NCBI GenBank assembly: GCA_017654855.1 | Contig: CM030338.1 | Span: forward strand, 3,472,001 to 3,536,000 | Source of the DNA: Podospora anserina | Lineage: Eukaryota | Length of the DNA: 64,000 bases | Direction: 5' to 3' | Shown: one piece after another, positions 1 through 64,000 of the stretch | Layout of the letters: each line of letters opens with the position of its first letter | How positions within the stretch are numbered: the first letter of the stretch is position 1 | Translations under genes and position numbers: made by a program | The notes under the pieces: generated by a model | What the model was told of the DNA's origin: nothing | What the model saw: only the letters and a program-made list of their open reading frames with translations | Database searches by the model: none

Positions 1-596
1 CGAGCTGCACCCGTGCCCCAAGAGCGCGCCGCAGATACCATGATGTGTGTACAACAAACAGTGGGAGTGTAGGTACTTTTGCTGCTTTCCCCTCTGTCGG
101 GCACGCTCATTCATCCAGTTCATGATGCCTGAGATCACCATGCCATCCATGCCGGCCGACCACCGGAGATTCCTCTTCCTGTCCAATTGCGTGCAGCATG
201 ATTTGTTGGCGACGCTCCGCACACCGTCACCACATTGGGTACAAAGGTGTGTGGGCAGGGTGGCAGGTCCCCATCCATGATGCCGGGAGGCCCAGCGCAC
301 GTCATGTGGTCCCACGGGTGCCGCGGTAAAAAAAGACGTGAAAGTTCTTTTTTCCAATATCGCTCTCACCCAGAGGAGTCTCACCGCAACACCGGCAAAC
401 GCACCGCATGCAAATTGGGGGCAATAAGAGCCGCCTTTTGCCTTGCAATTGCCGCCGCCGTCGCGGCCGTGATCCTATCACCAGTGAGTTGGGCTTCCTG
501 CAGCCACAGGGGGGGAAAGGAGCGGAGCAATAAATTGCTAAGTACCATGGCGCAATGCTGTCGACGCTGGCCATCCCGGCAGCCGGGTTCTGGAGT

Positions 597-610
597 CGCG
601 AATATTCGCG
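597..610. promoter_or_regulatory. Perfect 14-bp palindrome CGCGAATATTCGCG, a possible dimeric transcription-factor site
   Basis: Self-complementary sequence read directly in the long region upstream of con7; function is inferred only. Confidence 0.3.
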
Positions 611-3600
611 TGCCTGCCGCGAGAAATTTAGCGCAAATGCTTCCCAGTTCGGGCAATAATTTTCACCCCTCCAGGGAGTCGGGACGAGGACCCCACAAAG
701 GACCCGGGCCCCAGCATGCAATCCCGCCCTCCCCCCATGTTTCGCCGGCTCTGCTTGAATATCGACAGCTGCGCTGTATCGACATAAAGCGGTGATGCAA
801 GCATGCGCGTGTGATGATCCTGGAGAGTGTCATCGGCTCTTCGAAAAACCACAAAAAGAAACGTCGAGTACACTACCCAAAAGTGCATGTAGCTGGAAAG
901 GATCAGCCGCCCCTGACAGAAATACCCGTCTCGTCGTGAAAGCTTCCGCAAACAGAACAGCTTTTTGTGGCGGCTGCTGCCATGCTTTGGTGCCAGATTC
1001 GCGAGCCCAGCCTTTTCCTGCGACATAAAAGGTCAAGCGTTCTTTTGCTAGTCAGGAACGTCTGTGTATTCCCGCTTCCTAGTAGGTCGCCTTTATGTGT
1101 CGAACTGGGATGTGGGAGCCGAAGCCGTCTCTCGGCCGAGGGGCATTCCATTTTTCTTTGAAAGCATGGTCCGGCCCGTTCATAGCGGCCATTTGCGGGT
1201 GGTGCTCGCCCGCACCCCGCCCCCTTGGTTACTCTATCTCCTGTTCGGAGTACTGCATAGGTGTCTGTGGCAACCCTGGCGGTGGCATTTTTTTTGTATT
1301 TTTTTGTATTTGCTTTCGTTCGTATTCGAATGCATCTCTCCCACCGCTCTTTCTATTGTGGTGTCATGTCGATTGCCATCCCGCTTACTCCCACGCAACG
1401 TCCAGCTCACTAAGATCACAATGTGAGCCCTTCGGCCCGTGTTGCAGATGAGGAGCCACAATGAACTGGACGGAGATCGAACGAGAATAAAAAACTGGCG
1501 CATGACAAATTAATCTTGTCTGCTTTCTTCAACGTTCCCACAGGCCCGAAACGTTCTTAAGCTGTTCGATATCGGAGTTGACCTGGCCAGCACGTGGCGA
1601 ACCTGATAACCTACATTTAGGTAAAAAACGAATGTTTCTTACTAACGGCCTGGAGTGACCAATTTGTTCAGTCATACTTTGATCTCAATTCAATAATTTG
1701 ACGGGAAGAGTCGGGTGTCCTTTCAGCCAACCATCGAGCAAAGGTCAGTCCAAAATTCCATTGCATGGTGATTCTGTCAAGCCGCCCCAGATGGCAGTCG
1801 AGGTTCCAGCCAGTTGCCACGACTACCCTCATCGTCGGAGCCGCTTCTTTGTGATGTTCTGCTGAACTGAGGCTGGCAATCTGATGCAGCCGGTGGCTTG
1901 GACTCCTCGGCATCAGGCATTGGCACCGTGCCCCTCCAAGACATCACACGCGGTTTTAGTGTGATCCAAACCACCGGGTCGGTTGAGATCTGTCAACTTT
2001 GCCCTTGACAGATCATCTCACTAACTGCTTTTAGCGACAACCTCATGTAGGTTTTGGGCCGACCATAAGCTGGCCTTTATCGTACTTGAGTATCAGTTGA
2101 TTTCTTCCTTTATTTCTTGTTACTTCTTTGCTTCTCTCGCCCGCTCTTTTGCTTCCAGCTAACCACCGGCCGCCCATCCAAGACACCTGGCAACAAAAGC
2201 ATCAGGTTCTGTCGCATTCAGCTTGTCTCTGTCTGGACGTGACTAAAAACCTGTGTTCTAGACCGCCTCTAGAAGCCCCTATCAGCTCTCAAACTCCCTC
2301 GCACAACCTTTGGCCCGTGATCAGGAAGCAGCTGTGTGTGACTTGTCAGTTATCCGAGTCAAGTTCTGCTCTTCCCTCTGAGCCAATATTTAGCCCAGAT
2401 CGGCGCTACTGGGCAGCACAAGCATACAGCAGTGATCGCAATCGCCATTGCCGGTTTCCCTGAAACTGGCGACGGTGGAGGATGGGGTTGGTGGAGAAGA
2501 GCCATGTTTGGCCAAGCTCACCAGCTGAAAGCAAGGAGTCGTTGGCTAGTAATAAGCTATCAACAGGTGATGCTCACACCTTGCTTCACAACCAAGTCCT
2601 GTCGTTACGAGGTCGGACAAACCTGCCAGACACAGCGCTGTGGCTTGTAGGCAGTCACATTCATGTTTATGTCCCCGGACGGGGTGTCTTCTGGATGTCA
2701 GCGATGCCTTCTACGATTTTCCCGGCGTGGCCGGTCAAATCCCCGATTAGTGCGCAAGCTATTTACGTTCGCGACGGCATCACACCAGGCACCCCAGCTG
2801 CCCCGGATTTTCGCTGCTCTGAAAATCAAGCTTAGCACGCTAATTTAGTTTCGCCACAACACCCCAAGTGCGAAACCTTAATTCAACTCACTCCCGCCCG
2901 CTGGTGTCCACGGAGCCACGGTTGGTTTGTCCCGCTACTCGATCAAGAAACATGGACGGCTTGAAACGCATATCGCAGGGCACTTCGGAACTTTGGCCAC
3001 GAGATGGGATGCTGTCTGTGGTTCTGATTTGGCAGAGATGAGGACGTCTGCTTACACTATGTCTCGGGAGAACTTGGTGCCAGGTTACACACCACACCGA
3101 TCAGTGCTACTGCGTAGGTTCTCTCGGTTCTTGGCTCTTCTTTTCTTCCGCATTTTCTTCTCGCAGATTTCCCATGCTGGCCACGCGGTCGGAGATGGCC
3201 ACCGCGACGTAACCTCCCAGACGCTTCGCCTGTAAATACAGCATTCATGCCATGCACACTGGCGGCGGCCGCTGAAACTGGGGCCTGGCAAAACAGACGA
3301 AGCACGTGGCATTCCCGAGGTCCGCCGTGTGCTTACTATGTGTGTGACTGTGTTCTTGCGCCGCACAATATTGCGTTGAACCGATGATGCTTCGAAATCC
3401 CAAAAACTGCTTGTGAATATCGATCGGCGGGAAGCTCTTCTCAGAGATCAACTCATCACCTTTCGATCCATCGGGCTAGTGCGGAATTTGAATAAGTTGC
3501 GAAGATCCTCGCTTAATGGCTTTCCCAACTGATATTTTTCCAGCCACCTCTTTGGAACCACACAGTGTTCCGCACATGGCAGCGACTGGACCCCGGAATG

Positions 3601-6156
3601 CAATGCACCAGCCCAGGGTTACTCTGCAAAGCCATGTTTCTTGGGGTGAGCCGCGCTCCTACCCTATTCCAGATAGTGTAGTCACCTTCCCTAGCATGTA
3701 GCAATTCCTTCACTTCGGAACCTGGGTTTCGAGAAGATCATGGTTTTTTTCGGGCAAGACAACATAATGAAGCGTGGAAACGAGATGGTGGGTAGAAAGA
3801 GAGCAAAGGTCAATGCTGAATTCTTGATCGATGCAGAATGCAGCATGCACAGATACCTGCACATACTCGGCATATTCATTCACGCAGAACCAGCCCGTCA
3901 CATTACCCGTCTCTTTGCCACACCTTGCACACCACACAACCTGGACCTCTCTGCCGCCACTTCCCTCTGGATTTTTTATCCCCCATTAGTAGGAGCAAAG
4001 AGGGAAAAAAAAACAACGGCCCATCGGCAGGATTTGCGAGCTGGTTGCCCCCCATTCTTTTTGGCAGTTGCCCTTCTTGTTCGACCCACCATTCCGTCCC
4101 AAGCGTGTCAAAAAAGCACAGACACGCTGCAACCTCTCCGAACCACACAAACACTGACCACAACTTAACATCTGCATACATTTACCACTTCCTCACTGTC
4201 CGCTGAACCGCTCGGAGGAGGGCTTCTTACGTGCCGACAGCCTGCAACACTACCTCCAACCAGGCTCAGCATCTCGGGCCACAGATTGGACTTGACGGTC
4301 CCTCACCAGCAAGAGGTTCGAGCCACGAGTCATTAACCCGCAGCTGGGCATTGAGGGGGGGGAGCTCAGCAGGAGGGCACATCCTGGCAGGCAAATCCAC
4401 CTGAGGTGGGCTCGCACCAGACCAGGAAGCCGGGGTTGCATGGGCGATTGGTTGGCTGCCCACTTTTTTTTAGCTGAATTATCCTGCGGCTTCGATAAGA
4501 GAAAGCGCAAACCCTGGGGGCAACCTGGACAGTCGCTGGATCATCAAAGGCCGAGGGTCCCCGAAGGCGAAAACGATTACCTATTGCCCGCCTTATTTCA
4601 CCGGAAATCGTAGAAACAGCCGGTCGCCGTGTGTTGTCGACGGGTAACGAGAAACGGGAGGCGGCCAGAAGCCGGGAACTGACAACAACAAAAAAACAAC
4701 AAACCCCGGCCCGTACTGCCTTTTGACCGCACACTCCGCAGTAACCTACCTGGGTATCATCAGTCAGTCCCCTGTCCCGATCACTTGTGGGCTGGTGGGG
4801 ATTCCTCGTTGCTCCAGGTCGGCTGGTGTCCCATTCTGCTGCTGCCCAGCGTTCAGCAACCGCAAGCACCCATTCGCAAGGACCCCAGCATCTACACTAC
4901 ATACATACCAAACATCGGCTCAATTCACGCAGTGCCTGCCTGTTGTCTGAGGTGGCCTTCCAAAGCAAGCCACTCCATACGTGAGAACTCGCCTGGACCA
5001 CGCGTCAAAAAAGACAAAAGACAGCAAGCAGTACACGCCTCTGAGGACATCTCAACAGGCCTTCAAGGTCAACTAACATATTGTATTTACACCTTCACCG
5101 ACTTCCAGTAATTACCAGCCATTTTGTGCAGGACGTGCCTGCCCAGGCTCAGCACATCCTCCTCCACACGGGCTCCACTCATCTTGTCAACGATTCGAGA
5201 ACGTCAACCCCTCCCTCTCATTCACTTTCGTCCACGCGCACCATCACAGTGGGTAGCCTGAACTGGGGTGACCACCCCTTCATCTGTTGCAACTGGAGAA
5301 TTATACCGGCCCTGCTAGGTTTGGACCATACAGCTTACCGGTACCCCATCTATCTCATTTCCCACTCACCACACCTGTATAAAATTCGCGTCCTCCCGCA
5401 CTAAGCTCGATATTCCCTCGCGCATTTCTCTGGAGGGCGGCTCCCGACTTCAGTCTGCACATCAATCAGCATCTGGAACGTGCCTCTCTTTTCGCAGAGG
5501 CGACAGGCTTCATCACCACACAGCATCCTCCATCATCACAAGCTGTTACATACATCAGCGACGACAAGCCGCCGTCGTCGATCAACAGAGTCAGTCCTCA
5601 GCAAAGCACAAACCTTAAAACAGACCCATCAAGCTATCCCGTACTGTCGAGAGGGAGAGCCACTTTTCTAGCCCTTTTAGCGCCTTCGCCCTGAAAAGAG
5701 AATCGTGCAGTGGCAGAGGGAGAGAGGCACTGGGCGCATTTTAGCCAAACTTTTTTTTCCGCCAAGGGTGGATCTCTTGAAAGTCAGAACCATCCTTGTC
5801 TGGTGACTGGATTGATCTGCTTGGTGGACGCCTATCAACAAGCCCCCATCGAGTCAAGTACAAGGACCCTGGTTCTGCGGAGTCCCCTCAGAGCTACCAA
5901 GAGGAAGACCGTCTGGGCCCAACAAAGCTAAATAAGAGCGCCAGCATCGCCGGTCCTCGAGCTATCAGGTGCCGGGTCATCGACGATTCATCAAGGCTAC
6001 AGCCCTCTACCCCTTGTCTGTCTGAACGCCTTAATACATTGTTCCCGCCGCCGCCCGCTACTTGGGACGAAAGCAGCCATCTTTCAATCCGCCAGACCTC
6101 CCGCTTTACGCCTCCACCAGCAGCTCGCTTCACGCCGATTCCACCCAGACGGGAGT

Positions 6157-7906
6157 ATGCTTAGGGAGCTTCCACCACAGCAGGCTACATCGCTCCCCCG
6201 CCCTGGCCAGGAACAGCTGCCAGGCAAACAGCATATGGAACGCACTGCCGACTATTCAGGTTTGCCATCGCCTTATCCTAGTACCGTCGGCGACGCCCAA
6301 TCTGAGGCCTCTTCTGTAGATCCTGCTACGGTTGCATCAACAACATATTCTCAGCAGCCAGAAGTGAGGTCAGCAACCGCGTACCCGGCAGCAGGCACGC
6401 CAACTTCTTCAGAGTACAGCGTGTATCCTCCTCACTCGGCCCGGTCTGCCAACGGCACTTTTCCGGACACCCATCTCCAGCGTTCCTACCACCCGGCCAG
6501 CAACCACCAAGGCAGCAGTGGAGGTATGGCGCAAACACCAACCAGTCCGTTGCCTTTACAAGATGGGCGTAGCCATCACAACCCGCAGCAAGCCAGATCT
6601 GACAGCGGAGTACCTATAGATCCATCAATCGCCGCAGCAAGCCCGACGACGTATTCTCATCCGCAATATTCGCCCTACGCCGCTCCCCATCAAGACATGT
6701 CCCACCAATACGCCCACTCGGGTGTTTACCAGACAAGTCGACCAGATTGGGCCACCTATCAGTCCCCTGGCGGGGTTATGGCCGGAGGCCACCACGCTGT
6801 CTTCGCCCCATCAGCATCGGCAGCTGCTCAACCACGACCTAATCAGGTGAGTTTGGTGTGTCTTCCTTTCCAGAACAGCACTTCGCGCTCGAAGAGATGC
6901 GGCGGGTATGGGACCATGGTGTGTTTTTTTGGGGGGGTGGGAGGACGCTCCGGCATCGGACTCTGCTGGTGATCTTGTTGTCTGTGGAATCGGCGTGGCT
7001 CCACTTGTAAGCAGGCAATCAGGGGTTTGGAGGGGGGTCGAGAACAACGATCGGAATGGCACAGAGGTTGAAAGATTGGGAAACGACAGCTTGCTAACGG
7101 CTGTGGCGCAGGTGTACTCATTCGTGCCAATTCCGGGCGCGCAACAACATAAGCGCCCTCGGAGAAGATATGAAGAAATCGAGCGCATGTATAAGTGCGG
7201 GTGGAATGGGTGCGAAAAGGCCTATGGGACACTCAACCATCTCAATGCGCATGTCACCATGCAGGGTCATGGAAACAAGAGGACTCCTGAAGGTATGTGT
7301 GTCTTTTCATTGTGTTGCTCAATTTAGTGCCGCACCAGCGCGCGCTTGTTTTGGTTTCCCGAGTTTTGGTTCCCTTTGGCGTTGCGTCCTCGCGGGCTAG
7401 CGCTGGGTCGAACCGGCCTGTTGGTATTCAATAACAACGCCATGTCCCGACTGATAACTAACTTGTGCGCCTCGTAGAATTCAAGGAAATACGTAAAGAG
7501 TGGAAGGCGCGCAAGAAGGAGGAGGAAGCTCAAAGGAAGGCGGAAGAAGAGCGCCAACGCCAGGCTGCCGCCTCCGCCGCTGCTGCGCAAGGCACGGCGG
7601 ATTCCTCCGTCGCCGACGGTGCCCAACCAGCCACCACATATTCGGGTTCGAGGGCCGTTCAGCTCCCGCCGATTGGCTACGGTCCTGCTCAGTACCCTGC
7701 CCCTCCTTCGGCGGGCATGCAGCAGCCCCTTTCCGAGTACCAGAGCGCTGCTCACGTCTACCCCAGCTACTCGCCCCCTACGTACGGTCAAACATCTCAG
7801 CCAATGTATAACCAGCGTATGTAACCCTGATCGGGCATGCTGTCGGCAATGTTGCATTCTAACACACTGCTTTGCTGAAGACAACGGCGGCCAAAACAAC
7901 CACTAG
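6157..7906 (+). CDS. con7: C2H2 zinc-finger transcription factor, Con7 type (~411 aa); exons 6157-6846, 7112-7292, 7478-7816, 7881-7906
   Basis: Exon 2 encodes VYSFVPIPGAQQHKRPRRRYEEIERMYKCGWNGCEKAYGTLNHLNAHVTMQGHG, followed by EFKEIRKEWKARKKEEE, the signature of Con7-family factors. Three GT..AG introns with branch points; the spliced length (1236 nt) is in frame. The start codon is the first ATG after a long ATG-free stretch. Confidence 0.9.
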
Positions 7907-10900
7907 AGGGAGGAGGCTTTGCGATGGAGTGGAGCAGGTTATGACGATGGCACAATGCCACCATGGAGCTGAATGCTCGAGATACTCATGGCGTCATGTC
8001 TACACTTCGTGCCGTAGAGCCGGTCGAAAGGAAGCGCCGATATGGCTTTACTTTGATTTTTGTGGAGCGTTCACACAAGCTGCCGATAATTTTCGAGGTC
8101 GGCTGACGAGGATAGGGGGGCTAGGTTGGTATCGACAGGTTTGGTCGGAGCGGAGCATTTACAAAGTCATGGCTGTCTCGGAGCATTGGGTTGAAGGTGT
8201 TTGTTGTGGTTCTTGTGTTGTTGTTTTTGGCAACCTTCCCGCGCTAATGTTATCTTACCAAAACTGTATACTTTCTGGGAGGGTTGCGAGACCTCTTTTT
8301 CATTTTTCGGTTGTGGAGGAAATACCCCGGGGATGGAGAATGCTTGGTTGGCGGATGTGTGGAGTTGTCTGTGTCTTGATTGAATTCTCGCTTATTGTTT
8401 ATGTCTACATATCTATTCTTCTCTTTCCTGCACATCAAATCAAATTGAGAGCGGGGGGTGTTTTGCGAGTTTGTTTTGCAAGGCTTTGAAAGAAAGATTA
8501 TAGAGATCAGGAAATAGGGAAAAGGAGGTATGGGAGGTGCGTGTTGGCAGTCGGTGAAAACGAGAGAAGGATGGGTGATGGCTTTGTGCGTTGTTGAGTG
8601 AGGAGCATGGCACAATGCTCGGAACAGACGCAAGCAAAGGGTGGAGAGCAAGGAAAAGGCGTGCATAATTAGATCATGCTGGGAGGTGCCTTTGTCACTG
8701 ACTACTGGCATTGCCGCCGACGATCAGCCCTGGCAACTGGAAAGCCGTTCCCTGGATTGCTCGTGGTGCGGCTTCGCCAGCAGGCAATGGAAAAGGTGCG
8801 GTTGCATATGATACGGCGACCGTCCACCTACCCAAGCATTTGTTACGTTATATAAGCACGCCGTGGGATGGGCTCTGACTTGGTATGGGAAAAAACCAGA
8901 CCAGGCTCATGTCCACATACATACGAGGCGAGGAAGAGGAACATCCAACCGCCGCCCCCCTCTCAAGAAGCAGAGCGGAACTTATCTAGAAACTTGAGGA
9001 TCAAAATTGTAAAACTCAAACAAACAACAGCCAAGCGCTCTACCTTCCCGTTCTCTGATCTTTGTTCCTGTGTTGTGTAACCCTTTTGGCATGAACTTTC
9101 CATGTGCGATGCTGCTGCAGCTACCGCCCGAACCTTTTTAGTTTATTCTTCTAGAAGACGAACACGTTCCCACTGTTGAGAAGGTGCCACAAACGGCGGG
9201 ATGCAGTTGTAGGACGAGAACTTCCTCGAGGCGGCAGGTGGCCGAGAGCAAAAGGGCAGGTATACAGAAGTACCGGTACTTGCGAGGTACAAGACCTTCC
9301 TTACCTGCCCTGTCTTTGTATCTGTGGACGAACTTGACGCCATGGCCGGGGTGACCCCTAGCGATTAAGCTGTGTTGTAACGTTGGGATGTTTAGTCTCG
9401 GTGGCGGACTGCCCGGCCATGCATCGTCAACGGTTTTTGTTGAGTTGTGGTTTTTTTTCTTCCTCAGGGGTAATAACGTTTAGTGTGCTGCCGACGTTTT
9501 AAATTATTACGGAGAATACTGGCCAGTTAACTGAGTGGAAAATGTATATATACATTGCAGTCATTTTGACTGTTCTTCTTCTTCTTCTGGAAGAAGGGGG
9601 GGAGTGGTTGTCAAAACTGAGTGAACTGCGACAGGGGGTTGCTGTTGGGATGACGCAGTTGCTTAACTAGCGTTGTGTAACCACACTTTTCTTTTCTTCT
9701 TTTTCTTCTTTGGCATTGGGGGGTTTAATCGGGCCGGCTCGGGAGGTTGTCTTTCGGGAGCGGGCCGGGAAGGGGAGGGATGGATGGTGGAATAATTTAA
9801 CGAAAACTAAAAGTTTGTTGATCGACGGTTTTCTCTTCGCCAGGTTGGTGTACAGCAGCAAAGCCTGTGGGTTACATGAACGCTGCCGAGGACGAGAAGA
9901 AGATGCGAGGCAGATGACTTGCTTTTTGGGTGACACTTGTCATACTTTGGTTGCTTGAGAAGAAACCGGCTGGGATGGAAGGGGGGGAAGAGGGGGGGGG
10001 GGAGATACCGGAAGAGAAAGAAGGGGGGGGGCTGGGAGCTATACTCACTTGCTATGCAAAGGTTGAAATAAGCAGCTTTTTGCTCTTCCCGAGTGCCAGC
10101 CTGCCGGGAATGATCTGACGAGAAAAGCGAATGCTACTGTACGCGCAGGAAGCAGCACACATGCTTGCTGCACATATCCCACCCGGCACATGACGACAGG
10201 ATGGGGTGACAGTGCAAGAAACATGGAAGCATGACGGACATGGATTGTCGGAATCTGCCAGCCAAGGACCAGGACCGGGACCGGGACCGGGAAAAGGACC
10301 GACATGTTGGAACCCAATTGACTGGAGCCGAGGGAGAGCAGCCGGGGCGGGTTGCAGATACGGATAATCACAAAAAGGGGACCCGATGACTCTCGTTTAA
10401 ATCAACTACATGCTGCAGTCAGTGGGCTCGGTGTGACGGTTGCTACCTTGCTGTCCCGTAAAATGCTCGAGGGCAGTGCCTACCTAACCTCCATGTGCCC
10501 TGCAGCATGCCAAGTGTTGTGGCCCGTTGGGAAAGCAGTGGGTGATACTGTATGGATGGATGATGCTGTGCATTGTGCAGGTACGTACGACCTGACACTG
10601 ATACAACGGGCCAGATAACCAGACCACAGGGCTCGTTGATAGATAACTGTGCCGGGGAGACAGGACAAGGAGTTTTCTCAACCGCACAGCAGGGGGGAAA
10701 ATACGAGCAGTTGGGCAACGTTTGACCTGACTCTTCTCGTTTCTCTCTTACTCTGTTGATAGGGAGTAGGTAATGTAATGTACTGTACCTACCTTAACCC
10801 ACCACCACCAAGACTTGGTTGCATATGCACTCCATCGGTTCAGTCTCTTTACCTTAGCATTCCTTCGCTCCATTCTGGTGCCATCCATGCCCCATGCCTG

Positions 10901-11648
10901 CCACGTTTTGTGATGGTTGCGTCGCACAGGGCTAAAAAGCCTAGTGAGAAAAAGGAAAAAAGACTTGTTTAGCTCCCTTTCCGTTACCATCTGGCCATCC
11001 CAGCCCGTCCCGCACACTACCGCAGGGTCCGTCATACCGGCGCACTGGAACCGGGACGGGACGACATGTTTTAGAGGGAAGCTGAGGTGAAGAGCCCGTC
11101 ACCCAAGTTTGGCACTAAAAGGCCGCGGCTCCGTACGGGCTGCACTGTGCGCGCTTGTTTGCTTAGCCTCGTCCGCCCCCCTCCCCCCCAAGCCCGGGCG
11201 AGCGGGCCTGTCCCTGGTTGACTTTTTGACGATCGCCCCGTGCGCTCCCCCGGATCAACGGTCAGCGGGTAATCATCCCGTCCCGTGCCGCCGCCGCGGC
11301 TCCGCCCCATTCCCCCGCACCCACCTCCACTTTGCAGACGGAGGTGGCTTGCTTTTGCACACGCGATGCCCGGGTCTAGGAATAATAAGAGCAATTACGT
11401 GCATGGGTTCTAAAAAGAGGAAGTCAAATGCGCCAAGTAAAAGACGAGTCTAGCGCAGCCAATTCATGCAGCTTGTCTTCAGTTTGGCCGTTCCACCACC
11501 ATGTACACAACTCAGCTAGAGTCACTATCTATTCGCAGAGACAAAAACAACCCGGAAAACTATTTGCAGCTCTACCTTGAAATGTTGACAGCCTTTCGGT
11601 TTGCGGATGACAGCCAGTGATCAGCTTGAAAGTGCAGCAATCTGCAGC

Positions 11649-11650
<2 letters not shown>

Positions 11651-11682
<32 letters not shown>
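11651..11682. repeat. (TG)16 microsatellite about 270 bp upstream of AAR2
   Basis: Perfect TG dinucleotide run. Confidence 0.97.
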
Positions 11683-11683
<1 letters not shown>

Positions 11684-11949
11684 AGACTGCCCAGTCATTT
11701 TTCGGTTGGCAGATTTCAGGAAAGGTTGAGGCACCAGCAGCTCACCTTAAAACCTTATATTCACACCATTTCAAGTCCTTCCCTCGCTCACCCACAAAAT
11801 AAAAATGGAATAACTTTTTTTTTGCAACGAAAGTATCAGATACCCCCTTCTCTGCAAGGCATTCCCCTGTTTGTGGCTGCCAGGAACGACACACCTTATT
11901 TCCAAATCCTCGGCTATCAACGCATATCAAGTCAACACCCTCTGACATC

Positions 11950-13347
11950 ATGGAACAAATCACACAACCAAGCACACGGGATCAAAATGCCGGCCATGGA
12001 CTCGAGCAGGATATCACTGTACGGCCAAATGAAAATGATGAATGGCACGAGAGCATCAGGGACGCATTACGGATACTAGACCTACCAGACAACTTCACCG
12101 TTGGGCTCGACCTGATGACCATGACTACCACCACCAGCCTCCAAGGGTTTCAGAAAATCCCGCCAGGGCGTCATTTTCTTTGGGTGCAACAACCAGGTGC
12201 TCCCTTCCGGTCAGGGTACTGGTTCGTGTCAAAAAATTGGCGAGGAGATTTTTGGATCATAAAGTGGGACAAGTTCAACGAGGTGCTGGCCGAACTGACT
12301 CCCGAGGAGAAGAAGGATGCTGTTGACAGAGCGGATTTCGAGAAACTCGTACCATACACCCTTGATGGGCTGACCAACAACAAGGGCCGGTCCGGTGGTG
12401 AACCGGTAGTTGCTGATTACTCGTTTGCACCCACTGACTCTTTGCAGCCGGTTTGGTCACGAGATCCTGCGTCCCTCTGGGCCATGCTGACGGATGATAT
12501 TACTACCGACACCATTCCTCGAAACAAATTGGAGCCACGTAACAACGAATTTCTTGTCGATTCGACTACTGATCGCAGGCCAGACCTGCCGCTGGAAAGT
12601 AGTTCAGCAATGCAAGCAAAATACGATGGCCAGTTTCACTTTATCCCGTTCTCCCACATACCGAGGGAAGCCGGGTCCGGAAGATTAATTGGCAGACCAC
12701 ACGACGAAATAATGGACGAGATACTCTCCGAGATACATTTCTCCTTTCTGACCGGAACTTTGCTCAGCAACCTGGCCTGCCTTGAGCACTGGTGGGACTT
12801 GGTGTTGAGAGTGGTGTTGAAATCCTGGGATTTGGTTTGGGCACGACCGAAGTTTGTGGGGGACATGATTACGATTCTGCATGCCCAGTTGTACTTCACA
12901 GAGGTGTGTCTTGAGGGGGACAACACGCCTGTGTTGGGTGGGGCCAAGGGGAAGTCCAAGACTGAGGCTGGTCCGAATCCGGATAGGGTGTTGTATCAGG
13001 TCAAGAGGGGAAGCAGGGAACGGTTGAAGAAGGCGCTGGAGAGCTTTAGACAGGACATGAAGACTCGTGTTCAGGGGCAGGACACGATAATTCGTATTCC
13101 AGGGCGGAGTGGGAAGATTGCAGAGGCCAGGAAGAGGTTTGAAGAGTTGGAATGCTTCTTGTTTGGTTTGGGCTGGGACCTTGGGGGAAAGGGTTCTGGT
13201 GCCAACAGAGAGGACAGCAGCAGTAGCGAGGATGAGGATGCAAAGGAGGACGAGAACTGGAATAGCGAAGATGATGATGATCAGCCGGTTATGGTTGAGT
13301 TGGACGAGAAGGGAAGAGAAGTCGGGCTGGTCAGCTTTAACGACTAG
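11950..13347 (+). CDS. AAR2: AAR2-family U5 snRNP assembly factor (465 aa, intronless)
   Basis: N-terminal LDLPDNFTVGLD...FQKIPPGRHFLW...RSGYWF...KWDKFNE and C-terminal LSEIHFSFLTGTLLSNLACLEHW fit the AAR2 domains. Acidic tail ending DDDDQPVMVELDE. Confidence 0.85.
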   Translation: MEQITQPSTRDQNAGHGLEQDITVRPNENDEWHESIRDALRILDLPDNFTVGLDLMTMTTTTSLQGFQKIPPGRHFLWVQQPGAPFRSGYWFVSKNWRGDFWIIKWDKFNEVLAELTPEEKKDAVDRADFEKLVPYTLDGLTNNKGRSGGEPVVADYSFAPTDSLQPVWSRDPASLWAMLTDDITTDTIPRNKLEPRNNEFLVDSTTDRRPDLPLESSSAMQAKYDGQFHFIPFSHIPREAGSGRLIGRPHDEIMDEILSEIHFSFLTGTLLSNLACLEHWWDLVLRVVLKSWDLVWARPKFVGDMITILHAQLYFTEVCLEGDNTPVLGGAKGKSKTEAGPNPDRVLYQVKRGSRERLKKALESFRQDMKTRVQGQDTIIRIPGRSGKIAEARKRFEELECFLFGLGWDLGGKGSGANREDSSSSEDEDAKEDENWNSEDDDDQPVMVELDEKGREVGLVSFND

Positions 13348-13812
13348 CTGTGTTGGCGCTTTGCTGTGGTGTTGGAACGCGGGACAATTGAAGGCCCAGC
13401 TCTTTGGTGGTTATCTTCTCGGGGGGGCTTGGATTGGTCTTTGGGTGCATGGTGCAGAAAAATGATTCCTGAAAGCTGTTGGTAAAGTTGGGCTGGTGCT
13501 TTGAGTCCTGTCATAACCAAGCTTGCGTATTTGGCAAGCTTATTGTGGCTGACAGGTGCCCCTGAATCACTGTTTATTTGCCAAGCCAGGGGTGCCTCCG
13601 GTGGTTGCTGTGGGCGAACGGCCCAGTGGGACTTCCCCGGATTCCCCAACTGTGGCTGCTTATCTCATCGCCCCGCCTCCCACCTTGAAGCTACCCGCTT
13701 TCATTCATCATTCGTCACCAACCTCACTCATTCACCAACTCACCCTGCTCATAATCCCCAACACCAAAACACCCTGCTCTCATTGGTCCAAGGAAAGCCT
13801 AACACCGAAATC

Positions 13813-14634
13813 ATGTCCCGCAAAGGCGTCGGCCTCGCCGCCTTTGATCGCTCCCGCCTCACCTCGGCCTCGTACGCAAACCACGGCACCGCCCTCCGCA
13901 CCACCAACGCCCAAGCCCTCGAAACTCAGCTCTCCGTCTTTCGCTCCCTCCTCCAGCAGTTTGCACAGCAACACGGCAAAGAAATCCGCTCCAACCCCTC
14001 TTTCCGCGCCCAGTTTGCCCGGATGTGCACCGCCATCGGGGTGGACTTTCTGGCCGCCTCGGCCAGCCACGAAGGCAGCGGGGGAAAGGGAGGGGAGAGC
14101 TCCATCTGGGGCCAGCTGCTAGGGAGGACGGTGAACGACTTTTACTTTGAGCTCGCGGTGAAAGTGGTGGAGGTTTGCTCTGACACGAGGGGGGAGAACG
14201 GGGGGTTGATTGAGGTGAGGAAGGTGAGGGAGCTGCTGCAGGTGAGGCAGGAGAAGCAGATGGGCGATCCGGGGCAGAAGGAAGGGGGGGGGTTGACGGA
14301 GGATGATGTACTGCGGGCGGTAGGGACGCTCAAGCCGTTGGGGTCGGCGTACTCGATTGTGAGGGTGGGGTCGAAGCCGTATATTCGGTCGGTGCCGAAG
14401 GAGCTGAATACGGATCAGAGTGCTGTGTTGCAGGCGGTGCAGGTGCTGGGGTATGTGTCGGTTTCGATGTTGATGGTGAATTTGAAGTGGGCGAGGGCGA
14501 GGGCCAAGACGGCGGTGGAGGATTTGGTCGGGGAGGGGATGCTGTGGGTTGATAAGCAGGCTGGGGGTGAGTGGGATTACTGGAGTCCTGGGTTTATGCT
14601 GGAGGGGCAGGACGGTGGTGGGTTTGGGGGGTGA
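13813..14634 (+). CDS. SNF8: ESCRT-II subunit Snf8/Vps22 (EAP30 family), 273 aa
   Basis: MSRKGVGLAAF, FRAQFARMCTAIGVD, DFYFELAVKVVEVC...ENGGLI, IRSVPKELNTDQ and GMLWVDKQ are EAP30/Vps22 motifs. ATG at 13813 in an ATCATG context. Confidence 0.93.
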   Translation: MSRKGVGLAAFDRSRLTSASYANHGTALRTTNAQALETQLSVFRSLLQQFAQQHGKEIRSNPSFRAQFARMCTAIGVDFLAASASHEGSGGKGGESSIWGQLLGRTVNDFYFELAVKVVEVCSDTRGENGGLIEVRKVRELLQVRQEKQMGDPGQKEGGGLTEDDVLRAVGTLKPLGSAYSIVRVGSKPYIRSVPKELNTDQSAVLQAVQVLGYVSVSMLMVNLKWARARAKTAVEDLVGEGMLWVDKQAGGEWDYWSPGFMLEGQDGGGFGG

Positions 14635-15469
14635 GGGAGTGGTGATGATGGCTGGTGACGAGCTGAACCGATGTGGATGAGAAAATTCCCACCCTACCGG
14701 CTCAGCGTTGTCAAAATCATGCTGTCTTGTTGCCCTCAAGATAAACTGCAGGCATCATTGTTTGGAGACGCCTCTGGATTCGCCCCATCTCACCATACAC
14801 AAGACTCAGACGCAGGCGCTTTCAACCCCGACCAGACGAGGCCTCATCATTTGGGTCCAAAAGCAACCTACCTCACAGGCTTTCGAGGTCTAGGTTACTG
14901 CGGTTTGTACAGGTTCTGGTTGTGTTCTAGGAATGAAAAATGATTGGGACAGGATAAAACACAACAAAATCGACCAGAGGCCCTCTCAGGAGAGCCGTTG
15001 TGCATGGGGAACCTTGATGACGGTTTATATCATGGTTGGTAATTTGATGTTTTTAAATTAGATGGACAACCCAACACTGAACTCGGTGTTGAATTTAAGA
15101 ATAACATTTATTTGTACGATTGTTGTCTCTTGGATTGCATGTTTGACACCGGATGGCAAGTGGCATATTGCATTATCGATTGTTGTCTGTCATCTTAAAA
15201 AACAAGCAAGGGGCTCTGCCTAATCATTTAAAGCAAATAGCCACCCAAAGCGAGAAATACAACGCTGTAGAAAGGGTATCCCCCATACGCTGAAAGATCC
15301 GGCCCCTATAACCCAACATGACAAGGGGTGAACAAATTGCCATTTGAGAAAAAGAAATGACATAACCTTTATGCATGCAACACAGCTAGTGCAGCCCACT
15401 GGCTGTTCCACTCGCTCTACTACTTCTGCTCCTACAACGTAAGATATTCAGCTGTGAATGCCTCCCCCA

Positions 15470-17012
15470 TTACTGCTCGTTGGACATTCCTGAACTGGGG
15501 CTCAAACCCGGGGGTACCCCCAGAGTGGGGGTTGTCAGCTCTGTAGTATCTGCAACGCCATTGGCTGTCGTTGTGACAACAATGTCTGCAGTCCCGAACT
15601 CAACTGCCTCCTCGGTCAAGGCCACCCCCTCGATAACCTCCAAAGGTTCAGATCCAAAGATGTCCATCCCATTGGCCTCTTCCGCATCTGTTTTGTTGTG
15701 CTCGGCGTGTTCAAAGGATGAGGACAGATCAGTCTCGGATTCGGTATCGTCATCCTTGACGGAAGTGGTGTAGCCCGGGGCCGTGATACGAGTCCATAGG
15801 CCATCCAAGTCGACGGAGAAGACTGGCTCGGCTGTCGTTGGTGGCGAGGCTAGTACCGGAGGGCCAAAAGTCGAGATGGAGGCAATCGGATCCCCCGTAT
15901 CCTGATCGTAAACCATGCCTGTCGATTCCGTCATGACGTGGTCATCAATGATCTCGTTGGGTGAGACCGAAGAAGAAGAAGAAGCTACAGGGGCACGGGC
16001 TTTGTGGCCACGGGGCTGGTTCGTGGGAATACGTCAGTGGAATCTCAGGGTACATGGGATAAAAAGAGAATGGACTTACCAGTGGAACAGGCCGACATCC
16101 CAAGTTCTTTACAGTCTCCGCATCGACACATGGCCTCATTTTCACTTGGCTGAACGAATACCCAGTGGCTACAGTGGGAGGTATATCTCCGTTCAGAACA
16201 CCATCCAGACTAACCCAAGACTTTTGTCTACCGATAGGGTGGCATCTGTGACAGACTTTGTGCTGACACTCATACTTGGGGTCCGGCATCCAAGGACGGT
16301 CGTCATCGGGGTATTTGAACCCGTACTGATTGTTGAAGTCCTGGTCCCGAAGACGCTCGTTAGTTATCACGTCCAGGACGTGGTCGCGTTGGGCGAGAAT
16401 CTCCTTCAACTCTTCTGGAGTGTAGTTCCAGAGTTGCTCCTGTGATATTTCGTCCAAGAAGCTGTACTTTTCGCTTCGTGCGTCTGCGCCGTGTTTGCCG
16501 AGTGTCATTTGCTGGGAAAAGTTGTGGCCCAGTTGATCAAAGGCAATCTTGGGGGGTTTATGTTAACAAATGATTCTGTATGTGAGTTTGAGTGAAGAGG
16601 CACGTACCTGGAAACCGAGTTCTTTTATCCCAATAATCAGAGGTTCTCGGTCCATGACACAGCGATACAGCCACCCAAATGGGTGAGACCTCTTGCAGCT
16701 ATCGCACTTGAATCGCTCGTTGACCTGGTACAGTGTTGACATGACGGAATGGTGGCAGTTTGGCCTCCAGGCGCGGGAGAGTCGAGCTGGAGGTCTGAGC
16801 TGGTAGGCTGTGAGGCTTGAGAGTGGGATGCTCATATCGTGCGGACGTACGGGCACGGCCTGGGGATCGTAGTTTGACAGCGCGAGATTACGAGGCAAAA
16901 CTCTCTGCTTCCCCTTTCCCTCATCATCATTATCACCATAAGGTGGACTCTGCTGTTGTTGTGGTGGGCCTGAGAAGCCCGGGGGTGGCTTTGATGGGGG
17001 TGTGGTGCCCAT
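15470..17012 (-). CDS. Hypothetical protein with Cys/His (possible Zn-binding) motifs, ~472 aa; exons 17012-16608, 16547-16080, 16015-15470
   Basis: Three ORFs join in frame through canonical introns 16548-16607 (GTACGT..AAG) and 16016-16079 (GTAAGT..CTGAC..CAG). Motifs CHH, CDSCKR..GWLYRC and CQHKVCHRCH; acidic, disordered C-terminus. Confidence 0.75.
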
Positions 17013-18764
17013 GTTGTCGAATAGCGATGAAGGAAGAGGCCTAAAGATGGCATCCAGATTACAGAAACAACGCTAGCGAGCTTGCTCGGCTTTTTTATTA
17101 TTATGGATTATGACGGAGCAGTCAAGTCGCTGACGATTTCGGCGGAGACAGCCATAGATTCCGGAGCCAGGCAGACTCACCTGAAGGTCGCAGGCGTGGG
17201 CTTGGAAAGCCGAGCACTCCCTTAGCCAGTAATATTCATCGCGTTTGCTTACCTTCAGGATTGGCAGGAGCACAAACTGGAAAACCATTCAAAGCTTCCA
17301 TCCATCGCGCCTTCCTTCTTCTCCACCACAAGCCTAGAGCCAAAGCCACCAAGACCCAGGTGAACGGGAAGGTGGGGAGATGGGCAAACGCTCTTTCCCA
17401 CGACCAAAGCTTGACATCAGAACTCAGATAAAACACCTATCATCACCAGAGAAATACAACACCTACCTGCGATGGGTTCCTTTTCTTCTGCTTTGCTTGA
17501 CATGATCCTAATGTATTTAGCTCCCGGTTGCCTCCTTGAAACAGAACTCAACATTGCCATCCGTTTTGTACAACATCGGGCAAGGCTGGGATGTCACCAG
17601 CTCAAGGCCACAACCACACACAATTCATCCGTTCGGTCTGCCTACATTGAGGGTTTTGTGAGTCTGTGGCGGGGTCTTCTCTTCTCTGACCTACGAGGTG
17701 TGTAGGTGGAGATGTGGAGGGGAGTGAGTGTCGTTCATGCCTATCCGAGCCAGACTACACATGTGCAGAGTACCTAGATTGATGTGATGGAACAAGCCTT
17801 CTAGAAAACCACTAGATACTTGTACACGCAGGAGAAGATGTCCATTGTGGATGAGGTGGAGGTGAAGTTAAAGGTCCAAGACATGGATGGCATGCGGCTC
17901 ATGAAAAACCGGGGCTGTGTTATCGCCATTTAAGGCTGGCAGTGGAGCTACCGAGGAAGCTTTCCCACAGCTTCCGTTCATTCCATTGCTGACTTCTTCG
18001 TCGGATAGCAGTGCCAAATGGCCATGTCACAGCCAATCAGACATTTTGGACATCCCGAAACCCTGTGCGTCAAGGCGTGGTGCTTGTGGTCTGGATGACT
18101 GGCCCAGACGAGCTGAGATCTGGAGGAAGCAGTGAGAGCGACAGGGATGAATGGGCAGGGATCAGACGTTGCCGTGTGCTGTTGTGCTGTGGTTGCTGTC
18201 GCTCTCAGCAGCTGTGGGGGAAAACAAAAGCCTCGGGCCATGGGAAGAACAACCAATCAGCGGCGTCCCCTGTGGTCTGCATTCAGGTCCCCACACGCCT
18301 GTCTTGAAGGGCGGGCCCCTGTCGCGACGCCCGTCGATGGGGGGAGAGCTCGTCTGCTCCCCCCCAGCGCCCCAATCCGATCCAAAAAACCAGCCTCCCC
18401 GTTTCCCGAGCTGGTGCAAGCCGAGATTTCGCGACGACGGCCATCTCTCCTCGATCCTCTTCACCGTACCATTCCTGCATCACACTGGTGAGTTGTTCTT
18501 TTTGCCTACCCCAGAGCATTTGTCATTTCCAAGCCCAATTGGCTTTCTCCTCCAGCTGCGACGCGCCTCCGTTTCGTTTGACTTGCAGCCGTCGTCATCG
18601 GGATTCGAGACCCGCCCTGTTGCCCCCGTACTCTCTCCACTGTTGTAAACAAAGCGTTGACCTGGGCACAAGGTAGACAGACCACCGACACCGAACTGTG
18701 CGCCGCCGCCGCGACACCGAACGAGTTATACATATAGCTAGATGCCGATTTGACCGCGCCGACC

Positions 18765-19705
18765 ATGTCGTCCATCAAGATTGAGCGGGACACCGTTCAG
18801 CAGACCATCACCGATGCCGCCAAGAGCGTGAGCAAGAAGGATGTTGGCTTCGTGGGCAGCACCGCCGCCGCCATCGCCGAGGCTGCCCACGGCGACCTTC
18901 CCGGCACCACTGGAAAGCATCCCATCTCGGCCGTCGTCGGTACTGCCCTCACCGGCGGCAGAAAGAATGCCGGGACAAAGGGTTACCTCGCTGCCTACCT
19001 CCGCCAACTAGAGACCAACCCTCTGCGGACCAAGATGCTCACGGCCGGCACGCTCGCTGGCGCTCAGGAGTTGATCGCATCGTGGCTGGCCAAGGACCGC
19101 AACAAGCATGGCAACTACTTCACATCCCGCGTGCCCAAGATGGCCACCTATGGCGCACTTGTCAGCGCTCCCCTCGGCCACTTTTTGATCTGGCTCTTGC
19201 AGAAGACCTTCAGCGGCCGTACCAGCCTGCGTGCCAAGATCTTGCAGATTCTCGTCAGCAATTTGATTGTAGGTCTCCTGTGACACGGCTATGTTGAATC
19301 AGGCCATGATGTGCTAACCACAGTTGTTTCTTCAAGATTGCCCCCATCCAAAACACCGTCTACCTCGTCGCCATGGCCTTGATCGCGGGTGCCAAGAACT
19401 TCCACCAAGTAAAGGCCACGGTCAAGGTTGGCTTCTGGAAGGTGATGAAGGTGAGCTGGATCACCTCGCCTCTCTGCCTGGCCTTTGCCCAGAAGTTCCT
19501 GCCCGAGCACACATGGTTGCCCTTCTTCAACCTTGTGTCCTTCATCATCGGCACCTACATCAACACCATCACCAAGAAGAAGCGCCTGGCGGCCCTCCGC
19601 AAGAAGCACTTTGGTGAGGGCCGCGCTCCCGGCCCCAGCGGTGCCCCCTCGACTCTGGGCCGCCCTGAGGATTACCCCCCTCTCGGCCCAAACCCCCCTT
19701 ACTAA
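18765..19705 (+). CDS. wsc: PMP22/Mpv17-family peroxisomal membrane protein, probable Woronin sorting complex protein (290 aa); exons 18765-19268, 19337-19705
   Basis: YLAAYLRQLETNPLRTKMLTAG, YFTSRVPKMATYGALVSAPLGHFL, SWITSPLCLAFAQKFLPEHTWLPFFNLVSFIIGTYIN and KKKRL resemble Pezizomycotina WSC proteins (recalled, not searched). Intron GTAGGT..GCTAAC..AAG. Confidence 0.8.
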
Positions 19706-20272
19706 ATTTTGGGGGTTCCATAATAAAGCTATCGAGGGAACCGTGATGTGCCTGCCAAAGAGGAAAACGTGTGACCGCTTCTCTCGTGTTTCTCTGGAAT
19801 ATGTCTGAATAAAAGGGGGAAGGGACACATGTCTAATGTCAGTGGGGCGGAAGGATTGGAAAGGGCAATGATGGTTGGCTGGATGGATATTTTCTAGTTA
19901 CGATGATACATGTGTATGCGTGTGTGATGTGTCCGAGCGCGAGCGAGATTCTGTATTTTCGGTTGGCGAGAAGCAGGAATCCTTGCTTTCAGAAGGGAGT
20001 TATTTATTCTTTGTGTTTGTCTTGAAAGGAAAGGTGGAGGGGTGGTTGGATACCTGATTTGCACAATTTTGGTTGGTTTTTATTTTATTTATTTTTCTCT
20101 CGATTTGTTCATGAATCAGCTATTTTCCCTGGACTTTGGGACCTGAGCTCGAGGTTTTGGTCTTGGGGGGCAAGAAAGATGAAAATAAGATGGATATATG
20201 TTTACTGTCTTGGTTTAGACTACCGCGTGTATGTTCTGCTGAAACGTTTTGACGAAAAAAAAAACGATTCTT

Positions 20273-20989
20273 TCAGATAGGAATCGCCCTCATCTCCTCT
20301 AACGTCCAGTACTTCCTCATCGTCTCCGCCTCCAGCTCCTTGACCTCGTCATCCAGATGCTTCATCAGCACCTCCCCCCAGGTGTCCATCTTTTCCTTGA
20401 GGACCGACAGCTCCAAGTCGACCTCGCGGCTCTTGCACATGAGGATGTACTCGTGCAGCTGGTCCATCCCCTCGTGGATCAGCTCGTGCTGCCTCAGCAG
20501 CTTGTTGCTCTTGCCGGCCTTGAACTGGGGCATCTTCTTGGCCAGGATGGGGTAGAGGTGGGTCTCCTCGATGGAGTGGTGAGACTCGAGGTAGCGGACC
20601 AGCCGAAGGCCCTCGTCGAGGAACTGCTTGAGGGACATGTTTTGGGGGCGGCGGGAGTTGACGCAGGCTGTGTAGAGGATTGTCCACATTCCTACAAAGT
20701 GGTCGTGCTGGAGAGGTAAGAAGGGAAAATGAGAGATGAGTATGTGAGGGAATAGAGTGAAACAAACAAAGGTATGGCAAAATATGAACAAGCTTACAAA
20801 GTACTTCATTTGTTCAGCTAAGCGGTTGTAGATTTTGAACTCGGTTGGTGACAGTGGCGGCAGTGACGAAGTTGTTGCAGTGGACGACGCATCGTCATTG
20901 GCAGTAGGAGTGGTTGGCTGGGGAGATGAAGTCTGAGTGGTTGATTCATCTGTATTCACAGCAGCCTTTGCTTGCTCTGTGTCTGCCAT
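20273..20989 (-). CDS. Hemerythrin/HHE cation-binding domain protein (~208 aa); exons 20989-20798, 20707-20273
   Basis: Motifs FHDHF, LESHHSIEETHLYPIL, QHELIH and HLDDEV. A 90-nt intron 20708-20797 (GTAAGC..CAG). Confidence 0.85.
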   Translation of the reverse strand: MADTEQAKAAVNTDESTTQTSSPQPTTPTANDDASSTATTSSLPPLSPTEFKIYNRLAEQMKYFVSLFIFCHTFVCFTLFPHILISHFPFLPLQHDHFVGMWTILYTACVNSRRPQNMSLKQFLDEGLRLVRYLESHHSIEETHLYPILAKKMPQFKAGKSNKLLRQHELIHEGMDQLHEYILMCKSREVDLELSVLKEKMDTWGEVLMKHLDDEVKELEAETMRKYWTLEEMRAIPI

Positions 20990-21746
20990 GTTGGGCAATC
21001 TGTGTGTTGGCGGGTTGTTGAGCTTGGTGGTTTGATGTAATGCTCGATCTGCGCATGATGTTAGCCCAGGCACTGGATATAAGTAATAGACGCTCTACAG
21101 ACTCTGAACCTGCAACAGAGATTGAAAACGAAGTGAGGCTGTGAAAGGTGCCCTGCTTGTCCTGCGGCTCAGCACAATGACAGTGGTTCTCATCCGGGCA
21201 TCTAGCGCACCAAGAAATTGTTTTCTGCACAAATGACTCAAAGGTCTCGAGAAGGAATCAGTGTCTTCAGATAAATTGGTAATTGTCCAGTTCTGAGCCA
21301 CGATTGAGTCAGACTGTGGTCGCGCTCTTTCGGACTTGAGACCTCAAAGATCATTGTTACCAATAGGGGGGGTGTTGGTGATTTGGTAAGCAATTAGCAA
21401 TCCCAATCCCCTCACATTAGCCCCGGTCACTGCGCGGTATCCCCTTCTGGACTTACAATGACAAACCTCTATTACTGGAAATGCTCAGCGGACTTCTCTT
21501 GATATGGGGCACATATTGTATTTTCACGCCTTGGGACAAAAGGGGTATGATATTACATTTGTAACTCCATGAAATCCAGCCGCTATCGCTAAAACCCTGA
21601 TATCAGATGCCCGTGTTAACCGCCTGCTCGACCCAGATTCGCCACCATATCATACCCATAACCGTGAATATTTTCACCCCTGAAACTGCGATAACCATTA
21701 TTTGGCCATGAATGCTATAACTCAATGCCTTCCTCTTCTTTGAGGT

Positions 21747-24700
21747 TCACTGAAAATCGGGCTTGAGAGACCAAGTAGCTCGCATACTGGTTCCCTTCTT
21801 CTCCATCTGGGCCACCTTCCCAAGCGCAATCTTGAACTCTTCCGCCTGACGAGTACCTGTACAATACTGATTGAAATGATCCACCAAAAGCTTAGAGACG
21901 ACCTGACCACCATGGCGCTTGATAAAGGCAGGAATCATCTTTTCAAAGTCCTTGGCTCGAAGCGTCCTGTCTGGTGCTGGCTGGGCATTGGGAGTTCCTG
22001 GTCTCGAACCACTCGCACCAGCATTTCGGATGATGGCCGAACCTGGCGCAATACGTCTACGTGGTTGCACTGGTCGGCCAGCCTCTCCTACCTCACCTGT
22101 CCATGTCACGGTGCCAATAGGCACGTTGCGGGCTTGCTCGCCTGCGCGTCGAAGACTGAGAGCAGCTTGAGCGGCGATCCTGTTGGCTTCCTGCTGAATC
22201 ATCTTCTTGTCCGCCCTCACAGTCTTTTTGCCGTTCATAATCTTATCGTGCTCCAAGGCACTGTGGACCGACCTCGCGAAAAGTCCTTCCATCAGGCGAT
22301 CCTCTTCATTGGCTGGTGGGTCGGGTTCTGCTTTGAATGTCTCCAGACTAGCTACCCCCTCAATATTGCGGAGGTCGTTTCCCCCGTCATCCTGGGGCTC
22401 AGCCTTGACCGTAACGGAGGCGACTTCACGAGCAGCTGCCTTCTTTGCAGAAGGGCCGAGCAGAACCCTATCCTGCCCAGGTATAAGAAGCTCCTTGGGT
22501 CCGGATTTCATAAAGTTCTTGGCCTCACTTCCCTTGAACAACTGGCTCGTCTCTGTCATACCGTCTTCATACGAGCTGAGACTGAAAAGATCATGCAGAT
22601 CGTTGAGGTTGAAGTTGGTCTGTTGTTTCGGGTCTTTGAGTACCTTGTTGGACAGAAATTGCTTGAAAATCTGGCGATGATAGATCTTCTCCTCAATCGT
22701 GCCAGCCGTCATCAGGCGGTAAATAGTCACCTCCCTCTTCTGACCCAATCTCCACGCTCTCTCCCGTGCTTGTACGTCCGTAGACGGATTCCAGTCGGGA
22801 TCAAAGATGATGACTCGGTTAGCACCTGTCAAGTTCACCCCTAGTCCGCCGACCTTGGTTGTTAGCAAGAACACATCAAGACTTGGATCGTTGTTGAACT
22901 GGTCGACGAGGGTTTGGCGCTGCTTTATTGGTGTTTTGCCATCCATGCGCAGATACCTCACATCGTCCAGCCGCTGAACAAAAGCCTCAATGATATCTAG
23001 CATTTGTGTGCCCTGGGAGAATAACAGTGTCTTGTGTCCGAGTCGTTTCCACATCGGTAGCAGAGACTGGACGACTGCCATCTTGCCTGACTTCTCAACG
23101 CTCCCCCAGAGATATCCAGGCTCATTCTTAAGTCGGGGATTCAGCAGATCTGGATGATTACAGATCTTGCGAAGAATATCAATACCATAAAGCGACTGAC
23201 GGCTCCTATCAAGGATCGATGCCATTTCGTCCGACTTGAGAAAGAGCTCGTAGGCCTCCCGCTGGGGCTTGGAGAGCTTGCAAAACAGAACCTGTTCGCT
23301 CTTTTTCGGTAGATCCGCAGCAACGTCTACCTTGAGACGTTGAAGGAGATACGGGCTGATGGCCTCTTTGAGTGTCTCGGCGCATTTTTGTGCTGTCATG
23401 ATCTGAAGATTGGTCGCATTAGCGTAACCTCCGAGTTTGATGGGGACTTCGAACTGAGTCCGGAACGAAACCAGGGTCCCGAGGCGCATAGGAAAAATGA
23501 AATCGAAGAGTGACCAGAGCTCTGTGAGATTATTCTGCATTGGAGTGCCGGATAAGATGATCCTGTTTGGTGTTCGGAGCTCCTTGCAGTAGATTGTGAT
23601 TGCAGTGTTGGGATTCCGAATCTTGTGACCCTCGTCCAAAACAGCATAACCCCATTCCACGGGGATCAAAACATCGCCATAGGTTTGGAGACCGGCATAA
23701 GTGGTGACCAGCACATGGCCGTGTTTCACCACTTTGTCTACAATCTTCTTCGCTGCCTTGCTGGATTTGGCGGGACTTTTCTTATCCCAGTTATCCTCCA
23801 CATCTTCCTTTTTGCCCTCATCAAGGACGTTGAACATTCCACTGCCTGAAGAGTGTAGAATCGACACGCGGAGAGGTGGCCACCAGCGATGAAACTCGTT
23901 GACCCATTGCCGCAGAACGGTCGCCGGTGCAACTACAATGACTGGCTTGTTCAACATCTTGCTGTAATGTAAAGCCGCCACGAACGAGATCAGCTGTACT
24001 GTTTTACCGAGTCCCATCTCATCGCCGACGATGCCACCCACCTGCTGAGCATACAACTCAGCCAGCCATTGAACACCTGTCTTTTGGTAATCGAAAAGCG
24101 AAGGGTAAATGTCACCCGGGAGCTTCATTCCATTCTCAAATTGATGGTCAGGTTCGTCGGGAGAAGGCTTGAACCACTCTTCCTCGCCGTCCCACTCGCT
24201 CTCAACCTCTTGACCCAGTCTGAGCTGGCGGGCTCGCCTTGCACGACTTCTTCGCTTGACCCAATCTTCCAATCGGGCCTGATACACTGCTTCATTCCCG
24301 TCGTCAATGTTGCTCAAATCGACCTTTTCCTCACCAACGCCATCCGCCGCAGTAGCGACACCCTTCCCCCTTTTCCTCTTTTTCTTTGGAGTTGTGTCGG
24401 TCATGTCGAAATCATCCTCCAAAGACTCGTCCTCCTCATCATCTCTGGCACCGTCTTCTTCAGGCTCAAATTCGTCATCGGATCCTCCTTCGACCTCCTG
24501 CACAACTCTCCTCTTCTTTCTAGGCCGTAGCGAAAACTCCAACTCGGCCGTTGAACTGTTCTCGGTCTCCTCTGCAAACCCTGGCCTCCTTAGATTTTGA
24601 TGACTTCGCGGCCCGTCCCCGACCTGCTCCTCGAGTTCCTCCGCAACAGCCTCATCTTCAGCTTCAATAATCGCATCAGCGAGTTCTCCTTCCACACCAT

Positions 24701-25340
24701 CCGGTCTCGGTCCACCAAACGTCGCGAATGGGGTGATTTTGCCAGTCCTGATCAAATATTCTCTTTGCGTCTCATTGGGAAGCCTTCCACCCACCGCTCC
24801 GGCCCCTTTGGACTGTGTCTCTGCAGCTCCCTCCTGATGTCTAGCCTCAATCCTGGTCTCAAAGTCCCTAACATCCTGCTCACAAATCTCAATCTCAGAG
24901 TCCAGCCGGGTGATTTCCTTCTGAATCCTAAGCCTGTTGGCAGGCGTGAGGTGGCCAGAAGTGAGTTTGGCCTGTTGGGTCTTTCGCTGGTTTTCCAGCC
25001 TCACTTTTTGGATCTGGGCTTTCTCGATACGCTTCCTGTCGCGAGTGTCTTCGGCTTCGATAAGGGCTGCGTTGGCTTGGAGGGTAATGTCGCGTTCTAG
25101 TTCGTCTTGGTCACGGACGTTTTCGGTAAGGTGAGCAAGGGCGGAAGCTTCGTCATCGAGATTGGGGGCGGCAAGGTCGGGGACGGGGTTCTCCATTGTG
25201 CTTTCGATGGCGGCGTTGAATTCTTTGGTCGATGGCGGATTCGGTTTGTCGGTTTGTGGTATTTCTTGCGAGGCATCACCGGCCGCATCGGGGCTTTCTG
25301 CCTCTGGGGGGCTCATGATGACGCTGTATTTTGGCGGCAT
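21747..25340 (-). CDS. RAD26: Transcription-coupled repair SNF2 ATPase Rad26/Rhp26/CSB (1197 aa, intronless)
   Basis: [80 protein letters not shown] and VTWTGEVG are CSB/Rad26 signatures. Confidence 0.95.
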   Translation of the reverse strand: [1197 protein letters not shown]

Positions 25341-28300
25341 TGCGGACGGCAATTTGCGATCTGGAAAGCCAATTTCGAGACCTTCGAGGTGGAGTGAATG
25401 ATGGCGTTCTGAAGCAATCAAAGGAGGAAAACAAGATTTCAAGTGCAATGAGACTGGATGGTACTTGCCATTCTAACTGCGACAAAAAATTAGGTGGAAG
25501 TTGTTGCTCAAAAGATGCCGTTCACTGTACGACGGACCTCCTGCCTAGAAGTCGCCATGGGAGCAATGACGCATCGAATCCACTCAGTCGCGCGCATCGA
25601 AACACCGCGCGATCATGTGACCTAAATTGCGTGCATCTTGCTTAGCTCAGCCCTGTGAGGCCAAAGTGGAGCCTTGGCAAGGGTTCAGGGGAGGGGGCCG
25701 ACTTCAACGTTCAACATCCTTGCTCGACGTCAATCTCAACGACAAGTCATCCTATGTTGGTCATTTAGCTGGATATCGTTTTATACTTCCAACTTTCTCG
25801 ACCATCACTACCGTGTCTTTAGACCATTGCGAAACTACGAGGAGTAGAGAAGCTTTCAAGGATCGTGGGCGGCCCGCGAGCATCAATATCAAGAGTGTGG
25901 CTGGTAATCTGACATTTGGAAAACTGCTGTTTAGAGCAACGCAAGGCTTTGGAGACTAGCCAATATCAAACCACTTATACAAGCATATCTGCAAGGAACA
26001 AATCTGGATCTACCTATACAGGCGCACAAATGAGAATGTCCAAAACAGGGTATAGTTCTAGACAGCCAGTCATGATCGTCAGTTACCCGTACACAGCTGA
26101 AAGCATGCCGTAGAATGTGTCAACTTAGCAAAACGTACTCGATGCATAATGGTCTCCCCTAGGCAATATCGCCGAGGCGTCCTACATGGCTTACCGAGAT
26201 CTCCACGAAGATTGGTTACACTGATGTCTGGCAAGCATGCTATCCTATGAGATGGGAGAGCGGGAGATTTTCGTGTCAAGAAGACAAGCCAGATACCAAT
26301 ACTCTTGGTTGCTGCCCGTTCCGGGCTCTGGACTTGATGAAACAGTAGCCCTTGGAACGCAAGGGTGAGGTTGCAAGAGATGGGGGCATTGCCGCCATGA
26401 GCTCCACGAAACCATGAAAGCTGTACACCACACCATGCGTGTCTATCGCCCACCCGCACCGTACTCGTCAAAGGCACTGACTGCCCTTACACAGGTAGAA
26501 TCCAGGAGCGGAGACCCGTGGAGTCTTTGGTAAAGGATGTACCGTTTGTACCGTCTTCTCCGGCCAGAAAACCTGGAACATTGACCAAAGCGGGTGGTCG
26601 TCTCACACTAGCAGACAAATTTTCCTCTCATCACCTCCCACTCATGTGTTCTGCCCTCGTCATTCGTCGGCCTCCTGCCCTTCCTTTCACCCGGTGGGCT
26701 CCTGTGGAAACCCCGCTACAAGAGCGAAGGCATTAGAAATCAGGGTGGTCCAATAGCCGCAGAACACGAAGGCTCATCTGCGAAGTCTCCTTCTCAAACA
26801 GGCAGACGAGGCGCTGAGAGGGGGTTCTTGGTGTGCAGTCGCTCTCTTCTACCTCACCGCCCTTTGCGATTGCTCGTTTCACGGGCCGGATAACATGAGG
26901 TATCGAGTTCTCTTGCTGTTGGGTCGCAACTTGGTAGGGAGGATCGATCTGTCTTTTACGCATGGTATACGGGTAAAGTTGTTCCGACTCTGGAGTCCCT
27001 CACCATGTTATCTCCGTACTTCAGGGGCGGCGAGGAGGAAAATGTTAACGGACTGGCTGGCAGGTGGTGTGATACACATCCTGTGAAAAGTTCGATAAGC
27101 TTTGATCGGGATGCCCTTTCTGCGACACACCGTCGCCGTTTCCCCGCTCGGTACCCTTTTGCCTTCTCCTTTGATCATGGCGTTAGGCTGTTTCCGGCCT
27201 TAAAGGTTGTTGATATACCCTCATATAGCGGCCTGATATAGCCCGGGTCTGGGGGTAGAACACGACTCCACTCTTGCCACAGAATGACAAAAAAGCGCGC
27301 TGCTGATGGGGCCCTCCAACCTCCTCAGATTCTGTGTGCAGTCGTCTCTTGATCGGTCATGGTGCGAGCTGTCTCGGTTTCTGCAAGTGGTAAGTATGTC
27401 GTTGTCTGGTTTTGCCGCAGTGCATAGACGGGGTCCACCAGTATCGCGAGTTCTTGGCGCTTACAGAACTGCAGACCCTTTCCTCATGTATCACTATCGG
27501 ATAAATTCAAGATCCCTAAGAGTATCTGGAGATGACTGACGTGGTGTTTCTGTCGGTCCAAGAGCCACAGGCTGCCAACCTGCGCTTTGACACTGCTTTT
27601 GTCTTTTGGTCGTGGTCCCAGCCAGTCTGCTCCACCGGGTGAAGCAAGTCGCAATTTATACGAGACGCAAGTGATATCGCGGGCTTGATGGCCGCATGGT
27701 GTGGTTGCCAAGTCAGTGGGTAGGCCGCCCTCTACACTATATGTGCCGTCCAGGAGCAATAACCGCCAGCAGAGAACTGCGCGGCTTCAGCAGGTACCGC
27801 TTCAGGGCACCTGGAGATATACCATGAGCTTCACCAATCCCAACCACCTACTGAGGGAGACCAACACACTGAGGGGAGCATAAGACCGTATATTAGAACT
27901 TAATCTCCGATTGGGTCACGTCCCGTCTGATGTCGCAATGGGGGCGAGGCCATGATCCTCTATATCTGGAGTTTGTTATCTCGGCCGTACTTTGGAGTTG
28001 GGTGTTGAAGGAATGGGAACCATCTTAGCGTTATTTAGAAAGAAACACCGAACTCGCCTGTCTTGGGTGACAGTGGGATACTTCATGAAAGTTGTCGGTT
28101 GCTTTCAGAGTGCTGGTTAGAGAGCCACAAGCAGCACGAGCAGCAAGATTGCAAGGCTGGAAAGGTTTTGACGGTAGATGGCGAGGTCGAAACATGTATG
28201 GTCAGGCAAAGCCAGGTATCTGGTACACCGAGGAGCCTGTCGCTCACATCTCGCGGGACGACCCATAACAACCGAGAGGTGTTACGCATAGAAACCTTGG

Positions 28301-30087
28301 CGCCATCGCGCTACACAGACAGTTTCTCGTGGAGCGTGTTGCTCGATCACTGGTGAACCAAACTACAGGACGCAATTTCGCAGAGAAGGTAATGCCGTGC
28401 CCCGACCAAGGCAGTGGCAGTCTGCCAACCTCCATGAACCAGGCACAAAGATGACCTGAGGGCGGGGGAACGACAGTTCCAAGGTTGACTGGGTTAGGTG
28501 CCTAGGTGGCTGACAACAGGATCCAGGGAGATAGTGGTACATCGGCAGCGCAAAGGAGCTTTTTTCTCGGAGTATTACCGAAACAGGGGTCTCGCCTCCT
28601 GCAAAGAACCTGCCTGTCAGCGCCCAACAACCCCTGTGCTGTCCAGTCCTGATCTCCAAGCGATGTAGCTCCTGTGGCTGTCCAAAAGCGAAGCAGAAAC
28701 CGATTCGACCACGGAAGGTCAAGAAGGCGTATCGTAGTTGTTGGCAAGTGTTTCAGTTCCAGATGCATGTGTCTGCCGCACGTCATGCATACTGCGCGTA
28801 TATTGTTGCCAAGGAGCCAGACCATGACAGAGACGAGCCTCGTTGGGAGGGAATCTGGCGAATTCTCCGAGACCTACTTGGCGAAGCTGTAGCAGGGGCC
28901 AACTTCCACAACCCTGCCTCCAGGGGTGTGCCGCAACAGCCGACTGCATCTCTGCACGTGGAGGTTTGCTGTGACTCGGAATCCATATGTTGGAAGCGGA
29001 CGGGGAATGCGGAGTAGCTATGAGGGTGACAGGCTCAATATACAGTGCAGCGACGAGATACTCAAAGGAGATCCCGAGGGGAATGGTGTGAAAGGTGATG
29101 ATGTACCTATTTGTCACCAGATACCTAAGACACCCTGGGCAGCCGGCCCTATCTTGGCAACCGTTGAAGCGCACGGAGCAAGCCTTACTTCGTATGAACA
29201 GCTCCTAGATGCTTCTAGTTGGATCTGACTGTCGTGATTTGATCTGGATGTGAACTCTGAAGAGGAATAAACAATATACTATTATGTAGACAAGGCCTTC
29301 TCCTTGCCGTCTTAAAAAGTGTAAACATGGTTGATCAGAACACCTAGGAGAGAATATCGTAGAAGTATGTATGCCACTGCCTTTTCAGCTTTCAAGTCCC
29401 GATCCAAACACAGCTGGCCTGTGATATCTTCTGTGCACGCGACAATCCTCTCCGAGGATCCACCTAGCTCGTCCATAGCTTGCGCTTGTGTCCTCTCCTG
29501 TCTCTCGTGTGTATCCTCTTCTTGTCCGTCCATGCAAAAATATTACCCTTTCGTTGGCCCCCCATCTGGAAATCGTGCCTCATTCCTCGGTCGTAGGCGT
29601 TGCGTAGTCTATAGTCGCGCGCCTGTCGTGTATGTCGTAACTTTCCGCCCATCCGACCGAGTCTATATCATAAAAAAGCTAAAACAAATGTGTAGGACGA
29701 AATAGATGCCACAAAGGAAAAACAGAGCACAAAATTGTAGAATTTCAGCGGTTTCGGGGTATCTCAAATATTAGCGCCGCTTCTGTTCCAACAAAACAGC
29801 AAGCCCATCCCCTAAACATAAATCCATCCGCTAACAAAGAAAAGTAAATCAAGAAGCACGAGAGTGCGGAAAGAAGATGAAAAGGTATTGTCTGTGGATA
29901 AGCAAATCCAGTGTATGTGAAGGTAAATCCTAGATCGGGCCCTGTTCGATGGGCGATATGGACAATGTGTCTGTGGAAGCTGGAAGGAAGCCCCTACGGG
30001 TCGTACTGGATGCAGTCACTGGAGTTGTGACGGGTAAACGGTGGTGTCCCCCTCAGGTGCCGGAGCTCCTGGTGGAGACGCTGATTG

Positions 30088-31286
30088 CTATAAGTCTTCG
30101 CCTGATAGCTGTGCTGCCCTCTCGCGGCATGCAGCTGGTGTGAATCCGGTGCCGACTTTGTTGGCAACGATACGCCACTTTTCGTTTTCGTAATCTTGCA
30201 GAGCGGTTTTGAGTTTTTGATCCTAGACTGCTGTCAGCTTTTTCTGACATTACTTGTCAGAGTGCAAAGGGGGATACTGACCGTTTCATCCGTCCACTGT
30301 GTTGTCTTCGCCTTGAGTTTGGTGCAGTAACGCACTTGCAATGTCCCGCTTGACCGACCAGGGAAGAAGTCCGCAATTTGTTTCCACGTTAAGCTCTTGT
30401 TCTCCTTCAAGTCAATCAAGAGCTGATCATCCTCTGGCGTAAACTTCAGCTTAGGCCCCCTCGGTCTGGGAGCTGGGGCTGGCATCCCAGCTTGCCCAAC
30501 CACGCTCGGAGCTCCGGCTCCTATGCTGCTCTCCCCATCACGTCGCATCAACTTGTTCGGAGGTCCTGTGTCTGGCAGCCGGTGGTGGTGATGTGCTGGC
30601 GGGACTCCCGTTGCTTGGGCATAGGCAGCGCCTAGGGGCGTTTGCTGCATTGAATCCAGCTCGTTCTGTTCAAGTTCCGATATACCGGGAACCGAAAGAT
30701 CGAGATCATCAGGCCGTTGACGCTTCACGCCGGCAGTAGACCCATGGGTCGGGGTTAGAGATGGGTAGAGGGGGGGCACGACGTTGTGGGGAGAGGGGCC
30801 GGCGCCGTAATGCGATGGCCCTGGATGGGCAGGGTGGCCGAGATGTCGCGCCCCCGGATGGCCGCCCAGGTGCGATGGGTCTGTGAGAATTGGGTGAGGG
30901 TGAGGGTGAGGGTGATGTTGGTGAGTGGCAGGATAATGCTGTGGCAGGCCGTGGTGGGATTGATGGGGAGGCGGCTCATGGAGGGGCGGCGGCCCGGCGT
31001 GCTGAAGCGAGCCGCGATGGTGGTGCGTATCATAAGGATGCGGAGCTTGGCTCTGCTCGGCCGTATGCGGCTCCTGTGACGAGTAGTCGACATTGTAATC
31101 CGGTCCTACGCGATAATTGCCCGCCAGTGTGCCTCCGATGCATGGGTTCCGCCAGAGCGAGCCGCCCTGGCTGGTCGCCGGATTCTGAATGGAAAGAATT
31201 GGAGGAAACTGGGCCCCGCGGGGCTTCTTCGGCGGAGAGGTTGGCGTGTGGTGCTGTTCGTGCCCACTCAAAATGGCTGCTGTCAA
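30088..31286 (-). CDS. Myb/SANT DNA-binding transcription factor; last exon 30222-30088, intron 30223-30281; 5' end unresolved
   Basis: KLKFTPEDDQLLIDLKENKSLTWKQIADFFPGRSSGTLQVRYCTKLK, then after the GTCAGT..CTGAC..TAG intron DQKLKTALQDYENEKWRIVANKVG..ACRERA. His/Pro-rich N-terminal part with no in-frame ATG nearby (see findings). Confidence 0.85.
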
Positions 31287-34200
31287 ACCTGGGACTTGCT
31301 ACTTGCTCTCCTCGCTGATGAAAAGAGCCTGGCTGTCGAGGAAAACCAGGGCACATGTGGTGGTGGCTGCTGGTGAGCGGGCTCGTTCAGAAAGACTTCG
31401 GTGATAGGCTGTGTCGGTCACGTTGGTGTTGGGGGGTGGGCCCTCCTCTTGGTAGCTTACTGTGTGATAGCTACAGTATATGTGTGCGTGTGCGGTATCT
31501 CGCTGTGGGCGGTAGGCGTCAAATAGTATTACGTCGGTCTCGACATTGGCTGCTAATGATCGGTTCGGTCCAACTTTTGGTCGATGGTTTGGAAAAGATA
31601 CAGGCAGAGAACGCAGAGTCCAGAGCAAGCGGCAGTGGGCATGACTGGCATTATATCGTCTGATATTCGGTACCGTGTAGCAGAGTGAGAGGGAGGGTGT
31701 GGGTTTAGTACCTGTTGCCTGCCTGCTTTGGGTCCAAGAGTTAAAGCATTCGTTAGATACTTCCCATGTGCCTGACAACAGATCGTTCCTGAGCAAAGGT
31801 GGAGCCCGAGCTACCTCGACCAACGATGACGGTAGCATAATTTGAGGATCTTATGCCATGGTCTAGCTGCCGGATATAGAAACCGCACCCCGGCAGCAGT
31901 TGATGATGCAACGACGGGGGCATGAGTGCTTGGCTTGACCGGCAGGGTTATGAATACAGGACTAATCTATCCTACTCAATGACCCCGGCCGACTCATACC
32001 AACGAGGGGGAACTAGGGAAACAAAACGGCCCAAAGAGAGATGTGGGATGGAAACCGCATGGAAGAAGACTAAACATCCAGCTCAATGGAGAATTAAAAT
32101 GTGAAACAGGACCACCATGCAGGCGGAGACGGGCATTACGACAAGTGACTCCAGGTCCTTCAGTGAGATTCTCGTCCACTGCAGTAACGGCACTTGCCTT
32201 GCGAACCAAACTTGACAACGATGCTGCCGTCTGTCATCTCTTTGTGCGAGATCTGCTGGAAAAGAGCAGAAAGGGACTGGGGTCAAGGGGATAGCAGAAC
32301 ATCCAGGCCAGCCTAGCCTACTGACCAGGCTGGGAGGGCAGAGAGCTTGCAGGAAACAGCGCGAATGTACTTGGCGATGATGCTCGCTGGGGCCGGTCAG
32401 GTACTGGCGGGTACCCAGGAAGGACCACGGTACCTTGCTGATGAGTCCGCCGAGCGTTGCAAAATGCCGTGTGGGAGGCAAGCGGAGAAGCTGCTGGGTT
32501 TTGGTGGTGGGCTCGAGTCCTGTCCTAAAAGGGCCCTAATAGACCAGGGGGCCTATATCAGACACAGACCAGAGCTCGGTTCACGGGCACACCATAGGGC
32601 AACCGGAAGACCGACTGCTGGTCCAACGGCCACATGATTAGCTCCCGTGTCCCCTAGAGCTGCCAAAAGCTCCAGGATCCTGGCATTGCCAACGCAAGGC
32701 TCGCGCTCGGTATGAGAGAGAACACCAGTTGTCAGCCAGCTCAGGCGCTGCCTCTGTTCATATCGCCGGGAATTTTGACGACATGTTGGTACAAGTGCAC
32801 GGCGTAAACCCGTGCCTCTGCATGCTTCTGGAAGGGCTTGACCCCGGTCTGGAAAAGAGCAGGATACCCGTCGAGTCGGCCGGCAGAAGCGTTCCCGTTG
32901 TAACCCTTTCATGGAGCAAAACCGTGCGTGGTCGGCGATCAGAGTTGCAAGATACCGGTGACGATGGCGAGGACGTGCGCGAAGCTATAGGCGCCCCGGG
33001 TATGATATGCCCAGGATACCATATCCAGATCCATATCCGGTTCATCTGATCATCGAGAGTGAGTGGAGGTTGATGGGAAGAGGCGAACACACCGTCCGTT
33101 CTATCGGCAACAAGCGCGACTGACGAGCTGGGCCACGGGCAGTACCATCTTGACAGCGAGTGTGGTAGGGAACTCGGATGAGGCTAATCTCGGGACCCCC
33201 AAGATTGCGCATATGTCAATGCTGCGAGGGTTCCCGGTCGTTCGCGGCCAACTGACTGTACAAAACAAGGTGTCAGCAGGAGAAGAAAAGGGCGGCAGAT
33301 CCAGTTTTGCCAAACAAGAGACAGAAAAGTCAGGAAAGGGTAGCTGTTCGGCTCAAAGTGGACGTGCCGGCCGACTACGACGGCGCCGGTGTTTCTTGGC
33401 AGCCAGGAGGTGCTGCAGCGCAACGATTTTCTGACACGGTGGAGGCTCTGGCCAAGCATCGCATGAAGGAAACGCGTTTCATTCGAACCTTGCAATTAAA
33501 GGCCGTGTTATGCTCCCGCAATGGCAAGATTAACGTGATTTCGGGTTTCTAGAATCCTGCAGCGGTCTTCTAGCTTGAAGCGGGCGACCGGAAAGTCCGG
33601 GACTGTCAAGATATCGAAGCTTCGAAGATTCCAAGGGAGCTTCAACATGGACGCCATCGCTGGGTCACCGAAAAGGTCCAAGCGGCCAGGAGAGCGAGAG
33701 AAGCCGGGCCGTGAGGGTGGTGATGACCGCGTTCCCGTTGATCGTCGCGCATCAGAGTATGTATTTGCTTGAGACATATCCTTTTCTATCTCGATCCGTT
33801 GATGTCTTGATGGTGCCCTGATGATTGTTTAATTTTTAGCGCACCTCCACTGTTCGTCATAATCCACCAAAAATAGGCAGTCACTAGGGATGCCTTCACC
33901 CCTCGCTCCCACCGCCGCCATGGTTCGAAAAACGGCACTTTGGACGACGACGAACGGTGGATCCCGAAGTTAATGAGATCGGAAGAAAGATTCATGCGAC
34001 CTCACTAGCTGAGTCCAACCCATGTCGCCAGGCTGAACGAGGCTGACGCAACAGCAGAAGATCGGACGGCCACAAGCGCCTCATAGCTTAGGTAGCACAA
34101 CGGACGCAGCTCGCTACGAGGTAGCCGAAAAATACAGGTGTAAACAATCAGCATCTGCGGTCCATCTCGCGAGCAACTGTGACACCATTTTCCTGCTCGG

Positions 34201-35695
34201 CCTGGCCTTCCGAGACTCCTGATCAGCGTTTCGACTCGGCCCGGGATGGGGGGGAAGAAGCTCGAGGTGGAGTCGTTACCCCGGATCGGGCTTGCCGCCG
34301 CGGGTCAGGGTCAAGCTCCCAAGACAGTCCGGGGTCTACATGAACACCCATCCCATCTCATCGTCCGCCTACCCTACGGATCCTGGCCCTGCCGTTCAAA
34401 GCAATGGAGATATTCCATCCTGCCTAGGCAGTCCCTATCAGCCCACGAACTTCGGGCCAGAGCTCCTGAGCTTCAGGCAGCACGGAAGGAATACCTACCT
34501 ATTGCGCTGGAGCTCAAGGTCAATTCTCCGCTCGGGACCTGCAGCGGACATTTCCCACATCTGCAGGGACGGCTTGGCGTGCATGTTTCCATGCCGACTT
34601 TAAACACACCACACGCCTCAAGTGCTCACTCCGCCAGAGAAATAAACGCGGACGTAGGCGTTCAATAGTTCCTCCTACCTAACCCACACCTCTATCGCAG
34701 TGGCCTTGGAAGCATCGCCAACTTTCCCAAGTGGGAAACTCGTCCATTCCTCCCACCTCCCCACGCATGAACGCATTGAGCGCAATCTCTTGTGATCAGC
34801 GATATCCAACCGCTGAATCAGCCCTTACAGATGGTGTCTTCTCACTACGGGAAGAACAACCTCTCGGTTCCACCGTGCTGGTCTCTCTCTTTTTTTTTTT
34901 GCCCTCCCGGTCCTGGGGTGTACGATCGTCCTTCGTCCCGCACCGCATGTAGACAGTCTTTAGCCCTCAACCTCGGATCACACTTGTGTGGGCAATCATA
35001 CGGGCATCGCTTCACTATATTGCGTCACCTCTCGCAAGCTTTGCCTTCCGGTCGGTTCGTAAGGTGAGCGGTAGGTCGGATGATCCAGCTTGGCAAAGAA
35101 AGCAGTCGGGCAATGGGAGGAGTGTGTGGTGTATAGCTAGGTAGTTGTCCCGAGGCCGTGGGGTTGGCAATGAGGCAGGTGATGTTTTGTCTTCTTTCTG
35201 GGCTGAGCCTTCGATCTTTTACAAAGCCCACCTAATCCTCCCACGCTTTACCCTAACCCTGTATTTCAGTGACCTGTACTCAGCTTATCTTATCCATCTT
35301 ATCGTAGCGCAGAACCTGGAAAGCTTGCATCTCGCATGTCTCCACACAGCACCATCAAATTGGCGGGATCTTTGTGAACAAATTCACATCATCGAGCTCG
35401 ACGAGTGCAACGAAGTCCCACGCCGGAAGCCGTGAGCACATGGCTAGACCTTCCGGGGGCAGTAGATAAATAACATTGTTGTAGCAATTGATGGTTGTGT
35501 GCCGCATGTCGACACTGATTGGGCGGGAGGGCATCGGTATAATTCTCTTACGCCGTGCGACATCTTACTTACCTCCTCAACTTCAACATGGTATCATTGA
35601 TGTGATCCTAGGTTGTCTTGAAATCAAGTTTCCAGACCTGCCGTAAACCTTTTTTTTTACTTCCCTTTTTTTCACTCGACAAGTGCTTGTACACA

Positions 35696-37741
35696 ATGTC
35701 GCGCGAACCGCCTTTTGATGGGCCCCTGCAACAGCCGCGCGACTTCGCAACAGACCCACCGGCTGCTCCTCCAGATCTTGACACCGCTGTTGACACCACC
35801 AGCCACCGCGTTCGATATAACCCCAACATCGATACCAGCATTGCGGAAAAAGCTGCCCCCACGAACGATGCCGCGACCAGCCCGAGAAAGGCACCCGCCC
35901 GCGCAGATACCGGTGCGCCCTTCAGCCCCACCAGTCGACGGCGCACAACCCGGGCCGGCACATTTCGGACAGTTGACAACTTCGAAGACTTTGAACTCCG
36001 CCCGGGATGGCATCGTATGTTTACCTGAACACCCGCGACCATGTCGAACTTGTCCTGCTCCTCGACGCTTACCATACTCCTTTGCAGCCGGTTCGGAACC
36101 AGGGGTCGATCCACTCAAGCCAGATGGTGGCCACGCATCTATGCCTCAACTGAGCGCCCCATGCCAGATCACTATTGTCGACTTCTCCGAAGACAAGCTC
36201 TCGATTCAGAACAAGGACAACTCGTCTCTCGGCTCTTTCTTGGAGGTGCCACAACCAAAGTGGGCAAAATGTCGGTGGATCAATGTGAATGGCCTGAGCT
36301 GGGACGTTATCCAGCTGCTGGGGAAGCACAAGAGCCTTCATAAACTGGCCGTGGAAGATATTATGAACACGAGGAGCAGGACAAAGGCCGAGTGGTATCC
36401 AACACATGCCTTCATTGTCTTGACTCTTCAAAGGCTTGACGACACCTACAGGGACTCTGACGACGAGAGCTCTGATTCTGATGAGGCTGATGACACATCT
36501 AGCCATGCTAGTAATCGCAGCATCTTCAGTGGGAAAACTGGCAAGTATTCCCGGAAGCTCTTGAGGCGGTTGAAACGGACATTCCGTGCTGGGAAGTTCT
36601 CCTCAGACACCACATTAGAGGGTGGGAAGGACTGGCCCCAGGATGGCTCTGGGCCGTATCCCAGGGCTTCACGGTCTGAGTACCCAGAGGGCCCGACCAG
36701 AACCTTGCGAAGATACCACGCCGCACCAGACGATCCTATCGCAAGGTTTATGGACAGGAACTCAGCCCTGATCTCCAAAAACTACACGGTAGCCTGTGAG
36801 CAGGTCTCCATGTTCATCACGAACGACAACACCATAATTAGTTTCTTTGAAGAATCGGCTGAAGTGATAGAGGCACCCATCATCCAACGTCTCCAGACGA
36901 GTGATACAATCATCCGACAGTGCGTACACCTCCCGTTCTCATCGCTAGTGCTTGACTAACAGGCCTTGATTTCTAGCTCATGCGATGCGTCCATGGTGGG
37001 ACACGCAGTACTGGATGGAATTATCGATCTTGCCATCCAGGTAGCGAGCTGCTATCGTGATGCTATCGGCGATATTGAACCCGAAGTGTTGACTCACCCC
37101 AACATCGGCCACACCAAAAAGCTGTACATCCTCACATCGGAGATCAATGCGCTGATTAGTTTCATCAATCCAATCACGACATTGATACAAGCCCTGCGTG
37201 ATCACAAAACGGATATGGCGCTCGACAAAGCCATGGCCAAAATCCTGGACCCCAATCATGACCCCATCATCACCACGCTGACGTACACCTATCTCGGTGA
37301 TGTCCTGGACCACTGCGTCCTCATCACAGATACTTTAAATAGGCTCAAGAGCTCCGCTGATGGGATGATAGGGCTGATTTTCAACACCATTTCAGCACAT
37401 CAGAATGAATCCATGAAGCAATTGACCACAGCCACCATTATCTTCTTGCCGCTCACTTTCATCACGGGTTACTTCGGGCAAAACTTTGCTCCGTTCACCG
37501 TTTTAGAGCAAGATATTGGCTACTTGTGAGTGTTTCTCTCTCCGGTTTCGAGAGTCCATCTGTCAAGCAGGCTAACCAGTCTATTTGAAGCTGGAAAATC
37601 GCTGTCCCTGTCGTCTTTGCGACGATAATCCTTTTGCAGAGGGAAGCCATTGTCGACTATTGCAAGGCCATCTTCCAGCGTCGTTATCTCTGGGAGTTGA
37701 AGAAAAGGCGCTCGGATCGACGAAACAAGAAGCGGGTTTGA
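35696..37741 (+). CDS. CorA-family Mg2+/Co2+ transporter-like protein (~616 aa); exons 35696-36014, 36088-36919, 36977-37525, 37591-37741
   Basis: RPGWHPGSEPGVD, CRWINVNGLSWDVI, LHKLAVED, EQVSMF and NESMKQLTTATIIFLPLTFITGYFGQNF (GQN variant of the GMN motif). Three canonical introns keep the frame. Confidence 0.9.
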
Positions 37742-38736
37742 GTGTAGAGCGGGTCTGGTGTGTAAACACACGCAGCATGATCAGGAAGGATGCTTATGAT
37801 ACCCATATCTTACGCCGTTCAGGGCCAGAAGCGCTTCATAAACGTCACGATGTCGCTTGACTGGTGCTCTTCGTGAACTTGAGGATGAGGATACTGTATG
37901 TCTCTACTTTCATGTGGGCATGCTCAGATATTTCTGTCAGGTACTGATGTGTCCATCCGAACTCAGAACCTACAACTTCATCATCTCGTCGGCCCAGGAC
38001 ATGCTTTCTAGGAGGGAAAGAACGTCTCACGTCACTGCTTCTTGGCCAGACACTAGCTATATGCGGATTTCTTCTGCTCGCGACCTGCAATCTTCTTTTT
38101 GCTATCGCTTCTGGTCCATTTACTGCCTCTTCTCCCGCCCACACCTGATTTATCTGGCACTTTGATACCTTCTTCCTCTCTCATTCTTCTACATCTTCCC
38201 TTCCATCCTTCCACATCCTCCCTTCTCATCCTTCCACGCCCTCCCTCCTCTTCCTTACACCTTCATTTTCCTTCCATCCTCCTCTTCCTCACCCTCTCGT
38301 CCTTATAGCCTCACTTCTACATCGGCTCTTCCACGTCATCCTTTACCTTCTTCACTGCTGGCTCGCTTGACTTTTTATCGACCGTCCTCCAGTTCTTCAC
38401 AATCTTACCAAGTCCCCGCCCGGTTTCCAGCCACTCTCACTACAAATTCGACTCTCTGCCTCTGATATCCGATATATCCTGCTCGAGTTCGCTCAACTAT
38501 TCCGCGCCTTCCTTCTAACAGCTGATATCGAACAGCGCATCGCACCTTCCTCTATTTTCAACTAACCGACATTTCTACCTGACTTTTTCTACAAGTTCCC
38601 GACCACAATCTTTTCCCATCCTTTTCTTTTATCTTTTACTTCTTACTTGCACACAGGACAGGAGGCCTCGCCAGTTGTCGTTCACAAATAATTTACTCAC
38701 TCATTTCTTTCATCTTCAGTCATCATCTTATTCAAC

Positions 38737-41700
38737 ATGGCTCTTGGGGATACACCTGAAATCGGCCAGCAGGCATATGGGACAGTTGAAAATTCCAACA
38801 CGACTAACTTCCCGCCATCACACACCAAACTCACGTTTGCTCCAGTGGTTGACCCAGGTGCAGGCAGCGGGCCAAGAAAGGCCGGTAAAAAAGGCAAGAA
38901 GGCCAAAAAAAGCGACCCGGACCCTGACGGGCCCCCCAAGAATGCTAAGGAATACTGGCAGCAACACTATGCTCGTGCGTGCGAGAGCGGGTCGAATTTG
39001 AAGCGCGAGGCTGTTGAGGAGCCCTACGAGACTCCCTCCACCAAAATACAGCGCATTTCAGGCCCAGACGACAAATCTGAGGGGCTTATTCCAGTCAAGA
39101 CTGAAGAGGCCGTTTCGGTCAAAGCTGAGGAGGGTGTTTCGGTCAAAGCCGGGGCGGATGTTTCGATCAAGGCTGAGGAACCTGGTTTCATCGAGATCGA
39201 GGCGCCTGTTTTCGTCAAGGCTGAGGGGCCAGGTCTCATCAAGACTGAGGAGGATACCGCATTTGACTACAAGATACCTTCACCAAGTAAAACGGCGGTC
39301 CAGGCTGCAGTCGACGAAGCCTTGCAAACAATTGAGGACAGGCTTGACAAGGGGGATATGCAGGCGTGCAAGGACTTTGAAGAGCTTCGTGAGGCCACGC
39401 TGTCATTTGGGGTCAATAACTGTAAGCCAGTGGAGGGAAAGTGGAAGCTCAAAGGCTTCAAAACACCACTTTACAATCACCAGGTACGTACATGCTTCTC
39501 ACCCCTAACTCAGGATCAGCTCACCAATATCTCATGGATGTGACAGTTGATAGGGGTGAGATGGATGTGTTCCCGAGAGTTCCACCCCCGCGGGTCCAAT
39601 GGAGGGATCCTCGCCGACGAAATGGGTCTCGGGAAGACAGTTCAGCTCCTGGCGTGCATGTCACAAAACCCGCCTAGTAGTCGCCGGGACAAAGCCCAAA
39701 AAACCCTCATCATTGCGCCAGAGAAGCTGTTGACGCAGTGGTATCGGGAGATATTTGATCATTGCGACGACAAAGGCCTGCGAGTGTTGGTTTACAAAAA
39801 CGCCAATGCAATGGCCGATGATGAGTGCGCCAATAGTGATATCATGTAAGTGTCACGGAGTTGCCTTCCTGTGCGTTCTATGCTAATCAAGCATGAACGT
39901 TCAGAATCACGAATTATGCACAAGTTCAACGCCAAGCTAGCAAAGGGCTCGCCGAATGTGAGGAGTCGGAGGAGAGTGAGGATTCTTCAGATTTTCGAGA
40001 GACCTCCCTGAAGCAGAAACTGCACCGGCATGGCCCCCCGTTGTTTCGCATCAACTACCACCGCATCGTTCTAGATGAGGCCCATGCGATTAATAACAGG
40101 GAGAGCAGCACGTCCCTCGCCTGCAGATACCTCACAGGCAAATATCGCTGGGTTCTAACGGGAACCCCGCTGACCAACACCACAGCAGAGGTATTTCCCT
40201 ACCTTGACTTCTTGGGCACCAAGTTCAAGAAGTACGATACCTTCGTTCAGGCTATGGGGGGCGTCAAGGGCAAGATGGGAGACATGGAAGAACTTCAGAA
40301 AACGCTATCGGAACTTACTTTGAGACGTCGTGTTGACACGCAACTGATGGGCGCACCCATTCTTCAGATTCCCAAGGCACATCCGGTTCAGGTTGTCACG
40401 GTTAACTTTTCGCCTTTTGAGATGGAAGCATACGGGAGAACAAACCGGAGACAGATGGCGTTGGAGGTACGGCGCCAAGCGTATCAAGACGCCGGTCAAC
40501 CATATGATCCCGGACCAGAAAAGGGTACAATGCAAATGATTGTCGATCATCTCCAATTCTTCACCTCGCATCCAGCCCTTGTTGAGCCTGACTGGTACGA
40601 GGACCAGGAGAACCAAGACAAGTCTAGGCTGCCGGAGCCCAGTGAGGTCAAATGCAACTGCTTCTGCAGATATTGCCGGCGAGTCGTGACCCCGGCCTCT
40701 AAATTGGCTGATGTAAGCACCTGCTTTCATGGAACTTTCATCCGTCCGTAATACTAATAAATCTATTCAGTGCGGCCACCCGTTCTGCGCCTCATGTTTC
40801 GGTAACCTCATAACCCGTCATCACAACAAGGAGAAAGCCTGTTGCCCGAGCTGCAACAAGCCAGTCGGTTCTGGTAGATCAGGCAAGGGCAGCTGTCCGA
40901 GTCATCAGGGCATGCCTATCCTGCCTCGCGATAACGGGCACACTTACCGTCACTTTGGTGACGATGACAATGGGTTTCAGCCACGGTTCAGTAAGCATCA
41001 AGAAACCACAGGGAAAGGGACGAAAAAGAAGGCACGCAGAGCGAAGTCTGGCAAGAAGAAGAGGCATCCATCGAGGAGAAGAAAAGCAGCCAAGACGAAT
41101 AATAAGGGGGGAAAGCAGAAGAGACAAACTGTCCAAACAGTGCAGCAAACACGCGCCAACACGCTCAATTTCATGAAGGGCGTCGACTCCCATCCTTGGG
41201 ATCCGGTGCCGCACAGCACTAAAACGAAGGCCACACTTGACCTAATCGACGGATGGCAATCTGAAGCGCCAGAGGATAAGATTATCATCTTTGTGCAATG
41301 GATCCCGATGCTCTCGATTTTGGGCCGCATGCTTACACAGAGCGGATACCGGTTTGTGTACTTCTGGGGCGACCTGGACCAGAACGACCAAGAGCAGTCT
41401 CTAAAGACCTTCAGGAAGGTCCCGGCCGTGAAGATCATGCTGGCATCTATTACCTGCACCGCACACGGTCTGAACCTCACGGTGGCGAACCGGGCCATCA
41501 TGTATGACCACTGGTGGAATGTCTGTCGCCAGCAGCAAGCCTTCGGAAGAGTCCACCGTATTGGACAAACCAAGGAAGTGCATACGGCCAAGATTGTGGT
41601 TGGAGGCTCTGTGGATGAGAGGATTATTCAAATTCAGCAGGATAAGGAGACTGCTATTTCTGGGGTTATGGATGGCATGGACGAGATCAAGAAGCGGCCA

Positions 41701-41943
41701 ATCTCGATGGCTAAGGAGATCTTGGGGTTGGGGGATCTTTCAGACTCTATCGATGAAAATGCTGACATAGATGAGGACGAGGATTACTACGAGGATAGCG
41801 ATGACGAGGATGATGATGAGGAGGAGACTGATAGCGAGAGCGAATCCACTAGTGATGAGAGTGGCAGTGAGAGTGGCTCCGGTAGGGGCAGCTATGATGA
41901 TGACGAGGATGATGGAGAGCACTCGGGGTCGAAGTCGGATTAG
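38737..41943 (+). CDS. Divergent SNF2-family helicase with inserted RING finger (Rad5/Rad16/Uls1-like), ~1008 aa; exons 38737-39483, 39547-39845, 39905-40712, 40771-41943
   Basis: GGILADEMGLGKT, IVLDEAH, LTGTP, RING (CRYC..CGHPFCASC..CPSC), GLNLTVAN, DHWWN and QAFGRVHRIGQ. Three GT-AG introns give an in-frame 3027-nt CDS. Acidic C-terminal tail. Confidence 0.88.
39094..39255 (+). repeat. About seven imperfect 24-bp coding tandem repeats encoding (V/I)KxE octapeptides
   Basis: GTCAAGACTGAAGAGGCCGTTTCG / GTCAAAGCTGAGGAGGGTGTTTCG / GTCAAAGCCGGGGCGGATGTTTCG / ATCAAGGCTGAGGAACCTGGTTTC and further units. Confidence 0.85.
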
Positions 41944-42435
41944 TTTGCTTATTCTTGCTTGAGGAAGATTTGACATTAAATATTGGCTTTCTTGGCAGGG
42001 GAAAATAGTCTGGGATGGTTAGTGGCCGGTTGGTGGGACAGGAGTATCATAACTGCTGTCCCTGAAATCTGATGAGATTTAACAAGGCCAACACTTCGTT
42101 CAATTATAGTTTCCAAAATTCAATATTTCGAGGTGATCGACCACTTTTTGATTGCGGGTGCTCATCATGTTGTGCGCACCGGGTGGAAATAAAGAGAGGA
42201 GCACCGTATTCAGTTGCATCCATGATCGATGTTCTACGCAAAGGAGAGGTCGCGAAAGGAGTGGAAGGCGCTGTTTAGCAACGTGGACGAAAGACTGATG
42301 ATCACAAACGTCATTGGCAGGCCGAAAATGCGCATGGGTTGTTCGATTGAGGTTAGATTGATGTAGTTTGATTACCTACAGAGCTCCTTCTTATTTCACC
42401 TGATGCACACAATAAAAATTGTGGGCCGCCTGCAA

Positions 42436-43740
42436 TCAAGGCGAGTGGTCGCCCACCCTGTCCCTTGCCAGACCAAGAGCCTCCTTCTCGTCTTCATCCA
42501 GAAGACCCAAAGCCTGTCGACGAGTCGGGGCCTTTGAGTCGAAGTAGGGCTTTTCGGCAAGCGATGTGACACGAGTGCCGTGTCTTGAATACTTTCCTTC
42601 GTAATCCCAACTGGCGCTATGGATCGTAATTCTAACGTTATTTGCAGGTTAGTCAATTTGCTTTCCCTCCTCTTCTTCAATCTGTCGTCGCTGACTCACC
42701 TGTTGTCCCACAGAGCACTGGTCCCGGCGGTCCATCGGAATCGGACCTGGATATCCGCGTTCTTCTCATACACGTCATGCAGATAATTCAAGATCAAGTC
42801 GCTCTCAGCTTTATCCAATCCAACTATCCTCGTCGTCATCGCGCGGTTCACCCAGAGTGCTTTCCAGCCTGTTGCAGGGTGCACACGAACAAGAGGATGG
42901 ACCCTTTCGACGAACTTTGGACCGGCACTCGGATTCTCGCGGTCAAGATAGGCATGTGCGGAGCGATACACAGCTTGTTTTCCATCAATGAACTTGCGGA
43001 ATTCGGGGGATAATTTCTCATAAGCACCGTATCCCGAGGCCCAGAGCGTGTCCCCCCCAACCGGAGGCACAGTGTCGTTGTGGAGGTGGGTAATGCCTGC
43101 CGGCTGTCGTTCATGGACAAGATCGGTGTGCCATCGAGACGCTCCTCCTGGGTTACGAAAGTTGGCGGGCAAATCTTGGGCCTGGAGGTCTGGCCAGATG
43201 ACAGTCACGCCCGGGACGCCAGGCACTTGTGGGACCTGGGGCTGCATCACGACTGAGTCAGCTCATTGCTACTGGGGGTGGGATAGCATCACATACATGC
43301 ACTTCAACCTCACCAAACCATTCTCCTAGCTCCCTCTGTTGTTGTGGGGAAATATCTTGGTCTCTGAGAAACACAACACTGCGTTCCGCGATCAAAAGAG
43401 CAAGCTCGTCACGTTGCTCGGGTGTCAGGTCCTTCAACTGGAGACCCTCAATCTCAGTACCGATATGGGCTGTCAGGTCGGTCACCTTGCTTGCCGCCGA
43501 AAACAGATTCTTTTTGGACTTGTCAGCTCTGGCCCCTGCATCTTCATGGATACGCTCAGCACTGCGGAGTTGGTAGACATCCTGGAGATACAAGGGTACT
43601 AGTGGACGGTATGGATATCCGTTGGTCAGGTCTACTCCAGACCTGATCAGCCGTTGCCGGGCTGGCTCTGGGAGGGGCAAGGTGTCTTTCTTGGGCCCGA
43701 CTGTGTCGACGATTGATGCCTCGATTGCAGCAGACGCCAT
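42436..43740 (-). CDS. TauD/TfdA-family alpha-ketoglutarate-dependent (sulfonate) dioxygenase, ~393 aa; exons 43740-43297, 43241-42700, 42631-42436
   Basis: DLTAHIGTEIEGLQL, IAERSVVFLRDQD, WHTD (HxD), GGDTLWAS, HPLVRVHPATGWKALWVN, ALWDNRITIHSA and RHGTR. Two canonical introns. Confidence 0.93.
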
Positions 43741-44456
43741 GGTCAAGATGCTGACAAGAAAATGTATGATGTTTCAAGCTCTCGAAGACACCTGTTTTGG
43801 GGTCGTCCATGAGAGGGTTCAGCAGCAGATATGGTTTGGATTTACAACAACATCGCTCACATGCCCCCCACTCGTCAAGGAAACCGGCATTACCAAGCAT
43901 TCATATCAACACCGCTTCTGCAAAGCGGTTATCAATGATCCAATATGTTTACCGGATTGCGAGATCACTACAATATGTCGTGGAAGTGAGGGGCACTGCA
44001 CATCACCGGGTATAAGATACCGGTTGCATCTTTGAAAACCACATCACCGGACCTATCAGTCCGTTCGATGACGGGGAATGACGGATGCGTTTGTGATGCC
44101 ATGTCTGCACAAATTGTGTGCTTGGCACTCACCATAATACGGGTACATTTGATTTCAGGGCTTGTCACGGTATCAAAATTGCAGGCTACCACAGAGCTGG
44201 TCGTATGCCCAAGTCCGCAGTTCTGGCAGTTTTCAAAGCCATTCCATCCGATCTATTCTCTTGTCCCATGACTCACCCAATGTCTTGTCAAAAGTAGAGA
44301 TGAATGCATGTAGACTACCTAGAGAATGCCGATCAAATCGAAGAGTGATAAGGGATCTGGCACAAATTCAACATTGTCAATTCTTTCAATACAGCCCCTC
44401 AGAGCACACACCATTTTCGGAATCAACATTGATGTTTGCGCGATCAGCTACGCAAT

Positions 44457-44466
44457 ATGGCGTGAT
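44457..44466. promoter_or_regulatory. Putative CYS-3/MetR-type bZIP site ATGGCGTGAT in the TauD-FMO divergent promoter; second site GTGATGCCAT at 44093-44102
   Basis: Each site is one mismatch from the Neurospora CYS-3 consensus ATGRYRYCAT, and both lie between two sulfur-related genes. Confidence 0.45.
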
Positions 44467-44616
44467 CCATGACGCGGGGGTTGGGCCACATCTGAGCTCG
44501 CAGAAAGGTATCGCATCTCCATATTTGGAGTCCACTAAGATACTGAGCTCGATACTTTTTTATATTTCCCTTCCTAATGTTGCTCAAAACAGTGATAGAG
44601 ATTCACCATCAGGAAC

Positions 44617-46206
44617 ATGTCGGAACTTCGAAGTCAACCTTATCGGCAGACGATCGCAGTTATCGGAGCAGGTATCAGCGGCGTATGCACAGCTGCACAC
44701 TTGCTAAAAGAAGGTCTCTCAGTGACGGTCTTCGAACGCTCAAGCATTGCCGGTGGAATCTGGCACTATGATGACCGCGTTCCCGGCGACCCACCATATC
44801 CTAGCAACACGCCGTCTCTTGGGGACTATGAGGTTTCTCAACGAGGTCAATTTTCCTATGTTACGCCTCCATCTGAGCAAAGGAACGAAACACCACAGAA
44901 TCAAACCTTTCGGGTGGAAGCAAACAACTACCTTTCCGACCTCGAGGCGCACTTCTCACCACCCGGCCCGTGTTACCGAGGCCTACGCAATAACGTCCCG
45001 ACATACCTCATGGAAAGTAGTCTGGGCCAGTGGCCCGAGGGTACCGAACCCGTAGTTGGTCAAAGAGATGTTGAAAATTACGTCCAAGGCCTGGCAGAAG
45101 TGCATGACGTCAATAACCAGACTCTATTTCACACCCGAGTAGATGAGGTCAAGAAGACACACGATGGGTCCAAGTGGGAGTTGCGATCAGTGACGTTGGA
45201 GAAAGAAGAGCTTGGTGTTCGGTTCACTGAAAGATTACATCTATTTGATCGAGTTGTCGTGGCTTCGGGGCATTATAACATGCCACGGATTCCTGACATT
45301 ACTGGACTCAAGGAATGGAAAACAAGGTTTCCCGCCAGGATCATTCATTCAAAGCAGTATCGAAACCCACAGAGGTATCGGGACCAGAATGTGGTGGTTC
45401 TTGGTGCTGGTGTGTCTGCTTTGGATATCTGCCGGGAGCTGGATGGAGTTGTAAACAAAGTCTACCAGAGTGCCCGTGGAGGACAGTTTGACCTCCCAGT
45501 CTCACTGCTGCCGTCATCTACGAGACGAGTGCCGGAAATAGCTAGCTTTATTCTCGATAACGACGAAAGACACCAGCACTTTCCGGAAGATGGCCAGCAT
45601 ATTCCCGGGAAGATCGCTTTGAAGGACGGCCAGGTACTCGACAAGATTCACCACGTGGTCATTGCAACAGGATATATAACATCTTACCCTTTCCTCCCGC
45701 ATCTCCATTCCGACACGGCACCAATCACAGAACCAGGGGAATATCTGGTGGTGACATCGGACGGCAACATGGCGCATAACTTGCACAAAGATATCTTCTA
45801 CATCCCCGACCCAACCTTGGCTTTTGTAGGCGTACCTTATCATGTGGTCACGTTTTCGCTTTTTGATTTTCAGGCCCAGGCGGTGGCAAGAGTGTTTGCT
45901 GGGAGAGCAAAGCTTCCAAGTCAAAAATTGATGAGACACGAGTACGAGAGAAGGGTGCTGGAGAAAGGCCTCGGAAGAGGGTTCCACTCGCTGCATCAAG
46001 AGGGAAAGGAGTTGGCGTATGTAAGGGAGCTGGTTGAATGGGTCAACGAAGGTGATGTTCATGGAGAGGGGCGGAATGACTGCAACATGAAGGGGCATAC
46101 CGAGGAGTGGCTGGCGGGATATTATGAGATGAAGGCAAAGACTAGAGGGTTGTTTCCAGGGAGGGGAATTAAATCTGTGGCGGAAGATACTACACTACGC
46201 AACTGA
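44617..46206 (+). CDS. Flavin-containing monooxygenase (class B FMO, thiol-monooxygenase-like), 529 aa
   Basis: FAD motif VIGAGISG, GGIW, VVVASGHY, FMO fingerprint FPARIIHSKQYR, NADPH motif GAGVSA and ATGY. Confidence 0.93.
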   Translation: MSELRSQPYRQTIAVIGAGISGVCTAAHLLKEGLSVTVFERSSIAGGIWHYDDRVPGDPPYPSNTPSLGDYEVSQRGQFSYVTPPSEQRNETPQNQTFRVEANNYLSDLEAHFSPPGPCYRGLRNNVPTYLMESSLGQWPEGTEPVVGQRDVENYVQGLAEVHDVNNQTLFHTRVDEVKKTHDGSKWELRSVTLEKEELGVRFTERLHLFDRVVVASGHYNMPRIPDITGLKEWKTRFPARIIHSKQYRNPQRYRDQNVVVLGAGVSALDICRELDGVVNKVYQSARGGQFDLPVSLLPSSTRRVPEIASFILDNDERHQHFPEDGQHIPGKIALKDGQVLDKIHHVVIATGYITSYPFLPHLHSDTAPITEPGEYLVVTSDGNMAHNLHKDIFYIPDPTLAFVGVPYHVVTFSLFDFQAQAVARVFAGRAKLPSQKLMRHEYERRVLEKGLGRGFHSLHQEGKELAYVRELVEWVNEGDVHGEGRNDCNMKGHTEEWLAGYYEMKAKTRGLFPGRGIKSVAEDTTLRN

Positions 46207-47624
46207 GGTTGCGACATCTCGAGACTTCTCGGGTACGGTACCCGTGACGCAAACGGGCATTTCTTGGAGGTTCTCCCATCTGGCTTCTTCTAGAGTCTGG
46301 TGGTGCTCTTCCATCGTCTTCTAGCATCTTCATCACACTCTCAGTCTGTGGCCCAAAGTGGGACCGAACAGATGGCAACCGGGCACTGACGTCACCCGAA
46401 AGTCGCGAGAATCAGATGGGACAGTCCGCCCATAGAGGCTCTCGTTTCTTTGCCTTATTACTCATGCGCAAATGAGTTGTTGTTGAGGAAAATAAAGTCA
46501 TTGGATAGAGGGGCTTCTGGAGAGCAACCGTATGTAAAACTTTTTCTGAGAAAATTCATTGTTGCAAAGATATTGCCGCAGAGAGTCACGAAATGCCCCA
46601 AAAGCTGGGTGATATGTCCTTTTCCATCCGCGTGTTACGCGCAACAGGTCCAAATTCTACTTCAGTAGTATCTTTGAATCCTTCTTTTCTCGCGCTATAA
46701 CTTGACGTGGAGTGTTTGACGGAGGTCTATCACGCTATCAAGCAATTCGATGAAGAAGGTGAGATCCCATCTGCTTTCCTGGGGGTCCTTCTCCGCAGGG
46801 GGCGTGCTTCTACCTTGAGCACACTCCTATCCCAAAGCTTCCTAACTACACCCCCAGATACTTTGCAGTTCCCAAACATTAAAAGAAGATCAACAGTCCA
46901 TCGCACTCGAAATCCCTTACAAAAACTAATCTCTGGCATCATCAGCACTGGCTTTACCTCCGCACATTTTTTACTGAAAGAAAGGAGCAGTGCATCACCA
47001 GATCAAGACCAACATACCAGTCCACCCCCATCAAAAGTGACCTTCAACCATCACATGCCAAATCACACTGACACATGCAAATAGCTACGTAATGGCTACG
47101 CACTTGACCATTTCAGGCGGGCTGATTGTGTTTGCCCCAGAGGTGCCCCCCAATGATGTACTTAACAAACCCTTCAGTCCCCAAATTTTGGCAGAAACTT
47201 TTCTTCTTCTTTTTCTTTTCATCGAACTGCAGAAGCCAGCCAGTCTACAAGCATAAAGGCACGTATAATTCACCCCATTTTGTTGTGAACAAACACATAC
47301 TTCACTAACCAACACAACAGGCACTCTTGCTCGCTCGCTCCGCTGCTGTGGTAAGCTTTTGTTCGTCCACGCCTTCTTGATTTCGCTTGCTGACCAGGCT
47401 CTTGCAGATTTGTGTGATTGCTTACCGCTCGCTCGTAATTTTGTGTGACAGCTTGTCACTCGCTGGTGAATTGTTTGTGGTAAGTTTTCGCTCGCTCACT
47501 CTTGTTGACCTCGTCTGCTAATGCTGCTCTTTTTCACAGCTGTGCTTGCACACGCTCGCTCGATCCGTTCGCTCGCCCCACGCCACTCATTCATCTTTTT
47601 TTCTTTTTTCTTTTTTTCTCGACA

Positions 47625-48233
47625 ATGGCTCGCAGTGCCATACCTTCCACCACCCGGCCCCGGTACGTCGTCCGTCCGGCACCTCCCGGACCTCCCGACC
47701 CTGCGATCCGGGTGCAGGCCTGGCTGGATCGTGTGGTCCGCAAGATGAAGGACGGGGTCCTTCCCATTTCGTCGGTACGTCGAGCCCTGGACGCATCAAT
47801 GCTCGGTCCTCCCCAGCGGCGCAAATGGGCCCCAGCTCGCCCATTCCTTCTGGCCAGTTCCGAGGATGGCGGCATCTTCGGAGTGAAGCGCAATCCGGAA
47901 TTTTCTCCTCCTCGTCTTCCTCGCCCGATTCCTCGTCCTCCTCGCCCGATTCCTCGTCCTCCTCCTTGTTCTCCGATAGCGGCGACGACGACAAGCCCTC
48001 CTCCCCCGACAAGTCCTCCTCCGACGATGACGACGATGACGAGTGCTCTTCCTCGTCCTCCATCTTCCGATGCTCTTGTTCCGGTCGTGTTTGTTCCGGT
48101 CGTGTTCGTTCCCGTGGTGTTGGTTCCGGTCGTGTTCGCTCCGGCTGTGCCCGCTCCGGTTGTCTTCGCCCCGGTCGTTTTCGTTCCGGTCGTCTTCGCC
48201 CCGGTCTTCTTCGCTCCTTGGACTCCGTTGTGA
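47625..48233 (+). CDS. Orphan Pro-rich protein (202 aa) ending in nine (V/A)PVVF-type pentapeptide repeats; two 5'-UTR introns (47351-47407, 47480-47539)
   Basis: ATG in an ACAATGG context. Upstream GTAAGC..GCTGAC..CAG and GTAAGT..GCTAAT..CAG introns indicate a + strand transcript. Variation among the repeats falls mostly at third codon positions. Confidence 0.55.
   Translation: MARSAIPSTTRPRYVVRPAPPGPPDPAIRVQAWLDRVVRKMKDGVLPISSVRRALDASMLGPPQRRKWAPARPFLLASSEDGGIFGVKRNPEFSPPRLPRPIPRPPRPIPRPPPCSPIAATTTSPPPPTSPPPTMTTMTSALPRPPSSDALVPVVFVPVVFVPVVLVPVVFAPAVPAPVVFAPVVFVPVVFAPVFFAPWTPL
48078..48212 (+). repeat. Nine imperfect 15-bp tandem repeats (GYYCCGGTCGTSTTC-like); also 21-bp repeats at 47910-47963
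   Basis: GTTCCGGTCGTGTTT / GTTCCGGTCGTGTTC / GTTCCCGTGGTGTTG and further units; CCTCGTCYTCCTCGCCCGATT x2.5. Confidence 0.9.
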
Positions 48234-49153
48234 AGAGTGGCGACGTTCTTTTTGGTTTGTTTCTGTGCTTTCATTTCGTTTGCTGACTCTGCTTCAGTCA
48301 TTTTTTGTGATGGTGTGTTGTGCGTGCTTTGCTTTGTCTGTGTTCTGTTGAAGCCCCCCCAGCGTTCCCCCAGCCCCCCAGCCCCCAGCGTGTTTTGTGT
48401 GTTTTGTTTGGCGTGTTTTGTGATGTGTGTTCCACCCAGCTGCCATCTATTATCTCATCTACTATTTATTGCCATTTACGGGCGGCGAAGTCGGACTCTG
48501 CACCTCCTCGTGGTGTCGCCTGGTAACCTGTTGCAAGTGCACAGGGCCAACGAAGAGACGCAGATGTAGCTATTAGAATCAAAAATGCCAACTTTGATTT
48601 CATCGGTTCCTTCAGTATTGTCGTGATATTCATGCTGGTTTGTTCATGTTTCCATGCCACTTGTCCATGATTGACCTCCTCTATCAACCAACAAAACAAT
48701 GATCGCATCACGTTCCAGTTCCATACGAATAATTTCATGTCAGACAAACCGCGATAGGTACGAGCTAGTAGTTGAAGACGAAAATGCTTTTTGAAAGCGT
48801 GAGAAAAGCATGTTTCAGGAAAGCCAGAGGGGTTTGTAACATTGGGAACTGAGGAAAAGGCTCAAGTATGTCATAAGATGTGATCATAATTGAATGTTGA
48901 AGAATCAACAGATCGGGTGTTGTGGTGGCCAGGTGCATTCAGGGGTAATTCAGGGGCTACTATCACAAAACAAGTAAACAAAAAAGCGCAGGGTTAGGGT
49001 TATTCTCACTGTCCCTTGTTCAACGCACGTCAAAATTTCTATTCCTCGAGATAAGACTAAATTCATTGTTTCTCCCCATGCATGATATTCTTTTCTTGTA
49101 AAACTTCTCTCCTAGACAGTTCTTACTTCTCTAATCTCACAAGTAGCTGCCCT

Positions 49154-50030
49154 CTAAGTATACTGCCAAGCAGCCGCCCCCTGGCCGGGGTAAGGAGTGA
49201 CCTTGAGGTTGATGGGAGTGCAGTAGTTAAGGCTCTCGGCGTTTGTTGAGTTTCTACCATACAAAGTCCACTCGGGCCCAGCAGGACCCGAAGCCCTCGG
49301 AGGACAAGCGACCCAACCCCAACCGTTGCCATTGAGGTTGATGAACCCACCGCCCTGGTAGGCGGCAAAGCCAGTCGAGGTGCTGCCGAACGGCATGTAT
49401 GCCGAATGAGCTTGGGTGTATCCGACATTCCAGTCCGGCGTCAGATAGACCTGTTGACCGCCGGGCACCATTGTGTTCATACCAGCTCCGCCGAAGCCGC
49501 CCGCCACAATCGATGTGACGTTGCCGGGTGGGCAGTTGGGGTCGACGACAGAAGGGCAGTAGCTCTTGGTTTCTCCTCCAAGCCACAGACGAAGCCCTTG
49601 GGCGGTGACGGGCTTGCCGTCAAGCTGGGGGAGCGCCGGGTTTGAGACGGTGAGAGTAAAGGCAGACTCGGCGGGCGGGAGAAGACTAAGGATGTTATTG
49701 TTGCAGGTGTACATGAACTTGCTGTAACAGGCTCCATTGCAATAAGATAGGCCTTCACCGGCTGTGACGGGGCAGAGAAATTGGTTCTCCCAGCATACGT
49801 ACTGAACACAGATCTGAGTTAGTGTGACGCCGTGCGAGGTGATCTGGAAGCTGTGCAATGATTTTGTAGGAGATAAAATCAGGGGTAGGTGGTACAAGCC
49901 TGGTTGGTTTGTAGAGGTGGTCACTTACGTTGGTAGGGTCATATTGTGCTGGTCCACATTGCTCCAGAGCACCCAGAACTCGATGGCCTAGGCCAATGAG
50001 GACGGCAGCAGTCAGGCTAAACCGAGTCAT
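49154..50030 (-). CDS. Secreted protein with an N-terminal CBM52-type beta-1,3-glucan-binding module and an IgE-binding-protein-like cell-wall domain (~249 aa); exons 50030-49929, 49801-49154
   Basis: Signal-like MTRFSLTAAVLIGLG. CGPAQYDPTNYVCWENQFLCP..CNGACYSKFMYTC is a six-Cys CBM52 pattern. SYCP..CPPGN..VPGGQQVYL..GYTQAHSA..WVACP is typical of fungal IgE-binding proteins. Intron GTAAGT..ACTAAC..CAG. Confidence 0.8.
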
Positions 50031-51961
50031 TTCTGCTATCGATAGGAATATTGTGATGATTGTATCCGAGTGCAAGTGCAAGGCCTTTCAAGCGATAACT
50101 GCAGAGTCCTAGGTTCTTGGAAGTGATGGTTGAATGGGAAAGATTCAAGAGGTGTGTTTTCGGAGTGAAAGCCACAGCATTTATATTCCGTTGACGATGC
50201 CATGGCACTCGACCCCATGCCTCCTCGTACAAACCTGAGCGGGTAACTGACATGGGTTGCAGACTCTCTTTACATGTAGCATCTCGTATTGCTGCCGTCA
50301 CTTGTCTGCTGATTAGGCAAGGTCTTGTATCCAGGATGGTTTACTGCGCGATGTCTTCCGAGTCAGTTCTGATCAGGTGGACACCAGTTTGTGCCAATGT
50401 TACCAAGGAAGTTTACCTTTATCTGCGTGAGGGAGGGATATGGACGGTTCTGTGGAGTACAAGGTGCAACTCTGACTGGCCCGGCCAAGCATCTGGCCGA
50501 TCTGAGTGTGTAAGAGTGTAGCACCCCAGCCACGCCAAACGCAGGAATAACAGTGCCGATGAAAAAAGATAGCGAGCTCTATATGCGGGGTATACATGTC
50601 AATGATGGTTGCCAAGACCCAGCACACCTGACTTCCATGTTTATAGACCTCGTATTCAGAGTGTCGGATGGGCTGGCTAAATCCATTACTCCATCCGGAC
50701 TATCCCCGCGCTCAGCAACTGCTGGGCCGCCCGGCTTCGGCTGACTGCGGAAACGCCGGTGTTCGTGTCTTTCGAAGTTGTATTCAGCTTTCTTGTCTCC
50801 TGTCACTTGTGTCAATACGGGACACCCGAACAGTCCTGGAGGAAGGTTTGTATAACCTTGGGGTTAGGTACTTACACGGGCATGTCTGATGCAGCTGAGA
50901 TGTCGCCGCCTCGTGTTTTATTCCTGTTCATCGTGAACTTCGTATCAAGAATTATATTGTTGTCCTGCACAGACCCTATCCCGCTGCCTAGGTAATATGG
51001 CAAGCTCAACCGACTCTATGCAATCATACGATCTGCTTGTGCACAACTCGTAATCTTGACTGCGACTCATGATCCCATTTTAGTCTTCTGGTCCATTTAA
51101 GGCACACCCTACACACAAGATTGCGATAATGTAAATACACTTCAAGGAGAGCCAGAGATCAAATGGTCTTGAAAAAGGAGACACCAGGTACTTGAGGATG
51201 ATTGTTGATGAAGGCGCGTTCCCGGCCTAGGGCACTTTCTGTTTTTCTTTCTCAGCAAGGTTGAGTTGTCAAGAAAACGCATACTATTTACTCAACTATG
51301 CGTCAACGCCTCTCGAACATTTCAGGTTGCCTCCCGTTATATCGAGGATTCACTGACTACCTATTTTCAAGGACCTCACATATCGCGCGAAGCGTATGTA
51401 CAACCGGGCAAATTCTGTTTCGCAACTTTCGTCCACAGCACGCCCGCATAATTGATAGACGTATGGGATATGGCAGGTAGTCTCGCGCTATGTATGCCTT
51501 TGTATACTTGTTGGGCCCCTGTTAAAAACAGTTTGATATGCACCTGAGCCGTGTGTATGGCTTATACGTCTCGAGTTGGGTGTGCATATTGTGTTGTCAG
51601 GTGGATAAAACTACCTCACTGCAAAATTATATTGCGCTAAGTCCAGCGCAATGATCTCCATATATAACAGTGACTTGTGTCTCTACCGTTGTAGTTTGTC
51701 AAGGTTATCTGTGCCAAGAATCATACCGCAGCAGATACTACGTACCTAGATAGTTTCGCAGAGCGAAACATAGCTCAACCTAGAACTTTGCTATCACTGA
51801 TAAAGATTGGATTCTCGGCACAATTTTATCCAACTCTTGTCGTTGATATATTAATGTCCGACTGCCATCATCACTGCCCCGCAAGTGCCGGCTTCTCCGC
51901 ACTTCACGGCACCCTTTCGGGTGCCAATTCCGAGTTTAGGGGTTTATTTTGTTGGAGTATA

Positions 51962-51976
51962 TCCGCATAATGCGGA
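51962..51976. promoter_or_regulatory. Palindrome TCCGCAT-A-ATGCGGA (CCG-N7-CGG), a possible Zn2Cys6 factor site about 115 bp upstream of the ALDH gene
   Basis: Perfect 7-bp arms containing CGG triplets; binding is inferred. Confidence 0.4.
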
Positions 51977-52091
51977 GTATCTTGCTCGAGGCTAATAAAA
52001 TTCATGCGCGCTCTTCTCTTCATGTGGCTTTCTCTCACCATGAACGGTGAATCTGAACGACATCCACATTTCAGTTCCAAAATACCAAGAA

Positions 52092-53703
52092 ATGGCACCT
52101 CACAGCCCAACTACATCGAATAATGGGGGAGTCTCTGAGAGAACCAGTACTCTTTCCCAGCCTCAGTTTCTTTTCATCAACGGCAAATACATCCTCAGCT
52201 CAGACAATGAAACTTTCCCAGTCAGAAACCCAATAACGGGCAGCGTCCTCTACAACTGTGCTTCTGCTTCGAAGGTTGATTACGAAACCGCCATCGAGAA
52301 TGCACACTCGGCCTACCAGACGTGGTCACAGACAGGGCCTTCAGCAAGGAGACGCATCTTCCTCAAGGCGGCCGACATTATGGAATCGTACATCACAGGG
52401 GACGCTCCAGAGTTCATGTCCCAGGAGGTGTCTGCCACTATGCATTGGGTCAAAATCAACGTCTTTGCCACCGCGGGCCTTTTTCGCGAAACCGCGAGCC
52501 TGGCCACTCAAATCAGAGGAGAGATAGTCCCAGCTGACAGGCCCGGAACGACAATTTGGGTGGAAAGGCAGCCGGTGGGCGTGGTGTTTGCGATTTCACC
52601 ATGGAATGCTCCGGTTGGTTGACTCCTCTTTTCTTCGTCTCTTTGTCGTTTTATTTTCATGACCCAGAGAGCTAATTATTTCTGTACAGATCAACCTCAC
52701 CGCAAGAGCAATTGCCGTCCCATTGCTCTGCGGCAATACGGTAGTCCTCAAACCATCCGAGTTCAGCCCAAAAAGTCAGGATTTGGCCATACGGGCGTTG
52801 ACTGCCGCGGGCCTACCACCAGGATGCGTCAACGTTTTGCCCACGAGCGCGGAACGGACGCCTGAGGTGACCGAATTGGCGGTCAAGCACCCCAAGGTTC
52901 TTCGAGTCAACTTCACGGGAAGCGACAGAGTGGGGAGGATCATCGCTGGCTGGGCGGCCACCTGCCTAAAACAATGTGTCTTGGAACTCGGCGGCAAGGC
53001 CCCTGTTATTGTCTTTGAGGATGCCAACATTGACGATGCGGTCGAGGCGGTGGTGTTTGGGGCCTTGGCTTTTAGTGGACAGGTGTGCATGTCGACCGAG
53101 CGAGTGATATTGCACAAGTCAATCAGCAGGGAGTTCAAAGAGAAACTGCTGAAGAAGGTGGAATCCATCAAGACCGGCAATCACTTGGAGGACCCGGCAG
53201 TTTCGATATCTGGATTGTTCACGTCGGCTCATGCAAAACGAGTGATGAGCTTGGTCAAGAGTGCGGTAGACGGTGGTGCGAAACTGCTTGCTGGTGACCT
53301 CCAAGTCACTGGCCCGAGAGGTACCATTATTCGACCTCATATTCTTGAACATGTCAGCACAAATATGGATATTGCACACGTCGAGACATTTGGGCCTGTC
53401 ATGTTACTGTCCGAGTTCGAAACGGACGACGAGGCGGTGGCCTCAGCAAATGACAGCGACTTTTCTTTATGTGGGAGTGTCTTCTCAAAAGATACAATGA
53501 GGGCCTTGGACATCTCCAAGCGGCTCAGGTTAGGGGCATGTCACATCAACGGGCCGAGCTTATATGTGGAATCCACGCTGCCACAGGGAGGGACAGGGGG
53601 TGGCAGTGGATATGGACGCTTTGGTGGAATGGCTGGAGTCGAGGCATTCACTGAGAAAAAGATAATCACTGTTGTCAAACCGGGCCTGAAATTACCCCTT
53701 TGA
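52092..53703 (+). CDS. Aldehyde dehydrogenase (vanillin/salicylaldehyde dehydrogenase-like), ~511 aa; exons 52092-52613, 52690-53703
   Basis: ISPWNAP, VVLKPSE, NFTGS, catalytic Glu in LELGGKAP, catalytic Cys in SGQVCMST, ETFGP and SGYGRFGG. Intron GTTGGT..GCTAAT..CAG. Confidence 0.93.
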
Positions 53704-54062
53704 AGTCAGGCTCGGATCCAGCTATTCGTTGGTGAGGATCAAGATGATCTTACATCAATATGCTTCCTGTTTCTTGTCACCTTTTGGCAGAGGATCAGGA
53801 CATAATGGCGAGAAACCTAGGCTTTGTTCATAAACATATCATTATTTCCATCCTCCCAGTGAGCCACCATCCTTCTTGCATGACTTTTTTACAGACTGAC
53901 AAACACCCAAGGTTTGCCCACTTAATTATTAAGCATGAAAAACCCCAAACCCGAAAGTACGAAGCGCCTTGAAGAAACACCCCCTATGTGCAGTACAAAT
54001 TACCATGCTTTTTCCCTTACTACCCGCTTGCTCTGATACATCCTCCTCGACATTTGATCAGC

Positions 54063-57000
54063 CTATGCAAAGTTATCCTGTCTGTCCACCCAGATATCTT
54101 CCAACTCGTTGAAACTGGAGAAGTGGATCGGGCGGTGTTGATCGCTGTAAAACGGCGCAGGTGTATCCAGCTTAACATGGACCGGTTTCTTCTCCAGGCC
54201 GCCAAAGGCACTACCCATGAAGCTGTAATTCCACTTCCCTGATTCAGGCACTAGAAAGAAGCCCCTGAACTTTTCACTCAACAGTAACTGCCTCTTCTCG
54301 CCCATGGTTGTGGTAAACCCCTGGGGCTGGTCGCTGCCGACATCCTTATTCTCTGCACCCCACTTGTAGCCCTGCGGCGTGAGCGCCCAGGCTGACAGTG
54401 AGACACTGCCCGGTGTAAAGGACACTGCCACAGTTAGGGTGCTCTCCTTGCTCCACGATGGGTGGGCATCAAGCAATCGGGCATGATCGGTAACATCCAT
54501 GGCCGACATATAAGGAAGCTCATTACCAGATGTCGTGTGAATAATGCCGAGAGGCTCCATTCCTTTGAGCATGTCATGTTGAGGGAGATGCTGAGGCAGC
54601 TGAACATTGCGCAAACCACCAATCTGGGGCACCATGACGATACAGCGAACCTCCTTGACTTGATCATTGTCGGCAGGCGAAGCTCCATACAAATAGCCCG
54701 CGACCTGCACTCGAAGATCGGCAATCTGGATAAACTTCTTGAGGATATTTTTGGGCATCACATATGTGATGTCATCCACATCATTGTCCAGTGGTGACAC
54801 GTACATATTGTTCGCCCTTGTCCGCAAATTCGACGTGGCAATAGCCCTCGTGCGCCACTCGGTCTTGGACGCAAATGTCTGCTGTTCAAACTGCGATGTT
54901 GTCGTGACGATAATCTCCTCCCCATGCACATTTTGAGTCTTGGTTGTGACAGCAGTAAGTTGCTGCTGCTCCTGTTGCTGCTTTTCAATCTCGGCAGCTT
55001 GTTGTCTCTGGAGAGAGGGGGCCGAAATTTCCATACCCAAGATGATGTCGCGTACTTCGCTACTTGTCAAACTGGAGACATTGACATTATTCTTCTTCCC
55101 GTAGTCATTCAGGATCAGATCACGAAGCTGCGTTTCGACCTTGATCCAGTCCTCATCCGAGAGGGAGGGCCAGATATGATGATCTTGAGTGATGACAGTC
55201 TTGTCGGGACGCAATATCAACTTCGTCTTATCCTGGTTGACGTGCAGGGCACGGAGAATGAGAATAAGACGAGAGAATGCTGTGTATGAAGAAATGCTCT
55301 TCAGCCACTCATCGTAGAGGTTGAAAAGAACCATTTGAGGCTCGGTGGCACGCAAAATCATGTCGCCAAGCTTCTCCACCTTCATGGCAGCCTGGAAGGG
55401 AAGCTGGAGCTCAGAAGCGCGAATCGAGATATTGGGGAAGTCCAGGAGATTGACCTCCAGAGGATCCAAAAGACCCTTCCGCGTGACAATGAGCTGCTTG
55501 GGCTGCTCTTCCACTGGAAGGGATCTGATCAATGCTGCCACTTCTTCAGCCGTTTTCCATTTCGCCAACTGGCCCAGGCGCTTCTGCCCTGCCCAGACGC
55601 TGGTGTGGATAATCTTCAAGAACAGCTGCCCAGTCCGAGGGTTGAAGATAAAGATGGCACCGTTGATGGGCTTCGTGGTCAGGTTGCCCTCGAAGGTCTT
55701 GTGGATCGTCACACGGTACACATTTGTGTCGTCAATGAAGAGCTGAGTCTGATTACTGAATAGCTCGGAATAATTTTGCGAGTTGAGGAACTCTTGGTTG
55801 CTCTCGGAGGCATACAGCTGAAGACCTTTGCGGATACGCTCACGCAACACATAAAGAGCAGGATTGGCCTTCATGATCTTGGACATGGCTTGCTGAACCA
55901 GCGTTTTCAGGCCTGGGAAGTACTGGCCGTAAGCAGAATAGAGGTTGTAGGCAAGGTCGATACCAATCATGAGGCCGGTAGGCGATGGGTACAAGCTCAT
56001 GCTATCGGTGGTGTAATCCAGATACTTGGCCCTGACATATCTTTCAATATCATGGGAGTCGTAGTCGCCGTAGCGCAGCTGAACGTCAATCCAGAACTTG
56101 TTTGTCGTGGTTGCCTCGATGACATCTTTGTTGTCGAACAGGAGGGACGGTCGCGTAACATTCCACTTGTGGCTGGCAAACAGCTGGATGTCTGCGCAGG
56201 AACTGTTCATCTTGTAGGATTTACGCGGGTGGATCGTCTCTTTCTGAACAGATTCAATGCTCAGAGCTTCCAGTTCCTGATCAAAGACCTGGCAGAGATC
56301 CATAACAACCGACTCGTGTATTTTCTGCCACAGATGGGCGCGGAAGATCTGGATCAAAGAGATCTTGAGAGTCGGGATCTTGCCGTGAAGGAAAATACCA
56401 GTCAAATCCAGTTGGACCTGGAAACCAACGTAAACATTTGCTCTGTTGATGGTTGGGCTCCACCAAAGAGTGAACCGACGGTTGGGGATTTGATTGAGAC
56501 CGGACCGCTGGGCGTTTGTGAGCTTTTTGAACTTCATTGATCTGGGAAATAGTTAGTACACTGCATGCTGAGGTGTGGATTAGAGGGGGTTTACGCACTC
56601 TTCGAAACCGGAGGCCCGCTCCCAGAATAGACCCTCCCAAGAAGGGAAGCCTGTTGCCTTGAAAAGAGTATGCTCGAGAATCGTCTCAACACCTCCCAGT
56701 GCCTGAATGACATCGGTGCGATAGGCATTGAGGTTCCAAAGTTTGCCGTCGTGTCGCTGACTGGTCCACCAGAACGGATTGCTCTTCATCAACTGATAAA
56801 TCTTGAACTCTGCCCGGGTGCGGAACCCCTTGTCGAAGCTCAGCGTGCTGCGGTCCTTTTGGAACAGCGTGTTGATGCGCGGCAGACCCCGATCCCAGCT
56901 GTCTTCTAGATCCTCCAAGGTCAGCCTCCTGTTTTGCTGGTTGGCCTCGAGCCTCTTCTGCGAATATTCCGTCCAGACGCGTTGGGAATCGATGAACTCG

Positions 57001-60000
57001 GCCTCCCAGGGAATGATGTAGCGGAAGATGTTAGGAATAAGGGTTTCCTCGTCGTGAGACATGCCGGCACGGTAATGAGTGACCCCGACATCGGTCTGCT
57101 TGGACCATCGCTTATCGCTCGTTGGGATCAAGATGTGAGACCCAGAGATCATACCCAGACCACCAAGCTCTTTGGGGGTATAAAATACAGCAGGCGGGAA
57201 CCGCGACGGCATCTTTGAGTTGAGGCCAATCTTGACTCGGGTTTGGATCTTAGTCTCACACTTGACAATTGTGTCAAGTAGATTGACAGTCGAAACAGCA
57301 GCCTCGCGGTAGTACGTGAAGAGAGCGATCAAGGCGGTGTTCCACTTGTTGGCAATCTTGGTGAACGTGGTTGAGCCCGAGGACATGAGGATTTGGCGAA
57401 TGCGGTTGTTGAACTTCTGAATGTCCTCCTCGGTAACCTGCAAAAAGGCGTGGGCGGTGCGCTCCTTGGTGGCGTTGTTCACCAGTGACCAAACGCTGTC
57501 CTTGACGGGAAACTCGTCATTCTGGTTGCGAATCTTGGGCAAAATGCGCACCTCGAAGCCGCACATTGAGAACAGGAGGTTTGGGTTGTCCTTGCTGTAG
57601 ACACTTGCAAATGTGTCTTCCCACTCGATGGTCGTGACGGATCTTGGTAGTCGATTCTTCAGATCCCAAAAGACAGCCCTGCCGAGGTTGACATCGTGTC
57701 TCATCAAGCGCATGCGAGAATCTCTCGGCCAGCATTTCTTGCTCTTGTACCCGATGACATTCTCAAAATTTGGATCCGGTTGTTCGGTAAGAAACCGCTG
57801 GATGAGGTCGCGCGATTCGTCAGCCGTGAAGCGGAGAAAGACCCAAATTTTGTCAATGTATCTGGTGTACAGTCTAATGGGGTGTCTCGTCTCCGTGTCG
57901 CGATCCTGGAACTGGAGGAAATCGTTAGGGCTTTGAGGCGGGCCGGCAATCTCGCTGGCGCGCTGAGGCCCCAGGAGTAGAAGGTCGAGAATCAGCCCAT
58001 AATACTGGAAAACAAACGCCGAAAACTGAAGGCCACGAATCATGCCGTAACTATTGACATGGCTCATGTCTTTGTAGGTCAGTGTGACGTTGTTCTTGGC
58101 CGTAATGTAGTCGGCCAAATTGTGGTCCATGATGAGGCGAAGTAGCGAATTGAGCAACGTGAGCTCGATCTTCTCGTACACCTTGGACAAGGAGGTCTCG
58201 ATCATGACGTTGCACTCCCCATTTGCGGTTTCCCAGACTTGGTCGAGATTGTTGATACCTTGAGCCCACTTGTACACGAGGAGAGGAGGGACCTCAGAGT
58301 CCGACGGCTTGATCCAAGCAGGAAAGAGGTGACGCTGGTCGGCTTGATACCAGAGATACTGATCCAGGTAGGCATCGCTGATCTTCTCAATGGGCTCAAT
58401 GTCGTACACAGGGTTGATGGTGCTATAATTGTCGTTCATATCAATGCCCACCTCCTTGAAGGCCCGCTGCGTCAAGAGGAAGCGCTTGATCCGCTCGAGA
58501 GTAGTTCCCGGGCTGTCGTATGCCTGTTCAATAAGGGCCAGCTCTTCTCTTTGGCTCTGGTTAAGTCTCCCCTTGGTGGAGTAGGCCTCGCGGAGACGCT
58601 CGAGGGCCAAGATGAGGATCTTGGTATCATGCTTGTAGGAAACACTCGGGAAAGGAATAGGGGAGAACTTGCGGGACTCGAGCCAATGCACAGTGGTCGT
58701 ATAGATGGCCACGGCCTCCTCGGAGGATACATACGGTCCATCTTTCATATGGTTGTGTTGCCTTTCCTGCTCAGCCTTGAGCCAGAGACGGGTAAGGCGG
58801 CCGACGTTCTTCTTGGCGACGGTCTTGTCCACGGTGGCACCCCTTCTGATGCGCTCTCTGTTGTAGTGAGCAACCGAGACCCACCAATCAGCCTTGGACT
58901 TGACATATCTGAGGATGATGTTCTCAATAGCAGCAGGCAATCCTGGGACCTTCCACGGAATATTGCTCTTCCAGCACCTCCAGGCCTCAGAGAGATGCTG
59001 CAACACGGTGTTGACCTTGTTTTGTTTGATACCCTCGGGCATCATATCCATCAGGTCCGCCATGACCGAAGCCCGAAGCTCGAGATCGAAATGTGACTCG
59101 ACACGCTGCTTCGTGACGGTCTTGGCAACGCCTTTGCTGTGGCGGCCTTCAAACTGACGAGACAGCAAATTTCCAAGCCAGCGCTCCAGCAAGGGGATAA
59201 TACCGCGCATGAAAAACAGCCAGACTCTCCAGGCAGGAGCCCAGAAACCGCAGCCAGGGCCTTTGCCAACAGGGCCCGCGTTAAACCGGTAGTAGATCAA
59301 GTGCTTCAAATCCTTGCAAGAGCGAATCTGGTGCATGAGCTTGTACTTGTATCGATACATTCCCGTCAGCTGTCCCACATGGTTGAACGCATAGAGGATA
59401 CCATCGGCGAGCTGAAATGCGTCAATGTTACCCAGCCGGTATTGCACTTGGGCATCGACAATGAGCTTGGTGAGCCGCAAGATCTCTCGCATTAGATGAA
59501 AGGCGTTTCCAAATCTCGACTTTTTGCGCTCCTTGGTAGTGAGAGTCTTGACGGGCTTCAGGTTGAAATTGTAATCAAGATGGAGATAGGTAAGGTTCTT
59601 GCGATGAATCAACAAGTTGAGCATGTTGAAACCTTGGCGACAGACTTGAAGACCTGCCTCTACCCAGTCGATGGTTGTCTGCTGGAAGAACTTGGTCTGC
59701 TTCAAGGACCTGAGCAGGCTTTGCTTTTGCAACGACTTGGGCTTCTTCTTGTGAAGCTCGTTGAGGACGTACGTCTTCAAAAGCTTCTGGTATGAGACGC
59801 GAACCTTCACAGGCTGCTTTGGTGGACAGTGTTCGAGGTACCAGTGCTTGATCAGAGGAACATCTTGAGCCCGGACCATACGCCCAGAGCGACGGTCAAA
59901 TGGAAACGGTGCCCACCACAGTTCTATCGCAGATGCCGTGTCGTCTGTATAAAGCTCCTCGTCGGCCATGAACGGCTCAACACCCACGGGAAGCTCGAAC

Positions 60001-61235
60001 TCCTCCTCTTCTGGCTCCTCGTTGCTGCCCTGGCCAAAAAGTTCGTCTTCATGACTGATGGTGAGGTTCTTCGGCGCCACGGCCCGAGATGAGATGGGGT
60101 TGATGCTGGTGTCGAAGTAGAATGCAGGGAGATTGTGGTCCTCTGTTCGGGTGTACACTACCTGAGGATGCGAATGCCAGGACAGGTGGACGCTGCGCGG
60201 GAGAGCATTGTAAAGATAGGGATAGGACACTCGACATTCAGTTCGGATGGGGTTTCTGAAAATGATGCGGTCCATGGCGTTGAACTCGCCGAAATCCTCG
60301 TCATTGGGGTCGATATCTTTGTAAAGTGGCTCAAAGCGAGGACCGCCAGGCAGCGCAACATTCAAGGCTTTGGCCGTGAGAAAGCTCTTGAGCTCGAAGA
60401 GATAAAAGTAATTCTGATCAACAACCTCAGATACCAAAGGGCGACTGAGCCGATATAAGCTCGCCATTTGTGGCAGTGTGAGGTTCCATGTCTTGTAGCT
60501 TGGGCCATTGACATGTGTCGTGTCCAGGAGAGGTTGATGGTCATAAAACCATTCGTACACAGCAGCCTCTTCGTCTTCGTCGAGCTCCATCTGGATCGGC
60601 TCCAGCGGTTCGACATCCTCGATGTTCTCGGACCAAGAAAGGGGTGGCTCTTCGTCGTCAAACGGAGGGAACCGCATCCGTTTGAACAGTCTTCGATCGC
60701 TCTTCTCCTTGCGCATGGTCGTCCACATAGTAGCCCACTGTGCAAAAAATACGGGTTCGATGACGCGTGGAATCTCATTGACGAGCGTCAGGCAACCATT
60801 GACATGGTAGAGCACCTTGACCTCCCTCGCTGATTCCCAAGGCATCGGCATGTTCTCGAGCAACTTCAAAACTGCATGAGGCATGAATTTCAGCGCACCA
60901 AGATAGCTTCGCTTGTCATTGGTGTACTTCTTCTGCGAGACATCGCCGATATCCTTCACAATCTTACGCAGGTGTTCCGGCGGCATATCGGCCTTTTGCG
61001 TCTCCACGAAGCCACCCTTCCGCTTCTCGCCAAACCGATTGCGCTGGTCCCGAAGCCATTCCTTCTTCTTTTGGGCAAACTTGGCAATCTGAGGGTTCGT
61101 GGGAGGCTGGTATCCGGGGGGAGGTGGTGCCGGAATAGCAGGCGGCGGAGGAAGTGAGGACGGCGGTCCGGGGGGCGGCGGCGGAGGGGGTGGAGGCGGA
61201 GGACCCCATCCGGGAGGAGGAGGAGGGAAAGACAT
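54063..61235 (-). CDS. PRP8: Pre-mRNA splicing factor Prp8 (2371 aa), no intein; exons 61235-56599, 56541-54063
   Basis: [79 protein letters not shown], followed by the RNase H-like and Jab1/MPN domains. A 57-nt intron GTGCGT..ACTAAC..CAG joins the two ORFs. Confidence 0.99.
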
Positions 61236-62150
61236 CTCTATACGGCCTCAGGAGGGATTCTCGGATGGAGGTTGAGAGGGAAGGATGAAGGTCGCCTTGT
61301 TGGCGTTCGTGGCCGTCGGTAACTTTGTCTATCGCAGTGGTCGAAGATTGTCCGCTGCTAAAGGAGATGGAGTGTGGGTGTTTCTCTTATTATGACGTCC
61401 GCATTTCCGGGCAGGAGAGAGAAAGCGACAATCCCTCAGCGGCTCACGGCGATTAGTGGCGTGATGTGAGGTTGGTTGTTTTGTTGGTGAAGCCAGAAAT
61501 TGGCTGTCGCCTTGGTTTAGAAAATCTCGAACTGGAACAGCTCTTCGCGACGGCGAGAACAGCGCGCGAAAACTGCTGCTAGCGCGCCCAGGTCCCTGTC
61601 AGCCGTCCCGTCTGTGCCAAGCCCCCCGTTTGAAGCCACCGTTGCCCCGATAAATGCAGACCGTACGGGTATGTCTGCGATGGATGCACGTGCGGGGTCA
61701 GCTGACCTGTCTCAGTGGCGGGCTGGATGGGCTTGACTCACAGGCCAGGGAGCCCCACAAGAACAATATTTGGAGAGCTCTTTCACTTCTACGGCTTGCA
61801 CGATTCCGGCCGACTTGCGCAAAAATCTCACGAGTGCCAATCCCCAGGTGTTGTCGTTTAGAACTGCTGCAGGTGCCAATCATAAAAAGTAGGGACGAGG
61901 CCCGAAGAGCAGCTCCATTAGTTTCGAGTCTGTCACAGCGCTCCGCTCCAGGCGAAACAGCATTCGCTAGCCCCAAATTCGCCCCACCAGAAAATCACCA
62001 TTCACCGAAAATTAATTATCGAACCCCTCCAACCCGTCAGACTTTTGCTGTGCATCGCCGGCAACCCACGATCGCCCTTGCGCAAAGTTATTCTTGATCT
62101 CCGATCTCACCACCCCCGAAGGATAACTTTTTTGACGACTAACCGCAACC

Positions 62151-64000
62151 ATGTCTCGCTTCTTCCGCGGCGGTGACGACAGCTCGAGCGAGAGCAGCTC
62201 TGAGGAGGAGGAGCTGTACTCCACTTCCGAGGACGAGGAGGAGCAGGAGGAGCAGGAGGAGTCTTCTGAGGAGGAGGAGGAGGAGGATGAGGAGTCCTCC
62301 AGCGACGATGAGGCCGGTCCTGCCAAGAAGGGTCTGTCTCGCTTCTTGCTTGACCAAGCATCCTCCGACAGCGAAGAGAGCGAGGAGGAGGGGACAACAA
62401 AGGTCAAGAGCGCCAAGGACAAGAGACATGACGAACTCGAGGCGACCATCTCCCTTATTCAGAACGGCCAGAAGATCAATGACTGGGGCTCTATTGCGAA
62501 TGGTTTGTGGTTGCTTGCCCATCTTGTCGCTCGTCTGCTAACATGTAGCCAGAATTCGACAAGCTCAACCGTCAAGTCGTCAAGCTCCAGGATGGCGGCA
62601 AGGCGCCGAAGAGCTACATTAAGTGCATTGCGGAGTTGGAGGACTTTATGAATGAGACCCTTGCCAAGCAGAAGGTCACCCCCAAGAAGATGAACGCCAC
62701 CAACGCCCGTGGTCTCAACGCCGTGAAGCAACGCGTCAAGAAGAACAACAAGGATTACCAGAGCCAGATCGATGCTTTCCGAAAAGACAGCGATGCATTC
62801 ATGGAATCCGATGACGAGGTCGCCCCCCCACCCAAACCATCCGCCGACAAGCTGCGTGTCAAGGAAACTTATATTCCCGAGGCGGCTGATGAGGATGAAG
62901 ACAAGGGTTTTGCCCGGGTCGACAAGCGTGGAAAGGCCATGCCCTTCTCTCCAGAGAGCATCCTCAAGCATCTCCGCGCCATTCTGGAGTCAAGAGGCAG
63001 GAAGAACACCGATCGTATCGAGCAAATCAAGATCATGGAGGAGCTCAGCAAGGTGGCCAACACCCCCTACCTCAAGATCAGAGTTCTCCAGGCTCTTGTA
63101 TCTGCCCGGTATGATCTCGGTGCTGGTGCCGGAAATGTGATGCCCCTTGAGCACTGGAAGGCGGCTGAGAAGGAGCTGTCTGCCTTGCTCAAGATTCTCG
63201 AGACCGAGAAGGATCACGTTGTGATTGAGAATGCTGAGGAGTGGGATGATGATGACAAGCAACCAACCCTTGCCGCTGGTGAGAGCTATATCAAGATCCC
63301 CGGCAGCATCGTGTCGTATATCGAGCGTCTTGATGATGAGCTCACCCGCTCCCTTCAGGCCATCGACCCTCACACGTCTGAATACATTGAGCGGTTGACC
63401 GACGAGGGTTCTCTGTACAACATTGTTCTGCAAGGTCTCCTGTACTACGAGACCATCCGCAAAGACACCTCGCTCGAAGTTCCCCAGGAGAGTCTCAACA
63501 GAATCATGCAAAGACGCCTGGATCATGTGTACTTCAAGGTATGGACCTTTCAGGCCCCGTCCAGTGTAATGCCTATTTGCTAACGAAAAATAGCCAGCTC
63601 AAGTCATCAAAATCTTGGAAGAGAACGCCTGGAAGCAGGTCTCTGCGGGCGTCGACTCCGCCATTACGCCCCGTAATAAGTCAGAGGATGCCAGCCAACT
63701 CGTCAACGTCCTTTGCAACTACCTTTTCGAGCACAGCGAAGGCATTATCCGTGCCCGCGCCATGCTCTGCCAGGTCTACTTCTTGGCGTTGCACGATGAG
63801 TACTACAAGGCCCGTGACATGATGCTCACATCTCACTTGCAGGAGAGCATTTCCAACTTCGACATTGCCACCCAAATTCTCTACAACCGTACCCTTGTTC
63901 AAGTTGGTCTCTGCGCCTTCCGCAAGGGTCTCGTGTATGACGCCCAAAACACTCTCCAAGAGATTTGCGGCAGCGGGCGCCAAAAGGAGCTTCTTGCCCA
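62151..64000 (+). CDS. NIP1: Translation initiation factor eIF3 subunit C, 5' part (runs off the window); exons 62151-62502, 62553-63538, 63594->64000
   Basis: [69 protein letters not shown] and [17 protein letters not shown]. Two canonical introns. Confidence 0.96.

Follow-up and report, generated by a model that had tools for sequence, protein, structure and literature searches.

In Candida albicans, the long 5′ untranslated regions (UTRs) of UME6, WOR1 and EFG1 control translational efficiency (PMC7849906). con7 resembles these genes in encoding a fungal transcription factor for development on an mRNA whose leader reaches the kilobase scale and could set protein output post-transcriptionally. 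Translational effects were measured for the Candida genes, whereas the evidence on con7 given here consists of sequence and RNA contigs. Con7, the product of a Pezizomycotina gene, is unrelated to the UME6, WOR1 and EFG1 proteins, and its hallmark, the near-total absence of AUG over 1–2.5 kb across classes without sequence conservation, is not described for the Candida genes in the excerpted text of PMC7849906.

The Neurospora crassa cpc-1 mRNA also has a long leader, of over 700 nt, and both cpc-1 and yeast GCN4 are controlled by uORFs (upstream open reading frames; PMC5487733). Like them, con7 encodes a transcription factor with a long fungal leader that is proposed here to be read by scanning ribosomes. 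cpc-1 and GCN4 use conserved AUG-initiated uORFs, whereas con7 shows the opposite: upstream AUGs (uAUGs) are purged, leaving one non-conserved upstream ATG (uATG) and no conserved uORF peptide. Comparable leader lengths are found in another filamentous ascomycete, Aspergillus fumigatus, in which the 5′ UTRs of AFUB_035670 (2150 nt) and AFUB_067240 (2111 nt) contain 30 and 34 uAUGs, and the authors doubt that the annotated start is used (PMC12810187). These counts are approximately the random expectation, against one uAUG for con7.

ATG deserts have been described at mammalian dispersed core promoters (Lee et al. 2005, cited in PMC5580651), where start sites are spread over 50–100 nt (PMC5580651). 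The con7 region is similar in being depleted of ATG, so that transcripts from several starts, if used, would yield one protein. It differs in comprising 1–2.5 kb of transcribed leader in a single fungal gene family, in being strictly strand-specific and in ending at the start codon.

The excerpted literature on Pyricularia, Fusarium and Penicillium gives Con7 a central regulatory role in conidiation, cell-wall remodelling and infection-related development, and prior work has centred on transcription, targets and alternative splicing. None of the literature matches listed for con7 and UTR takes the con7 leader as its subject, and the terms 'UTR' and 'untranslated' are absent from the F. graminearum Con7 paper.

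A strand-specific ATG deficit upstream of con7

The window is the 64-kb stretch of Podospora anserina DNA analysed here, and its features around con7 are collected in Table 1. By direct count, the + strand ATGs within 3800–6400 lie at 3813, 3831, 3838, 3845, 4440, 6157 and 6235. The preliminary description had reported no + strand ATG in 4443–6156, a sole ATG at 4440 in 3848–6156 and approximately 38 copies of the reverse complement CAT in 4443–6156; the direct count agrees on each point, with exactly 38 CAT. The 1717-nt gap before con7 is the largest on either strand of the window. The runners-up measure 676 and 595 nt on the + strand and 615 nt on the − strand, and the 595-nt gap (3845–4440) adjoins the desert itself. 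The cluster of four ATGs that borders the ATG-poor region lies approximately 155 nt upstream of contig beginnings in three studies.

Table 1. Features of the con7 locus, in window coordinates.
Feature	Coordinates	Strand	Basis or remarks
Four-ATG cluster (3813, 3831, 3838, 3845), upstream border of ATG-poor region	3813..3847	+	
Apparent con7 mRNA 5′ leader, ~2.15 kb, one uATG, no splice joint seen	4002..6156	+	RNA contigs
Single uATG of leader, 57-codon uORF	4440..4613	+	T at −3 (weak context); ends 1544 nt before main ATG
ATG-free stretch, 1714 nt	4443..6156	+	Direct ATG count and dinucleotide shuffles
Conserved leader block	5372..5424	+	TATAAAA (5378–5384), ~12 nt, TCCCGCACTAAG-like element, T/C-rich run
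Coding exon 1	6157..6846	+	First ATG 6157; conserved second Met 6235
Exitron, 60-nt in-frame alternative intron in exon 1	6260..6319	+	Joint 6257/6318, cut +2, run X6
75-nt in-frame alternative intron in exon 1	6545..6619	+	Joint 6544/6620, GT..AG, X6 and X11
Intron 1, 265 nt	6847..7111	+	Joint in 4/4 runs
Exon 2, basic stretch and single C2H2 zinc finger	7112..7292	+	Pfam Zap1_zf1
Intron 2, 185 nt	7293..7477	+	Joint in 4/4 runs
Exon 3	7478..7816	+	RNA contigs
Intron 3, 64 nt	7817..7880	+	Joint 7816/7881 in 4/4 runs
Last coding exon, stop TAG	7881..7906	+	Resulting C-terminus like those of P0002 and P0021
3′ UTR, ~1.1 kb	7907..9000	+	Contig ends 8979–9020

Dinucleotide-preserving shuffles of 4443–6156 contained a mean of 16.7 ATGs (sd 3.2, minimum 4); none of the 5000 reached the observed zero. 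No other of the 64 trinucleotides is as depleted in the desert as ATG (0 versus 16.6 expected), TAG coming next at 0.48, and the 38 copies of CAT compare with 29.5 expected, a count attained by 78 of the 5000 shuffles. Because the leader in the window is C-rich and G-poor, the ATG expectation falls to 16.7 from the 25–27 given in the preliminary description; the earlier figure overestimates for the local composition, and its conclusion is unchanged. The ATG deficit is real and far outside chance. It is specific to one strand, with CAT normal, exceeds what base or dinucleotide composition explains, and stops in the window at the main start codon.

Depletion at orthologous loci

The ortholog set comprised 23 non-duplicate con7 loci, namely 22 metagenome contigs and the window. 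Placed by nearest named protein, they represent no fewer than four Pezizomycotina classes (Sordariomycetes, Leotiomycetes, Dothideomycetes, Pezizomycetes and Lecanoromycetes-like), and the related loci L021/L023/L059, L064/L071 and L044/L053 are not fully independent. Counted over the fixed interval −1500 to −1 in all 23 loci, which gives the unbiased count, ATG occurs 45 times versus 295 expected and CAT 550 times versus 521. In 250-nt bins, the observed/expected ratio for ATG is 0.94–1.18 between −6000 and −2250 and 0.05–0.17 within −1250 to −1, with CAT near 1.0 upstream of con7. Eighteen loci measure at least 10 kb, and in every one of them no ATG-free gap on either strand exceeds the one upstream of con7; all 15 gaps of at least 1000 nt among the 11,155 in these loci lie there too. 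Seventeen cDNA-like contigs are spliced across intron 2, and 13 of the 14 that include the full start have no ATG between it and the upstream contig end, 91–781 nt away. Five loci (L040, L046, L075, L033 and L080) are less clean, with several upstream ATGs inside 1.5 kb.

The con7 upstream regions are mostly unalignable between loci; ATG depletion is maintained in the orthologs despite this sequence turnover, and the putative leader in other Pezizomycotina is approximately 1–2.5 kb long. The other 22 non-duplicate loci thus repeat, before con7, the strand-specific depletion first noticed in the window.

Further totals were drawn from 20 leaders, with L040, L046 and L075 left out. The boundaries of these leaders were taken from the deserts themselves, and the totals, in which ATG reaches 0.03 of its expected count and no other trinucleotide falls below TAA at 0.75, are descriptive only. 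Local base composition or strand-biased mutation could in principle have produced the deficit by chance, and the C-rich, G-poor leader does lower the expectation to 16.7. With no shuffle of the window region reaching zero, ATG singled out in this way over 20 leaders and CAT normal, such an origin is scarcely credible. Near-cognate start codons show no purge in the 20 leaders (CTG 1.16, GTG 1.23, TTG 1.26 and ACG 0.99), and the absence of ATG, through its effect on the computed expectation, inflates all four values.

All leaders are C-rich, with a GC skew of −0.14 to −0.43 compared with approximately 0 in most flanks. Their mean folding energy per 120 nt (−26.2 kcal/mol) matches that of mononucleotide shuffles (−26.4 kcal/mol) and is weaker than that of the antisense strand (−32.9 kcal/mol) and slightly weaker than that of the flanks (−28.2 kcal/mol). 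Predicted folding therefore resembles that of shuffled sequence, with no sign of special leader structure, and no Rfam family matched 3600–9200 at E ≤1. RNA-binding motifs take the forms CNYTCNYT (Ssd1-like) and TGTA[ACT]ATA (PUF-type). Counted in the 20 leaders against 100 dinucleotide shuffles, the Ssd1-like motif is not enriched (82 versus 99, z −1.8), and neither are the PUF-type motif (0 versus 0.3) and its core TGTA (50 versus 55). CCTCC is mildly enriched (z 3.8). CATC reaches z 14, and its excess is mostly a consequence of the ban on ATG, as a second-order estimate gives approximately 322 versus the 363 observed.

Transcription, start sites and scanning

Spliced contigs from four runs in four studies show the desert to be continuous with the con7 coding exons; the RNA nature of the runs was judged from spliced joints, not from run records. 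A single 4480-nt contig (X2) consists of 4005–6843, 7109–7290, 7476–7816 and 7881–8998, with three introns removed. The contigs of X1 and X6 span 4002–6849 and 4005–6259, respectively, and that of X11 begins at 4774. The three coding introns are absent, at GT..AG joints, from contigs of all four runs, and these contigs contain no splice joint inside the leader (4005–6156). At the contig level, then, transcripts from the con7 strand cover the depleted region and run on into the coding exons.

As spliced contigs extend from 4002/4005 into the coding exons, the implied leader measures ~2.15 kb, about 10 times the median P. anserina 5′ UTR of 178–191 nt (PMC9801653). The presumed locus tag of con7 is absent from the main text of that paper. 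The longest stop-to-stop frame wholly within it has 142 codons, so the leader holds no hidden gene. The contig ends at 4002–4005 in three studies are a weak hint of a true start site; the contigs are neither proof of one molecule over 4005–6157 nor a map of start sites, nor do they report relative isoform use. Contig depth was not used to rank isoforms, and the stretches without contig cover (approximately 3367–4001 in X1, 3463–4004 in X6, and 3220–4035 and 4214–4773 in X11) were kept out of the evidence. Transcription is also seen further upstream, at 2500–3750, where no gene is obvious.

The explanation that we favour, with a probability of roughly 0.8, is purifying selection against uAUGs in an exceptionally long con7 5′ leader, possibly accompanied by several start sites. 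The preliminary description had proposed that the con7 leader is at least 1.7 kb long and that selection acts against AUG in it; both the spliced contigs from four studies and the depletion in orthologs support this. Small ribosomal subunits would enter at the cap and move linearly by scanning until they meet the first AUG, at 6157. An AUG newly formed in the leader would draw initiation away and be removed by selection, and the remaining leader sequence would be free to drift, with the C-rich, G-poor composition keeping predicted structure modest. The main transcription start is probably near 4000, and further starts are likely in view of the contig from 4774 and the TATA block conserved at 5378; with the region free of AUG, every isoform would give the same protein. 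The exact start site or sites, one molecule bearing the entire leader and a modulation of Con7 translation by it are what we infer.

Alternatively, the assembler could have merged a con7 mRNA that has a short leader and a distinct non-coding RNA from upstream, in which case the lack of ATG would be unrelated to scanning. Contigs can fuse two transcripts, and the locus does include the transcribed stretch at 2500–3750. Such a merger gives no reason for an ATG loss on one strand that stops exactly at the con7 start in 23 mostly unalignable loci, and we consider it very improbable.

The preliminary description had also pointed to a TATAAAA near 5378. The motif is present at 5378–5384 and sits in a block that aligns with L046 and L040 (Sordariales-like) and L035 (Coniochaeta-like); in these four Sordariomycete loci, including the window, TATAAA precedes the start codon at −779, −836, −881 and −945. 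The block is a candidate proximal core promoter or RNA element. Its conservation makes a second, proximal start site plausible and points to a leader of only ~750 nt for a part, perhaps a large one, of con7 mRNA. A scan of 3700–4300 for bacterial-type promoters and terminators found 0, the models not being meaningful for a fungus.

It is accordingly possible, though we think it doubtful, that most con7 mRNA comes from the proximal TATA promoter (5378, leader ~750 nt), with minor starts upstream and a desert that keeps one protein across isoforms, as proposed for dispersed mammalian promoters. This overlaps with selection on a long leader, and the difference lies in which isoform dominates. The conserved position of the TATAAA block (−779 to −945) in four loci, the contig start at 4774 rather than 4005 in one of four runs and the precedent of ATG deserts at dispersed promoters (PMC5580651) speak for a dominant proximal start. 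In the other direction, the contigs of three studies that begin at 4002–4005 pass 5378 unbroken, and the desert reaches 935 nt upstream of the TATA motif, or 1530 nt if one ATG is allowed. TATAAA is, moreover, absent from the desert in the other 19 loci scanned, which still have deserts of 1–2.5 kb.

Under selection against uAUGs, a leader of about 10 times the median length has been kept nearly AUG-free in all the Pezizomycotina classes sampled while its sequence turned over, which implies that scanning ribosomes must cross 1–2.5 kb to make Con7. The idea that Con7 is controlled post-transcriptionally thereby becomes a concrete hypothesis that can be tested. Tentatively, and with the odds against it, the con7 leader may be an ancient, Pezizomycotina-wide translational gate, in which length, freedom from AUG and a C-rich, low-structure composition are kept rather than sequence. 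Con7 output would then be set by long-range scanning capacity together with the choice between distal and proximal starts, and development would be coupled to translational state. Were this so, scanning capacity would reflect helicase and initiation-factor activity, and hence nutrient or growth state. The distal start would provide a ~2.15-kb leader with one weak uORF and the proximal, TATA-driven start a ~0.75-kb leader, and the coupled development would comprise conidiation, fruiting bodies and infection structures.

Two practical points follow for con7 loci. The abrupt regain of normal ATG density could serve as an annotation marker, read from DNA alone, of the distal start region. In complementation or promoter-swap experiments, a 'native promoter' of 1–1.5 kb would in fact carry a truncated con7 leader.

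Upstream frames and the con7 gene

The uORF at 4440 is not conserved among con7 loci. Besides this one uATG in the window, seven more occur in the 19 other leaders, at differing places and with differing peptides, mostly as uORFs of 4–12 codons at least 950 nt upstream of the start. Across the 20 leaders there are no conserved AUG-initiated uORFs of the GCN4/cpc-1 type, and translated comparison of all leader frames found no peptide conservation between distant leaders. Translated matches are confined to closely related pairs and appear in all three frames, which indicates similarity of nucleotides and not of peptides.

The desert might be partly coding, through a non-AUG N-terminal Con7 extension (5932–6156) or a conserved regulatory non-AUG uORF such as the TTG frame at 5796–6164. 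Both frames, which the preliminary description had singled out, do exist: an in-frame stop TAA at 5929–5931 precedes an open frame running to the con7 start, and the TTG frame spans 122 codons. Near-cognate codons are unpurged, and N. crassa cpc-1 offers a known case of near-cognate initiation (PMC5487733). What does not hold for either frame is conservation, since the stretch before the start that is open in frame differs greatly in length from locus to locus and distant leaders share no peptide. Translated leader matches among close relatives only, in all three frames, and homologous proteins that begin at or past the equivalent of 6157 further argue against coding, which we regard as very improbable. 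An N-terminal extension from 5932 was rejected on the varying open length.

The gene at 6157 is identified by its sequence as a Con7-type C2H2 regulator. Queried with exon 1, Pyricularia oryzae proteins named 'C2H2 finger domain transcription factor con7' match at E 1e-28 to 6e-22; the top match is a Podospora pseudopauciseta protein with 100% identity, and PF27979 is precomputed on nearly all matches. A Pfam search of Con7 with the Pfam copy used returned no match to PF27979. Pfam Zap1_zf1 matches exon 2 alone at E 3e-06 (27.3 bits versus a cut-off of 27.2) and the full protein at E 4.9e-05 (23.4 bits, under the cut-off), and neither exon 1 alone nor exon 3 alone matches a Pfam family. The C2H2 finger and the preceding basic stretch (columns 232–304 of a 12-protein alignment) are almost all invariant, and the context of the first ATG is alike across classes, with A or G at −3 in 18 of 20 loci.

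The con7 transcript is also alternatively spliced. Contigs that retain intron 1 exist alongside the spliced ones (X1, 6820–7138). Within exon 1, the exitron excises a conserved GLPSPYPS... motif; aligned to the query, L008 and L009 are gapped at the exitron site, and the same 20-codon gap distinguishes the cDNA-like contigs L003, L004 and L005 from L002.

The ATG-free region upstream of con7

Purging of ATG upstream of con7 is strand-specific, independent of composition and conserved, and it ends at the start codon; RNA joins the ATG-free region to the spliced coding exons. Between 3800 and 6400, the + strand carries ATGs at 3813, 3831, 3838, 3845, 4440, 6157 and 6235 only. A recount bore out the preliminary description, in which the 1714 nt of 4443-6156 lacked ATG on the + strand and contained 38 CAT; 3848-6156 holds a single ATG. 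The resulting 1717-nt gap exceeds every other gap between ATGs on the two strands of the 64-kb window, followed by gaps of 676 and 595 nt on the + strand and 615 nt on the - strand, and the 595-nt gap (3845-4440) adjoins the desert itself. Among 5000 dinucleotide-preserving shuffles of 4443-6156, which averaged 16.7 ATGs (sd 3.2, minimum 4), none was as low as the observed zero. The 25-27 ATGs expected in the preliminary description were an overestimate because this sequence is C-rich, and the conclusion is unchanged. ATG is the most depleted trinucleotide in the region (0 against 16.6 expected), followed by TAG (0.48). A hidden gene was rejected as the cause of the desert, the longest stop-to-stop frame wholly inside 4005-6156 being 142 codons.

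Exon 1 of con7 alone matched 110 proteins. The best match, a Podospora pseudopauciseta protein of 405 aa, is listed at 100% identity, and its printed sequence differs from the window's exon-1 translation by one residue; the window is accordingly assigned to the Podospora anserina species complex rather than to one species of it. Several Pyricularia oryzae proteins named con7 were also matched (E 1e-28 to 6e-22). Exon 2 encodes a single C2H2 finger, around which an alignment of 12 proteins is almost invariant. The context of the first ATG is alike between classes, with a purine at -3 in 18 of 20 loci and (C/T)GTAG(T/C)ATGT (window 6151-6160) in many of them. This similarity suggests that the first ATG is a real, constrained start, besides the conserved downstream Met at 6235.

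RNA contigs across the leader

Contigs assembled from four sequencing runs of four studies (X1, X2, X6 and X11) have the three coding introns removed at GT..AG joints and therefore come from spliced RNA; the RNA origin of the runs is judged from these joints, not from run records. They link the desert to the coding exons, in support of the leader of at least 1.7 kb proposed earlier. No splice joint within 4005-6156 was reported in contigs of the four runs; thus an unspliced con7 leader exists, and rare spliced forms may occur alongside it. Contig starts of three studies agree within 4 nt and lie ~155 nt downstream of the clustered ATGs at 3813-3845. Since contigs cannot reveal start sites, the shared starts near 4002-4005 are a weak hint of one. 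At face value, the con7 mRNA is ~4.5 kb, with a leader of ~2152 nt, 1236 nt of coding sequence and a 3′ UTR of ~1.1 kb. Table 2 of the P. anserina re-annotation gives a 5′ UTR median of 178-191 nt and mean of 265-279 nt (PMC9801653). The only upstream ATG of the window leader, at 4440, opens a 57-codon uORF with T at -3; 1544 nt separate the end of this uORF from the main ATG.

The long 3′ UTR extends from 7907 to ~9000, the P. anserina 3′ UTR median being given as 212-239 nt (PMC9801653). The 64-nt last intron (7817-7880) is spliced in all four runs, and the resulting C-terminus resembles the ends of two database Con7 homologues, P0002 and P0021. In a third, P0001 (405 aa), the reading frame runs on into the intron and stops early, so the deposited model of this close relative probably misses the intron. 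Intron 1 is retained in contigs of X1 (6820-7138) and X11 (6916-7126), and the spliced form is also present.

Exon 1 contains in-frame alternative introns (exitrons) at 6260-6319, 6545-6619 and ~6522-6617, the first of which, 60 nt long, takes out the conserved GLPSPYPS... motif. A gap of the same 20 codons distinguishes the cDNA-like loci L003, L004 and L005 from the Colletotrichum-like L002. Compared with the query, L008 and L009 also have a gap at this position; the event therefore looks conserved. For P. oryzae, alternative splicing of CON7 is reported to be functionally important, and intron-retaining transcripts are described (PMC8475275). Upstream of the leader, contigs of all four runs cover 2500-3750, extending beyond the 2500 edge of the examined stretch; they stop at 3219-3750, with a low-depth X2 piece at 3744-4013. 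No gene-like ORF was found in 2500-3750, which may be non-coding RNA or an unannotated gene.

Con7 upstream regions across classes

Metagenome contigs were scanned with an alignment of 12 Con7 homologues, whereby 591 pattern matches yielded 103 confirmed relatives and 80 retained loci. The conserved Met (Podospora residue 27) was found in 57 loci, and the farthest in-frame ATG was taken as the start; 24 of the 57 have no upstream ATG to the contig limit (24-854 nt). The meta-profile required at least 1.9 kb upstream and comprised 22 loci and the window, some of these 23 being related to one another; L062 and L077 were dropped as duplicates of L051 (99% identity) and L076 (98% identity), respectively. 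As in the window, ATG is depleted and CAT normal upstream of con7 in this set: over -1500 to -1, ATG occurs 45 times against 295 expected and CAT 550 times against 521, with CAT at 0.76-1.18 of expectation in all bins.

Features of the con7 locus (window coordinates) and of con7 loci on metagenome contigs; distances are those between the start codon and the nearest ATG upstream of it, and class is that of the nearest named protein (% in brackets), not a phylogenetic placement
Feature	Position, ratio or distance	Remark
con7 exons	6157-6846, 7112-7292, 7478-7816, 7881-7906	+ strand
X2 contig	4005-6843, 7109-7290, 7476-7816, 7881-8998	single, 4480 nt
X1 contig	4002-6849	
X6 contig	4005-6259	
X11 contig	4774, via spliced exons, to 9000	
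TATAAA and downstream block	window 5372-5424; L046 ~9160-9215; L040 ~6865-6920; L035 ~5672-5730	
ATG observed/expected, -6000 to -2250	0.94-1.18	fixed windows, 22 loci and window
ATG observed/expected, -2250 to -1250	0.81, 0.76, 0.47, 0.33	four 250-nt bins
ATG observed/expected, -1250 to -1	0.17, 0.05, 0.08, 0.05, 0.13	five 250-nt bins
Sordariomycetes	window (Podospora) 1717 nt; L035 (Coniochaeta, 93%) 1965 nt; L052 (Xylariales, 89-90%) 1889 nt; L046 529, L040 235 (Sordariales-like)	L046, L040 less clean
Leotiomycetes	L064 2463 nt; L071 1534 nt; L044 (Hyaloscypha, 92%) 1210 nt; L053 982 nt	
Dothideomycetes	L021 2386 nt, L059 1961 nt, L023 1735 nt (Venturia-like, ~70%); L027 (Teratosphaeria, 77%) 1762 nt; L047 1210 nt; L069 (Pleosporales, 74%) 635	L069 less clean
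Pezizomycetes	L050 (Tirmania nivea, 97%) 1654 nt	
Lecanoromycetes-like	L051 1077 nt; L036; L076	
Other loci	L066 1170 nt; L033 1019 nt; L068 287; L075 153	L068, L075 less clean

Behind its single ATG, L044 has another gap of 2158 nt. In L036 and L076, a few ATGs beside the start are followed by 1.2-1.6 kb of desert. Counting the window, 18 loci are at least 10 kb long, and in every one of them the longest stretch without ATG, on either strand, lies in the con7 upstream region. Correspondingly, just 15 of 11,155 gaps in these loci reach 1000 nt, all 15 in con7 upstream regions. The 2-kb upstream regions can be aligned in few related pairs only (L023/L059, 69%; L064/L071, 79%), with short alignable pieces in L021 and in L044/L053. 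Given that they are mostly unalignable, the ATG-free state has been kept up while the sequence itself turned over and is not the legacy of a conserved sequence. Seventeen loci are cDNA-like, reading straight over the intron-2 junction, and 14 of them have the full start; 13 of these lack ATG in the 91-781 nt to the contig end (longest in L018, 781 nt, and L019, 762 nt), and L006 has one.

In 20 leaders totalling 35,792 nt (L040, L046 and L075 excluded), ATG occurs 8 times where 310 are expected (0.03), and TAA is second lowest among the trinucleotides (0.75); as leader limits were set post hoc by the deserts, these totals are descriptive only. CAT occurs 605 times, stop codons are close to expectation and near-cognate codons show no depletion in these leaders. 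Residual upstream ATGs mostly open uORFs of 4-12 codons at least 950 nt from the start. GC skew is -0.14 to -0.43 in all leaders (C-rich, G-poor) and ~0 in most flanks. The leaders are predicted to fold as strongly as shuffled sequence and less strongly than their antisense strands. Comparison of distant leaders yielded no conserved peptide uORF, and a scan of 3600-9200 in the window gave no Rfam match at E of 1 or less. Two RNA-binding-protein motifs, Ssd1-like CNYTCNYT and PUF-type TGTA[ACT]ATA, were not enriched in the 20 leaders.

Proposed scanning and candidate start sites

The scanning model of eukaryotic initiation is the basis of the steps proposed here. 43S complexes would load at the cap and traverse the entire con7 leader; any AUG within it would capture them, so that new AUGs would be selected against, and the C-rich, G-poor composition would keep structure low and suit long-range scanning. 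IRES-type initiation on this leader is unlikely, because it would make the purging of AUGs needless. More speculatively, Con7 output could be tuned by leader length or start-site choice, by analogy with Candida albicans UME6, WOR1 and EFG1, for which 5′ UTR effects on output have been measured (PMC7849906).

Precedents in kind exist for long regulatory leaders, in these same Candida regulators (PMC7849906), and for AUG avoidance, in the ATG deserts of dispersed mammalian promoters (PMC5580651). The uORF-based leaders of cpc-1/GCN4 are a counter-example (PMC5487733), and two 2.1-kb 5′ UTRs of A. fumigatus, in contrast to con7, contain 30 and 34 upstream AUGs (PMC12810187). The con7 leader is notable for its length, near-total absence of AUG and cross-class conservation without sequence conservation. 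No description of it was found among the listed papers on con7 and UTRs: the words 'UTR' and 'untranslated' are absent from the F. graminearum Con7 paper, and passages of a P. oryzae paper cover CON7 alternative splicing, not the leader (PMC8475275).

Within the Podospora leader, alignment to other loci is confined to 5343-5424, with matches to L046 at E 3e-5 and to L040 at E 9e-5. A block shared also with L035 consists of TATAAA, ~12 nt, a TCCC(G/A)CAC(T/A)AA element and a T/C-rich run, with TATAAA at -779, -836, -881 and -945 relative to the start codon in the four Sordariomycete loci; the deserts of the other 19 loci scanned all lack TATAAA. This conservation lends support to an earlier aside that TATAAAA at 5378 may mark a shorter transcript: it may drive one with a leader of ~750 nt, at least in Sordariomycetes. 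The block could equally be an RNA element. The desert reaches 935 nt upstream beyond the block (1530 nt if one ATG is allowed) and RNA contigs continue through it uninterrupted, so distal start sites must also matter.
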